49,677 nt of DNA from Promethearchaeota archaeon (GTDB taxonomy: Archaea; Asgardarchaeota; Lokiarchaeia; Sigyniarchaeales; SOKP01), in assembly GCA_048939015.1 (NCBI GenBank), contig JBHLPW010000042.1, positions 1 through 49,677 of the forward strand. Reading direction: 5' to 3'. Under the pieces are notes generated by a model. The model saw only the letters and a program-made list of their open reading frames with translations, searched no databases and was not told where the DNA came from. Below, in pieces: positions 1 through 49,677 of the stretch. Position 1 is the first letter of the stretch; each line of letters opens with the position of its first letter. A program made the translations under genes and the position numbers.

Positions 1-39
1 TTAAAACTAAAAATTCTAAATTCGAGTAAGTGGAATATT

Positions 40-1143
40 ATGGAGAAAAAGGAGATTTTTAGGATAATTAAAACGCTATCATCGGCTAGAGCACCAAGTG
101 GGTTAGAGAAAGCACGTGGAGAACTTTTTAAAAAAGAATTAGAAAAGATCTCTATTAATAGGGATATTAAAGTTAATACTGATTCGCTTGGTAATTATTA
201 TATCAAATTCAATGGAAAATCTAGTAAAAAAGCTATTGCCATACTAGCACATATGGATGAAATTGGGGGGACTATTAGAAGAATAAAAAAAGAAGGTACA
301 TTAGAGTTTTCTGAAAGAGGTGGATATGAAGGAAGATGGTTAGTCTCTAAGAAAATTTCAATTTTAAATATGGAAGGAAAATGGATAAATGGTGTGATTG
401 CAGGTAGATCTGCTCATACAGCTCCACCGAAATTAAGAGAAGAAGAAAAAATTGAACCACTTCAAATGGAGATCTTTATTGGAGCTCAAGATAAACAAGA
501 GGTAATAGAGAAATTTAAAATACATGTTGGTGCTCCATTTGTATTCTCAGGAGAGTTTGGACTATTGAATGAAGCCTTTAATGATGACATTATTTCTGGA
601 TATTCAATGGATAACTTGGTTGCTTTAACCGGTTTAGTCTTATTAGCACAAAAAATATCTAACAATTTACTAAATGAGGATGGAGATCTAATAAAGCAAT
701 TTGATCTGTATATTGTTGCAACAACAAGAGAAGAAATTGGTACAGAAGGAGCACTATTTTTTGCTAGAAATAATTCTATAGATGAAATTATCGCATTAGA
801 TATTGGAATTGTTGAAGATTTACCTGGAATGGTAAGTTCAGATATAAAATTGAATGATGGACCTGTAATTGTGTGGCAAGAAGCAGGTGGATCAGGTGTT
901 TTTGACTATAAATTATGTAAAAACCTAGTGGAAGTAGCTGATCAAAATAATTTAAAATATCAAAATGGTATTTTAGAATTTTATGGTTCTGATGCAGGGA
1001 AAGCTCAAAAATGGCTGGGTATCCCTTCAGTATTAATTGGAATTCCAATCATGTATTCTCATAATGTACCAGAAATAAGTACATTAAGTGGTATCGAAGA
1101 AGCGGCTAAATTGATTTTTCAATATTTAAAAAATCAAAATTAG
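40..1143 (+). CDS. M42-family (TET-like) aminopeptidase
   Basis: Motifs APSGLE, AHMDEIG, SMDN, TREEIG, ALDIG, GSDAG and YSH match M42 metallopeptidase metal ligands. Confidence 0.85.
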   Translation: MEKKEIFRIIKTLSSARAPSGLEKARGELFKKELEKISINRDIKVNTDSLGNYYIKFNGKSSKKAIAILAHMDEIGGTIRRIKKEGTLEFSERGGYEGRWLVSKKISILNMEGKWINGVIAGRSAHTAPPKLREEEKIEPLQMEIFIGAQDKQEVIEKFKIHVGAPFVFSGEFGLLNEAFNDDIISGYSMDNLVALTGLVLLAQKISNNLLNEDGDLIKQFDLYIVATTREEIGTEGALFFARNNSIDEIIALDIGIVEDLPGMVSSDIKLNDGPVIVWQEAGGSGVFDYKLCKNLVEVADQNNLKYQNGILEFYGSDAGKAQKWLGIPSVLIGIPIMYSHNVPEISTLSGIEEAAKLIFQYLKNQN

Positions 1144-1260
1144 AAATTCCCATAATTCTTTAGATTACAAATCTGTCATCAAAGAATTTATTTATTAATT
1201 TTAATAATAATTACTATCGATTTTTTTAATAAATCTTAAAATTTTATAATCTATATTAAT

Positions 1261-2097
1261 ATGGAATTAGGGATTGGTTCAATAGCTTTTATCTATACCG
1301 CAATTAAAAAAAAGCAATTTAGCAACTCAATCGATTTATTACTTCATTCTATTGAAGATACGCTCATTTTTACTGAGAAGAACGGTCTTCGGGTATGTGA
1401 AATAATTCTAGATCCTCCCGAAATTTTATTAAGCGAAAGAAAAAGAGAAATCATCGATATATGTAGAAATTTTCCTTCTATTAAAAAACAATTTCATGCA
1501 CCTTATTCAGATTTAAGCTTATGCACTCATAATCCATGGATTGTCCAAGCAACTATTGACTGTTATGACCAATCAGCAAAATTCTGTAAACAAATTAATG
1601 CCCAAGTACTAACCATCCACCCTGGTGATGCAAAATTTCTCCATCATTATTATAATGGAATTAAAAATAGATTAATTGATTCAGTAAATATTTTATCAGA
1701 AAGAATTAAGATGCATAATCCTGCTTTAATCACATGTTTAGAGAATATGCCAAAAATGGCAGGCTTATTCCTTGAGTACAAAGAGATTACAAATTTTTTT
1801 TCTGAAGTAAAATGTAATGATATTTACTTCACATGGGACATTGGGCATTCCTGGTCTTGTGATGACAATATAGAAAGGTTATGGGGAGAAATCAATAAAA
1901 AAATTAAAAATATTCACTTAGTTGATAGTTTAGGAGAAAATTCTGACATTCATCCCGCCTTAGGAGAAGGTAATGTAAATTTTAAGCAGGTATTTGAACT
2001 TACAGAAAATTATGATTATGATGGATCAATGATAATAGAATTGCATAAACATGAAGATTTACCTAAGAGTATTGATTATGTAAAGAAATTCTTTTAA
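1261..2097 (+). CDS. Sugar phosphate isomerase/epimerase (AP endonuclease 2 TIM-barrel family)
   Basis: Motifs FHAPY, TIHPG, CLENMP, WDIGH, IHLVD, DIHPALGEG and IIE. Confidence 0.85.
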   Translation: MELGIGSIAFIYTAIKKKQFSNSIDLLLHSIEDTLIFTEKNGLRVCEIILDPPEILLSERKREIIDICRNFPSIKKQFHAPYSDLSLCTHNPWIVQATIDCYDQSAKFCKQINAQVLTIHPGDAKFLHHYYNGIKNRLIDSVNILSERIKMHNPALITCLENMPKMAGLFLEYKEITNFFSEVKCNDIYFTWDIGHSWSCDDNIERLWGEINKKIKNIHLVDSLGENSDIHPALGEGNVNFKQVFELTENYDYDGSMIIELHKHEDLPKSIDYVKKFF

Positions 2098-2135
2098 TAT
2101 AATTTTGTGGCTTAAAATTTTTGCTAAAAAAATAA

Positions 2136-2239
2136 TGGAGCCCCCGGTGGGACTTGAACCCACGACCGGCAGATTACAATTGCAGAACGGATTAAAATAT
2201 AAACCACTGTCTGCTGCTCTACCACTAAGCCACGGAGGC
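2136..2239 (-). tRNA. tRNA-Thr(UGU) with a 29-nt intron at position 32/33 (2180-2208) and encoded CCA
   Basis: The minus strand folds with acceptor GCCTCCG/CGGGGGC, U73 and CCA; D-arm GCTT-AGTGGTA-GAGC; anticodon stem GCAGA/TCTGC; T-arm GTGGG-TTCAAGT-CCCAC. Removing 2180-2208 gives the loop C-U-UGU-A-A and a 75-nt tRNA. A BHB motif forms at the junctions. Confidence 0.93.
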
Positions 2240-2396
2240 ATTTTTTCTAAAAAGCTAATTTATAAGTAACTATTATAAATTTTTAATTTTGTGGTTTTAA
2301 ACGCTCAAAAAAGTCAACACAAATAGTTAAAAGTTTATTTATCTTTTTGTTAATCAATTACTTATTTATCGTTTATTTAGAGTATCAGACTTCTGT

Positions 2397-2744
2397 TTGA
2401 GAAAAATGTTTACAAAAGAAGATGTTACTAAATTGGCGTTCAAAATTTATAAGGAGAACCAAAGTTTAGAGAAATCTGTTTGGAAACTTGCCGAATTATG
2501 TGTTACCATTAATAATAATATCAAAGATGGATATGATATCAAACCATTGGAAACTGATAATTTAATACTTTTAATAAGAGAGGATGTTAATGGACAATTG
2601 ATTCCTCCGTCAGAAGATGAAATTAGAAACGTCGCGGAAATTATATATTATGAAAATCCTAGTCGAAGCCAAATTGATTGGTATATCGCTGAAAAACAAC
2701 TTCTTTTAGAAGAAATAAAGAAACTTATTGGTCATAATAGTTAA
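2397..2744 (+). CDS. Small protein with two DUF2934-like helical repeats (start may be ATG 2406)
   Basis: Repeats KEDVTKLAFKIYKEN...VWKLAE and EDEIRNVAEIIYYEN...DWYIAE. Confidence 0.65.
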   Translation: MRKMFTKEDVTKLAFKIYKENQSLEKSVWKLAELCVTINNNIKDGYDIKPLETDNLILLIREDVNGQLIPPSEDEIRNVAEIIYYENPSRSQIDWYIAEKQLLLEEIKKLIGHNS

Positions 2745-2900
2745 TAACAGAATTTTATAGTTGAAAACAAACACAATTTCTTTTCTGTGTGAAATCATTA
2801 AACTTTTTTATAGTTCTTCAAATATTAAAGAAGGAATAGTGGGTATTATAATAAATATAATAATAATTATTTATATTAGACAGTAAAAATATTAGCTTAA

Positions 2901-5900
2901 TTGATAAAAATGCCACCAGCGAAAAAGAAAAAACCAGACGATAAGTCTCAAACCTCACTTTTCACTTTTGTAGAAAAAAAAGGCAAAGTAAAAAAAGAAA
3001 CAGCAGAAAAACCGAAAAAACTTCCGGTTGAAAAAGAAAAAGAAGAAAAACCAAAAGTAGAATCTAAACCTGCAAAAGATGAAATAGTTGAGGAACCAAC
3101 ACCCCATGTGGAAGAGATTCCAAAAGAAATACCTTCAAAAATGTTTTTTGAAGGAAATGAAAGACCATTTGGTTTAAAAGAGGGAAATATAAAATTACCA
3201 ACGGTTAAACGTGAAACGGTAACTTCAAAATATATTCGATACTTAATTGAAAAGGGAGAACTAGTGGAGGATATGGAACGAGGATTATTACTTGATGTGG
3301 ATTATGATGGTGGTCTAAATAAAGCCTATTGTAAATTTTATGATTTAGAAACCGATGATATTAAGCTTTGGGTCGATACTACAGATCATGAACCTTATTG
3401 TTTAAGTAAAAAATCCATTTCAGAATTGGAGACTATATCTGAATTAAAAGATTGTGAAGGATTTACTAGATTTGAAGAAATAGAAAAATTCGATTTATTA
3501 CTAGATAAAAAAATACCGATAACAAAAATTTTTGGTAAAACTCCATCGGATATTGGTGGTTCCGGGACCAACATCAGAAATATTTTAGGCTCAAATGATA
3601 TTAAAGCATGGGAAGCAGACATTAGATACCATCTAAACTATATTTTTGACAGACAACTTATTCCTGGTTTGATTTATAGCGTTCAAGGAGGACAAATTAA
3701 AAAATTAAGTTTTGAGGAAGGTTCCGAAGAGTCTAAAAGAATGGCAAAAGAATTACGCAATCTATTTATTGGTGAATCAAAAGAAATTCAAGAGTTTTCA
3801 GAAAAGTTTTTAGATATTTTTCTAACTCCGATTCCAGATGTGAAACGCTTAGCTATGGATATTGAGGTAAGTCTAGGATCAGAAGACTTTATTATTCCAG
3901 ATCCCCGTCAAGCAAAACAAGAAATTATTAGCATCTCATTTGTAGCTTCAGATGGATTAAAATTAGTATATGTATTAGAACGAGAAGGTTTTTCATATCG
4001 TGGATTATATAAAAAATTTCCTTCAGACGCTAAAGTATATTTCTTTAAAAGCGAGAAAGAGTTATTAATAGAAACTTTCCGTCTTCTGTGGGAATATCCC
4101 GTGATTATTACATTCAATGGTGATAATTTTGATTTAAATTATATGTTTCATAGAGCAAATCAGTTAAAAATAGACAAAGACTTGAATCCTATTCATATTA
4201 AAAGAGGTTTTGGGTTTTTATCTACATCAGATTGTGACTTAAGAAAAGGGATCCATATCGATCTATTTAATTTCTTCTTTAATAGGAGTATTTCAGGATA
4301 TGCATTTGGAGGCGCATATGAAAGTAGTTCATTAAACGCAATTAGTGACGCTCTACTTGGAAAAAAAAAATATGAGCATGAAGAAGAAATACACGAGATG
4401 GAATACGATATTCTAACTTGGTATAATTTGAAGGATTCAATACTTACCTTGGAATTAACTAAATTTAATAATTCCCTTGTGTGGAACTTAATAATATTAT
4501 TATGTCGGATAACCAAGTTGCCTATTCATGAAACAGTAAGGCGCCAGATTTCAACATGGATCCAGAATATCTTTTATTTTGAACATAGAAGAAATAATTT
4601 TCTTATTCCTCGAAGATCTGAAATAAAAGAATTAAAAACAGGGGGATATTCAAAAGCTGTTATTGAAGGAAAAACATTTGCAGGAGCCTATGTTGTTCCA
4701 CCAGTTCCAGGTATTCATTTCGATGTAGTGGTTATGGATTTTGCTTGTTTTTCGGATGACACAGAAATTTTATCTAAAAATGGATGGATGGTGTATAATG
4801 ATCTTAAAAATCATAAGACCAATCATGTAAAAGTAGCTACAATCAACCCTAATGACAACCAAATTGAATTTAATCCAATAAACGAGCTATTTGAATATGA
4901 TTATGGTGGTAGGATGATAAACTTCAAACAACATGGTGTTGATATTTTAGTTACACCTAATCATCGAATGATCTATAATAAAAGAACTAATGAAAGAGAA
5001 ATAACAAATTTTGAAAATAAAATCTGTATTAAAACAGCGGATGAGTTAAAAGAAGACTATATTTATGCTATTCCATACACTGGTGAATGGAAGGGTGAAG
5101 AGTATAATATACTCATAAGTGATGCAAAATATGATCCCTCTGATTTTTTACCCTTTCTGGGATGGTTCATTACTGACGGAGGTATTTCTGGAAGAAGTGT
5201 AAATATTTATCAATCAAAGGAACAAAATTTCGAGCATATAAGAAATTCCTTAGAAAAATTAGGTTTATCATATAGTGAATATGATAGAAATAGACCTGGA
5301 AAGAAACCAGAAAAAATTTTCAGTATTCATAATGTTTCATTTAGAGATGGTTTGAAAAAATGGTTTGAAAAAAACCTTGGTAAATATGAAAGAAATAGAA
5401 TTCCAATAGAAGTATTTAAATCAAAAAAGGAAGATTTAAAATTACTTTTTGAATCAATGCTATTAGGGGATGGAAGATGGTCTGGAGATAAATGCTATAC
5501 TTTTGATAGTTTAAATCAAAATCTTGCAAATGATTTTCAAATTTTATGCTTAAAAATAGGTTATGGATGTAATATAAAAAAAGAAAATATTGTTACTAAA
5601 TTTGGAAATAAAAATTATAGAAGAACAAATTATCGATGCAGAATTTCTTATGAAAGGAAAAATATCATAAGGAAACACCATTGTAAATCATTAGATTATC
5701 AAGGAAAAGTATGGTGTGTATCGGTTAATAATGGTACAGTTATAGTTAGAAGAAAAGGAAAACCTTTTGTTTCAGGTAATAGCCTATATCCTTCTATTAT
5801 TAAGGAATATAATCTTTCTTATGAAACTGTTCAATGTCCTCACAAAGATGATGAAGATAATCTTGTTAAAGGAACTCCTTATCATATTTGTTCTAAAAAG

Positions 5901-6857
5901 ATGGGTATTTTTGCATATGTAGTGGGGTTTTTCCGAGACATAAGAGTAAAATATTTTAAACCTAAATCGGGTGATAAAAGTCTAACAGAAAAACAAAGAA
6001 GTTATTATCATACAATTCAACAAGCGCTTAAAGTGTTTATTAACGGAAGCTATGGTGTTTTTGGATCTCAGAATTTTCCTCTTTTTTGCTTACCTGTTGC
6101 TGAAAGTACAACTTCGATCGGACAATATTCCATAAAGCAAACTATTAAAAAATCAGAAGAAATTGGTGTGAAAGTCTTATATGGGGATACAGATTCTGTT
6201 TTTCTATTAAATCCTTCAAAGAATCAAATGAAAGAAATTTCAGATTGGAGTAAGGAAGAATTAGATCTTGATTTAGAAGAGGAAAAGACATATCAATTTC
6301 TTGCTCTCTCGGATAGGAAGAAAAACTATGTTGGTATTTATAAGGATACTAAATATGTGGATATAAAAGGACTTGTAGCCAAAAAGAAAAATACACCTGA
6401 TTTCATAAAGAAAGTTTTTAATGAAATGATTGAAATTTTAAAAAATATTACAACAACTGAACAGTTTCTAAAGGCAAAAGACAATATAATTGAAATTGTC
6501 AAAAGTAATCTTAAAAAAATTGGTAAACCTGATACTTTCAGATTAGATGATTATGCAATTAATATCTCATTACAAAAAGATCTTAAAAGCTATATAAAAG
6601 TTATACCTCAACATGTCAGAGCTGCAATTGAATTAAAAGAAGTAACAGGAAAAGAATTTCAGAAAGGGGAAACAATAAGCTTCATCAAGAGTAAAGGAAC
6701 AATTGGTGCTAAGGCAATTGAATTAGCCAAACTTCAAGATGTTGATACAAAAAAATACAAAGAACTTTTGATGTCTGCCTTAGAACAAGTATTAGATGCA
6801 CTAGGTATTACTTATGATGAAATTAAAGGTATTAAAAAAATGGATGCTTTCTTCTAA
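2901..6857 (+). CDS. polB: Family B DNA polymerase (PolB1 type) precursor with intein (start may be ATG 2910)
   Basis: ExoI AMDIEV, ExoII TFNGDNFD, motif A DFA|SLYPS (split by the intein), motif B KVFINGSYG, motif C YGDTDS. N-terminal YCKFYD..DTTDHEPY and AWEADIRY resemble crenarchaeal PolB1. Confidence 0.96.
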   Translation: MIKMPPAKKKKPDDKSQTSLFTFVEKKGKVKKETAEKPKKLPVEKEKEEKPKVESKPAKDEIVEEPTPHVEEIPKEIPSKMFFEGNERPFGLKEGNIKLPTVKRETVTSKYIRYLIEKGELVEDMERGLLLDVDYDGGLNKAYCKFYDLETDDIKLWVDTTDHEPYCLSKKSISELETISELKDCEGFTRFEEIEKFDLLLDKKIPITKIFGKTPSDIGGSGTNIRNILGSNDIKAWEADIRYHLNYIFDRQLIPGLIYSVQGGQIKKLSFEEGSEESKRMAKELRNLFIGESKEIQEFSEKFLDIFLTPIPDVKRLAMDIEVSLGSEDFIIPDPRQAKQEIISISFVASDGLKLVYVLEREGFSYRGLYKKFPSDAKVYFFKSEKELLIETFRLLWEYPVIITFNGDNFDLNYMFHRANQLKIDKDLNPIHIKRGFGFLSTSDCDLRKGIHIDLFNFFFNRSISGYAFGGAYESSSLNAISDALLGKKKYEHEEEIHEMEYDILTWYNLKDSILTLELTKFNNSLVWNLIILLCRITKLPIHETVRRQISTWIQNIFYFEHRRNNFLIPRRSEIKELKTGGYSKAVIEGKTFAGAYVVPPVPGIHFDVVVMDFACFSDDTEILSKNGWMVYNDLKNHKTNHVKVATINPNDNQIEFNPINELFEYDYGGRMINFKQHGVDILVTPNHRMIYNKRTNEREITNFENKICIKTADELKEDYIYAIPYTGEWKGEEYNILISDAKYDPSDFLPFLGWFITDGGISGRSVNIYQSKEQNFEHIRNSLEKLGLSYSEYDRNRPGKKPEKIFSIHNVSFRDGLKKWFEKNLGKYERNRIPIEVFKSKKEDLKLLFESMLLGDGRWSGDKCYTFDSLNQNLANDFQILCLKIGYGCNIKKENIVTKFGNKNYRRTNYRCRISYERKNIIRKHHCKSLDYQGKVWCVSVNNGTVIVRRKGKPFVSGNSLYPSIIKEYNLSYETVQCPHKDDEDNLVKGTPYHICSKKMGIFAYVVGFFRDIRVKYFKPKSGDKSLTEKQRSYYHTIQQALKVFINGSYGVFGSQNFPLFCLPVAESTTSIGQYSIKQTIKKSEEIGVKVLYGDTDSVFLLNPSKNQMKEISDWSKEELDLDLEEEKTYQFLALSDRKKNYVGIYKDTKYVDIKGLVAKKKNTPDFIKKVFNEMIEILKNITTTEQFLKAKDNIIEIVKSNLKKIGKPDTFRLDDYAINISLQKDLKSYIKVIPQHVRAAIELKEVTGKEFQKGETISFIKSKGTIGAKAIELAKLQDVDTKKYKELLMSALEQVLDALGITYDEIKGIKKMDAFF
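4746..5780 (+). mobile_element. Intein (345 aa) with LAGLIDADG homing endonuclease, in polymerase motif A
   Basis: Begins CFSDDTEIL, block B VTPNHRM, LAGLIDADG-like FLGWFITDGG and LFESMLLGDG, block F/G KVWCVSV..FVSGN followed by Ser+1. Excision restores DFASLYPS. Confidence 0.93.
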
Positions 6858-7025
6858 AACTTTTAAGAGAATTAGATTCTATTATTCCTTATTAATATCT
6901 AACATTTCTCTCCCATTTTCTATTCCCTCCACTAAAATTGGCTTAACTTCTGTTTTAATATAATTCTTTATCTCTCTGAACTAATAATAATTAAAAGAAA
7001 AAATAAGAAAAGATAAAAGTTTTAT

Positions 7026-7499
7026 TTATATAATTTTATGGCCACAAGCATCGCAGAATTCTCCCCCCTCTTTCAATGGTGTCCCACAACTTGGACAAAA
7101 CTTTTTTTCATCGGTTTGAGTAGAGATGGGTTGAATTGGTTCAGGTTCAGTAAATTCTCTGGAAGAAATGTCAGTATAGATAGTACTCCATATTTTTTGA
7201 ACAGGTAATTTATCTCCATCAGTTGGGCAAGCACATTTTACTAGCATCCAAGGTCCTGACGTTTTAGCACTTTTCACAGTAGCTACTTCCCCACATGTAT
7301 AGCAACGAAAAATTCCATTGCTAAATTGAGAAATATAAAGGTCTTTTTGTAATAAAGGGACTTTAAAAGTTCTTTCACCATGAAATGGACATCTTTGCTT
7401 TACGATAATTTTATCTCCATCAGCTTTTAAAAATGTAATAGTACCAGTTTTCCCACATTTAGGACAGCTGAAATTTTTAATATCTTCTGACTCTGTCAT
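7026..7499 (-). CDS. Multi zinc-ribbon protein
   Basis: CPKC-x21-CPFH, CYTC-x21-CPTD and a C-terminal CPSCG..CDACG ribbon. Confidence 0.75.
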   Translation of the reverse strand: MTESEDIKNFSCPKCGKTGTITFLKADGDKIIVKQRCPFHGERTFKVPLLQKDLYISQFSNGIFRCYTCGEVATVKSAKTSGPWMLVKCACPTDGDKLPVQKIWSTIYTDISSREFTEPEPIQPISTQTDEKKFCPSCGTPLKEGGEFCDACGHKII

Positions 7500-7564
7500 T
7501 AAATATCAACTTAATTTTTTATATTTAAAAACAAAACAACACTTGCTTAAATTTTTATTGTATC

Positions 7565-8647
7565 TCATAAATAAAAGAAAAACAAACCCATTCCTAAAGC
7601 ACAGAACAATGGATTTAAAATATTATCATCTATTTTAAAATTTAGAATATCAATTATTAAAAAGATAGTAGCTCCAACTAATCCAGTAATAGTGATTTTT
7701 AGAGTATTTAAGGATTGTTGTTCAAAAATCCATAAAATTAGTAAACTAATCCCGAAAGACACGATAAATCCAGATAGATAACCTATTAATGTTTTATTTG
7801 AAGATTTAGGGATATGGATTTTACCAAATTTGAGACCAAATATTGACGCTGCTCCATCACCCAAAGTTGAAATAAGAGCTATAGCAGTAAATAATCCAAA
7901 TGGTAGAAACAAAGTAGGTATAAGTGATAAAACTAAGGCAACAGGTCTAGTAAATTCATATAATTCATTTTTTTTCAAACTTTTACCTAATGTATTAAAA
8001 ATACAAGTAGGAAGCAAATGATAATAATTATTTCTATTGAAAATATGTGATAATCGAATATAATCTAAAGCGGCAAATATGATAATTCCAGTATAACCAA
8101 CCGTTAATATTAAGAAATTCCCGTATTCTGTCCCTGAGATTCCCCAAAATTGATCAGCATTCCACAAGCCTTCCCAAATATAAACAGCAAAAAGCCATAA
8201 AAAAATTATAATTACAGCTGGTAATAGATGGAATGTTTTTCTATGAATATCTGTTCTTAAGGCGTTTTTTCTATCATTAAGATTTCTTACATCCATTAAT
8301 GAAAACTGTTCCATAAATTTCTCTATAGTTCTATTATCTCTTAATTGTGGTACTTTCTTTAAGACAACGTTCCGTTGATAATATAAAATAAAAAAAACTA
8401 ACAATGGAGCATAAATACATATGATTTGAAAAGCTAATCCTTCAAACCATCTCACTTGACTTGAATCTCTTATAAAAAATAAAGGATAAACAAGACCAGC
8501 AGCAATCCATAATAAAAATATCAAAAATGAATTAGTAAAGTTATGATCTGGATAAATTTTTTTCAACTTAAGAGCATAATAGAGATGGGCAAATCCATTA
8601 CAAATATAAAAAATTGTAACTGGTATGGTGAGGAAGTTATAAACCAT
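7565..8647 (-). CDS. CTP-dependent polyprenol/diacylglycerol kinase-like membrane protein (SEC59/DGK1/VTE5 family)
   Basis: Multiple TM helices; motifs RKTFH, GDGAASIFGLKFG, KTLIG and IDDN. Confidence 0.8.
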   Translation of the reverse strand: MVYNFLTIPVTIFYICNGFAHLYYALKLKKIYPDHNFTNSFLIFLLWIAAGLVYPLFFIRDSSQVRWFEGLAFQIICIYAPLLVFFILYYQRNVVLKKVPQLRDNRTIEKFMEQFSLMDVRNLNDRKNALRTDIHRKTFHLLPAVIIIFLWLFAVYIWEGLWNADQFWGISGTEYGNFLILTVGYTGIIIFAALDYIRLSHIFNRNNYYHLLPTCIFNTLGKSLKKNELYEFTRPVALVLSLIPTLFLPFGLFTAIALISTLGDGAASIFGLKFGKIHIPKSSNKTLIGYLSGFIVSFGISLLILWIFEQQSLNTLKITITGLVGATIFLIIDILNFKIDDNILNPLFCALGMGLFFFYL

Positions 8648-8818
8648 GATATAACTAAACTATGATTTTAAAAATAGGTTTTGAAAAAAGGAATTAAAAA
8701 AAAATGGTTTGTTTATACTTTCGTTTGTTAATGTTTATACTTTTAATTTCTTAAAACAAAAATTGTTTGGTAAATTTAGCATAAAATGGTATAAATTAGA
8801 AAGTAAATAAAAATAAAA

Positions 8819-9106
8819 TTAAAGCCCTAATAATAAGATATCATCAATAGCTTTATGAAGCTTTTTTAAATTATCTTTTCCAAGTGCTTTGTCAACCTGA
8901 ACTTTCAAATCTAATGCAGTACTTAATGCTTTAAAAAATGTGTTTTGAAGAACATCGTTAAACTGAGATTTTTCTTGTTTTTTCTCTTTAAATTCGTCTA
9001 CTCGTTTAAGCATAGCGTCTTCATAATCCTTATTCGTAACTGTTCTCAGCTCAGCCAATTTACGAATTTTCATTCCATCTTTATCTTCAACGAATTCTTC
9101 AGACAT
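8819..9106 (-). CDS. Hypothetical protein, translationally coupled to tes
   Basis: 95-aa ORF whose ATG overlaps the tes stop (TAATG at 9106), with AGGAGG upstream. Confidence 0.75.
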   Translation of the reverse strand: MSEEFVEDKDGMKIRKLAELRTVTNKDYEDAMLKRVDEFKEKKQEKSQFNDVLQNTFFKALSTALDLKVQVDKALGKDNLKKLHKAIDDILLLGL

Positions 9107-10842
9107 TATGATTCCTCCTTCTTATTAATTCCACCATTAGGAGCTATTTCTTGTTGAATTTCTTCTGCAAGTTGGCCAGTTGAGGTATTAAATTCATTCT
9201 TTACTTTTGCTGTCAACTTTTTGGCAATTTGCTTTTCAATAAGAGGTCTATGGAGTGTGTTCATGGTGCAAAAAGAACATTCTTTTACACTACCGTCAGG
9301 CATTGCAATACCAAAGTGGACAATACATCTTTTCGTCCTTTCAATATCCATATTATATGCATCTTGAAAATGCATGCTAGAGAGTAAAAGTGCACCATAG
9401 CTAAAGGAACTCACGCTCTCCCAATCCCCTCTCATTAAAAGTCTTGAAAACATCTCCATAAGCTTTCCTGGCTTTTTCATATATTGTAATACCCCTAAAA
9501 GGAACCTAGCACGTAGCTGAGTCTTATCTAAAAAATTTAAGCCTTTATCGAGTGTTGCACCAAAATCTCCTAATAAATCCTCAAACAATCTAAGTTGTTT
9601 TTTTTCTTTATGTTTAATTTTTGCCCAAAAACGATTAGCAAAATCAATAACTTTAAGAGGATCGAAATATTCCATTATCGGCATCATTTCACCGGAATCA
9701 GGATCTACGACCATATAACTGGCAAAACCACAATCTGGATGACAAGTAAATTCTATAGGCTCAACATCCGCTAAGTAAGCAATAACTCTACCAAATTCCA
9801 CTATGGTTGAAAGTGGATACCATGAATTTTCCATACCGATCTTTCCAGCAGTTTGTTCCTCTACAATTTTTAGAACATCTGCATTAGTAATTCTTAAATC
9901 TTGTCTTTCCTCAAATGCTATTCGTCCACATAGCGAAACAGGTTGAAATGTTATTCCTCGTACTACATCCACATTATCAATTGCATATTGAATAATATTA
10001 CCAACTTCAATATCAGTAACTCCCTTCGCAATCGTTGCAACTAAAACGATTGAATCAAGACCTGCTTTTCGACAATTATCAACAACTCTTTGTTTATATG
10101 CCATAAGGTTCTTGATTCCACGAGTTTTTTCATAAGTAATATCGTTAATTCCATCGAATTGGAAATATAATGTATCTAAACCTGCTTCTTTTACTTTTTT
10201 AGTCCATTCAAGACCTCCGTTTTTCTTTTGGAACCCATAGCCGTTTGTTGCAACAATTACTTCTTTAAATCCATTATCTTTTGCCATTTTACAAATTTCA
10301 GGAAAATCTTTTCTAACTGTTGGCTCTCCTCCAGTAAACATTATAGCAATCGCAGGAATAGGCTTACTTCTGAAATGTTTCATAATTCTATCAATTTCTT
10401 CCAATGAGGGTTCGACCAAATAGCCAGATTTTTGTACATTTGCATAACAGAAATTACAATTAAAATTACAGCGGTTTGTAAGATCAATTAATGCTAATGA
10501 GCAAGTTGATAAGTGTTCTGGACATAAACCACAGTTATAAGGGCACCCTCTTGGGTCTTCCGTTGCACAATCTGGAGGATTTGCTTCTCCATTTTTTTCA
10601 AATTGCCATATAACTTTTCCATCCTTGTCTTTTATAGCCCAATGAGTCCATTTATAATATTTAGCACTACTACTAATTTTATCCTTGAATTGTCCATGTT
10701 CTTCACAAGATTTTCTCATCCATATTTCATCATTTTCTTCATAAACTTCAGCAGCAATTGGTTCTAAACATTCTGGGCAAATACTCCTAGTTTTTCTATA
10801 ATAAGGTTCATTTAAATATTCATCATCGTCTAAATGATACAT
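9106..10842 (-). CDS. tes: Tetraether lipid synthase (Tes/GDGT-MAS, MJ0619-like radical SAM enzyme)
   Basis: N-terminal CPEC..CEEHG, CPYNCGLCPEH, radical SAM CNFNCNFC, TGGEPT, TCHPDCG, MHFQDAYNMDIERTKRCIVH and SFCTMN. Confidence 0.88.
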   Translation of the reverse strand: MYHLDDDEYLNEPYYRKTRSICPECLEPIAAEVYEENDEIWMRKSCEEHGQFKDKISSSAKYYKWTHWAIKDKDGKVIWQFEKNGEANPPDCATEDPRGCPYNCGLCPEHLSTCSLALIDLTNRCNFNCNFCYANVQKSGYLVEPSLEEIDRIMKHFRSKPIPAIAIMFTGGEPTVRKDFPEICKMAKDNGFKEVIVATNGYGFQKKNGGLEWTKKVKEAGLDTLYFQFDGINDITYEKTRGIKNLMAYKQRVVDNCRKAGLDSIVLVATIAKGVTDIEVGNIIQYAIDNVDVVRGITFQPVSLCGRIAFEERQDLRITNADVLKIVEEQTAGKIGMENSWYPLSTIVEFGRVIAYLADVEPIEFTCHPDCGFASYMVVDPDSGEMMPIMEYFDPLKVIDFANRFWAKIKHKEKKQLRLFEDLLGDFGATLDKGLNFLDKTQLRARFLLGVLQYMKKPGKLMEMFSRLLMRGDWESVSSFSYGALLLSSMHFQDAYNMDIERTKRCIVHFGIAMPDGSVKECSFCTMNTLHRPLIEKQIAKKLTAKVKNEFNTSTGQLAEEIQQEIAPNGGINKKEES

Positions 10843-11084
10843 TTTTGGTGTACTCCAAATTTTAATGTTTTATTAAAATAAGTATTTATACAAAGATCAA
10901 TTTGAAGGTTTTTAAACATTTTTCTACTTTTCCTACTTTTGATAATATTATTTGTAAATAAACTTATAAACTAATTACTCTTAACTTCTACTATCATTCT
11001 GTGGAGAGTGTAAGTTTTTTTAAATTAAATTTGCAGGTGAAATAATTCAGATCAATTAGAAATTAATTAGTCTTTTTCTGAAAA

Positions 11085-12341
11085 TTATTGAATTTCTGGA
11101 AATAATAAAATGAACTTACTTCCCTGGGTATAATCACCAATAACTTTATCTTCTACCCAAATTTGACCCTTGAACTTTTCCATAATTTGTTTTACTAAGG
11201 ATAATCCTAATCCTCCAATATATTTGGTTGAATTTGGCGTTCTAACAAAAATTAATTCCTTCATTTCATTGATTATCCCAATACCATTATCCATAAATTC
11301 ACATTTAAAATAATTAATTTGATGCACTTTTTCTTTTGAGATGTTAATAGAAATGTCTATAATTGGGTTATTATTATGTCTTATGGCATTAATTAGAAGA
11401 TTTTCAAAAACATTATTTAATAATTCGTTGGCTAAAACAATCATTTTATCAAAACTATGATTTATTCGAATATTTAAATTTCTACTTCTATAGGATTTTC
11501 TTATAACTTTTATTGTATTATTTAATACTGCTAATCCATCAATATTTTTTAGAATAATTACTTCTTCTTCTAATTCAGATAGTTTTTTTATATTTGAGAC
11601 TAAAAATGCTCCTCTTGTAACCTCTTCATCTAATATCTTTAATACTTCTTTGTATTTTTCCTCTTTCTTAGGGTAATTTATATATTGAGAAAGGAGTTGA
11701 GATGAACTAAGTATATTTTGAAGAATATTATTAATATCATGCGAAAAAATATCTTTATAAAAATTAGAGCGATTATAAGCTTCTTCTGAATGTGAAAGAG
11801 ATTGCTGTAAATGTTTTGCGTAGAACCACATGATTAACCCTACAATTAAAAATGTTCCAATTGCTAAGATATTCGGTGTGGAATTACTAATGAAGCATAG
11901 AATTAAGCTAATAAAACTAATAAATAATGCAATAAGAAAACTCGAGAGTGGTTTTAATAAAATTCCCGCTAAAAAAATTGGGAGATAGAAATATATTGTA
12001 CTTCTTCCTTCTACTAATTCCTTTGGACTATCGGCAAGAATTATAAGAACAATAAATAAAATAAGAAAAATTTGATTTGCTAACAAACTAGCGATATAAT
12101 TATTTATAATGAAAAGAACAACAAGAATAAAAAGAAATATTGGTGTAATTGTAAATATAGACAACGTTCCTTTTTGTTCACCAATATCTACACCAATTAA
12201 TAGAAGAATGAAGATTCCAATCATAACCATTATATCTACAATTGCTAATCCGAATAAAATAAAGTTTAGAATTTTTTTTTTTCTTACTTCTTCTGGATCA
12301 CTAGGTGTAATTTTAAATATGGTAATAATTGATTGCTTCAT
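11085..12341 (-). CDS. Membrane sensor histidine kinase
   Basis: About 5-6 TM helices; H-box FSHDINN, N-box NLLINAIRH, G1 DNGIGI, G2 GLGLSLVK. Confidence 0.9.
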   Translation of the reverse strand: MKQSIITIFKITPSDPEEVRKKKILNFILFGLAIVDIMVMIGIFILLLIGVDIGEQKGTLSIFTITPIFLFILVVLFIINNYIASLLANQIFLILFIVLIILADSPKELVEGRSTIYFYLPIFLAGILLKPLSSFLIALFISFISLILCFISNSTPNILAIGTFLIVGLIMWFYAKHLQQSLSHSEEAYNRSNFYKDIFSHDINNILQNILSSSQLLSQYINYPKKEEKYKEVLKILDEEVTRGAFLVSNIKKLSELEEEVIILKNIDGLAVLNNTIKVIRKSYRSRNLNIRINHSFDKMIVLANELLNNVFENLLINAIRHNNNPIIDISINISKEKVHQINYFKCEFMDNGIGIINEMKELIFVRTPNSTKYIGGLGLSLVKQIMEKFKGQIWVEDKVIGDYTQGSKFILLFPEIQ

Positions 12342-12457
12342 GTATTAAGCTCCCAACTAAAATAATAATCAAATAAAATAGTAATAGATTTGATATTTAA
12401 TTGTTTTTAAACCAAATAAATAAGGTTTAAAATTTAGAAAATAAAGTAAATACATAA

Positions 12458-13867
12458 TTGATGATGAAAATTGATGATGAAAAAGACATGTTCGAAATAA
12501 ACTCCGGTTTTATTGATGATTTTAACATGATATTAGCAACAGATTTCTATCAATTAACTATGGGAGCAGCATATTACCAATATAATCATGAGAATGAAGT
12601 TAGTGAAGAGGATGATATCGCTACTTTTGAAATGTTTATTAGAAAATTTCCGAGAAATCGTAATTATTTAATATTTGCTGGGTTAGAACAGGCAATATAT
12701 TATTTATTGAATGCTAAATTTACAGAGGCTACAATCAATTTTTTACGAAAGAAACCAGTATTCAAGAATATTGATCCAAGTTTTTTTGAGGATTACTTAC
12801 CTAACTTTAAATTCAAAATAAATCTGTGGGCTATGAGGGAAGGAAATTTCTTCTTTCCAAACGAACCAATATTAAGGATACAAGGTCCAATTTTCCATGC
12901 TCAAATCGCAGAAACTTATCTGCTAAACGTAATTAATTTTCAAACTTTAATCGCTTCTAAGGCATCTAGAATTAAGAACATTGCTTCGGATAAAATTCTT
13001 CTTGAATTTGGGACAAGAAGATCACATAGTCCACTTGCAGGGATATACGCAGCAAGAGCAAGTTATATAGCGGGATTCAACGGGACTAGTAATGTGGTAG
13101 CGGATTTCAATTTAGGTATTAGCTCTACTGGTACTATGGCTCATAGTTTTGTCCAGAAATTCGAAAATGAGTTAGATAGTTTTAAATCATACTATAAAAT
13201 TTATGATGAAAACTCAATCCTCTTAATTGATACCTACGATACAGAAAAAGGAGCTGAAATTTCTAGTGAATTTGGGAATAAAATAAGAGGAGTTAGGATA
13301 GATTCTGGTGATCTTATCGAACATGCCAAAAAGGTTCGTAAAATTTTAGATGATAAAGGGTGTGAAAAGGTAATAATTGTAGCAAGTTCGGATTTAAATG
13401 AGTTTAAAATAAAGAAGATTATTGATGAGAATGCTCCAATTGATGCGTTTGGTGTTGGAACAGAACTAGCAACTTCAAGAGATGATCCAACAATCTCGGG
13501 AGTATATAAATTAATTGAATATAATAAAATACCGAAGATAAAAATCAGTGAAGAAAAAATAACATATCCAGGAATAAAACAAGTTTACAGAATTTTCGAT
13601 AACAACGGTATTTTTAAAGAAGATATTCTTTCACTTGAAGATGAACCGCCTCCTTCCAATTCTGAGCCTTTATTAATCCCATTCATGAAATATGGTAAAC
13701 TAATTATAGATTTACCAAAAATAGATAATATACGAAATTATTATTTGACTAATATAAAGAAATTGCCTACTGACTATAAAAAACTAGAAGTACAAGAAAA
13801 GTTTGCATTAAAAATATCAAAGAAATTACAAAAACTTACAGATTCATTAAAATATAAATTTACTTAA
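12458..13867 (+). CDS. pncB: Nicotinate phosphoribosyltransferase
   Basis: Motifs TDFYQLTM, EFGTRR, GTSNV, GTMAHS, LIDTYD, RIDSGD and FGVGT. Confidence 0.93.
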   Translation: MMMKIDDEKDMFEINSGFIDDFNMILATDFYQLTMGAAYYQYNHENEVSEEDDIATFEMFIRKFPRNRNYLIFAGLEQAIYYLLNAKFTEATINFLRKKPVFKNIDPSFFEDYLPNFKFKINLWAMREGNFFFPNEPILRIQGPIFHAQIAETYLLNVINFQTLIASKASRIKNIASDKILLEFGTRRSHSPLAGIYAARASYIAGFNGTSNVVADFNLGISSTGTMAHSFVQKFENELDSFKSYYKIYDENSILLIDTYDTEKGAEISSEFGNKIRGVRIDSGDLIEHAKKVRKILDDKGCEKVIIVASSDLNEFKIKKIIDENAPIDAFGVGTELATSRDDPTISGVYKLIEYNKIPKIKISEEKITYPGIKQVYRIFDNNGIFKEDILSLEDEPPPSNSEPLLIPFMKYGKLIIDLPKIDNIRNYYLTNIKKLPTDYKKLEVQEKFALKISKKLQKLTDSLKYKFT

Positions 13868-14733
13868 TTTTTAAAATCAACATTGGTTAATTGAACACTA
13901 ACATACCACAATTGTTTAGCAGTATCTTTATCATATGAAATTTTCACAGATTCTGCTTCTTTTTTCCTTTTGAAGTATTTCCCACTTATACCATCAATCT
14001 CAGGAGAGGAAGCAAGGTATATAGATGTTTTTGCACCCTTTTTTGGAGTCAACATAAATAGACCAACTATATGATAAAAATATTTTACAAATGGTCGAAA
14101 ATTGCGTATCATTTTTGTTTTTACATATCCAGGGTGAAGACAATTTACTGAAACTCCAGTTCCTTTAATTTTTCTTGCAAATTCATATGTAAAGAGTACC
14201 ACTGCTAACTTTGACTGTGCATATGCTTTTAATTGGCGATAATGATTATCTCCATTTAAATGATCGAAATCAAAAGATTTTGCTTGAACACTTGATGCTA
14301 CATTAATGATGCGAGATGGCGCGCTATTCTGTAAAGTATCGAATAGTAAATTACATAGCATAAAATGAGTTAAGTAATTTACAGCAAATGTTGTCTCTAT
14401 ATCATCCTCTGTTAAAGTATGCTTGTGTAAATTCACTCCAGCATTATTTATTAAAACATGTAATTTGTTATATTTATTTTTAAATTCAGCTACGAGGTGG
14501 CGAATTTCTTTCTGCGAAGATAAATCCGCAATTATATAATCTATTGACTCATTTCCTGATTTTTCCTTTATTTCTTCTATTGCATTTTCTGCGCGAGTCT
14601 GATCTCGACATACTAATACTAATGATGCCCCTCTTTTTGCTAATCCAATAGCAGTTGCTTTACCAATACCAGAATTAGCTCCTGTAATCATACAAATTTT
14701 ACCATTAAGCAGCTTAGATTTATTATTCAACAT
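13864..14733 (-). CDS. Short-chain dehydrogenase/reductase (retinol dehydrogenase-like)
   Basis: Motifs TGANSGIG, NNAG, YAQSK and HPGYVKT. Confidence 0.92.
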   Translation of the reverse strand: MLNNKSKLLNGKICMITGANSGIGKATAIGLAKRGASLVLVCRDQTRAENAIEEIKEKSGNESIDYIIADLSSQKEIRHLVAEFKNKYNKLHVLINNAGVNLHKHTLTEDDIETTFAVNYLTHFMLCNLLFDTLQNSAPSRIINVASSVQAKSFDFDHLNGDNHYRQLKAYAQSKLAVVLFTYEFARKIKGTGVSVNCLHPGYVKTKMIRNFRPFVKYFYHIVGLFMLTPKKGAKTSIYLASSPEIDGISGKYFKRKKEAESVKISYDKDTAKQLWYVSVQLTNVDFKN

Positions 14734-14898
14734 TGTAACAATGACCGATATCCCGTAGGTTACTCAATTTCCTACTCATCAAGTAGTGAGTAAATAGGAA
14801 AATAATGTAATATTAATAAAGACACGTTCTGATTCTAAATATATCAGATTAGAATATATATCTCAAAGTTTTTTTACATCTAACAAAAAGAAGTATCC

Positions 14899-15513
14899 TT
14901 AATTTGTCATTGTTCCACGTACAAGAACATCTGTTAAATTTCTAATAAGTTCTTCCTCTTCAAGTTTAAAATCACTCCGAATCCACCAAATAAAGACTCC
15001 AAGTACTGTGGATGTCCAAACTCTAGCAGTTACCTCAGAATTTTGGACACGCGCTCCATATTCTATTAATTTTGTGATGATCTTTTCAACCTCATGAGTA
15101 AAATTATCGAGAATCTCATTTCTTTTAGTACGGTATTTTTGATCCATCCCTCCCATTTGCTCAAAGAAAATAATGAAAGTCTCCTTTTTTTCTCTAAACA
15201 TCTTTGCATATCCCCGAAAAAGATTTCTAACCGCAGAGATTGGTGGAATTCTATTTTCTTTGAAATAAACAAATAATTCTCTAAATTTGCTTATCATGAG
15301 TTCAGCCAATCCACTAATTAACACTTCAATTACTTCCTCTTTTGAATTAAAGTAGTTATAAAAGTTTCCAACACTCGTATTAGCCTTTCTTGTGATATCT
15401 TTTATACGAGTATTATTAAATCCTTTTTCTTCAAAAACAGAGAGAGCTGACATTATAAATAGGTTTTTTTTTTCCCTTTTTATAATCTCAGACTTTTTTT
15501 CTCGTAAAGACAC
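14899..15513 (-). CDS. TetR/AcrR family transcriptional regulator
   Basis: HTH segment ALSVFEEKGFNNTRIKDITRKANTSVGNFYNYFNSKE; GTG start. Confidence 0.92.
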   Translation of the reverse strand: MSLREKKSEIIKREKKNLFIMSALSVFEEKGFNNTRIKDITRKANTSVGNFYNYFNSKEEVIEVLISGLAELMISKFRELFVYFKENRIPPISAVRNLFRGYAKMFREKKETFIIFFEQMGGMDQKYRTKRNEILDNFTHEVEKIITKLIEYGARVQNSEVTARVWTSTVLGVFIWWIRSDFKLEEEELIRNLTDVLVRGTMTN

Positions 15514-15802
15514 TTATAATCAACTCATAACACAATGAATGATATATAAAATATCAAAATTCATTAAAAATATTATTACATGTTAAGAAATCAAGTTAAA
15601 ATTTATTACTTTTTAATTTTCAAATTCCAATAGATCGATTGTGTTTTAAGGGATTCTAGAATCTCATTATGGAAGTTCAAAAATCTTAATATGAAAACAA
15701 TGGTAAGAGTGAAAAATGGGAAAATAATGGAAATCTTTAAAAAAGCGCTTTTTTATGGCAAAATCTTATTTTTCGTTGAATTATAAATATAATAAAAAAA
15801 TA

Positions 15803-15826
15803 AATGAACGTTCATTCAGTGAATGA
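15803..15826. promoter_or_regulatory. Candidate operator made of overlapping palindromes in the divergent intergenic region
   Basis: AATGAACGTTCATT (15803-15816, perfect palindrome) overlaps TCATTCA-G-TGAATGA (15812-15826). Confidence 0.5.
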
Positions 15827-15977
15827 GGATTCGGTAAAACTCAAGAAGTTTTACCCCTTGCAAGTGTAGGAAAAAGTTTATATATTTGACTAACTTCTTT
15901 ATTAAAAAATAAAAAAAGTACTTATTTAATTAAAAAAACATTTGAATAAAAAATTATTTTTCGAGGTGAAAAATTAG

Positions 15978-16190
15978 TTGAGTATTATAAACCCGGATTT
16001 TCTACTAAAATTTGGCGAGATAAAATTCGCAGAAGAAAATAGTTTGCCTATAAACGATTTTGAACTTGCACTAAAGCGTTACTTTTCAATTCGGGAAAAG
16101 AAGATGCCACATGGAAGATACAAATTCGGTGAAATCGATAATTCTTTGGTAAAAGATTTTACTCGTTCTTTTATGAATTATTTTGAATGA
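15978..16190 (+). CDS. Small hypothetical protein
   Basis: 70-aa ORF with TTG start and GAGGTG 9 nt upstream. Confidence 0.6.
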   Translation: MSIINPDFLLKFGEIKFAEENSLPINDFELALKRYFSIREKKMPHGRYKFGEIDNSLVKDFTRSFMNYFE

Positions 16191-16348
16191 ATTCATAAAC
16201 AAAATTTTTTTAGATTGTTAAAATATATTTCTTGTTTTTATTTGTTTCTAACCATTAATCGCTGTCTTTTGATTTTTATTATCATTAAAATTCCTAAAAT
16301 TTATAATATATTTTTTTTTTTCAAGATTAAAATTGTTGGTGTATAAGT

Positions 16349-17185
16349 CTGGAATTAACAAATGAAATTGAAGAGGTTTTTGTTGAGACAAATAGAATAA
16401 AGCTTCATACTGTTATTATTGGATCGGGAGAACCTTTAATCCTCCTTCATGGATTTCCAGAATTTTGGTATTGTTGGTCAAAGATAATACCTCTACTTAA
16501 AGATGATTTTAAGTTAATTATACCTGATATGAGAGGATATAATCTATCTGATAAACCGAAAGGTGTTGAAAACTATAAGATAGAACTTTTAATAGAAGAT
16601 ATTAAAGGTCTAAGTGAAGAATTAAAATTGGGTGAATTTTATCTTGCTGGGCACGATTGGGGTGGTGTTGTAGCTTGGAAATTTGCTGAAAAATACCCTG
16701 AATTTTTAAAGAAATTAATAATTTTAAACGCTCCTCATCATAAAATTTTCAATGAATCATTAAGGACAGATAAGGAACAACAAAAAGCTAGTTTTTATAT
16801 TTTTGAGTTTTTAAAACCTAATGGTGAGGAGTTTATTATCGAAGATAATTATAAATGGCTTAAAAAAGCAGTTTTTACAAAAAACTTTAGTGCTACTGAT
16901 AAGGAAAAATACATTGAAGCATGGTCTCAACCTGGAGCAATAGTAGGAGGCGTGAACTATTATAGAGCCAATACTAGCTTTAAAGATTGGAATGGAATCA
17001 TAAATGTTCCTACCTTAGTAATTTGGGGAATGCAAGATGTTGCACTGAAGCCTCAACTATTAGAAGGCTTATCCGTTTATGTTAAGGATTTAAGAATAGA
17101 ACGCCATGAAAAATCGTCACATTGGATAACTCATGATGCACCAGAATTTGTATCGTCTAAAATTCGAGAATTCATTCAAAGTTAG
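16349..17185 (+). CDS. Alpha/beta hydrolase (epoxide hydrolase-like); start extended to CTG 16349
   Basis: The frame upstream of ATG 16529 encodes LLHGFPEFWYCW..PDMRGY. Nucleophile GHDWGG and catalytic His SSHW. In-frame TAA at 16328. Confidence 0.88.
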   Translation: MELTNEIEEVFVETNRIKLHTVIIGSGEPLILLHGFPEFWYCWSKIIPLLKDDFKLIIPDMRGYNLSDKPKGVENYKIELLIEDIKGLSEELKLGEFYLAGHDWGGVVAWKFAEKYPEFLKKLIILNAPHHKIFNESLRTDKEQQKASFYIFEFLKPNGEEFIIEDNYKWLKKAVFTKNFSATDKEKYIEAWSQPGAIVGGVNYYRANTSFKDWNGIINVPTLVIWGMQDVALKPQLLEGLSVYVKDLRIERHEKSSHWITHDAPEFVSSKIREFIQS

Positions 17186-17405
17186 GTTCTTTCTAAAATT
17201 TCATTTTTAACCTTATAATTTTTTATTTTATTTTAAAAGTTCTTTAAGTTGGTTAAATATCTGATATTATTAGGTTATACTGAATATTATAGAACAAAAT
17301 AATTAAATTTATAAGGTTCATATATTGGTTATAATATAAGAATTAAAGAAAAAATTTTATTTCGAGCAATAATTTTATCAAATAGATAAAAAAATTTTAC
17401 TGAAA

Positions 17406-17864
17406 ATGGAAGAAGATAATAAAGACTACTCTTGGTCTACCAAACTTGATTGGTTAAACATTTTATCAATGTTGAATCTTGAGAGTATTAGTCAGGTTCC
17501 AGAATATAAAAAAGATAAAGCAATCAAAAAAATTACTAAGTCCTATGGATCAGAAGCTCTAATGGAATTTGAACCTAGTTATTTGGATAAACTAGTTGTA
17601 AATGAATTGCAGGAATTGATGAAGAAAGAATTACTCTTAAATGCGAGAAGACAGGAAAAATTAGAAAAAGACTTGCGTGATAAAGTAATCCCACTAAAAA
17701 GAGGTGGTATTATTAAAATAGATCCTAGAGATCTGAAAGATTTTAAAGGAGATCCACAAGATATGCTAAAATATTTCTACAAAAAATTTCTTGGAGAAGA
17801 CGATGACGACAAAGATGACGAAAAAGATAATTATAAGGAAGATAATACAGGTTATTATATTTAA
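17406..17864 (+). CDS. Hypothetical protein with acidic C-terminus
   Basis: 152-aa ORF with no recognised motif. Confidence 0.7.
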   Translation: MEEDNKDYSWSTKLDWLNILSMLNLESISQVPEYKKDKAIKKITKSYGSEALMEFEPSYLDKLVVNELQELMKKELLLNARRQEKLEKDLRDKVIPLKRGGIIKIDPRDLKDFKGDPQDMLKYFYKKFLGEDDDDKDDEKDNYKEDNTGYYI

Positions 17865-17880
17865 AATTTTGATTTGAACT

Positions 17881-19506
17881 TTATTCCGTTTTATAGATTT
17901 TATTTTTTATAACCTTTAAATTAGTATATTTAATCTTTCGATAAGTTAGAACGATTAATAAATAAACTAAACCTGACCATATTATCCAAGATAATCCCTG
18001 ATTTATATCTATACTTAAAACATAGTTAAGAAAATCTTCCAAAATATAAAATCCGAAATCATTCAAATCACTTGGAAAATCTACAACTTTTGGATGGAAA
18101 CATATCGCTATTACTTCATGCTCATTTTTTTTTAATGTTTCAAAGATATTGTTAATAGTGAGATTTGTTGGGTCATCCAACTTTAATTTTATAAAAGTAT
18201 TTAAATCTTCATTTGAATGAATATCACTTCCACCAATACAAGTAAGATTATTAGCTAAGCAGTAATTCCTTATTTGTATATATTTTCCTCCATAGCTACC
18301 ACCATTAGTAATCTCAAAACCATCAACTCCCCAATCCTTTAATTGATTCAAGCTATATGGAACACCATAACCACCACTTGGATTTGGATCGTAATTGTAA
18401 TGATTAACAGTAATATAACCACCATGCGCTTTTACATAATTTATTGTATCAGAAGCATTCATCGCCAATGGCCCACTTGGGCTGTATGATTCTAGAGGCA
18501 CAATTTCTTCTGCCAATCCAAAATAGTTCATATGGATTTCTCCAGGGTTTTCAGCATTTTGTGTCCATTCTTCTGCTATAAATACTATAAAATTTAAATC
18601 ATGGTCCTCAACATATTTCTGAGCCATAGTCGCTCCTCTTATATTATCATGGTCAGAAAAAGCAGCTCCGGAGATACCTTGTTGCATATACCAGTTGATC
18701 CTCTCTTCAACTGTCAGCCATCCATCACTAAAGGTTGTATGGACATGAAAATCGAATAAGAACTCATCATCTTCGAGTGGCACTGTCGGAATTATTTCAT
18801 GAGGAGGGAATGGTGTTGAGATAAGCACGATATTAACACCTAGTAATATGACACCTATTCCAACATAGAAAATGGTTTCTCGTTTAATTGTTTGCACTTT
18901 TTTTCTTCTTTTTCCTTTATTTTTTTGAAATTTTCTTGACAAGTCAAGTGATAGTTTTGGATGAAATAATTTAAGTACAACAAAACTAATTTTGAAGAAA
19001 ATAAGGATCATGCTTAAATGGACAGCCAGTTGGATTGGAATCATAAAATATCTGCCTACAAAGAAATAACCTTGAATTATATAGCCAATAAGTATATAGA
19101 TAGCAACGATTAAAATAGAGAGACACAATACTTTAAAACAAAAGTATAATATATCAACTATAGGATAAGTTATATAGATATATTTTTTCGAACTGAATCT
19201 GCCTTTTTTCTTTAAAATTAAATAAATCCCTCTTAAAATGGGATAAAAAATCAAAAAAAGGAACATCCATGTAAATTCATACTCTAAAATGTTAGCTATA
19301 GCCATAAAAGGCTCTACAAAATATCTTAAAAGTGGCATTTTGCTTGTGAATTCAGATGTCGCATCTTCTTGACCAAGAGTATCATAAAAGATTACAGTTC
19401 TTTGTCCCGTAATTGATAAAATAATAAGAAAAACAATCCATATTAAAAAAGAAACGGATATTATAGTGAAAAATTTATTTTTTCTTATAAAAGATCGAAT
19501 TTTCAT
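17881..19506 (-). CDS. Membrane-anchored PHP-domain phosphoesterase
   Basis: Motifs DFHVHTTFSDG, FSDHDN, EEWT, HMN, VNH and GGSDIH; several N-terminal TM helices and one C-terminal TM helix. Confidence 0.85.
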   Translation of the reverse strand: MKIRSFIRKNKFFTIISVSFLIWIVFLIILSITGQRTVIFYDTLGQEDATSEFTSKMPLLRYFVEPFMAIANILEYEFTWMFLFLIFYPILRGIYLILKKKGRFSSKKYIYITYPIVDILYFCFKVLCLSILIVAIYILIGYIIQGYFFVGRYFMIPIQLAVHLSMILIFFKISFVVLKLFHPKLSLDLSRKFQKNKGKRRKKVQTIKRETIFYVGIGVILLGVNIVLISTPFPPHEIIPTVPLEDDEFLFDFHVHTTFSDGWLTVEERINWYMQQGISGAAFSDHDNIRGATMAQKYVEDHDLNFIVFIAEEWTQNAENPGEIHMNYFGLAEEIVPLESYSPSGPLAMNASDTINYVKAHGGYITVNHYNYDPNPSGGYGVPYSLNQLKDWGVDGFEITNGGSYGGKYIQIRNYCLANNLTCIGGSDIHSNEDLNTFIKLKLDDPTNLTINNIFETLKKNEHEVIAICFHPKVVDFPSDLNDFGFYILEDFLNYVLSIDINQGLSWIIWSGLVYLLIVLTYRKIKYTNLKVIKNKIYKTE

Positions 19507-19578
19507 AATTATGATCTTCTATAAACTTACTAATAAACATTAAATTAATACGAAAGAAAATAGTATTATTAAAAAATT

Positions 19579-20769
19579 TTAAGTTAAAATATAATTATCT
19601 AACGTTCTTAGCGGGATTTGAAATTTTTTGTAAATTTGAACATCTACAATAGGAAATTTTTCACTAATTTTTATTCTTAAATCTTTTTCATTTACCTTAC
19701 ATGATTTAGAAGGTTTTTTTCCTTTTAATATCAAATATAATGTGGGCATTTGAAGATTAGATGGTTCTATCTCATAATTCAGATATTTTAATGAAGAATT
19801 TAACGCATTAATTATATATTCTTCAAATTTTTTTTTAGTTTTTATCTCAACATTCAATTTAATTGTTTCCCATAGATATTTACGATTCATTAAATGCAGA
19901 ACTTTTACTTTTTTAACAAATTTATCTGAAATTTTTGAAATTTCTACTAAAAATATACCTCGTTTAAATGAATTATCCACAGAACAGACGGCTTCTGATG
20001 ATCCTGGATTATATATCCAATTTTGAATTATGTATTGTTTATGAAAATGACCTAAAGCTAAATAATCAATTCGGTGTTGAAGATGTTGAATATCTTCCAA
20101 TTTGACTCCAGGAACATTTTCCATCTGGCCTTCAATACCAAAATGCTGCAACAGAATATTAAATAAACTCTTGTTATTTCTAATTCCCTTCCTTATCTTT
20201 GAAAGAATTGAAATAGGTTTTTCGCCAAGATAACGTGTACCATAAATCATTACATTCTTGATTTGTATTTTCCCACCCATTTTAGTCTGAAAATTATATA
20301 AACTAAACATCTCTTTTGGAGGTGCTTCTAAATTAGCATCAAGAAGAATTATTAATCCTAAACTATTTAATAATTTCAACCATGATTGGCCTCGATGTTT
20401 GAATCTAAATCCTCTTGAAAACTTTCGGATGTCATGATTTCCTTCTATAGCGATTATTAAAATTGATCTATTTGAAAAAGCTCTAAAGTCATTTAATATC
20501 TTTATAATCTTAGTTAATTTTCCAGGTAAAATTTCTAATGAAGTAAAAATATCACCAGCTAGTAATATAAAATTAACCCGATGGATTATTGCCAATTCTA
20601 AAATTTCTTGGAAAGCATTAATAAAGTCATTAGATCTGTTTTCATTACGAAATTGAACTGCTCCAAGATGAATATCGCTAGCATGAATAAATTTTACCAT
20701 ATCCTGAGTTTCTTTATTATAAACTGAAAAGCTGCCAAATTTTTTTTCAAAATAATTCATGACTGTCAT
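19579..20769 (-). CDS. Mre11/SbcD-like metallophosphoesterase nuclease (start possibly at 20700)
   Basis: Motifs SDIHLG, AGDIF, IEGNHD, LQH, ALGHFH and YNPGS. Confidence 0.85.
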   Translation of the reverse strand: MTVMNYFEKKFGSFSVYNKETQDMVKFIHASDIHLGAVQFRNENRSNDFINAFQEILELAIIHRVNFILLAGDIFTSLEILPGKLTKIIKILNDFRAFSNRSILIIAIEGNHDIRKFSRGFRFKHRGQSWLKLLNSLGLIILLDANLEAPPKEMFSLYNFQTKMGGKIQIKNVMIYGTRYLGEKPISILSKIRKGIRNNKSLFNILLQHFGIEGQMENVPGVKLEDIQHLQHRIDYLALGHFHKQYIIQNWIYNPGSSEAVCSVDNSFKRGIFLVEISKISDKFVKKVKVLHLMNRKYLWETIKLNVEIKTKKKFEEYIINALNSSLKYLNYEIEPSNLQMPTLYLILKGKKPSKSCKVNEKDLRIKISEKFPIVDVQIYKKFQIPLRTLDNYILT

Positions 20770-20946
20770 AGTAAATGTACTGTATCATATTTATTTGTAA
20801 ACTTAATATTTATAGCAAAACCAGCTTTTTAAGCAAAGTAAGTCTTAAAAAATAGTGAAGAAGAATTTAATAAATCTTTAAATAAAATTATTAAGATTTT
20901 CTGAATTATTCGACTTACTGAATTATACAATTGGTTAAAAGTTAAT

Positions 20947-21528
20947 ATGAGCGATAAAGAATCTAAATATGAGATGGGAGTTATTCATGGAAGGTTTCAG
21001 ATATTACATAATGATCATATTAAATATCTTTTAGCAGGTAAACAATTTTGTAACCATCTCATAGTGGGTATCACCAATCCAGATCCTTCATTGACAAGAG
21101 ATTCGAAAACAAATCCCCATAGAAGTACTTCAATAGCTAATCCATTAAACTATTTTGAACGCTATTTTATGGTACAAGCTGCACTATTGGAGCAAGACTT
21201 AAAATATTCGGAATTTTCTATTGTTCCTTTTCCCATAAACTTTCCAGAATTATTAAAATATTATGTCCCTTTAGATGCTATCTTCTTTTTAACAATTTAT
21301 GATGACTGGGGCAGACAAAAAAGAAAGTATTTTGAATCTCTAGGATTAAATATTCATGTTCTATGGGAACGTAAACTGGAAAATAAAGGACTTAGCTCAA
21401 GTGATATTCGTGAAGATATGATTAAAAATAAAGAATGGGAACAATATGTTCCTAAAAGTGCGGCACAATTTATTAAGGATTGGGGTATAATTCGCAGGCT
21501 TAAAAAGTTAAGTCGAGAAGAACGATAA
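20947..21528 (+). CDS. Nicotinamide/nicotinate-nucleotide adenylyltransferase-like (cytidylyltransferase superfamily)
   Basis: HGRFQILHNDH (HxGH-like), VGITNP, NPLNYFER and SSSDIRE. Confidence 0.8.
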   Translation: MSDKESKYEMGVIHGRFQILHNDHIKYLLAGKQFCNHLIVGITNPDPSLTRDSKTNPHRSTSIANPLNYFERYFMVQAALLEQDLKYSEFSIVPFPINFPELLKYYVPLDAIFFLTIYDDWGRQKRKYFESLGLNIHVLWERKLENKGLSSSDIREDMIKNKEWEQYVPKSAAQFIKDWGIIRRLKKLSREER

Positions 21529-21741
21529 AATCTAACTTACAATTTTACTGTAATTATTAAGCCAGAAAGTCTTACTGATAAATAACTGTTAATATAACTC
21601 CGACCATATAATTATTAAATTAACATTTTTTGCAATTTTTTGTAATGATATACTTATAATTATTCGCTCTTAAAGCAATAAGAATATAGTTATAATAAAT
21701 AGCAAATAATACATTATATAACAACATAGAAAATATTAAAT

Positions 21742-22506
21742 TTGGTGAAAAAAACGTTTTTTCAAATTAATCCCGAGCTCAGTAGATTCATAATAATTTT
21801 TGCGCTTGGAATTTTGGCGTTGTTTTTTTCAATAATCGCTTTTCAAATTTTGAGGAGAAAAAGGCAACGGTTTCATATTATTACTAGTGGGTTTTATATT
21901 AGTCTATCAATTGGCTTTGTTTTGAATATGGTTTATGCCGCAATAAGCGACAATTTAGCTATTTTAATTCTCAATTTTTTGACGAATTTCTTCATATTTT
22001 TTGGGGTAGTTTTTCTTTTTATTGTAAACAATATCATCTTAGAATCTACTCTCATTTATTCAATAAAAAGACAAAATAGGTATATTTTGTTATATGGAAT
22101 TTTGCTTTTCATAGGTATGTTAATCTTAGTTTTAGTTGGATTAAAATTTGATCACCCTGATGAACCATTTTTAGGAGTGCAAATAATAAATGGTGCACCA
22201 CAATGGGGATTGATTTTTTTTTCCTATATTGTGTTAATGATGACCAGCTTTACAATTGTTCCAATTATTTATACTAATTTCAAAATCTATTCTCGTTTTG
22301 AAACAAAAGCCCTGAAAAGAAAATGGATCGCACACTTAATAGGTTTTTTAGGATTATCTGTTGATTTCTATATATTAATTATATATAATCTTTTAGATTC
22401 TGAGGTATTTAAAACTATTAGATCTATAATTAGTATATTTTCTATTTCAGTTATAATTTGGGGTTATTTAATGTATCGTGGTATCGGTATTAAACTAAAA
22501 GCATAA
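21742..22506 (+). CDS. Seven-transmembrane membrane protein
   Basis: Seven hydrophobic segments with basic inner loops and no soluble domain. Confidence 0.75.
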   Translation: MVKKTFFQINPELSRFIIIFALGILALFFSIIAFQILRRKRQRFHIITSGFYISLSIGFVLNMVYAAISDNLAILILNFLTNFFIFFGVVFLFIVNNIILESTLIYSIKRQNRYILLYGILLFIGMLILVLVGLKFDHPDEPFLGVQIINGAPQWGLIFFSYIVLMMTSFTIVPIIYTNFKIYSRFETKALKRKWIAHLIGFLGLSVDFYILIIYNLLDSEVFKTIRSIISIFSISVIIWGYLMYRGIGIKLKA

Positions 22507-22623
22507 TTTAATATCTAAATTTATTTTCCTTTTTTTCCTATGAAAGAATAGAAAATTTTATATATTGTTTTGAAAAGAATTAATTAGAATATTAAAAAAA
22601 TTGATAAGGATTAGGGAAATAGG

Positions 22624-23718
22624 ATGGCATCTTTAAGTAAAAGTCAATTAAAACTTCAAAAAGAGGATGCTTACTTTCAAAAAATAGTATTTCGAGATGG
22701 ACAAGAATATGGATTACGGTTAGCTACTCCAAAAGATGCTAAAAATGTTTCCCAAATGTTTAGAGAAATTTATAATTACAAATACATTAATCCAACAGTC
22801 TATGATATTGAACTTTTAAAGAAAGATATTTCAAAACCTAATAAGTTATGGGTTCTAAGCGATTTCTTGGAAAAAAAGTTGACTGTTGGTTGTGCTCTAG
22901 TTGAAAAGGAAAGATATATTGCCCATGCTGGCAGTTTAATTGTAAAAAAAGATTTTCAAAATAGAGGAATTACTTCGAAAATGGCTGCAGCAGGACTAAT
23001 ACAAGTAACAAAAATGCCTCAATTTAAAGACGTGTTAAGACTTAATATTGAAGTGCGTAGTCCAAAGACTAGAGTACAAACTGCTGCTCAAAATGCAGGA
23101 GCCATACCATATAGTATTATACCAGCTTATATTAATTTTGGAGATAAAAGAAATCTTGAATTTACTGATAAAAACCCTTGCCCCCCCCAACGGGAAGAAT
23201 CAGCAATACTTTTTTCGATGATATTCAGAAATCTATGGAAGAAAAGAGATAAAAATGTTTATCTATTGGATAATGAAGATCTAATATTCTTATATAAATT
23301 TGTTCGAAGCCAAACCAAAAAAATGTCAGATGATATAATAATTCTCAAAGAAGACAAAAAAAGTAAGGGATATGAACTTTATGGTGTTTCTAAGGATTAT
23401 TATATGGCAAACGTGAAACTGTATGGCTATATTAGAGAAAAATCTCTTAAAAATTTATTAAATTTATATAATAATTGGCGTATAGTTCTCTGGAAAATTC
23501 CTACAACTGAAAATGGAATTTCTTCGATGGCCCTTGCCTTAAAGAAAGGATTTAAAATAGTGGGATATGATATTGGTTTTAATAATGTGAATTGGACTTT
23601 GTTTGATTCAATTATATTCGCTTATTATCCAAATGGTAACTGGAACCTTTCAGATGTGAATTGTATTGATACTATTAAACCGCTATTTAATAGAATAAAA
23701 CAACAATTTATTCACTAA
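22624..23718 (+). CDS. GNAT-fold acetyltransferase-like protein
   Basis: LRLATPKDA and the acetyl-CoA motif VKKDFQNRGITSKM; probable second degenerate GNAT domain. Confidence 0.65.
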   Translation: MASLSKSQLKLQKEDAYFQKIVFRDGQEYGLRLATPKDAKNVSQMFREIYNYKYINPTVYDIELLKKDISKPNKLWVLSDFLEKKLTVGCALVEKERYIAHAGSLIVKKDFQNRGITSKMAAAGLIQVTKMPQFKDVLRLNIEVRSPKTRVQTAAQNAGAIPYSIIPAYINFGDKRNLEFTDKNPCPPQREESAILFSMIFRNLWKKRDKNVYLLDNEDLIFLYKFVRSQTKKMSDDIIILKEDKKSKGYELYGVSKDYYMANVKLYGYIREKSLKNLLNLYNNWRIVLWKIPTTENGISSMALALKKGFKIVGYDIGFNNVNWTLFDSIIFAYYPNGNWNLSDVNCIDTIKPLFNRIKQQFIH

Positions 23719-23735
23719 TACTTTAAACGTTATAA

Positions 23736-24188
23736 TTAGGTTAATAAAGATATTACTCTTTCTTCGAAAGTCTGAGTACCTGTACCGAAAATTTTGTTAA
23801 TTATTGCACTAAAAGGTTCAAATTGACCAACCTTTGTAAGATTACAACCATCAAACTGAGAAATAAATTTTTTTAATAATTTTTCCAATAATGGTAGAAT
23901 AGTTTTATGTAGATATTTCTCTAGTCTATAATCTTTATCCATAACTATAAAAGCAACAATTTCTTGAACGTTTCTAAAGAAATCTGTTATTATACCTTTC
24001 TTAAAAACTATGGAGTATTTATCACTTTCAAAATATTCTACTGGCTCCATTAAACATTCCGCAAAACCCAATAGTCCACTAAGCAAACCACTTGAACAAA
24101 TCAAATTTGTTTGTTTTTTACTAGCTCTATGATAGCTAGTGAATATAATGGGGATTCCATGGAAGAGTATACCAGCTTCTCGAATCAT
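23736..24188 (-). CDS. Longin-like domain protein
   Basis: Pattern MIREAGILFHGIPII..SGLLSGLLGFAECL..VEYFESDKYSIVFKK..C-terminal helices with FEPF, typical of Asgard longins. Confidence 0.6.
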   Translation of the reverse strand: MIREAGILFHGIPIIFTSYHRASKKQTNLICSSGLLSGLLGFAECLMEPVEYFESDKYSIVFKKGIITDFFRNVQEIVAFIVMDKDYRLEKYLHKTILPLLEKLLKKFISQFDGCNLTKVGQFEPFSAIINKIFGTGTQTFEERVISLLT

Positions 24189-24431
24189 TTTGGTGAACTT
24201 GCTGTATTATGATGTAAATTAAGCCAAATCGCAATTGCATAATATTCTTATAAGAATACCACTAATAACCGACGAAATTTTCATATTTAAATATAAGGGT
24301 TTTTAAAATTATTCCGTCTCGATAGCACAACAAGAAGATAAATGAATTAAATATCGAAGATTTCGGGTTTTGTTAAATAATTTTTACTTTATAAAATTAA
24401 AAAATGTAAAAAAAAGTAAAATAAAAAAGGG

Positions 24432-25871
24432 TTATTTTTTCTTTCTGCCTTTAGGTTCAATTTTTTTAATGACTATAGATTCAGCATGTATTTTACAGTT
24501 TTTGAGTATTACTTTAAAACCACCCGCTCCACCGACGCCAGGAATTGTCATTCCAATAGTTCCCATTGGGACCATGGCTCCTTCTTCTTCCCATTCTTCC
24601 TCTTCTTCCACTCCACCCACAGCAGCTTTGAATTCTTCAGTTTCAATAATTGGATGACCTATTTTTTCCAACCAAGCTGGTAATTCACTTAAATCAGCAA
24701 CATCTTCTTCAGTAGCAATTTTATCTCTCAAATCTTCTGGAAGAAATTCATATACTCGATCTTTAACAGTTTTTCCCATCCATACGATTGTATAAATGCC
24801 TCCTTTCAGTCCTGAGTTAATACCATCATATTTTTGGTATTTTGGTGATATAATATATTGTATGCTTATACCATTAAAGCCGGGCATTTGTTTACCTCCT
24901 CCTGTCTGATTAGCCATCGCACTAAATGGTAACCCGTTGATTGCTACACCATCAAAACTTCTATCAATAATTCCATGACCCGCACCTGTTTCGGGGATAA
25001 AGAAATCAATTGCTTCAAAACAACCACATGAGGTGTGGGGATACTCCATTCCCGAGTAAAGATAAATTCTATCTATTTCTCCGAGTGATCTTTTTTTTAT
25101 CATTTCATTTACACCTTCAAATTCACCTGCTAATTCGTTTATGCACTTACCCATAGGAACTTCAAAAAGAGGTCCTTTTGGATCTACTCTCGCTGCAGCT
25201 CTTGCATCAAACCATGAGATAGAACCACATAAACTCATCCGATTTGGTGTTATACAACATGCATGAGTTGGAGCAAAACTCTGGCATAAAACGCATCCAT
25301 AAAACATATCTACATCTTCATCATTTATACTACGGGCTCTTTCATCTCTTTTATTATATATATCTAAGGCATAATCATATGGCTTTTTGATTTTTTCAGC
25401 ATCTGTATAGATGGTTACTTGTGCTTTTTTAATGATTGGTAATTCTGCTTTATATAACCTTATAAGAATGGTACCAAGCATATTGAAGGAATTAAACCCT
25501 TTCTCAAAAGCACCTTTAGAAATACGCATCCAATTAGTATATCTCTGATTTAAGTGCATGATTCCATTTACAAAATTACAAAATTCATGGACCCTTCTTT
25601 CGAATACGGCTTCTAAATCTTCTTCAAGCTCAGGGCCCGCTACCTCCACTAGGATCCCTATAGGATATCTAGAGCCTTCTTCCATATCTTTAAGGTCAGG
25701 TCCTATAATCATCACTTTTCCATCTTCAATTTCTTTGTCTGGTTTAACCCTTACGAGCTCAAAATGTTGTTCTATTTTCGGACCACCAAGTTCGACATAC
25801 ATTTGATTTCCTCGAATTCTCTCACCCTCATAGACAGGGCCAACATCTACAGGCATATCAGCAAAACTCAT
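24432..25871 (-). CDS. cdhC: CO dehydrogenase/acetyl-CoA synthase complex beta subunit
   Basis: VGPVYEGERIR, A-cluster ligands CVLCQSFAPTH, LCG and HTSCGCFE, and a Gly-rich C-terminal tail. Start at ATG 25871 behind GAGGAG. Confidence 0.95.
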   Translation of the reverse strand: MSFADMPVDVGPVYEGERIRGNQMYVELGGPKIEQHFELVRVKPDKEIEDGKVMIIGPDLKDMEEGSRYPIGILVEVAGPELEEDLEAVFERRVHEFCNFVNGIMHLNQRYTNWMRISKGAFEKGFNSFNMLGTILIRLYKAELPIIKKAQVTIYTDAEKIKKPYDYALDIYNKRDERARSINDEDVDMFYGCVLCQSFAPTHACCITPNRMSLCGSISWFDARAAARVDPKGPLFEVPMGKCINELAGEFEGVNEMIKKRSLGEIDRIYLYSGMEYPHTSCGCFEAIDFFIPETGAGHGIIDRSFDGVAINGLPFSAMANQTGGGKQMPGFNGISIQYIISPKYQKYDGINSGLKGGIYTIVWMGKTVKDRVYEFLPEDLRDKIATEEDVADLSELPAWLEKIGHPIIETEEFKAAVGGVEEEEEWEEEGAMVPMGTIGMTIPGVGGAGGFKVILKNCKIHAESIVIKKIEPKGRKKK

Positions 25872-25905
25872 TTCACTAATCTCCTCATATTTTTTTAATA
25901 TCCTT

Positions 25906-26445
25906 TTATAATAATTCAATTAATTTTTCTAAAAATAATTTCCAATCTTCATCACTCAGATTTGGTAGACTAAATCTGGCATTAGGATGAGAATACTTAT
26001 CTAATTCAATTGTTTTTACCCAGTTTGTAAAGTTTTTAATACGAGATAGTGCCTGAGAGACATAGAATACTAGGTGTCCGCCGAAAATTGCCATTGAATA
26101 TTGACCCTCTCCGTCTAAACCAGTCCAGTCTTTATCACATAATCGATTAGTGATGTTAATTAAAGACATATCATATAAATTTCTATTAACAATTTTGTCC
26201 TTTAAATAACTGTAGGTATGACCTGTACTTACGACATGACAATCAATTTTGTTTGCGATATCTACCAAATAGTCGGCAACTTTTTTCTCGTCGAGTTTCC
26301 AACTTAAAGATTCAGCACCAATAATAAGTACTTTTTTTTTAGGGGTCTTAAGTAAATTCGCCATTACTGAAGGATCTGAGACTGAAGTTCCCATCTCAGG
26401 GCCAGGAATGTTAGCTTTTTGATATGGACGTGCCATTTCACTCAA
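25906..26445 (-). CDS. cdhB: CO dehydrogenase/acetyl-CoA synthase complex epsilon subunit
   Basis: Motifs PYQKANIPGP, WTGLDGEGQY, YVSQALS and YSHPNARFSLPNL; adjacent to cdhC. Confidence 0.9.
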   Translation of the reverse strand: MSEMARPYQKANIPGPEMGTSVSDPSVMANLLKTPKKKVLIIGAESLSWKLDEKKVADYLVDIANKIDCHVVSTGHTYSYLKDKIVNRNLYDMSLINITNRLCDKDWTGLDGEGQYSMAIFGGHLVFYVSQALSRIKNFTNWVKTIELDKYSHPNARFSLPNLSDEDWKLFLEKLIELL

Positions 26446-26589
26446 TTTCCTCTAGTTTTATTTTTAGCTGTAACTTTTAAAATAATTGTTATACTTAGAA
26501 TTATTAAGGACAATTTAAAAAAATTGTTTTTATTAAGTTTAACCTTAAAAAAAAGGATTTTTGAATAAATTAAAAGTGTAAATTCAATC

Positions 26590-26889
26590 ATGTGTGAATT
26601 TAAAATAATTAATGGAACTGATGGTTCTCAAATAGGAGAGGATATTCTAGTATTGTCATATACAGATGATAATGAACTAGTTTTTAAAGATGTCCTTGGA
26701 ATGGGTGAAAAATTAGAATCTGCCCTAATTTTAGATGTTAATACCTTAAATCAGAAGTGTATTGTCCTTCAACACCCGATAGTTAAAGATTTTATTAGTT
26801 TATTAAGGGGACTCAATGATAATAAAGTTAATTTAGAACAAATTGAAAATTTTCAAAAAAAAATTGAAGAAATAAAAGAAAATATTTAG
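26590..26889 (+). CDS. cooT: CooT-family nickel-binding protein
   Basis: MCE N-terminus, DVLG and short beta-rich core; divergent from cdhBC. Confidence 0.75.
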   Translation: MCEFKIINGTDGSQIGEDILVLSYTDDNELVFKDVLGMGEKLESALILDVNTLNQKCIVLQHPIVKDFISLLRGLNDNKVNLEQIENFQKKIEEIKENI

Positions 26890-26902
26890 GAATAAGAAGA
26901 CT

Positions 26903-28669
26903 TTAATTGAATTTTCTTTTGCCTAGAAAATATTTATAATAAATTGAAATAATACCTATAAAATTTATGATAATAAGCATCATTCCGATGATGTTGTATC
27001 CAGGAATACCTCTCCGATCATCATTTTCAGGCATTCCCACTTGATATGGAAGAAATCCATTTTTGCTAATTGTGAAAACTTTATTCTCTAATTCTATATC
27101 AGGAAATGGTACTGCAATAGTTCCATTTTCATTTGTTTTTCCCATCCAAATAAGTTGATTATTTTCGGTGTAAGTTACAGTCGCACCCGGAACTGGTTTT
27201 TGATTTGCAGTTACATTAAGGATCATTTCATTCGTATTGTTGTTATATGGTTGATTAATACTAACATTAAGTTGTTTAGGGATTGAAAGCCATATAGGAA
27301 CTTCAGGATCACCAAGCAAATTAAACTGTTTGAGTGTTTTATTTCCCCATTCTGGATATTCTTTAGGATCTGACAAATTAATTCTATCGAATGCATAATC
27401 TGCCTTTGCTAAAGCTAAAGCTTTACCAGGTTGATTATGTTGAAAAAGTTGTTCAAAAAAGCGGTAACCTAGTCCATCAACGAACCATCCTCCATGTTCA
27501 CGTTCATACCATTGATCTTCACCCCAAACTACGTAACTTCCTGCCACGCATCCAATTGCCGTATTTTTTAGAAAAAATTCTGCAATACAATCTACTGGGT
27601 AATCAAAAGTACCAACAGAACAGCTACCAAAATAATACAAACCCAACTTATCTCCTTCTATTAAATCAGTTGTAGATGAATTGAAGAGATGATACCAAGT
27701 ATTTACATCAATCATACTCCCTCCTCCAGTAAAGGGATTCGCAGTATAATCAAATAGCATGTCTCCATCATAGTCTGTAAGCCATTTACAAATAGACATT
27801 GCTAAAGGATTACCATGAGCGAAGATAGTACCTATACTACAACCTTGATTTATGGCATATTTCAGATTTGAATAAGTTAATTCCGCATCAGTATGATAAT
27901 CAGAACCTTTGATACCTTGAGTTTGAGCTAGGAATGTACTTGTCCAATTATCTGGGAGTAAAGTTTTGTTTACATAATGATTAAACCGATTCGAATCACA
28001 TTCTCCGTAATCTACAGCATCATCATGATTCCAATCTAAATCAAATTGAAGTATAGCACCAGCTAATATAGCATGAGACATCCATTCTCCAACAGGGGGG
28101 TTTTTCTCATAATTCAATATTCGTTGAACTAAATTAGTCATTTCAAAATTATTATTAGCAGTTAAACGTCCAATATAAATCTCAGCTTCATAATCAAAAT
28201 TTAATTGAGTCCAATCGTTATCAATATCTCCGTAATAGGAATCACAACAAACTACATCACCATCATAAGAATAACCATCATTACAAGTTATATATTTAGT
28301 TGGGACATGGTTATGATCTCCAGCTAGAAGAACCCATTGAGTCTTGTTATTTGATCTGTAATCTAATATGCAATTTTTAATTTTTTCAGGCAGACTTCCT
28401 CCTGAGTATTGTATTTCTATATCTCCAATAATCTCAATGTTTGAAATTACTCCTTTCTGTGTTTTCCATTCAGCTAAAGGTTTAAGAATAGACTTAAAAT
28501 CTTGTGTTGTAATGATTAAATAATCTACGGTCCTATTTGCTGCTGAAATAGCAAGTGAAGTAGATTTTCTGTCATTCATTTGAGTATTATTTTCTATAAT
28601 ACTAAAATTCACTGTGCAACCAATAATTAAAATGGCTATAACTAATAGTATGGATTTTCTTGATGTCAT
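26903..28669 (-). CDS. Secreted C25 (gingipain-family) cysteine peptidase with C-terminal IPGY/TM sorting signal
   Basis: Signal peptide; motifs DYLIIT, LAEWKTQKG, VLLAGD, CDSYYGD and YIGRL; catalytic FAHG and GSC; NLLGDP; C-terminal GIPGY + TM + basic tail. Confidence 0.9.
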   Translation of the reverse strand: MTSRKSILLVIAILIIGCTVNFSIIENNTQMNDRKSTSLAISAANRTVDYLIITTQDFKSILKPLAEWKTQKGVISNIEIIGDIEIQYSGGSLPEKIKNCILDYRSNNKTQWVLLAGDHNHVPTKYITCNDGYSYDGDVVCCDSYYGDIDNDWTQLNFDYEAEIYIGRLTANNNFEMTNLVQRILNYEKNPPVGEWMSHAILAGAILQFDLDWNHDDAVDYGECDSNRFNHYVNKTLLPDNWTSTFLAQTQGIKGSDYHTDAELTYSNLKYAINQGCSIGTIFAHGNPLAMSICKWLTDYDGDMLFDYTANPFTGGGSMIDVNTWYHLFNSSTTDLIEGDKLGLYYFGSCSVGTFDYPVDCIAEFFLKNTAIGCVAGSYVVWGEDQWYEREHGGWFVDGLGYRFFEQLFQHNQPGKALALAKADYAFDRINLSDPKEYPEWGNKTLKQFNLLGDPEVPIWLSIPKQLNVSINQPYNNNTNEMILNVTANQKPVPGATVTYTENNQLIWMGKTNENGTIAVPFPDIELENKVFTISKNGFLPYQVGMPENDDRRGIPGYNIIGMMLIIINFIGIISIYYKYFLGKRKFN

Positions 28670-28808
28670 TTAGGTTATGATTACTTTCAATTATTTATAT
28701 TTTTGCTAACTTTCCAAAGCAATTCTTTAAATTAGGACTTAATTTGTCGAAACAATAGGGTAAAAATAATTGAAGGACTAACCTTTTTTAACTAAATATA
28801 CTTCATAA

Positions 28809-29675
28809 ATGAATATGGAAGCAATATTTTATGATGATATAAATATATTTCATGATTTTGTATTCCCCTTTTTAATTAAACATGAGGTTGAAAATGGTAT
28901 TCTATTGGCCATTCTCAATAATCTTAAGAAAGATTTTCATAGGTATGGTCATGAGAAACCAACTTTATGTGTAATTGAAGAAGAAAGCGAAATTAAACTT
29001 GTCTCTATAAGAACACCACCTTACAATCAACTATTGTCTTATACTAAGGATTTAGATTCAATTAATATTCTAGTTGAAACCTTATTTAAAAGAGGGGAAA
29101 AATTACCCGGAGCTTTAGGATTTAAAAAAGGAGTGAATTATTTCGTCAATTTGTGGTGTAAAAAGAATGCTTTAAACTCTGAGATAATAAGAAACGAAAG
29201 AATTTATAAATTAGAAACTGTAAAAGAGGATACCATAGGAGATCATGATTTTATTAAGGTAACAAAAATGCATGAAAAAATTGTGCTTCAGTGGACACGG
29301 GAGTTCATGATAGAGGCTCTTAATGAAAGAAATCCGCAGATGATAGAAAGATCGTTGAAAAGACTCAGAATTGATATGAATGGGGGAAGATTATTTTTAT
29401 TAATCGATAAGGGAGAGCCTGTTTCATTAGTACGTAAAGCAGGTAACTCTCCTAATGGTATTGCCGTTAATAATGTTTATACTCCACCTAATTTAAGAAG
29501 AAAAGGATATGCAACTGAATGTGTAGCAAAGTTAAGTAAACGTTTGTTGGGGGAAGGGTATAAATTTTGCTTTCTTTTTACAGATTTGAGTAACCCAACT
29601 TCTAATAGCATATATCAAAAAATTGGGTATCGTCCAATTATTGATGTTGACGAATATAAATTTGAACCAACATAA
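28809..29675 (+). CDS. GNAT family N-acetyltransferase
   Basis: Motifs VYTPPNLRRKGYAT and LFTDLSNPTSNSIYQKIGY. Confidence 0.9.
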   Translation: MNMEAIFYDDINIFHDFVFPFLIKHEVENGILLAILNNLKKDFHRYGHEKPTLCVIEEESEIKLVSIRTPPYNQLLSYTKDLDSINILVETLFKRGEKLPGALGFKKGVNYFVNLWCKKNALNSEIIRNERIYKLETVKEDTIGDHDFIKVTKMHEKIVLQWTREFMIEALNERNPQMIERSLKRLRIDMNGGRLFLLIDKGEPVSLVRKAGNSPNGIAVNNVYTPPNLRRKGYATECVAKLSKRLLGEGYKFCFLFTDLSNPTSNSIYQKIGYRPIIDVDEYKFEPT

Positions 29676-29750
29676 CGGACTTAAAATATTAAAAGAAAAA
29701 AAAGAAGCGAGAAAGTCTCCTGATTTTCTCCTGTATTAATTTAGAATTCT

Positions 29751-30035
29751 TTACTTTTTAGGCGGCAGAATTTCAATTTCAATTGATGAAACATTACTAT
29801 TTGTGCCATCGGTGTTTGTAATTGTTTCAGTTCCAATCAGTATTTCTCCGTATTTACTTCCTGAAACAAATTTATTTATCAAAATTTCAGCTACATCTAC
29901 TGCACGAGAAATGGATCGACCTCGAGCTAATAGTTTCACTGGTTTCTCATTTAACACAACCATGGCTGCCATCACATAGCTCATTGATTTCTTTCTACCA
30001 ATAAAAACTTTTGAATCATCAGCTTTTTTAGCCAA
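29751..30035 (-). CDS. albA: DNA/RNA-binding protein Alba
   Basis: Motifs VFIGRKKSMSYVMA, LARGRSISRAVDVAE and NVSSIEI. Confidence 0.95.
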   Translation of the reverse strand: MAKKADDSKVFIGRKKSMSYVMAAMVVLNEKPVKLLARGRSISRAVDVAEILINKFVSGSKYGEILIGTETITNTDGTNSNVSSIEIEILPPKK

Positions 30036-30257
30036 CTTCTATCACCTTATCACTAGTATTTTTAACTTATTCTTTTTTTTTAAGTCAGGTTCTTTTGTTT
30101 TCCTTATTACAGTATATCTTAGGTTAATTACCTATAGATAACTAATAGAAAACTAATTTTCAATTAGATTTTAATGTTATGCAATTTCAAATTTAGATTT
30201 GGAATATGCCGAATAAAAAATTTATGAAAAATATGAAATTGACGGATAGAAGATCTA

Positions 30258-31034
30258 TTAATAAAATTTCTTTCTGAATTCATTGATATACTTTTCTTTA
30301 TCCTTATACTCATACCAAGCTGAACCAAATTTCTCTAATTCATAAGCTTCATTATATGACTTATCAGCTAGATGATTGCTACATAGTTTAATTGCATTTA
30401 AGACAGTTTGATTCTTAGTGAATAGAAATTTTGCTTTCCCCAATGCGACTTCCATTAATTCTTCTTGATTCTCTACAAGGTGATCTACTAAACCAATTTC
30501 TAATGCTTTTTCAGCACTCACTTTCTCTGCAAACATTAAAATTTTCTTTGTCCAAGGAATTCCAATGACCCTTGACATCAGTAAAATAATACCCGTGCCA
30601 GGAAAAACACCTATGTTTATCTCTGGCATCCTAAAATAGCAATTTTTTACAGCAATCCTATAATCAGAAGATATTGCATATGCTACACCATCACCCATTG
30701 CTTTACCATTGATTGCACATATCGTAGGTTTTCCATAATAGATCATATCCTGGATAGATGCTGCTGTATCTTCGTATTCCTTTACAGTTTTATGATCACT
30801 ACCATCTATCTCATCGATATCCATTCCTGTAGTAAAGGAAGATCCATTTCCAGTTAAAATAATTCCTCTAATTTTTTCTGAACTTTGGCAAAAATGTAAA
30901 GCGCTTTTAAGATCCATCGCCATTTCGATAGTTATTGCATTTCCTCTATGTATTCTGTTCAATTTTATAATTCCAAACTTTTTTTTAATTGAAAATTCAA
31001 TAGACTTTCCGAACTTTGTATTCTCTGACGAAAT
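30258..31034 (-). CDS. Enoyl-CoA hydratase/isomerase family protein (copy 2); start extended to ATT 31034
   Basis: Motifs FTTGMD, KPTICAING and MPEINIG. The extended N-terminus aligns with the upstream paralog and gives the same length, 258 aa. Confidence 0.88.
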   Translation of the reverse strand: MSSENTKFGKSIEFSIKKKFGIIKLNRIHRGNAITIEMAMDLKSALHFCQSSEKIRGIILTGNGSSFTTGMDIDEIDGSDHKTVKEYEDTAASIQDMIYYGKPTICAINGKAMGDGVAYAISSDYRIAVKNCYFRMPEINIGVFPGTGIILLMSRVIGIPWTKKILMFAEKVSAEKALEIGLVDHLVENQEELMEVALGKAKFLFTKNQTVLNAIKLCSNHLADKSYNEAYELEKFGSAWYEYKDKEKYINEFRKKFY

Positions 31035-31054
31035 ATTTTACCAGCTCAAATTGT

Positions 31055-31831
31055 TTATTCAAATTTCTTTCTAAAATCTATTATATATTGTTTTTTGTCT
31101 TCAAATTGATACCATGATGATCCTATTTTTTCTAATTCATATGCATCATAATAAGATTTATCTGCTAAATGATTAGCGCATAATTTTATAGCATTTAAAA
31201 CAGTTTGATTTTTAGTAAATAGGAACTTGGCTTTATCTAATGCAAATTTCATTAATTCATCTTTTGTCTTTACAATCTGATCTATTAAACCGATTTGTAA
31301 TGCTTTTTGAGCATTGATTTTCTCAGCAAACATGCAAAGTTTTTTTGTCCAAGGAATCCCGATTAATCTAGAAAATAGCACTAGACAGCCAGTACCAGTA
31401 AAGATTCCAGAAAAAATTTCAGGCATTTGAAAAAAACTATCCACAGAAGCAATACGATAATCACAACATGCTAAAAAAACAACCCCTTCACCCATAGTTC
31501 TTCCATTAACAGCACAAATCGCAGGTTTTCCATTATAAATCAATTTACAAATAGCAGCAGCAGTACCTTCCAAATATTCTACTGATTCATGATCACTTCC
31601 ATCAATAGCTCCTAAATCTACACCAGTGCTAAATGAATTACCATTATTAGTTAATATTAATCCTCGAATTTTTTCCTCATTTTGGCAATATTGGACTGCT
31701 TTTTTTAAATTTTCAAATTGCTTAATGTCAAACGCATTCGATCTATGAACTCTATTGAGAGTAATAATTCCAAATTTCTTTTTTACTGTGAAATCAATAT
31801 ATTCTCCAAATTGCATATTATTCGAAGACAT
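31055..31831 (-). CDS. Enoyl-CoA hydratase/isomerase family protein (copy 1)
   Basis: Motifs FSTGVD, KPAICAVNG, MPEIFSG and ALQIGLID. Confidence 0.9.
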   Translation of the reverse strand: MSSNNMQFGEYIDFTVKKKFGIITLNRVHRSNAFDIKQFENLKKAVQYCQNEEKIRGLILTNNGNSFSTGVDLGAIDGSDHESVEYLEGTAAAICKLIYNGKPAICAVNGRTMGEGVVFLACCDYRIASVDSFFQMPEIFSGIFTGTGCLVLFSRLIGIPWTKKLCMFAEKINAQKALQIGLIDQIVKTKDELMKFALDKAKFLFTKNQTVLNAIKLCANHLADKSYYDAYELEKIGSSWYQFEDKKQYIIDFRKKFE

Positions 31832-31943
31832 AATTTACTTTAATTTTCAATTAATAAAAAACAATAATAAATTGGTTTATTATAAATGATTTATAAAGAA
31901 ATTAAAGTTAATAGAAAGCATAAAAACTTTTAGTTAATCATAA

Positions 31944-34019
31944 ATGCCCGTTGATATTACCGATTTTATAGAGGAAAAATCTGAGATACTAAGGAAAAAA
32001 GATTTAAAAAAATACACAAACTTAAAACAGGTATTTAAATCAATAAATCAACATCTCTATGGAAAATTAAAGTACACCGATACAGATACTAGGACACGTT
32101 CGAAAGAAATCGTTAATCTTTTGTTATGTAAACTAGTTGATGAAAAATTTAAAAAACCCGAAGAGAAAGTAGAATTTTGTATAAAACTTGGAGAATCCAA
32201 AAAAGATTTACTTAGACGCATTAGAACTTTGTTCAATGAAAATGTAAGGGATAAATTTAAGAATGTAATGAATGCCAATGAACAAATAACATTAACAGAA
32301 GAACTTGTTTATTTAGTCGTCGAAGAATTACAGGAGATTTCATTACTTGAGTCATCTAAAGATATTTTTAGTGATGCTTTTGAAATTTTTGTTAGCAAAA
32401 TTTTAAAAGACGAAGGTGGACAGTTCTTTACTCCTCCCAATATTATAGAATTTATGGTTAACTATCTCAATCCTAATACTAATTCAAAAGTATTAGATCC
32501 TGCTTGTGGCCATGGCGGATTTCTCCTTGAAACAAAAAATCTTTTATGGTCAAAAATAGAATCCAATGAAAGCAGAATTAAATCAATATCTAATTTATTT
32601 GGTATTGATAAGGATTTATTCTTAGCTAAAATTAGTAAGCTATACTTGGAAATATTAAGTAATGGAAATTCTAATATTTTTTGCGAAGATTCATTGGATC
32701 CAGAGAGTTATAGATCTCCCGCAAAACAATTGATTAAAAATGATGAATTTGATTATATTTTAACTAATCCTCCATTTGGAGCTAAGATCCCTATAAGCGA
32801 TAAAAAAATTTTAAAAAAATATGAATTAGCACATGTTTGGAAAAACGTCAATAGTAAATGGGAAGTACAAGATAAGTTAGTAAAACAACAATCTCCTCAA
32901 GTTTTATTTATTGAAAGATGTGTTCAATTACTCAAAAATGGTGGAAAACTTGGTATTGTTTTACCAGAGGGAATATTTGGAAATGTGACAGATCACTATA
33001 TCTGGGAATACTTAATTTTGAAAGGTAAAATTTTAGGGATTATTTCTCTAGATCAAAATACATTTCAACCTTATACCTGTAACAAAACAAGTATTTTGTT
33101 TTTTCAAAAATTAAATAATACTCCAGAAAATTATATGATTGACTTTGCGATTGTAGAAAATGTTGGACACGATAAAGATGGAAAAGTTTTATATAAATTG
33201 AATAAAGATGGAAGTAAAAAATTTGATAATAGCGGAAATTTAATAGTTAATGATGATCTCAGAGATTTAAATATAAAAATAGAAGCGTCTGAGGAATTTA
33301 ATTATTTAAAAGAGCAAAAAATCTTTAAGATGAAATTTAATCAAATTAAGAATAAAATTTTCATCCCACTCTATTATGCTGGTGTAGAAAAAACTTTGAA
33401 AAAACTTTCAGATGATAATAATTTCATACTTCTAACTATAAAGGATCTAATAGAAAATAATATCATCTTTTCAAACAAAGGTGGTTATCTCCCACGAGGA
33501 GATGAAGTAGGATCTCATGTATATGGTTTAGGGGATATCCCATTTATTAGGACAAGTGAAATAAATAACTGGGAAATAAATCTGGATTCATATAAGAAGA
33601 CAAGTATGGAAGTGTATGAACAATATAAAAAAAAACAAAATATTGAAGTTGGAGATATTCTTTTGGTAAAGGATGGTGGTCCTAATTTAATAGGAAAAAC
33701 TGCTTATATCACAGAACTTGATACAAAGATAATCATCCAAAGTCATATTTTCCAAATAAAAATATTAGAAAATGAGAAGAATATTGATTCTTTCCTACTT
33801 TTATATTTACTTAATTTAGACGTTGTACAAAAGCAGATTCAAGCAATTACTTTTGTTCAAGGCACAATTGCTACAATTGGAAATCGTATTATGGAAATTG
33901 TATTACCATTTCCTTCTGATAATAAAAAAAGAGAGGAAATTTCAATTTATATTAAGAAAATAATAAAAGATAAAACTGAAATCAGAAAAAGAATAAATAG
34001 ATTATCAATAGACATATAA
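31944..34019 (+). CDS. N6-adenine DNA methyltransferase (HsdM-like) fused to one HsdS-like target recognition domain
   Basis: Motifs GQFFTP, LDPACGHGGF, LTNPPFG and GIVLPEG; C-terminal IPFIRTSEI..GDILLVKDG..IGK..IVLPFP. Confidence 0.88.
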   Translation: MPVDITDFIEEKSEILRKKDLKKYTNLKQVFKSINQHLYGKLKYTDTDTRTRSKEIVNLLLCKLVDEKFKKPEEKVEFCIKLGESKKDLLRRIRTLFNENVRDKFKNVMNANEQITLTEELVYLVVEELQEISLLESSKDIFSDAFEIFVSKILKDEGGQFFTPPNIIEFMVNYLNPNTNSKVLDPACGHGGFLLETKNLLWSKIESNESRIKSISNLFGIDKDLFLAKISKLYLEILSNGNSNIFCEDSLDPESYRSPAKQLIKNDEFDYILTNPPFGAKIPISDKKILKKYELAHVWKNVNSKWEVQDKLVKQQSPQVLFIERCVQLLKNGGKLGIVLPEGIFGNVTDHYIWEYLILKGKILGIISLDQNTFQPYTCNKTSILFFQKLNNTPENYMIDFAIVENVGHDKDGKVLYKLNKDGSKKFDNSGNLIVNDDLRDLNIKIEASEEFNYLKEQKIFKMKFNQIKNKIFIPLYYAGVEKTLKKLSDDNNFILLTIKDLIENNIIFSNKGGYLPRGDEVGSHVYGLGDIPFIRTSEINNWEINLDSYKKTSMEVYEQYKKKQNIEVGDILLVKDGGPNLIGKTAYITELDTKIIIQSHIFQIKILENEKNIDSFLLLYLLNLDVVQKQIQAITFVQGTIATIGNRIMEIVLPFPSDNKKREEISIYIKKIIKDKTEIRKRINRLSIDI

Positions 34020-34053
34020 TAAATCAATTGATCAATCTAATTATAGAAATCTA

Positions 34054-35730
34054 TTAATTTTTATTTTCAAGTTGTTTGATTCGTTCTTCTAAGGCATCCA
34101 TTTTTCTTTTAATATCACTTAGACTTTCATCTAACATTAACCGAAATCGTTCATATATGTCTATAATGCCTAATCGACGTTCCTCTTTTTCCATTAGGTT
34201 TATTTCCCGTTTGAAATTTTCTATGTACTTGTATACATCAGAGCAAAATTGGTTGAAGTTATCAATATCATATTCTAATCCTAATTCCCGAGAGAGGTTT
34301 ATCTCCGCCAAATCTGACCAGTCTATATCTTTACCTTTTAGGGGAATGACCGGAATAGAGAATTTATCTGCGAGCTGCAGTTCATTGGCACAATCTACGG
34401 AATTAAAAACTGATTTATTAGTTCCAATAAATAAAATTAGTTGACACTTTTGTACAGCATTTAGCATCCATTCATCAATATTACCAGCAAGATCTGACTC
34501 ACAAAAATATACTTGAGATATTTCCTTTTGCTTTTCCAAGTAATTCACAAGTTCTTCTATGCGATAAGGCTCAAAATCGATAACAGCATGAGATATAAAA
34601 ACTACAATTGTAGCTTTCACTCTAAGGTATTCTCTAATTAAATCTGGAACTTTCTGTGAAATAACTATCTCTTCAGGATTAAGAGGATTGTTGGATAAAT
34701 CTAAATCAGTAAGCTCTTTAAGTGCCCATAGCTGTGTAGGGATCTCACTAAATTGGTTATTATTAAGATTAAGATTATTAATCGATGTTAAATTAACAAA
34801 AGATTCTGGTAAAGTGGTTAATCCATTACTAGATAAATCGAGGATCTCTAAGTCCTTTAATTCTCCAAAAGACTCGGGTAACTTTTCGATTCGATTACGT
34901 GAAATGATCAAGGATTTTAGATTATTAAAAATTCCAAAATTTTCTGGTAAGGAATTTATGCCATACCCAACGAATTTCCACTCCGTGACTTTACCATCCT
35001 CTACATTTATAGCGAATTTAGATATTCTACGCTTTTTCCTTTCATCTTCAATGGTATCCTTTTCAATTTCACGTATGATCTCAATCTTTTCTTTAGGGAG
35101 TTCATGTGTTGCTTGAAACTGAAGTATAGTCGGTGCAAGTATACTACCTCCTCTTTTAACTACCCTATTTAATACATTGAGACTTACATCATTCCATTCG
35201 AGATCATTAAAAACCACATCTAAAAATTTTAGATTTTCTAAATTTCCTAGCCAATCTGGTAAAAATGTTAAATTATTTTTTTGCATATTAAGATGAGATA
35301 AATTGTTAAGTTCTTTCATCCATTCGGGGATAGATGCTATATTATTATTTTCTAGATTAAGACGACTCAAATTCTTAAGTTCTCCCATCCATTCAGGTAA
35401 TGATTTTAATTGGTTGCCTGATAGGTTTAATGATTCTAAATCTTTGAAATTTCTAATAAAATCTGGAACTTTATCAATGGCTTTATATTTGAGACTTAAA
35501 CCCTTTAATGATTTAAGATTGCTTATAGAGTCGTAAACTTTTTGTAGATCTTTCTCAGATAAATCTAAATAATAGAAATTAATACCTATATATATTATAT
35601 TATCTCCTTGAAGATAGTAAGCAAATTCAGCATTATCTAAATTACTTTCATAAAAATCGTCATGAATTTTTTTTAATTCCTTTCCTGTAAGTTTTGAGAT
35701 TTCTTTAATTGTTCTTAGATCATCACTCAT
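34054..35730 (-). CDS. Leucine-rich repeat protein with C-terminal TIR domain and coiled-coil tail
   Basis: LxxLxLxxNxLxxLP repeats in two blocks; TIR box VFISHA and SVFNSVDCANELQLA..IPVIPL. Confidence 0.88.
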   Translation of the reverse strand: MSDDLRTIKEISKLTGKELKKIHDDFYESNLDNAEFAYYLQGDNIIYIGINFYYLDLSEKDLQKVYDSISNLKSLKGLSLKYKAIDKVPDFIRNFKDLESLNLSGNQLKSLPEWMGELKNLSRLNLENNNIASIPEWMKELNNLSHLNMQKNNLTFLPDWLGNLENLKFLDVVFNDLEWNDVSLNVLNRVVKRGGSILAPTILQFQATHELPKEKIEIIREIEKDTIEDERKKRRISKFAINVEDGKVTEWKFVGYGINSLPENFGIFNNLKSLIISRNRIEKLPESFGELKDLEILDLSSNGLTTLPESFVNLTSINNLNLNNNQFSEIPTQLWALKELTDLDLSNNPLNPEEIVISQKVPDLIREYLRVKATIVVFISHAVIDFEPYRIEELVNYLEKQKEISQVYFCESDLAGNIDEWMLNAVQKCQLILFIGTNKSVFNSVDCANELQLADKFSIPVIPLKGKDIDWSDLAEINLSRELGLEYDIDNFNQFCSDVYKYIENFKREINLMEKEERRLGIIDIYERFRLMLDESLSDIKRKMDALEERIKQLENKN

Positions 35731-35928
35731 TTAATTCACCGTTTTTTGTTTAAAAAGTTTAATATATTCTAAGATTATTCAAGAAAGTAATAAAGGCTGA
35801 TTTTTATTTTTTTCGGATAATTCTTTAATTTTAACTAAATTTATTGTGAAAAATCTTCTCTAAAATGTTTTAAATCTTAAATTTAATATGATAAATTAAC
35901 TGAAAATTAATACTTAATATTATTCAAA

Positions 35929-36366
35929 ATGAAGATTGAAAAATTTTCTATAGATTATTATGAGGAAATTGTTGCACTCTGGAGAAAAGCAGGAATAAAT
36001 GTAGGTTCTTCTGACACATTAGAAGAAATAGAAAAAATAGTCCGACAAAATCCAGATATTTTCTTAATCGGAAAGATTAAAAATAAAATTATTAGTGTTG
36101 TAATCGGAGGATTCGATGGGAGGAGAGGTTATGTCCACCATCTGGCTGTGGATCCAGATTATCAACAAAAAGGATACGGTAAAATGATAATGGATGAATT
36201 AATGGAGAAATTTCGTAAAATGGGTGTACATAAAATCCATCTATTTATTGAAAAATATAATAAAAAAGTTGTTAATTTTTACCAGAATTTAGGTTGGGAA
36301 ATTCGAGACGATTTAATCATGATGAGTTATATTCCAGATAAAGATTTATACAAAATGCGAATTTAG
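35929..36366 (+). CDS. GNAT acetyltransferase (YpeA-like)
   Basis: Motifs GGFDGRRGYVHHLAVDPDYQQKGYG and NFYQNLGW. Confidence 0.9.
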   Translation: MKIEKFSIDYYEEIVALWRKAGINVGSSDTLEEIEKIVRQNPDIFLIGKIKNKIISVVIGGFDGRRGYVHHLAVDPDYQQKGYGKMIMDELMEKFRKMGVHKIHLFIEKYNKKVVNFYQNLGWEIRDDLIMMSYIPDKDLYKMRI

Positions 36367-36488
36367 GAATAAAGCATCTGTATTTAATATATAATATTGG
36401 ATTTTTCTGATATTGTTTTATTAAAAATTTTAAATAATATCGAAATGAATAATAATACATATTTCTATTAAATCAATTTTGAAAAAAA

Positions 36489-38282
36489 ATGAGTAATGAA
36501 GATTTAATCGAATTTTATGGAATAAATAAAAATTGGCCTGAAGAAGTACCCCGAAATGTTGACTATGATATAGCTCCTTTAGGAGAACTTTTAAGTAGAA
36601 CCGCTATGCAATACCCTGATTCTCAAGCAATATATTTTGAAGGTTTTCGAATGACTTATTTAGAATTAGACACACTTGTTGATCAATTTGCAACAAGTTT
36701 AGCTAAATTGGGAATAAAAAAAGGAGACGTTGTATGCATCGACTTACCAAATGTACCGCAATATGTAATTGCACATTGGGCTACAGTTAGAATTGGAGCA
36801 GTGTCTAATCCTATACTTCCTGTTAACAGGTTTGTTGAAATTGTCCATCAAGTCAACGATTCAAAAGCAAAACTCTTGGTAATTTTAGATTTTTTGTATG
36901 AAGAATATCTACTTGGAAAAGATCTGAGTAAAATACCTACACTTGAAAATATAATTCTAACAGGAACAGCAGAATATTTACCATCATTAAAAGCTAAACT
37001 TGGATCGGCTCTTGGGAAAATCCCACGAATGAAAGAATGGCCTGAAAAAATAAGTAATATTATTTTCCATAAATTTCAAGAAGTTTTAAAGAACGGTCTT
37101 CCAATTAATGTCCCAAAAGTTGATATAGATCTTGAAAAAGATATATCAGTTTTAATATATACAGGTGGAACTACTGGTGTACCAAAAGGAGTAATGACAT
37201 CTCACCATTCAATGGTTATTAACGCGCTCCAAACGGATATATGGGCGACAAATCAATTGCCAGAAATGAAGAATTTGAAAGGTAAGGGCGGTATGCTTAT
37301 AGTTGTCCCACTAGCACATTCATTTGGTAATATAGGAATGACAGTCTCTGTTTTAGAAGGATGGAAAATGATCTTACTTCCCCGACCCCCAGAAAAAATA
37401 TCAAAAATCTTAAATTATATAAGTAAAGAAAAAGCAACTTATATGCCAGGAGTTCCTACTCTTTACATTAAAATTAATCAGGATCCCGACTCTAAAAAAT
37501 ATAAAGGGAAATTAGATTCACTTATTGCTTGTATCTCTGCAGCGAGTGCTTTACCTGAAGAGGTGAAGAGGGAATTTGAAGAAATTACCGGAGCTAGTAT
37601 TGTTGAGGGGTATGGGATGTCAGAATTCTCTCCAGTTGTGGCTCTAAATCCTTTCAAAAAAGAGCTTCAAAAAACAAATACAGTTGGATTTCCAATATCA
37701 GATACTTATGTGAAGATTGTTGATGCAGATGAAGGTGTAAAAATGTTACCACGATGTCCTAATGAAAGTTGTGAAAATTGTGGTTCTGATGAATTTCAAT
37801 ATATTGGTGAAATATGTAGTACTGGTCCTCAAATTATGCTGGGATATTTAGGACGGAAAGAAGATTCAGAATATGCATTAAAAAAAGATTCAAAGGGGAC
37901 AATATGGTATTATACAGCGGATATTGGGTGTATAGATAAAGACGGTTATCTCCGTATTAAAGACCGAAAACGTGATATGATCAAATACAAAGGACATGGT
38001 GTGTTTCCAAGAGAAGTCGAGGATCTCATGTACATGCACGAGGCTATTAATGAAGTAGGAGTCATTGGAGTATCTGATCCTGAAACAGGGCAAAATATCA
38101 AAGCTTTTGTTTCATTAAAGCCAGAATATCAAGGTAAAATAAATGAACAAGATTTAATGACATGGTGTAAGGAGAATATTTCCCCATTTAAATATCCTAG
38201 AATTGTTGAGATAGTTCCAGAATTACCGAAATCAGTAATTGGAAAAATTCTTAGAAGGGAATTACGAAAGCAAGATAATTAA
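36489..38282 (+). CDS. Long-chain fatty acid--CoA ligase
   Basis: AMP-binding YTGGTTGVPKG, EGYGMSE, TADIG, DRKRDMI and LPKSVIGKILRR. Confidence 0.92.
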   Translation: MSNEDLIEFYGINKNWPEEVPRNVDYDIAPLGELLSRTAMQYPDSQAIYFEGFRMTYLELDTLVDQFATSLAKLGIKKGDVVCIDLPNVPQYVIAHWATVRIGAVSNPILPVNRFVEIVHQVNDSKAKLLVILDFLYEEYLLGKDLSKIPTLENIILTGTAEYLPSLKAKLGSALGKIPRMKEWPEKISNIIFHKFQEVLKNGLPINVPKVDIDLEKDISVLIYTGGTTGVPKGVMTSHHSMVINALQTDIWATNQLPEMKNLKGKGGMLIVVPLAHSFGNIGMTVSVLEGWKMILLPRPPEKISKILNYISKEKATYMPGVPTLYIKINQDPDSKKYKGKLDSLIACISAASALPEEVKREFEEITGASIVEGYGMSEFSPVVALNPFKKELQKTNTVGFPISDTYVKIVDADEGVKMLPRCPNESCENCGSDEFQYIGEICSTGPQIMLGYLGRKEDSEYALKKDSKGTIWYYTADIGCIDKDGYLRIKDRKRDMIKYKGHGVFPREVEDLMYMHEAINEVGVIGVSDPETGQNIKAFVSLKPEYQGKINEQDLMTWCKENISPFKYPRIVEIVPELPKSVIGKILRRELRKQDN

Positions 38283-38370
38283 AGAATAATTTACATAACA
38301 CTCTTTCTTTTTAATTAAATCATATGAAAAAAATATTTTCATGATATCTTTGAACAAATTTAAAGTCAAA

Positions 38371-38634
38371 TTACTCAATTTTCATAGGTAATAATGTGAT
38401 TGCCTGGTTGGGACACCTATGAAGACATACTGAGCATCCACCACAAGACCTATTAGATGAGATTGTAATTGCCTTTCCATGTTCTCCAAAAATTCTTAAA
38501 TTCAAAGGACAAAAGGTCACACAAGTTCCACAAGATTTACATTTTTCTAATATTGTAACTGCTTTATACTTTATTTCCATTAATTCCTCTATTTTTTTCT
38601 GTAATTTCTTTGATGCTGAATCCATATGTTTCAT
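38371..38634 (-). CDS. 2x[4Fe-4S] ferredoxin
   Basis: Motifs CKSCGTCVTFCP and CGGCSVCLHRCP. Confidence 0.88.
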   Translation of the reverse strand: MKHMDSASKKLQKKIEELMEIKYKAVTILEKCKSCGTCVTFCPLNLRIFGEHGKAITISSNRSCGGCSVCLHRCPNQAITLLPMKIE

Positions 38635-38721
38635 TTTCTACTAAATATAAAAGTATAAAGCTTAGAAAAATTAGGATATATAAAAAAAAGGAGGGATATT
38701 AATAAAGAATTCTTATATTTT

Positions 38722-39744
38722 TCATGAGATCCTAGAACATAGATCTTTTAATATCTTCTCAGCTTGATGAGTAAAACTTGAAATGATATCATCCACACCT
38801 AAGATAGAATCTATTAATCCACATGTTTGTCCTACTGGTATCGCTCCATTTTCAACATCACCTTCTGTATATACAATCTCATAAGCATGCAAATCTTTAA
38901 GATATTCATCCATTTCATATGCTAATTCTTGCTTAATTTTATCCTCTTTTGCTAAAACTTCACCATGTTCTAAGCAATATTTATTTTTTAGTAATCGAAT
39001 TGGCCCAAATCCACCTGTTGTAAGCAATGTGTCTCTTGCTGTTGCAGGTGGAATAAGATTTTTATAATTTTCATGAAATTCACTTTCTTTTGAAGCAATA
39101 AATCGAGTACCCATAGCAACAGCATCAGCACCCATCGCTAATCCTGCAGCGATTCCTTCAGGACTCGCAAACCCTCCACAAGCAACTAACAGTTTATCAG
39201 GATATTTTTGAGCCGCTTGTTGCACTAGTACTAATGTAGAAATTCCTTCATAACTCTGATGTCCTCCTCCTTCTGTACCAGTTGCTACTGTTCCGTCACA
39301 ACCTGATTCAATTATTTTATCTATTAACCATAATGCTGGTCCAACATGGAAATGATACATATCAGAAGCTTTTTCTTTCCATAATTTTCCAGCAACACGA
39401 GGACTTCCCGCACTAGTTAAACCATATATTAATTGTTCTCTAAGTTTTTGATTTTCCTTCCGCCATTGTGGTATTTTTCTTAAAAGGACTCGGTGATCTG
39501 TTTGTATACGAGCAGTTCTTACATTAAACCCAAAAGGTTTATCTGTATGTTCTATTACATAATCTAATTGATCCTTAAAGTCTTTTATTGAATTTCTTCC
39601 TCTTAGTGTAGCATGACTCACTACACCTAACCCTCCAGCTTCAGAAACAGCAACAGCTAATTCAGTTGTATAAAAAGGGCCCATTGGTGCACTAATAATA
39701 GGATATTTAATGCCAAATTTTTCAGTTATTCTTGTTTTAATCAC
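38722..39744 (-). CDS. Nitronate monooxygenase/FabK-like flavoprotein
   Basis: Motifs YPIISAPMG, VSEAGGLG, EGGGH, ACGG and MGTRFIASKES. Confidence 0.88.
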   Translation of the reverse strand: MIKTRITEKFGIKYPIISAPMGPFYTTELAVAVSEAGGLGVVSHATLRGRNSIKDFKDQLDYVIEHTDKPFGFNVRTARIQTDHRVLLRKIPQWRKENQKLREQLIYGLTSAGSPRVAGKLWKEKASDMYHFHVGPALWLIDKIIESGCDGTVATGTEGGGHQSYEGISTLVLVQQAAQKYPDKLLVACGGFASPEGIAAGLAMGADAVAMGTRFIASKESEFHENYKNLIPPATARDTLLTTGGFGPIRLLKNKYCLEHGEVLAKEDKIKQELAYEMDEYLKDLHAYEIVYTEGDVENGAIPVGQTCGLIDSILGVDDIISSFTHQAEKILKDLCSRIS

Positions 39745-39889
39745 TTTTTATTTCACTCTAAAAACTAAAATTATGATAGTTTATTTTTGCTTTTTAGAAG
39801 TAAAAAAGTTATCTAAATTGGATTAGTCTATTGATTGAATTTATATAGCATTATAAAAAATATAAATAAAATAAATAAAAATGGATGGA

Positions 39890-40603
39890 CTAGAATTTAT
39901 AGCCACATTTTTTACAAACATTAATTTTAGCATAAAGAGGAGTATGACCAATATACCCAAGCACTTTACTTTTATCCTCTTCAACCTTTAAATCCTTTCC
40001 TTTAGCACCACAATTAAGACAAACTAAGCGTTCTTCACTCGTGTAAACAGTTGGTTCAGCTGGTTTTAATTCCGATAACTCAGTTTCAACTTTTTCTAAT
40101 TTATTTTTTTGCTCATTGTAAGCTTTTTCTTTTTCATTAAGATTTTCAGTTAATTCATTTATTTTGGCTTCCTTTTCCTCGAGCAAATTTTTAAACTCTT
40201 CCTTACTTTTAGTTAATTCTGCAAGTTTTGGCTTTAAATCATCCAATTCAGCACCTTTAGCTTTAAGATCATCAAAATCAGTTAAATTTGATTTAATTTC
40301 ATCCAATTCTTTTTGTAATTTATCTAATTGATCATCCTTTATAGAAACAGTTTTTTTTAAGTCATAAATATCAAGATTTAATTTATCCAATTCTGTTGTC
40401 TTACCTTCCAATTCAGATAATTTATCTTTAGCTTCCTCCAATTTAGAATTTAAATCATCCTTAGAATTTGCTATAGATGCAATTTCTTCATCTTTTTTTG
40501 TTAAAATATCTTTAAGTTCACCAATCTCCGCTTCATACATATCAATCTTGTGTTGAAGCGCTTTAACAACTTTATCATCTAAATTTGAGGTAAGATCCTT
40601 CAT
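39890..40603 (-). CDS. Coiled-coil protein with C-terminal zinc ribbon
   Basis: About 175 aa of heptad repeats, then CLNCG..CKKCGYKF. Confidence 0.8.
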   Translation of the reverse strand: MKDLTSNLDDKVVKALQHKIDMYEAEIGELKDILTKKDEEIASIANSKDDLNSKLEEAKDKLSELEGKTTELDKLNLDIYDLKKTVSIKDDQLDKLQKELDEIKSNLTDFDDLKAKGAELDDLKPKLAELTKSKEEFKNLLEEKEAKINELTENLNEKEKAYNEQKNKLEKVETELSELKPAEPTVYTSEERLVCLNCGAKGKDLKVEEDKSKVLGYIGHTPLYAKINVCKKCGYKF

Positions 40604-40892
40604 ATCATCCTGAGAAATAATTATAACACCTCTTTCTTATCTCCTATTTCATTATTATAAAAACTCAAAAGTTGATAATTGCATTTATTGACAATTTTCT
40701 ATGAATTCTTACAAAAATCTTATAATAGCAATAATATTTAAGCTTTTTTTTTATGGTTTTTTTGAATATATGAAATATAACTGCATATTTATCATGAAAT
40801 AAAACAGATATTAAATGAAAAAAAAAAATTGATTAAAAATTGATCTATCATTAATTATTTCTATAGCAATTCCTTGAGAGCTTAGTTTAAAG

Positions 40893-41441
40893 CTAGATTA
40901 AACTCTTGTAATGATTATGTAATACTCTAATGATTTTCTGGAACGCCTCAGTTACTCCTTGGCCAGTTTTCGCAGAAGTTCGATAAACCCCTATTAAATT
41001 ATTTTCCTTAACCAATTTCTGGATCTCTGAATCATTTATATTAATTTCATCAATTAAATCAACTTTATTTGCGAAAATAATAACAGGGATTTCTCCGCAA
41101 TGTTTTTTTATATCTTCATGCCAATCTTTCAAGTGACTAAAGCTTTTTGTTCCCCGATTATTTTCTTCAAGAGAATAGACAAGGATAGCCGCTTTACTAT
41201 CCATATAAAATTGAGACCGTAAAAATTTGAATTCTTTTTCGCCTGCTATGTCCCAGATAAATAAATTACATTTATCTCCATCTATCTCTTCATTATAATT
41301 AGAGAATTGAGCTCCAATCGTAGAAATATAATCATCTTCAAATGATCCTTGAGTATATTGTTTAATTAATGATGTTTTTCCAACAGCACTATCTCCTACT
41401 ACTGTAATTTTAAAGACGAATTTTAGTTGTCTACCTTTCAT
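40893..41441 (-). CDS. Rab-like small GTPase
   Basis: G1 GDSAVGKTS, G2 YISTIG, G3 WDIAGE, G4 NKVD, G5 TSAK. Confidence 0.93.
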   Translation of the reverse strand: MKGRQLKFVFKITVVGDSAVGKTSLIKQYTQGSFEDDYISTIGAQFSNYNEEIDGDKCNLFIWDIAGEKEFKFLRSQFYMDSKAAILVYSLEENNRGTKSFSHLKDWHEDIKKHCGEIPVIIFANKVDLIDEININDSEIQKLVKENNLIGVYRTSAKTGQGVTEAFQKIIRVLHNHYKSLI

Positions 41442-41498
41442 TATGATAAATCCTACCTTTTTTTATTTTACAAAATTAATTTATTCCAATTTCTTAAA

Positions 41499-41708
41499 TC
41501 ATTTACTTAATTGTTCAATTTGAAGTCTTAATTTCATATTTTCAGACTGGCATTGATTCAATTGATCCTGCAACTTTTGAATTTTGTTTACTGTCTTATT
41601 TGCATTTATTAAAGTATGATATAATTGACTTTTAACCTTCTTTAAGTCTTTTTCTAAATTCATAACATATTGATCTTTATCAGATACATAAGGCCATTCT
41701 TCTGCCAT
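41499..41708 (-). CDS. Small coiled-coil protein
   Basis: 69-aa ORF with heptad pattern, directly upstream of the GTPase. Confidence 0.6.
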   Translation of the reverse strand: MAEEWPYVSDKDQYVMNLEKDLKKVKSQLYHTLINANKTVNKIQKLQDQLNQCQSENMKLRLQIEQLSK

Positions 41709-41794
41709 TAAATTTCACTTCTGTAATCATAAATTAAAATAATTTTTCTAAACTATTTGATTAATCACTTAATTATATTATAAAATCATATTTT

Positions 41795-42478
41795 TTATTG
41801 AGAGACTTTTTTAGCTTCAGGTTGCAAAGTAAAATACCCCGTTGTCCCACAATTCTTACATTTTTGAGTATTATCGTCTAAAAAGACCATTGTTTTGTTG
41901 AAACAATTAGGACATATAAAGACCGCCTCTTCTTTACTCTTCTCTGGAAGATCAACTATCATTTCGATTTTAGGAACTATTGGTGTAGTGATGCAATACA
42001 TACAAAAACATCTATTTTTTGTATGCTCCAACACTTTATTTAATTCTTCCACGCTTGCATCGCTCTCAACAAAGATTTCAAGTTTATAGTCATCAACAGC
42101 AGGAACCCCATCCTCAATTCCGAATCCAGTAGTTAAATCTATATCTGCAACTATTCTGATATCAAGCTTTTTTAATTCAATTCCCGCCATAGCAGCCCAT
42201 TTAGCAAATGCAGCAGAAAAACAACCACAAAAACCTGCCATACAGTAATGAACAGGGTGTACCGCAGTTCCGCCTCCACCAAGGATAATTGTTTCATCTG
42301 TTTGTACTGTAATATCCCCTGCTCTTTCTGTCCTCATTTTTGTCTCAAATTGTGGGCCATATTCCACGTCTAGTCTCCATCTTCCCTTGACTTCTAAAGT
42401 CTTTTTACATTTGGATAAGTCTTTCTTATATTCATCTTGAACTTTTTTGAAACCTTTAAGGTCTATTCGATTTAGCAA
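41795..42478 (-). CDS. OsmC-family protein with C-terminal zinc ribbon
   Basis: TDETIILGGGGTAVHPVHYCMAGFCGC, RCFC and CPNC..CKNCG. Confidence 0.82.
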   Translation of the reverse strand: MLNRIDLKGFKKVQDEYKKDLSKCKKTLEVKGRWRLDVEYGPQFETKMRTERAGDITVQTDETIILGGGGTAVHPVHYCMAGFCGCFSAAFAKWAAMAGIELKKLDIRIVADIDLTTGFGIEDGVPAVDDYKLEIFVESDASVEELNKVLEHTKNRCFCMYCITTPIVPKIEMIVDLPEKSKEEAVFICPNCFNKTMVFLDDNTQKCKNCGTTGYFTLQPEAKKVSQ

Positions 42479-42739
42479 ATTAGTATTCCCCTAATTTCAA
42501 GTATAAATGTGTTATTTAAAATGATAAGATAATTTCCTATAAGAAACTTTAGGTTTATGTTATTTAGTAAAAAGATTTTTACTTTTCTGTAAAAATTCTT
42601 ATTTGAATTAGATATTCTATAACATAATTCATATCCAATATTAAAGGACAAAACTTTTAAGGCTTACAATAACATTCTTCTATTAAATCAATACATTAAA
42701 AAATGTTATCAAACACTTTAATTATCGACGGCGAATTTA

Positions 42740-43843
42740 ATGGATGATTTATTTATAATTAATGATGGTGGACAACTCCTATATAGTTGGCATCAAGCTA
42801 CACAAGATGAAGCTAGTGATGATGATTTACTTAGTGGATTTTTAACAGCAATGAATACTTTTGCAAGTATAGAAAGAGGAGAAGACATAAAATCATTAAA
42901 ATTAAAGGAAACTAATATAATATTTGAGAAATTCTCAGATTATTTTCAACAAATCACTTTTGTAGCAACCACAAAAAATGATGAATTGATAGAATTATTG
43001 CATTCAGTAATTCATGAAATAATGGATAAATTTACTGAAAAATTTCGAGAAATTCTTGATAGAGAATTTTCAGGCGAAGTCTCTAAATTCCGTGTATTTG
43101 ATGAAAATATAAAATTTATCATAAATTCTTACGGATTAGATTCGTTACAAGAATCCATTGATTTAATTGATAAAGGGGGTAATTTCAAATCGATTGTTTA
43201 TCTTGAACCTAAAGCTGGACATGTGTTCTATATTCATGCAAAACAATTTGTAAATAAGGATAAATTAGGGTTTCTTATTCCCTTGATTGTTAATTCTTCC
43301 CAATTTCTATATCAAACTAGTCTTAGTGAGAGATTAAATTGGATTTTATTGACCACAGTTAGAAATGAGAATATATTAGTTGAGATTAGAAATAAAATAA
43401 TAATAGTAAAACAATATCAATTACCAGATAATATAGAGAACGATTATCTATCTTTAGAATTCTTTAAGAGCAAAGATAAATATATTAAAAAACCAAAAAA
43501 AATCGTCCAAATCTTTGAGAAAATAATCTGGGATAAGAGAATTAAACAGATTTTTTTGGTAGATTTACTAGGAAAGATATTATATTCTAAAATTATGGAT
43601 GAAAAATATGATTGTACAGATTATATACCGGAAACTATAGGTGTTTTAACGTCAGCCAAGAAATTAAGTGAAGAAACGTACAATAGAGTATTATTTAACA
43701 TCTCTCTGGGAGGAGAGAAATTAACAACGATTTGTGTTAATTTTAATAATTTTGTTTTAACAATGATTGGAAAAGTTGAAGAATTACATTCTTTTCAGAC
43801 AATACAAGAGATTTGTTATAATATATTTCTTCAAGTAAAGTAA
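42740..43843 (+). CDS. Longin domain fused to two roadblock/longin-like domains
   Basis: N-terminal LFIINDGGQLLY..LLSGFLTAMNTFA..IKSLKL; later units FKSIVYLEPKAGHVFY and IKQIFLVDLLGKILY. Confidence 0.65.
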   Translation: MDDLFIINDGGQLLYSWHQATQDEASDDDLLSGFLTAMNTFASIERGEDIKSLKLKETNIIFEKFSDYFQQITFVATTKNDELIELLHSVIHEIMDKFTEKFREILDREFSGEVSKFRVFDENIKFIINSYGLDSLQESIDLIDKGGNFKSIVYLEPKAGHVFYIHAKQFVNKDKLGFLIPLIVNSSQFLYQTSLSERLNWILLTTVRNENILVEIRNKIIIVKQYQLPDNIENDYLSLEFFKSKDKYIKKPKKIVQIFEKIIWDKRIKQIFLVDLLGKILYSKIMDEKYDCTDYIPETIGVLTSAKKLSEETYNRVLFNISLGGEKLTTICVNFNNFVLTMIGKVEELHSFQTIQEICYNIFLQVK

Positions 43844-43961
43844 AAAATTCTACTTTTTATAGACATTAATTTTAAATATTGGGTTAGGATATTAGAGATT
43901 ATTCCTGCACTTATATTAGAAAATAAAAACATAAATTACTAGATTTTGGAGTAAATTTAGA

Positions 43962-45035
43962 ATGATTTTTCAATTAACATTTGATCAGATGATTTTTCTT
44001 AATCATTTCATGTTGTATATCTCTACTATTGGATTTAGTTTCGCCCTAGCGAATTGTTTCATAGGACTTTCTCATATTAAGAATCTAAGTGAATTGACTT
44101 TATTAGAAGTAAAAGCACATAAGAGATTTGGGTGGATTGGAGCCTCTTCATTTTATTTATTATCTATTCTTTGCATTTATTTTGCTGTAATCCCTAGATT
44201 AAATCCAAGTGCGTTTAGTGAGTTTTTTATTATAACAATATTCTGGCACACATTTCTAGGGGGATTAATTGCATTTACTTTATTTACTATCAAATTTATT
44301 ATTGCTAGATTTAAAAAAGACTTTATATATAAATATGGAAAAATTATAGGACCTATTGGATTTACAGGGTGGGCATTAGCTTATTTCACTAGCAATATTG
44401 ATTTCTATTTTTATGTAAATCCAACAGTTGGGCTTCCTAACCCCTATATAATGCCAAATTATTTGATTTCATTCATCCTATCACTTTTTCTTGGTTTTTG
44501 TCTTTTGTTATTTGTAAAGATGCTAAAATTTAAGAAATATGGAGAAGCAACTAAGAGACAAAATCTACATGGAGTTGCTATGATATTACATGGAATAACT
44601 TTTGGGTATGAAGGAAGTGCTAAAGAATTAGTGGGAACTCCTGTTTTATATAAATATGTCTTCCCTAAAACATATGAATTCTTAGAGAGATATTCTAAAC
44701 AAATTGGTCTTGATTTAAACGAATTAAAAAAATATAATCTAAATGAAGCTCTCGAAATTGCTATGAAAAAGTTTACTGAAATAGGAATGGCTGAAAAACT
44801 TAAATTAGATTGGATATCTGAAAATGAATTTATTGTGGAATCTGTTAATTGTTCTACTGCTGTAGTTCGTTCTTACATGAAATCAGAAGAATTAATTAAT
44901 TCAATCTGTCCATGGGGCATATTAACTGCAACAATAGTTAATGCTCTGACAGGAAAAGACATAGAAATCAAACCTAGCGAATTTAATAAAATAGGAGCAA
45001 AAAGTAGATTAAAAATTATAGAAGATAAATCATAA
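43962..45035 (+). CDS. Membrane protein (about 5 TM, His-containing) with C-terminal V4R-like domain
   Basis: TM region with AHKRFG and FWHTFLGG; C-terminal FIVESVNC..ICPWGILTATIVNALTG. Confidence 0.6.
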   Translation: MIFQLTFDQMIFLNHFMLYISTIGFSFALANCFIGLSHIKNLSELTLLEVKAHKRFGWIGASSFYLLSILCIYFAVIPRLNPSAFSEFFIITIFWHTFLGGLIAFTLFTIKFIIARFKKDFIYKYGKIIGPIGFTGWALAYFTSNIDFYFYVNPTVGLPNPYIMPNYLISFILSLFLGFCLLLFVKMLKFKKYGEATKRQNLHGVAMILHGITFGYEGSAKELVGTPVLYKYVFPKTYEFLERYSKQIGLDLNELKKYNLNEALEIAMKKFTEIGMAEKLKLDWISENEFIVESVNCSTAVVRSYMKSEELINSICPWGILTATIVNALTGKDIEIKPSEFNKIGAKSRLKIIEDKS

Positions 45036-45328
45036 TATAAGTATTAACTACTGATATTTTCCATATTCTTTTTTTTAAATTCGCTAAAATCAAGATAGGA
45101 ATTACTCTGTTTAGAGCAAGATATTTGGAAAAAATTTATTTTGAATTTGATTAAAACAATAATAATGCATTTTCTAATACTTTAACATAAAGGACTTTTT
45201 ATGTTTAAGATAAATTTTCCAAGGCTGTTCTTTTAAATAATGTATTGATGAAAATAATATAAAGAGTAAAATTCAAAAATGCAATTTAATCATTAGGTAT
45301 TTAGTATTAAATGAAAAATTGATGAATT

Positions 45329-46192
45329 ATGAGTGAGAGAGTATTTGGTGAGATTGAAGGTGTTAAAGAAGGTGATGAATTTAGAGACCGAAGAGAACTT
45401 CATGAGAGAGGTGTTCATAAACCTACTCAAGCAGGAATTTCAGGGAGTGAAAAAGAAGGGGCTGATTCAATTGTAATTTCTGGGGGGTATGAAGATGATG
45501 AGGATTATGGTGATATTATAATATACACTGGTCACGGCGGAAGAGATGAAAATACCGAGAAACAAAATAAAGATCAAGAACTCGAAAGAGGTAATTTAGC
45601 GCTTGTAAAAACATTTCAATACGAATTACCTGTGAGAGTTATTCGAGCGAAAGAAGATGGATCTGGATATGTATATTCAGGATTATACGAAGTTATAGAT
45701 TATTGGTCCCAAATAGGAAGATCTGGTTATAAAATATGGAGATATAAACTACAAAAATTACCGAGTAATATTACTTATTTAGATAAGAAACAGGATGAAA
45801 AAGCTAAGGATTTAGAAACTTTACCTAACAGAATTGAAGTATTGATAAAAAAGATAATTAGAGATTCATCAATAGTAAGAGAGATAAAGGAATTGTATAA
45901 ATTCAAATGTCAAATCTGTGGTACAATTCTGAAACTTAAAGAAGAAGGTATTTATTATGCAGAGGGTGTACACATAAAACCATTAGGAAATCCTCATAAT
46001 GGTCCTGATAAGATTAAAAATATGTTATGTTTATGTCCTAATCATCATATCTTATTTGATAATGGTGCAATATCTATAAATGATGATTTTAGCTTAAATG
46101 GATTAGAGGGGATATTATATGTGAGTCCTCGACATAATATAGATAAACAATACACAAAATATCATCGGGAGAATATTGCAGGAAAAAATTAG
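45329..46192 (+). CDS. SRA/YDG-HNH modification-dependent (type IV) restriction endonuclease
   Basis: SRA: QAGISG, SIVISGGYEDDEDYGD.IIYTG.GG, GNLAL, PVRVIR, YSGLY. HNH: CQICG..HIKPL..NMLCLCPNHH. Confidence 0.92.
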   Translation: MSERVFGEIEGVKEGDEFRDRRELHERGVHKPTQAGISGSEKEGADSIVISGGYEDDEDYGDIIIYTGHGGRDENTEKQNKDQELERGNLALVKTFQYELPVRVIRAKEDGSGYVYSGLYEVIDYWSQIGRSGYKIWRYKLQKLPSNITYLDKKQDEKAKDLETLPNRIEVLIKKIIRDSSIVREIKELYKFKCQICGTILKLKEEGIYYAEGVHIKPLGNPHNGPDKIKNMLCLCPNHHILFDNGAISINDDFSLNGLEGILYVSPRHNIDKQYTKYHRENIAGKN

Positions 46193-46309
46193 CATAATGC
46201 ATTAATTCCATAAGTTAGATTCTAAATCAATAACTAATTTCTTTGCAGTAAAGAAATTTCCTTAATAAAGAGTTAGAAAAACGATTGGCTATTTTTATTC
46301 TTAAAATAT

Positions 46310-47299
46310 TTAACCTTTGCAACCTGTCCAAAACTTTCGGACTAATTTATTTTCAATAGCAAATTTAAGATCTTCAGCTATTACTTTTCCCTTCATCTTT
46401 ACTTTTCCAAAAAATCCTTCCTTATCTAAAATTTGAAGAAGTCTCTGATTTCTATTCTCCAGTTTTTCTATTTCTATTTTATTTGGTATCATATTTGATT
46501 TGGTTGAATTACATTTCTTATGAACATAAACGAGATTCCAAAGGTTATCTTCAAAGAGATAAGACCACGGTATGACATGGTCAAGAGATAGTTCTTTATC
46601 TAATATTTCCTTATCGCAAATAAAACAACTATGGTCTATATTCTCTTTATCAAGCCATGTATGGAATTTCTTTAAGGGAGATCTAACATAATCTTTATCA
46701 TCAAGAAATTTTACTTTCTTATTGATTCTTGGGCTATAATCAAATGATTCGACGATCTGTGCCCAGCGAGAATTAATCAGTGGATAAAGAATTTCACAAT
46801 TTTCTTTTAATATTTTAAGATATCTTTTTTTAATTAACAAATAGTCACTATTTTTCTGATAATCATACATCCATTTCAGATTTTCTCCTCTTAATTCGAG
46901 AAATCTATAACTAACATCCTTCTTTAAAATTGGAACAATTTCACTAATTACTCTGTAAATATCGTTTTCAATTGCTAAATGTACTTTCTTTTTCTCATAG
47001 CGAATTGGCTGATTAGATTTTGTTGATTCAATATATGTATTTATTAATTCTTCAGTGATATTAACAATCGTTGGTTTAACAGGTCCCTGTTTAAGATTAA
47101 AATAGAAACTATGATTCCAATAATAATTTAAAAATCTTTCAGCAATTTTTTTTAACTCAATTTTGATTAGGTCATCATCCTCATCCAAATCATTTACGTC
47201 GGAAGAGATATCAACAAGTGCTCTTGCCCAGGCCATTTTATAAGTATTTGTTATATTTGATCTTAAAATTAACTTATAAAAGCTCTTAAAGAAATTCAT
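46310..47299 (-). CDS. HNH endonuclease with large N-terminal domain
   Basis: CFIC..SLDHVIPWS..NLWNLV..CNSTKSN; N-terminal TNTYKMAWARAL. Confidence 0.88.
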   Translation of the reverse strand: MNFFKSFYKLILRSNITNTYKMAWARALVDISSDVNDLDEDDDLIKIELKKIAERFLNYYWNHSFYFNLKQGPVKPTIVNITEELINTYIESTKSNQPIRYEKKKVHLAIENDIYRVISEIVPILKKDVSYRFLELRGENLKWMYDYQKNSDYLLIKKRYLKILKENCEILYPLINSRWAQIVESFDYSPRINKKVKFLDDKDYVRSPLKKFHTWLDKENIDHSCFICDKEILDKELSLDHVIPWSYLFEDNLWNLVYVHKKCNSTKSNMIPNKIEIEKLENRNQRLLQILDKEGFFGKVKMKGKVIAEDLKFAIENKLVRKFWTGCKG

Positions 47300-47332
47300 A
47301 AATGCTTCTTACTTTTATCCACTTTAATGAAT

Positions 47333-49246
47333 TTATTCAACTAAATATTTTTTTAAAAAATACAAAAATCGATAATTAGTTTGCATTACTTCTTTTTTTC
47401 TATTTTCGATGTATTCAAGTTCGATTGGTTGTTTTCCAGATTCTAATCTAACTTTATATATGTATGTTCCATCTTCAAGTTGTACTCTCAATTCTTTCTT
47501 AGTTTGTGCAATAATCAATAAAAGACAAGTTTTAAGGATTCCACTATTATCCTCAATAGATACAGATTTGATGCGAAAAAAGTCTGCCTTTGGTCTAATC
47601 CATCTTAAAATTTTTTCAGTACAATCATTGATTTTTGTTTCTTCATCTTCTACTCCAATAATTTTTCTCGGTATTTCATTTGTAATTCCAATTATAATAA
47701 CACCACCATTTGCATTTGCAAACGCAACAACATTTTCACAAAATTCAATTTGTTTTTTCTTTTTAAGGCTAAAATCAGCCTTCCACATATCTAATGTCTG
47801 TTTAAAATCCCAAAACCTAGATTCTACTTGATCATCTTCTTTCGCTGTATTAATAAATTTTTTCCAGAATGTATTATCTTCAATTATAAGTAGTTCTTCT
47901 TCTCGTTCTGTAAAACTAAATTTTAAATTTTTTATAAGATCGGGAAACAAATCTTTGGGAACATAATATACATCTGTTTTATCATCTACTTTTTCAATTG
48001 AAAAAACAGCACACTGATTTTCATCATCATATAGAAATTTATTTGAATGGGTTGTAATAAACACTTGATTGTCTCTGGAAAATTCTAAGATCATATCTCT
48101 AATTTTTGCTTGAAGTCCAGGATATAAAAACAATTCAGGTTCTTCAATTAATAAGATTTTATCCCTATTTAATAACTTCATACTAGCAATAAAAAGAGCA
48201 ATGTTTAATATTCCTGAACCCATATTTTCCAATGTAAATTTCATTGTAACCCCTTTTTCTTTCAAAATTAGAACAGTCATATCGTTATTGTCTACAATTT
48301 GAGTAATTTCATCAGCGTTAGTAAAAAAATGCTTCAGTTGTTTATTAAAGTCATCTAACCACGGTTTTTTATCAGTTACAAGCAATTTATGTATATATTT
48401 TACGAAAGTATAGCCTGTGAAATCAAATTCAGTCTCTAAAACATTTGAGGTCGAAGCATCCTTTCCGAATCTCCGCTTGTCGGGAATAATGACTATTGAT
48501 TTAAAGAATGATCTTAAGTAATCTTTAATTATTATAGCTAAAACTGGATTTAGCTTTTGTTCTAATTCAATATAATCCCTTTTGAAGAATTCTTGTAAGG
48601 AATAATTTACAACAATCCCTTCTTCTTTAAAATTGGTATGCGTAAAAAAATTTTTAAAATTGTCTAACATCCCCGCTAAATTCGTTAATGTTTGAACAAA
48701 ACCTTTATAATTATTTTTTTCATCAATTTCTAATTTAAGTAGTGGTTGAGAAACATTCCACTTTCCACTGATTATTTCGATCTTGCTTACAATAATACGT
48801 TTATTAAAGAAACTAATCTTAATTTTAAGAAAATTAATAAATTCTTGATTAACCAACCATTTTAACGCAAATTCCTTATTATTCCAATTATCTACATGAA
48901 TATTTGGTTTAAGTTCTTTTCCTTCTGGAGTTTCCATATTGATTTTTACTTTTTTAATATAATTACCATCATAGAGAATTCGAAAAATTTTCTCTCGAAA
49001 TTCGTCGTAGAGCTCAAATGTTATTGAAATTTCAGTTACATCTTGTTCTTCATCATTAAAAATAATTGAATCTGTGAAAAGTCCTTCATGTGCGTTTAAA
49101 ACCAAAGCCTTGAATATTTTGAATAAATTTGATTTTCCAGCATTATTCTTTCCTATAAGAACATTATAATTCTTAATATCAGGGAAATTGGCTTTTTTAT
49201 AACTTAATAAATTCCTAATCTGTATCTCTTTTATTTTAAATTTCAA
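47333..49246 (-). CDS. ABC-type (AAA_15/AAA_21, OLD/PtuA-like) ATPase fused to a C-terminal Schlafen/AlbA_2 domain
   Basis: Walker A GKNNAGKS, signature MGSG, Walker B LLIEEPE, H-loop ITTHS; then ESRFWDFK..VVAFANANGGVIIIGI. Likely TTG start at 49246 behind GGTGA (the ORF is open to 49273). Confidence 0.88.
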   Translation of the reverse strand: MKFKIKEIQIRNLLSYKKANFPDIKNYNVLIGKNNAGKSNLFKIFKALVLNAHEGLFTDSIIFNDEEQDVTEISITFELYDEFREKIFRILYDGNYIKKVKINMETPEGKELKPNIHVDNWNNKEFALKWLVNQEFINFLKIKISFFNKRIIVSKIEIISGKWNVSQPLLKLEIDEKNNYKGFVQTLTNLAGMLDNFKNFFTHTNFKEEGIVVNYSLQEFFKRDYIELEQKLNPVLAIIIKDYLRSFFKSIVIIPDKRRFGKDASTSNVLETEFDFTGYTFVKYIHKLLVTDKKPWLDDFNKQLKHFFTNADEITQIVDNNDMTVLILKEKGVTMKFTLENMGSGILNIALFIASMKLLNRDKILLIEEPELFLYPGLQAKIRDMILEFSRDNQVFITTHSNKFLYDDENQCAVFSIEKVDDKTDVYYVPKDLFPDLIKNLKFSFTEREEELLIIEDNTFWKKFINTAKEDDQVESRFWDFKQTLDMWKADFSLKKKKQIEFCENVVAFANANGGVIIIGITNEIPRKIIGVEDEETKINDCTEKILRWIRPKADFFRIKSVSIEDNSGILKTCLLLIIAQTKKELRVQLEDGTYIYKVRLESGKQPIELEYIENRKKEVMQTNYRFLYFLKKYLVE

Positions 49247-49677
49247 AGTATCACCATCATCAATGATAAACAAAATGCAATTGACTAATAAAAGAAAAAT
49301 TTTCCTTAAATACTAGATGGGTATTTAGGATTTTGGGCTTCTTTTAAAGATCTATAAAGGAATTGGGTTTTTAAATTTTTAGATTAGAAATATTATTATT
49401 CAGCAATTTTTAAAGAATTTTATGCAATGAAATCAAATTCTAATTTTATAAAAAAATATCAGGCACATAGAATTTCTTGGAATTATACTCTTATATCAAC
49501 AGCTTTAGAATTTACTTTACCCTAAATGGAATTTTATAAGGAATCATTAATATATTGTATTTAATAATTCTTAAAATCCCAGCTTTTCACCTATTAACAA
49601 CAAAGTTATTGAAAAATCTTATAGATTTATAAAAACAAAATTATGATAAATATTGAGAAACTAAAATACTCTTTTCT

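What the first reader, a model, noticed from the sequence alone, without database searches (positions are those of the whole stretch)
46310..49273. Candidate new immune system: ABC-ATPase-Schlafen fusion co-transcribed with an HNH nuclease
Seen: one polypeptide carries a full ABC-ATPase (GKNNAGKS, MGSG, EEPE, TTHS) and, where OLD/GajA proteins carry TOPRIM, a Schlafen/AlbA_2 domain (ESRFWDFK, AFANANGGVIIIG; about 47333-47850). An HNH gene follows 33 bp downstream on the same strand. Known: ABC-ATPase sensors gate effectors in Septu (PtuA+PtuB HNH), PARIS, Gabija and PrrC/RloC (ATPase + anticodon nuclease), and Schlafen domains are tRNA/rRNA endonucleases in animal innate immunity. Inference: an ATPase-gated Schlafen RNase plus a DNase, i.e. 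a Septu/PrrC-like antiviral module in an Asgard archaeon. I do not recognise this architecture as a named system.
Basis: partly seen in the sequence, partly recalled or inferred. Interest (0 to 1): 0.88.

Follow-up and report, generated by a model that had tools for sequence, protein, structure and literature searches.

The report
OLD-type ATPase fused to Schlafen nuclease
An Asgard archaeon encodes one protein that joins an OLD-family ABC ATPase to a Schlafen-type nuclease, probably a self-contained antiviral sensor and effector; the HNH nuclease gene behind it is a separate neighbour, not a conserved partner.

Summary
One minus-strand ORF (47333-49273; the likely start is the TTG at 49246) encodes a complete ABC ATPase and a C-terminal Schlafen/AlbA_2 domain. 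An HNH gene (46310-47299) follows after 33 nt.

The Schlafen domain passes Pfam's threshold, folds as Schlafen, and keeps the E-x4-D-x-K catalytic triad in all 34 aligned homologues.

The two-gene reading is not supported:
- Around fusion homologues, 0 of 12 other neighbourhoods carry an intact HNH homologue. One close relative keeps only a decayed pseudogene beside an intact fusion.
- Among 400 genomes of the phylum, the four others with the full-length fusion lack the HNH gene.
- The HNH protein belongs to a large, independently distributed family found beside complete Septu or AbiL systems, or alone.

My reading is a single-gene module: an OLD-family ATPase chassis whose TOPRIM nuclease has been replaced by a Schlafen nuclease. 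The exchange happened more than once within this clade.

Prokaryotic Schlafen effectors fused to varied sensors were published in 2025-26, including an untested P-loop NTPase-Schlafen class. This is therefore a new variant of a known kind. Function is inferred only.

The parts
47333..49273 (-). ATPase-Schlafen fusion gene. The ORF from TTG 49273 gives 646 aa; the likely true start, TTG 49246, gives 637 aa.
47954..49237 (-). OLD-type ABC ATPase module (aa 13-440). Walker A is at 49130-49153, the signature-like MGSG at 48212-48223, Walker B/EEPE at 48134-48154 and the H-loop TTHS at 48044-48055.
   Evidence: Pfam AAA_15/AAA_21; motif positions; invariant G/K/S, E, H columns in 34 homologues
47825..47953 (-). 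Helical linker (aa 441-483). It travels with the Schlafen domain as one cassette.
   Evidence: Model helices. Other Asgard fusions match from about aa 448-464 onward.
47336..47824 (-). Schlafen/AlbA_2 nuclease domain (aa 484-646). The catalytic E484-x4-D489-x-K491 lies at 47801-47824.
   Evidence: Pfam 3e-14; PDB profile hits to SLFN8/12/11/14/5 and SAMD9; model pLDDT 91 with the top 36 Foldseek hits all Schlafen, SAMD9 or AlbA_2; triad invariant
47300..47332 (-). 33-nt spacer between the two genes
   Evidence: An A/T-rich TATA-like run lies just inside the 3' end of the upstream gene, so a separate promoter is not excluded (seen in the sequence only).
46310..47299 (-). Stand-alone nuclease with a winged-helix N-domain and an HNH domain (329 aa). 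The N-domain is aa 1-205 (46685-47299). The Cas9-type HNH domain is aa 206-329, with CFIC, DH, N and CNSTKSN motifs.
45329..46192 (+). Convergent SAD/SRA + HNH_2 gene, a likely modification-dependent restriction enzyme and a defence-island neighbour
   Evidence: Pfam SAD_SRA 4e-50, HNH_2 2e-12
49247..49390 (-). Conserved upstream leader or promoter region of the fusion gene, with TATA-like boxes and a GGTGAT Shine-Dalgarno-like motif
   Evidence: Alignment with the upstream regions of three 77-81% identical homologues

Best explanation
The large gene encodes a self-contained, single-polypeptide defence protein. Its N-terminal part is an OLD-family ABC ATPase, which serves as the sensor and switch. 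Its C-terminal part is a prokaryotic Schlafen (pSlfn) metal-dependent endonuclease, which serves as the effector.

By analogy with P2 OLD, PARIS, retron-Septu and the characterised bacterial Schlafens, the ATPase keeps the nuclease silent in a closed oligomer. An infection cue, such as an aberrant DNA structure or a viral protein, together with ATP binding or hydrolysis, rearranges the assembly. The Schlafen site (E484, D489, K491) then cuts tRNA. Translation stops and the infected cell arrests.

Shown here:
- the domain identities;
- intact catalytic motifs in both halves;
- conservation of the fusion;
- repeated exchange of TOPRIM and Schlafen on the same ATPase chassis;
- reuse of the same Schlafen cassette with other N-terminal modules;
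- variable neighbourhoods rich in defence genes.

Inferred, not shown: antiviral function, the tRNA substrate, the trigger, and the oligomeric switch.

The downstream HNH gene is a separate DNA endonuclease with a winged-helix N-domain. It belongs to a widespread family that settles in defence islands, and it is not a required partner.
For: Domains and motifs:
- Pfam matches above threshold and invariant Walker A, Walker B, H-loop and E-x4-D-x-K in 34 homologues of 34-81% identity.
- Schlafen fold confirmed.
- The same E-D-K triad is catalytic in CbCash (E17/D22/K24; PMC13462974). The matching E15 and D20 are catalytic in RorSlfn5 (PMC13056530).

Conservation of the fusion:
- About 36 protein clusters share the architecture.
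- The full-length fusion is in 5 of 400 genomes of the phylum, including a 37% identical paralogue in this genome.

Effector exchange:
- The closest non-Schlafen relatives are ~800-aa Asgard proteins with OLD-like TOPRIM or DUF3226 at the same position.
- They interleave with the Schlafen forms on the ATPase tree, which needs at least 3 changes.
- The ATPase of P0035 (Schlafen form) is 60% identical to that of P0048 (TOPRIM form), but at most 37% identical to any other Schlafen form.

Cassette reuse:
- The same Schlafen cassette is fused to transmembrane or unknown soluble N-termini, or stands alone, in 8 other genomes.

Context:
- Neighbours of homologues include PycTM, Mrr_cat-TPR, HEPN (Ymh), a UvrD-like helicase with a TOPRIM fragment, DUF4062 and PNP_UDP-TPR.
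- SRA-HNH lies nearby in the window.

Independence of the HNH gene:
- 0 intact HNH homologues in the 12 other neighbourhoods examined.
- The four other genomes with the full-length fusion have no HNH homologue at E<=1e-10.
- In L081/L082 the HNH gene has an in-frame stop and is truncated, while the fusion gene is intact.

Precedent:
- P2 OLD is an ABC-ATPase-gated tRNase (bioRxiv 10.64898/2026.07.10.737580).
Against: - There is no experimental or expression data. No RNA run was listed.
- The window is a whole contig that ends about 400 nt upstream of the gene, so an upstream partner cannot be excluded here. Homologues show no conserved upstream gene.
- The D of the family's G-I-T-D motif is N532 in this copy (D in 29 of 34). 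This D may correspond to the third acidic residue of mammalian Schlafens, a correspondence I take from memory. The bacterial enzymes are defined by E-D-K only.
- The ATPase tree is a quick search, not the finished careful one.
- The 33-nt spacing recurs in the L081 remnant (30 nt). The pair was therefore adjacent in a recent ancestor and could cooperate locally.
Confidence: 0.7

Rival explanations
1. The ATPase-Schlafen protein and the HNH protein would work together like Septu (PtuA/PtuB), with the ATPase gating an RNase in cis and a DNase in trans, at least in this lineage.
For: - Same strand, 33-nt spacer.
- A close relative keeps a remnant of the same gene at the same place, 30 nt downstream.
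- 16 of 39 HNH family members weakly match PtuB models through the HNH domain.
- HNH homologues lie downstream of ABC-ATPase systems in L085 and L111.
Against: - 0 of 12 other neighbourhoods have an intact HNH homologue.
- The remnant is a pseudogene beside an intact fusion.
- The two genes do not co-occur in any of the four other genomes that carry the full-length fusion.
- The HNH family is far larger than the fusion family and is mostly bacterial.
- In L085 and L111 the adjacent systems are already complete: AbiLi+AbiLii and PtuA+PtuB.
- The window's HNH itself has no PtuB match at E<=0.01, and PtuA scores 24 bits against a cut-off of 500.
Confidence: 0.12
2. The fusion is not an immune protein. 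It would be a DNA- or RNA-binding ATPase for repair, chromatin or regulation, with the AlbA_2 domain serving only as a nucleic-acid-binding module.
For: AlbA_2/Schlafen domains also bind DNA, as in the SAMD9 DNA-binding domain and SLFN5 (hits). About 30% of prokaryotic Schlafen genes are not near known defence genes.
Against: - The catalytic E-D-K triad is invariant.
- The distribution is patchy: 5 of 400 genomes, with paralogues and a copy interrupted by a stop.
- The neighbourhoods are variable and defence-like.
- The domain is interchangeable with a TOPRIM nuclease.
Confidence: 0.08
3. This rival concerns the HNH gene only. It would be a selfish homing-type or mobile endonuclease that inserts next to other genes, rather than a host defence nuclease.
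For: - Very similar proteins (43-48% identity) occur across Clostridia, Erysipelotrichaceae, Bacillales plasmids and Asgard archaea.
- Some copies are solitary among housekeeping genes (L088).
- The gene is quickly lost or decayed in relatives.
Against: - No match in 50,697 phage records.
- The large conserved N-terminal winged-helix domain resembles the DNA-modification readers of ScoMcrA-type enzymes (Z 5.6-6.1).
- It recurs beside Septu, AbiL and SRA-HNH genes.
- No intein or intron context was seen.
Confidence: 0.1

Closest known systems
OLD-family nucleases (P2 OLD, class 1 OLD, GajA, retron-Eco8 effector)
   Same: - ABC ATPase of the AAA_15/AAA_21 type, with the effector fused at the C-terminus.
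- The nearest relatives of the ATPase module are Asgard proteins with an OLD-like TOPRIM at that position.
- P2 OLD is reported to be an ATPase-gated tRNase.
   Different: The TOPRIM nuclease is replaced by a Schlafen/AlbA_2 nuclease. No helicase partner (GajB or UvrD-like) is conserved.
Prokaryotic Schlafen effectors (pSlfn1-55, Taboada et al. 2025/2026; Cash, Nat Commun 2026)
   Same: Schlafen domain with the E-x4-(E/D)-x-K site, fused to a presumed sensor and located in defence islands. The class 'P-loop_NTPase.pSlfn' (pSlfn15, 17 members) has the same order of domains.
   Different: - The tested systems use Ig-like, DUF262 or Csx15 sensors. No ATPase-Schlafen fusion has been tested.
- The Bacillus pSlfn15 example (464 aa) has only a weak, sub-threshold AAA_15 N-terminal match and no pairwise similarity to this protein.
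- That survey used RefSeq complete genomes.
- No paper in the searched library describes this Asgard family.
Septu (PtuA ABC ATPase + PtuB HNH)
   Same: An ABC ATPase gene is followed by an HNH gene. Retron-Septu degrades tRNA-Tyr (abstracts).
   Different: - The PtuA model scores 24 bits against a cut-off of 500.
- The window's HNH has no PtuB match.
- The HNH carries a 205-aa winged-helix domain.
- The pairing is not conserved.
PARIS (AriA + AriB)
   Same: Generic AriA-model match of 79.5 bits over the ATPase. PARIS is an ATPase-gated tRNase.
   Different: There is no AriB/DUF4435 TOPRIM gene. The effector is fused and is of the Schlafen type.
ScoMcrA-type type IV restriction enzymes (SBD + SRA + HNH)
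   Same: This comparison concerns the HNH gene and its neighbour. One gene has a winged-helix N-domain resembling the sulfur-binding domain plus HNH. The other has SRA + HNH.
   Different: - The resemblance to the sulfur-binding domain is only middling (Z 5.6-6.1) and is tied with Cdc6/ORC winged helices.
- The HNH is of the Cas9 type (HNH_4).
- The modules lie in two separate genes.

Membership tests
OLD-family nuclease | N-terminal ABC ATPase with Walker A, signature, Walker B and H-loop (AAA_15/AAA_21 type) | tested here: met
   Pfam AAA_15 5e-22 and AAA_21 5e-22; motifs invariant in 34 homologues; PADLOC Old model 9e-21, partial
OLD-family nuclease | C-terminal TOPRIM nuclease domain | tested here: not met
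   No TOPRIM match. The C-terminus is SLFN_AlbA_2. Sister proteins P0043 and P0049 do carry OLD-like_TOPRIM.
Prokaryotic Schlafen effector (pSlfn) | SLFN_AlbA_2 domain above the Pfam threshold with a Schlafen fold | tested here: met
   54 bits against a cut-off of 25.3; model pLDDT 91 with the top 36 Foldseek hits all Schlafen, SAMD9 or AlbA_2
Prokaryotic Schlafen effector (pSlfn) | Catalytic E-x4-(E/D)-x-K motif | tested here: met
   E484-SRFW-D489-F-K491, invariant in 34 of 34. The motif is as defined.
Prokaryotic Schlafen effector (pSlfn) | Location among defence genes | tested here: met
   SRA-HNH and HNH lie within 2 kb in the window. Homologues lie beside PycTM, Mrr_cat, HEPN, DUF4062 and PNP-TPR genes. 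This was not quantified against a control.
Prokaryotic Schlafen effector (pSlfn) | Virus-triggered tRNA cleavage and protection | not testable with these tools
   Needs a bench assay
Septu (PtuA/PtuB) | ATPase matches the PtuA model at its threshold | tested here: not met
   NF041760 scores 24 bits against a cut-off of 500
Septu (PtuA/PtuB) | HNH partner matches PtuB | tested here: not met
   No PtuB hit at E<=0.1 for the window protein. Some family members match weakly through the HNH domain.
Septu (PtuA/PtuB) | Conserved ATPase-HNH gene pair | tested here: not met
   0 intact in 12 other neighbourhoods; no co-occurrence in the four other genomes that carry the full-length fusion
PARIS | AriB (DUF4435/TOPRIM) partner | tested here: not met
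   No such gene is adjacent
Gabija | GajA TOPRIM domain and GajB helicase | tested here: not met
   GajA models match only the ATPase part. No helicase gene is adjacent.
PrrC/RloC anticodon nucleases | C-terminal anticodon-nuclease domain | tested here: inconclusive
   No such family was listed by Pfam or NCBIfam at E<=0.1. The C-terminus is explained by Schlafen.
ScoMcrA-like type IV restriction enzyme (for the HNH gene) | Sulfur-binding or modification-reader domain | tested here: inconclusive
   VIA-align Z 5.6-6.1 over 118-126 residues to the SBDs of ScoMcrA, SprMcrA and Hga, tied with Cdc6/ORC winged helices at Z 6.9. No sequence match.
ScoMcrA-like type IV restriction enzyme (for the HNH gene) | HNH catalytic core | tested here: met
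   HNH_4 1.7e-11. D240-H241, N255, N264 and the cysteines are invariant or nearly so in 39 homologues.

The most novel reading that the evidence does not exclude
Asgard archaea carry an OLD-type ATPase chassis on which TOPRIM and Schlafen nucleases have been exchanged repeatedly. That would make the two nucleases functionally interchangeable tRNase effectors under one gating mechanism. In this particular lineage the module may additionally have recruited a winged-helix-HNH DNase in trans, giving a dual RNA and DNA response.
Probability: 0.12. Interest if true: 0.6.

Novelty: new variant of a known kind. Interest (0 to 1): 0.42.

Why it matters
The finding ties two current themes together. OLD, PARIS and Septu ATPases gate tRNA-cutting nucleases, and Schlafen nucleases are ancient antiviral tRNases shared with animals.

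A natural series of proteins that differ mainly in carrying TOPRIM or Schlafen on the same ATPase (60% identical chassis in one pair) is a ready-made experiment. It can show how ABC ATPases control unrelated nucleases.

It also adds an untested ATPase sensor class, and the Asgard lineage, to the Schlafen defence repertoire.

It does not add a new two-gene system.

Tried and rejected
- **Two-gene hypothesis.** I searched with tblastn for the HNH gene around fusion homologues and scanned the phylum. Rejected as a conserved system.
- **Named systems.** PADLOC and NCBIfam scans gave only generic ATPase hits.
- **Expression and co-transcription.** No RNA holder was listed.
- **Promoter and terminator scan.** The bacterial-type scan was uninformative for an archaeon: 21 promoter-like sites against 22.7 expected.
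- **Phylogeny.** The careful tree did not finish in two 300-s runs. The quick tree plus pairwise identities were used instead.
- **Krishnan et al. 2020 (ABC ATPase classification).** It is cited by PMC12839542 alongside the statement that Schlafen-linked systems can act as anti-phage modules, but it is not held in the library. I could not check whether it already lists OLD-ABC-Schlafen fusions.
- **N-domain of the HNH protein.** Sequence searches found nothing: PDB profile, Pfam at E<=1. Foldseek against PDB found only the HNH part.
- **Phage records.** No match for the HNH protein.
- **Third acidic residue of mammalian Schlafens.** I could not map it residue by residue with these tools.
Full report
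**Observation**

The window is one whole contig (C14, 49,677 bp) of a 4.86-Mb, 125-contig genome. On the minus strand an ORF runs 49273..47333 (646 aa from a TTG). A second ORF runs 47299..46310 (329 aa) after a 33-nt spacer.

Pfam matches the first protein to AAA_15 (aa 13-413, 5e-22), AAA_21 and SLFN_AlbA_2 (aa 484-608, 3e-14, 54 bits against a cut-off of 25.3). It matches the second protein to HNH_4, HNH_5 and HNH.

Homologues and the database copy begin at MKFKIKE. A GGTGAT precedes the TTG at 49246, so the true start is probably there, giving 637 aa. The contig ends about 400 nt upstream, so the upstream neighbour in this genome is unknown.

**The fusion protein**

A search of 5.8 billion proteins found about 36 clusters with the same AAA_15 + AAA_21 + SLFN_AlbA_2 architecture at 34-81% identity. 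All are metagenomic. Where a source names them, they come from Promethearchaeota MAGs.

In an alignment of 34 of them, several columns are invariant (646-aa numbering):
- the Walker A residues;
- the EEPE Walker B and catalytic glutamate;
- the H-loop histidine;
- the Schlafen motif E484-x4-D489-x-K491.

A profile of the last 206 residues hits only Schlafen-family structures in the PDB by sequence: SLFN8/13, 12, 11, 14, 5 and SAMD9. An AlphaFold model of that region has pLDDT 91 and pTM 0.87. Its 36 best Foldseek matches are all Schlafen, SAMD9 tRNase or bacterial AlbA_2 structures at probability 0.89-1.00, with 33 at E<=0.001.

The E-D-K triad with this exact spacing is the experimentally proven active site of CbCash (E17/D22/K24). 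The matching E15 and D20 are catalytic in RorSlfn5. Both halves of the protein therefore look catalytically competent.

One caveat. The D of the family's G-I-T-D motif is N532 in this copy (D in 29 of 34). This D may correspond to the third acidic residue of mammalian Schlafens. I could not map this residue by residue.

**Relation to OLD**

The nearest proteins that lack Schlafen are ~800-aa Asgard proteins. Their ATPase is 32-41% identical to the window's, and they carry OLD-like TOPRIM or DUF3226 at aa ~440-520.

On a quick maximum-likelihood tree of the ATPase module these TOPRIM forms fall in three places among the Schlafen forms. Starred branches force at least three changes. The careful search did not finish.

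Pairwise identities give the same answer without a tree:
- The ATPase of P0035 (Schlafen form) is 60% identical over 427 aa to that of P0048 (TOPRIM form), but at most 37% identical to any other Schlafen form.
- P0038 (TOPRIM form) is 52% identical to P0011 (Schlafen form).

The Schlafen cassette also travels separately. In the 400 genomes of the phylum, eight further genomes have the same cassette (31-45% identity from about aa 448-464 onward). It is fused to transmembrane N-termini or to unannotated soluble domains, or it stands alone at 209 aa.

**Linkage to the HNH gene**

I examined the surroundings of fusion homologues in 12 independent neighbourhoods besides the window:
- four loci from three Promethearchaeota species genomes (L001, L002, L004, L015);
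- the own-genome paralogue on C43 (L092);
- the three closest relatives at 77-81% identity (L081/L082, L083, L084);
- four mid-distance relatives (L095/L096, L097/L098, L099, L100/L101).

(L003 and L016 were also searched, but have almost no downstream sequence.) These come.

tblastn with the HNH protein finds no intact homologue in any of them.

The only trace is in L081/L082, where the fusion is 80% identical to the window's. There the first 84 codons of the HNH gene survive at 76% identity, 30 nt downstream. They have an in-frame stop at codon 66 and then lose similarity, while the fusion gene is intact.

Among 400 species genomes of the phylum, the full-length fusion occurs in five genomes. 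Full-length homologues of the HNH occur only in this genome.

The fusion's neighbours are otherwise variable and often defence-like: PycTM, Mrr_cat-TPR, HEPN/Ymh, a UvrD-like helicase with a TOPRIM fragment, DUF4062 and PNP_UDP-TPR.

**The HNH protein**

It belongs to a large, tightly conserved family. More than 240 clusters of ~325 aa show 43-65% identity over the full length. Where the sources name an organism, members come from Clostridia, Erysipelotrichaceae, Bacillales plasmids and Asgard archaea. The family is absent from 50,697 phage records.

Its HNH core is of the Cas9 type and has invariant catalytic residues.

The model (pLDDT 88) shows an N-terminal winged-helix domain of about 200 aa. 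Its best structural matches are Cdc6/ORC winged helices (Z 6.9) and the phosphorothioate-reading sulfur-binding domains of ScoMcrA, SprMcrA and Hga (Z 5.6-6.1, 118-126 residues aligned). These are middling scores and not proof.

Family members occur in several contexts:
- alone among housekeeping genes (L088);
- alone in a Helarchaeota contig (L087);
- next to a complete AbiLi/AbiLii pair (L085);
- next to a complete PtuA/PtuB Septu pair on a Priestia plasmid (L111);
- followed by a MazG-like pyrophosphohydrolase (L088, L112, L113).

I read the protein as an independent single-gene DNA endonuclease, possibly modification-dependent, that accumulates in defence islands. Here it lies between the fusion gene and a convergent SRA-HNH gene.

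**What is known**

Prokaryotic Schlafen nucleases were shown to be antiphage effectors fused to diverse sensors (bioRxiv July 2025; Nat Microbiol March 2026). That work defined 55 domain compositions. Supplementary Table 2 of the preprint lists 'P-loop_NTPase.pSlfn' (pSlfn15) with 17 members, and none was tested.

One such Bacillus protein (464 aa) has only a weak AAA_15 N-terminal match and no pairwise similarity to the window protein.

The ESM Atlas holds a 233-member, mostly bacterial cluster with SLFN_AlbA_2 + AAA_21 + ABC_tran.

Cash and SLFN-pAgo papers add further sensor types.

P2 OLD itself is now reported as an ATPase-gated tRNase. PARIS and retron-Septu also degrade tRNA (abstracts).

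I found no paper that describes this Asgard OLD-type ATPase-Schlafen family. I could not read Krishnan et al. 2020, which may list related fusions.

**Verdict**

This is an ATPase-gated Schlafen nuclease, best described as an OLD-family protein with its TOPRIM effector swapped for Schlafen, and also as a new sensor variant of the pSlfn class. It is a single-gene module. The HNH gene is a neighbour, probably adjacent only in this sublineage and already decaying in a close relative.

The mechanism (trigger sensing by the ATPase, release of the Schlafen tRNase, abortive arrest) is inferred from the characterised relatives and has not been tested.

I rate it a new variant of a known kind, of moderate interest. 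The main value is the natural TOPRIM/Schlafen swap series.

Noticed in passing
L003:1021-2940 (= G159:C134): In one Promethearchaeota genome the fusion is interrupted by a single TAA exactly at the domain boundary, and an ATG follows directly. This gives separate ATPase (465 aa) and Schlafen (173 aa) ORFs. It is either a natural split form or a fresh pseudogene.
   Followed up: partly
L103-L110 (eight other genomes of the phylum): The same Schlafen cassette, including its preceding helix and the E-x4-D-x-K motif, is fused to multi-pass membrane N-termini (L104, L106, L107) or to unannotated soluble domains (L103, L105, L109, L110). In L108 it stands alone at 209 aa.
   Followed up: partly
window 49247-49390 (-): About 140 nt upstream of the TTG start are nearly identical in the four closest relatives. 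They look at least as conserved as the coding sequence. The stretch contains TATA-like boxes and GGTGAT. It may be a conserved promoter, leader or regulatory element.
   Followed up: no
L016 (JAAKFN010000059.1): A full-length, 35% identical fusion homologue lies on a 9.8-kb contig binned as 'Candidatus Anoxychlamydiales' (a bacterium). Its GC is 25.8%, close to the 25-26% of two Asgard loci and the window's 29%. This is either mis-binning or gene transfer.
   Followed up: no
L088:7007-7754; L112:6006-6326; L113:6003-6323: Homologues of the HNH protein are followed on the same strand by a MazG-like or PRA-PH nucleoside triphosphate pyrophosphohydrolase in three loci from two contexts. This may be a real partner of that HNH family. 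It is absent in the window.
   Followed up: partly
window 45329-46192 (+): A SAD/SRA + HNH_2 gene converges on the HNH gene, so three nuclease genes lie within 4 kb at the contig end.
   Followed up: partly
G000:C43:13900-15804 (L092): A second fusion gene, 37% identical to the window's, lies in the same genome. It has no HNH gene beside it.
   Followed up: yes
L081:8439-9473 (-): In the close relative where the HNH gene has decayed, a different 344-aa protein with an N-terminal HNH motif is encoded convergently where the rest of the gene would be.
   Followed up: no
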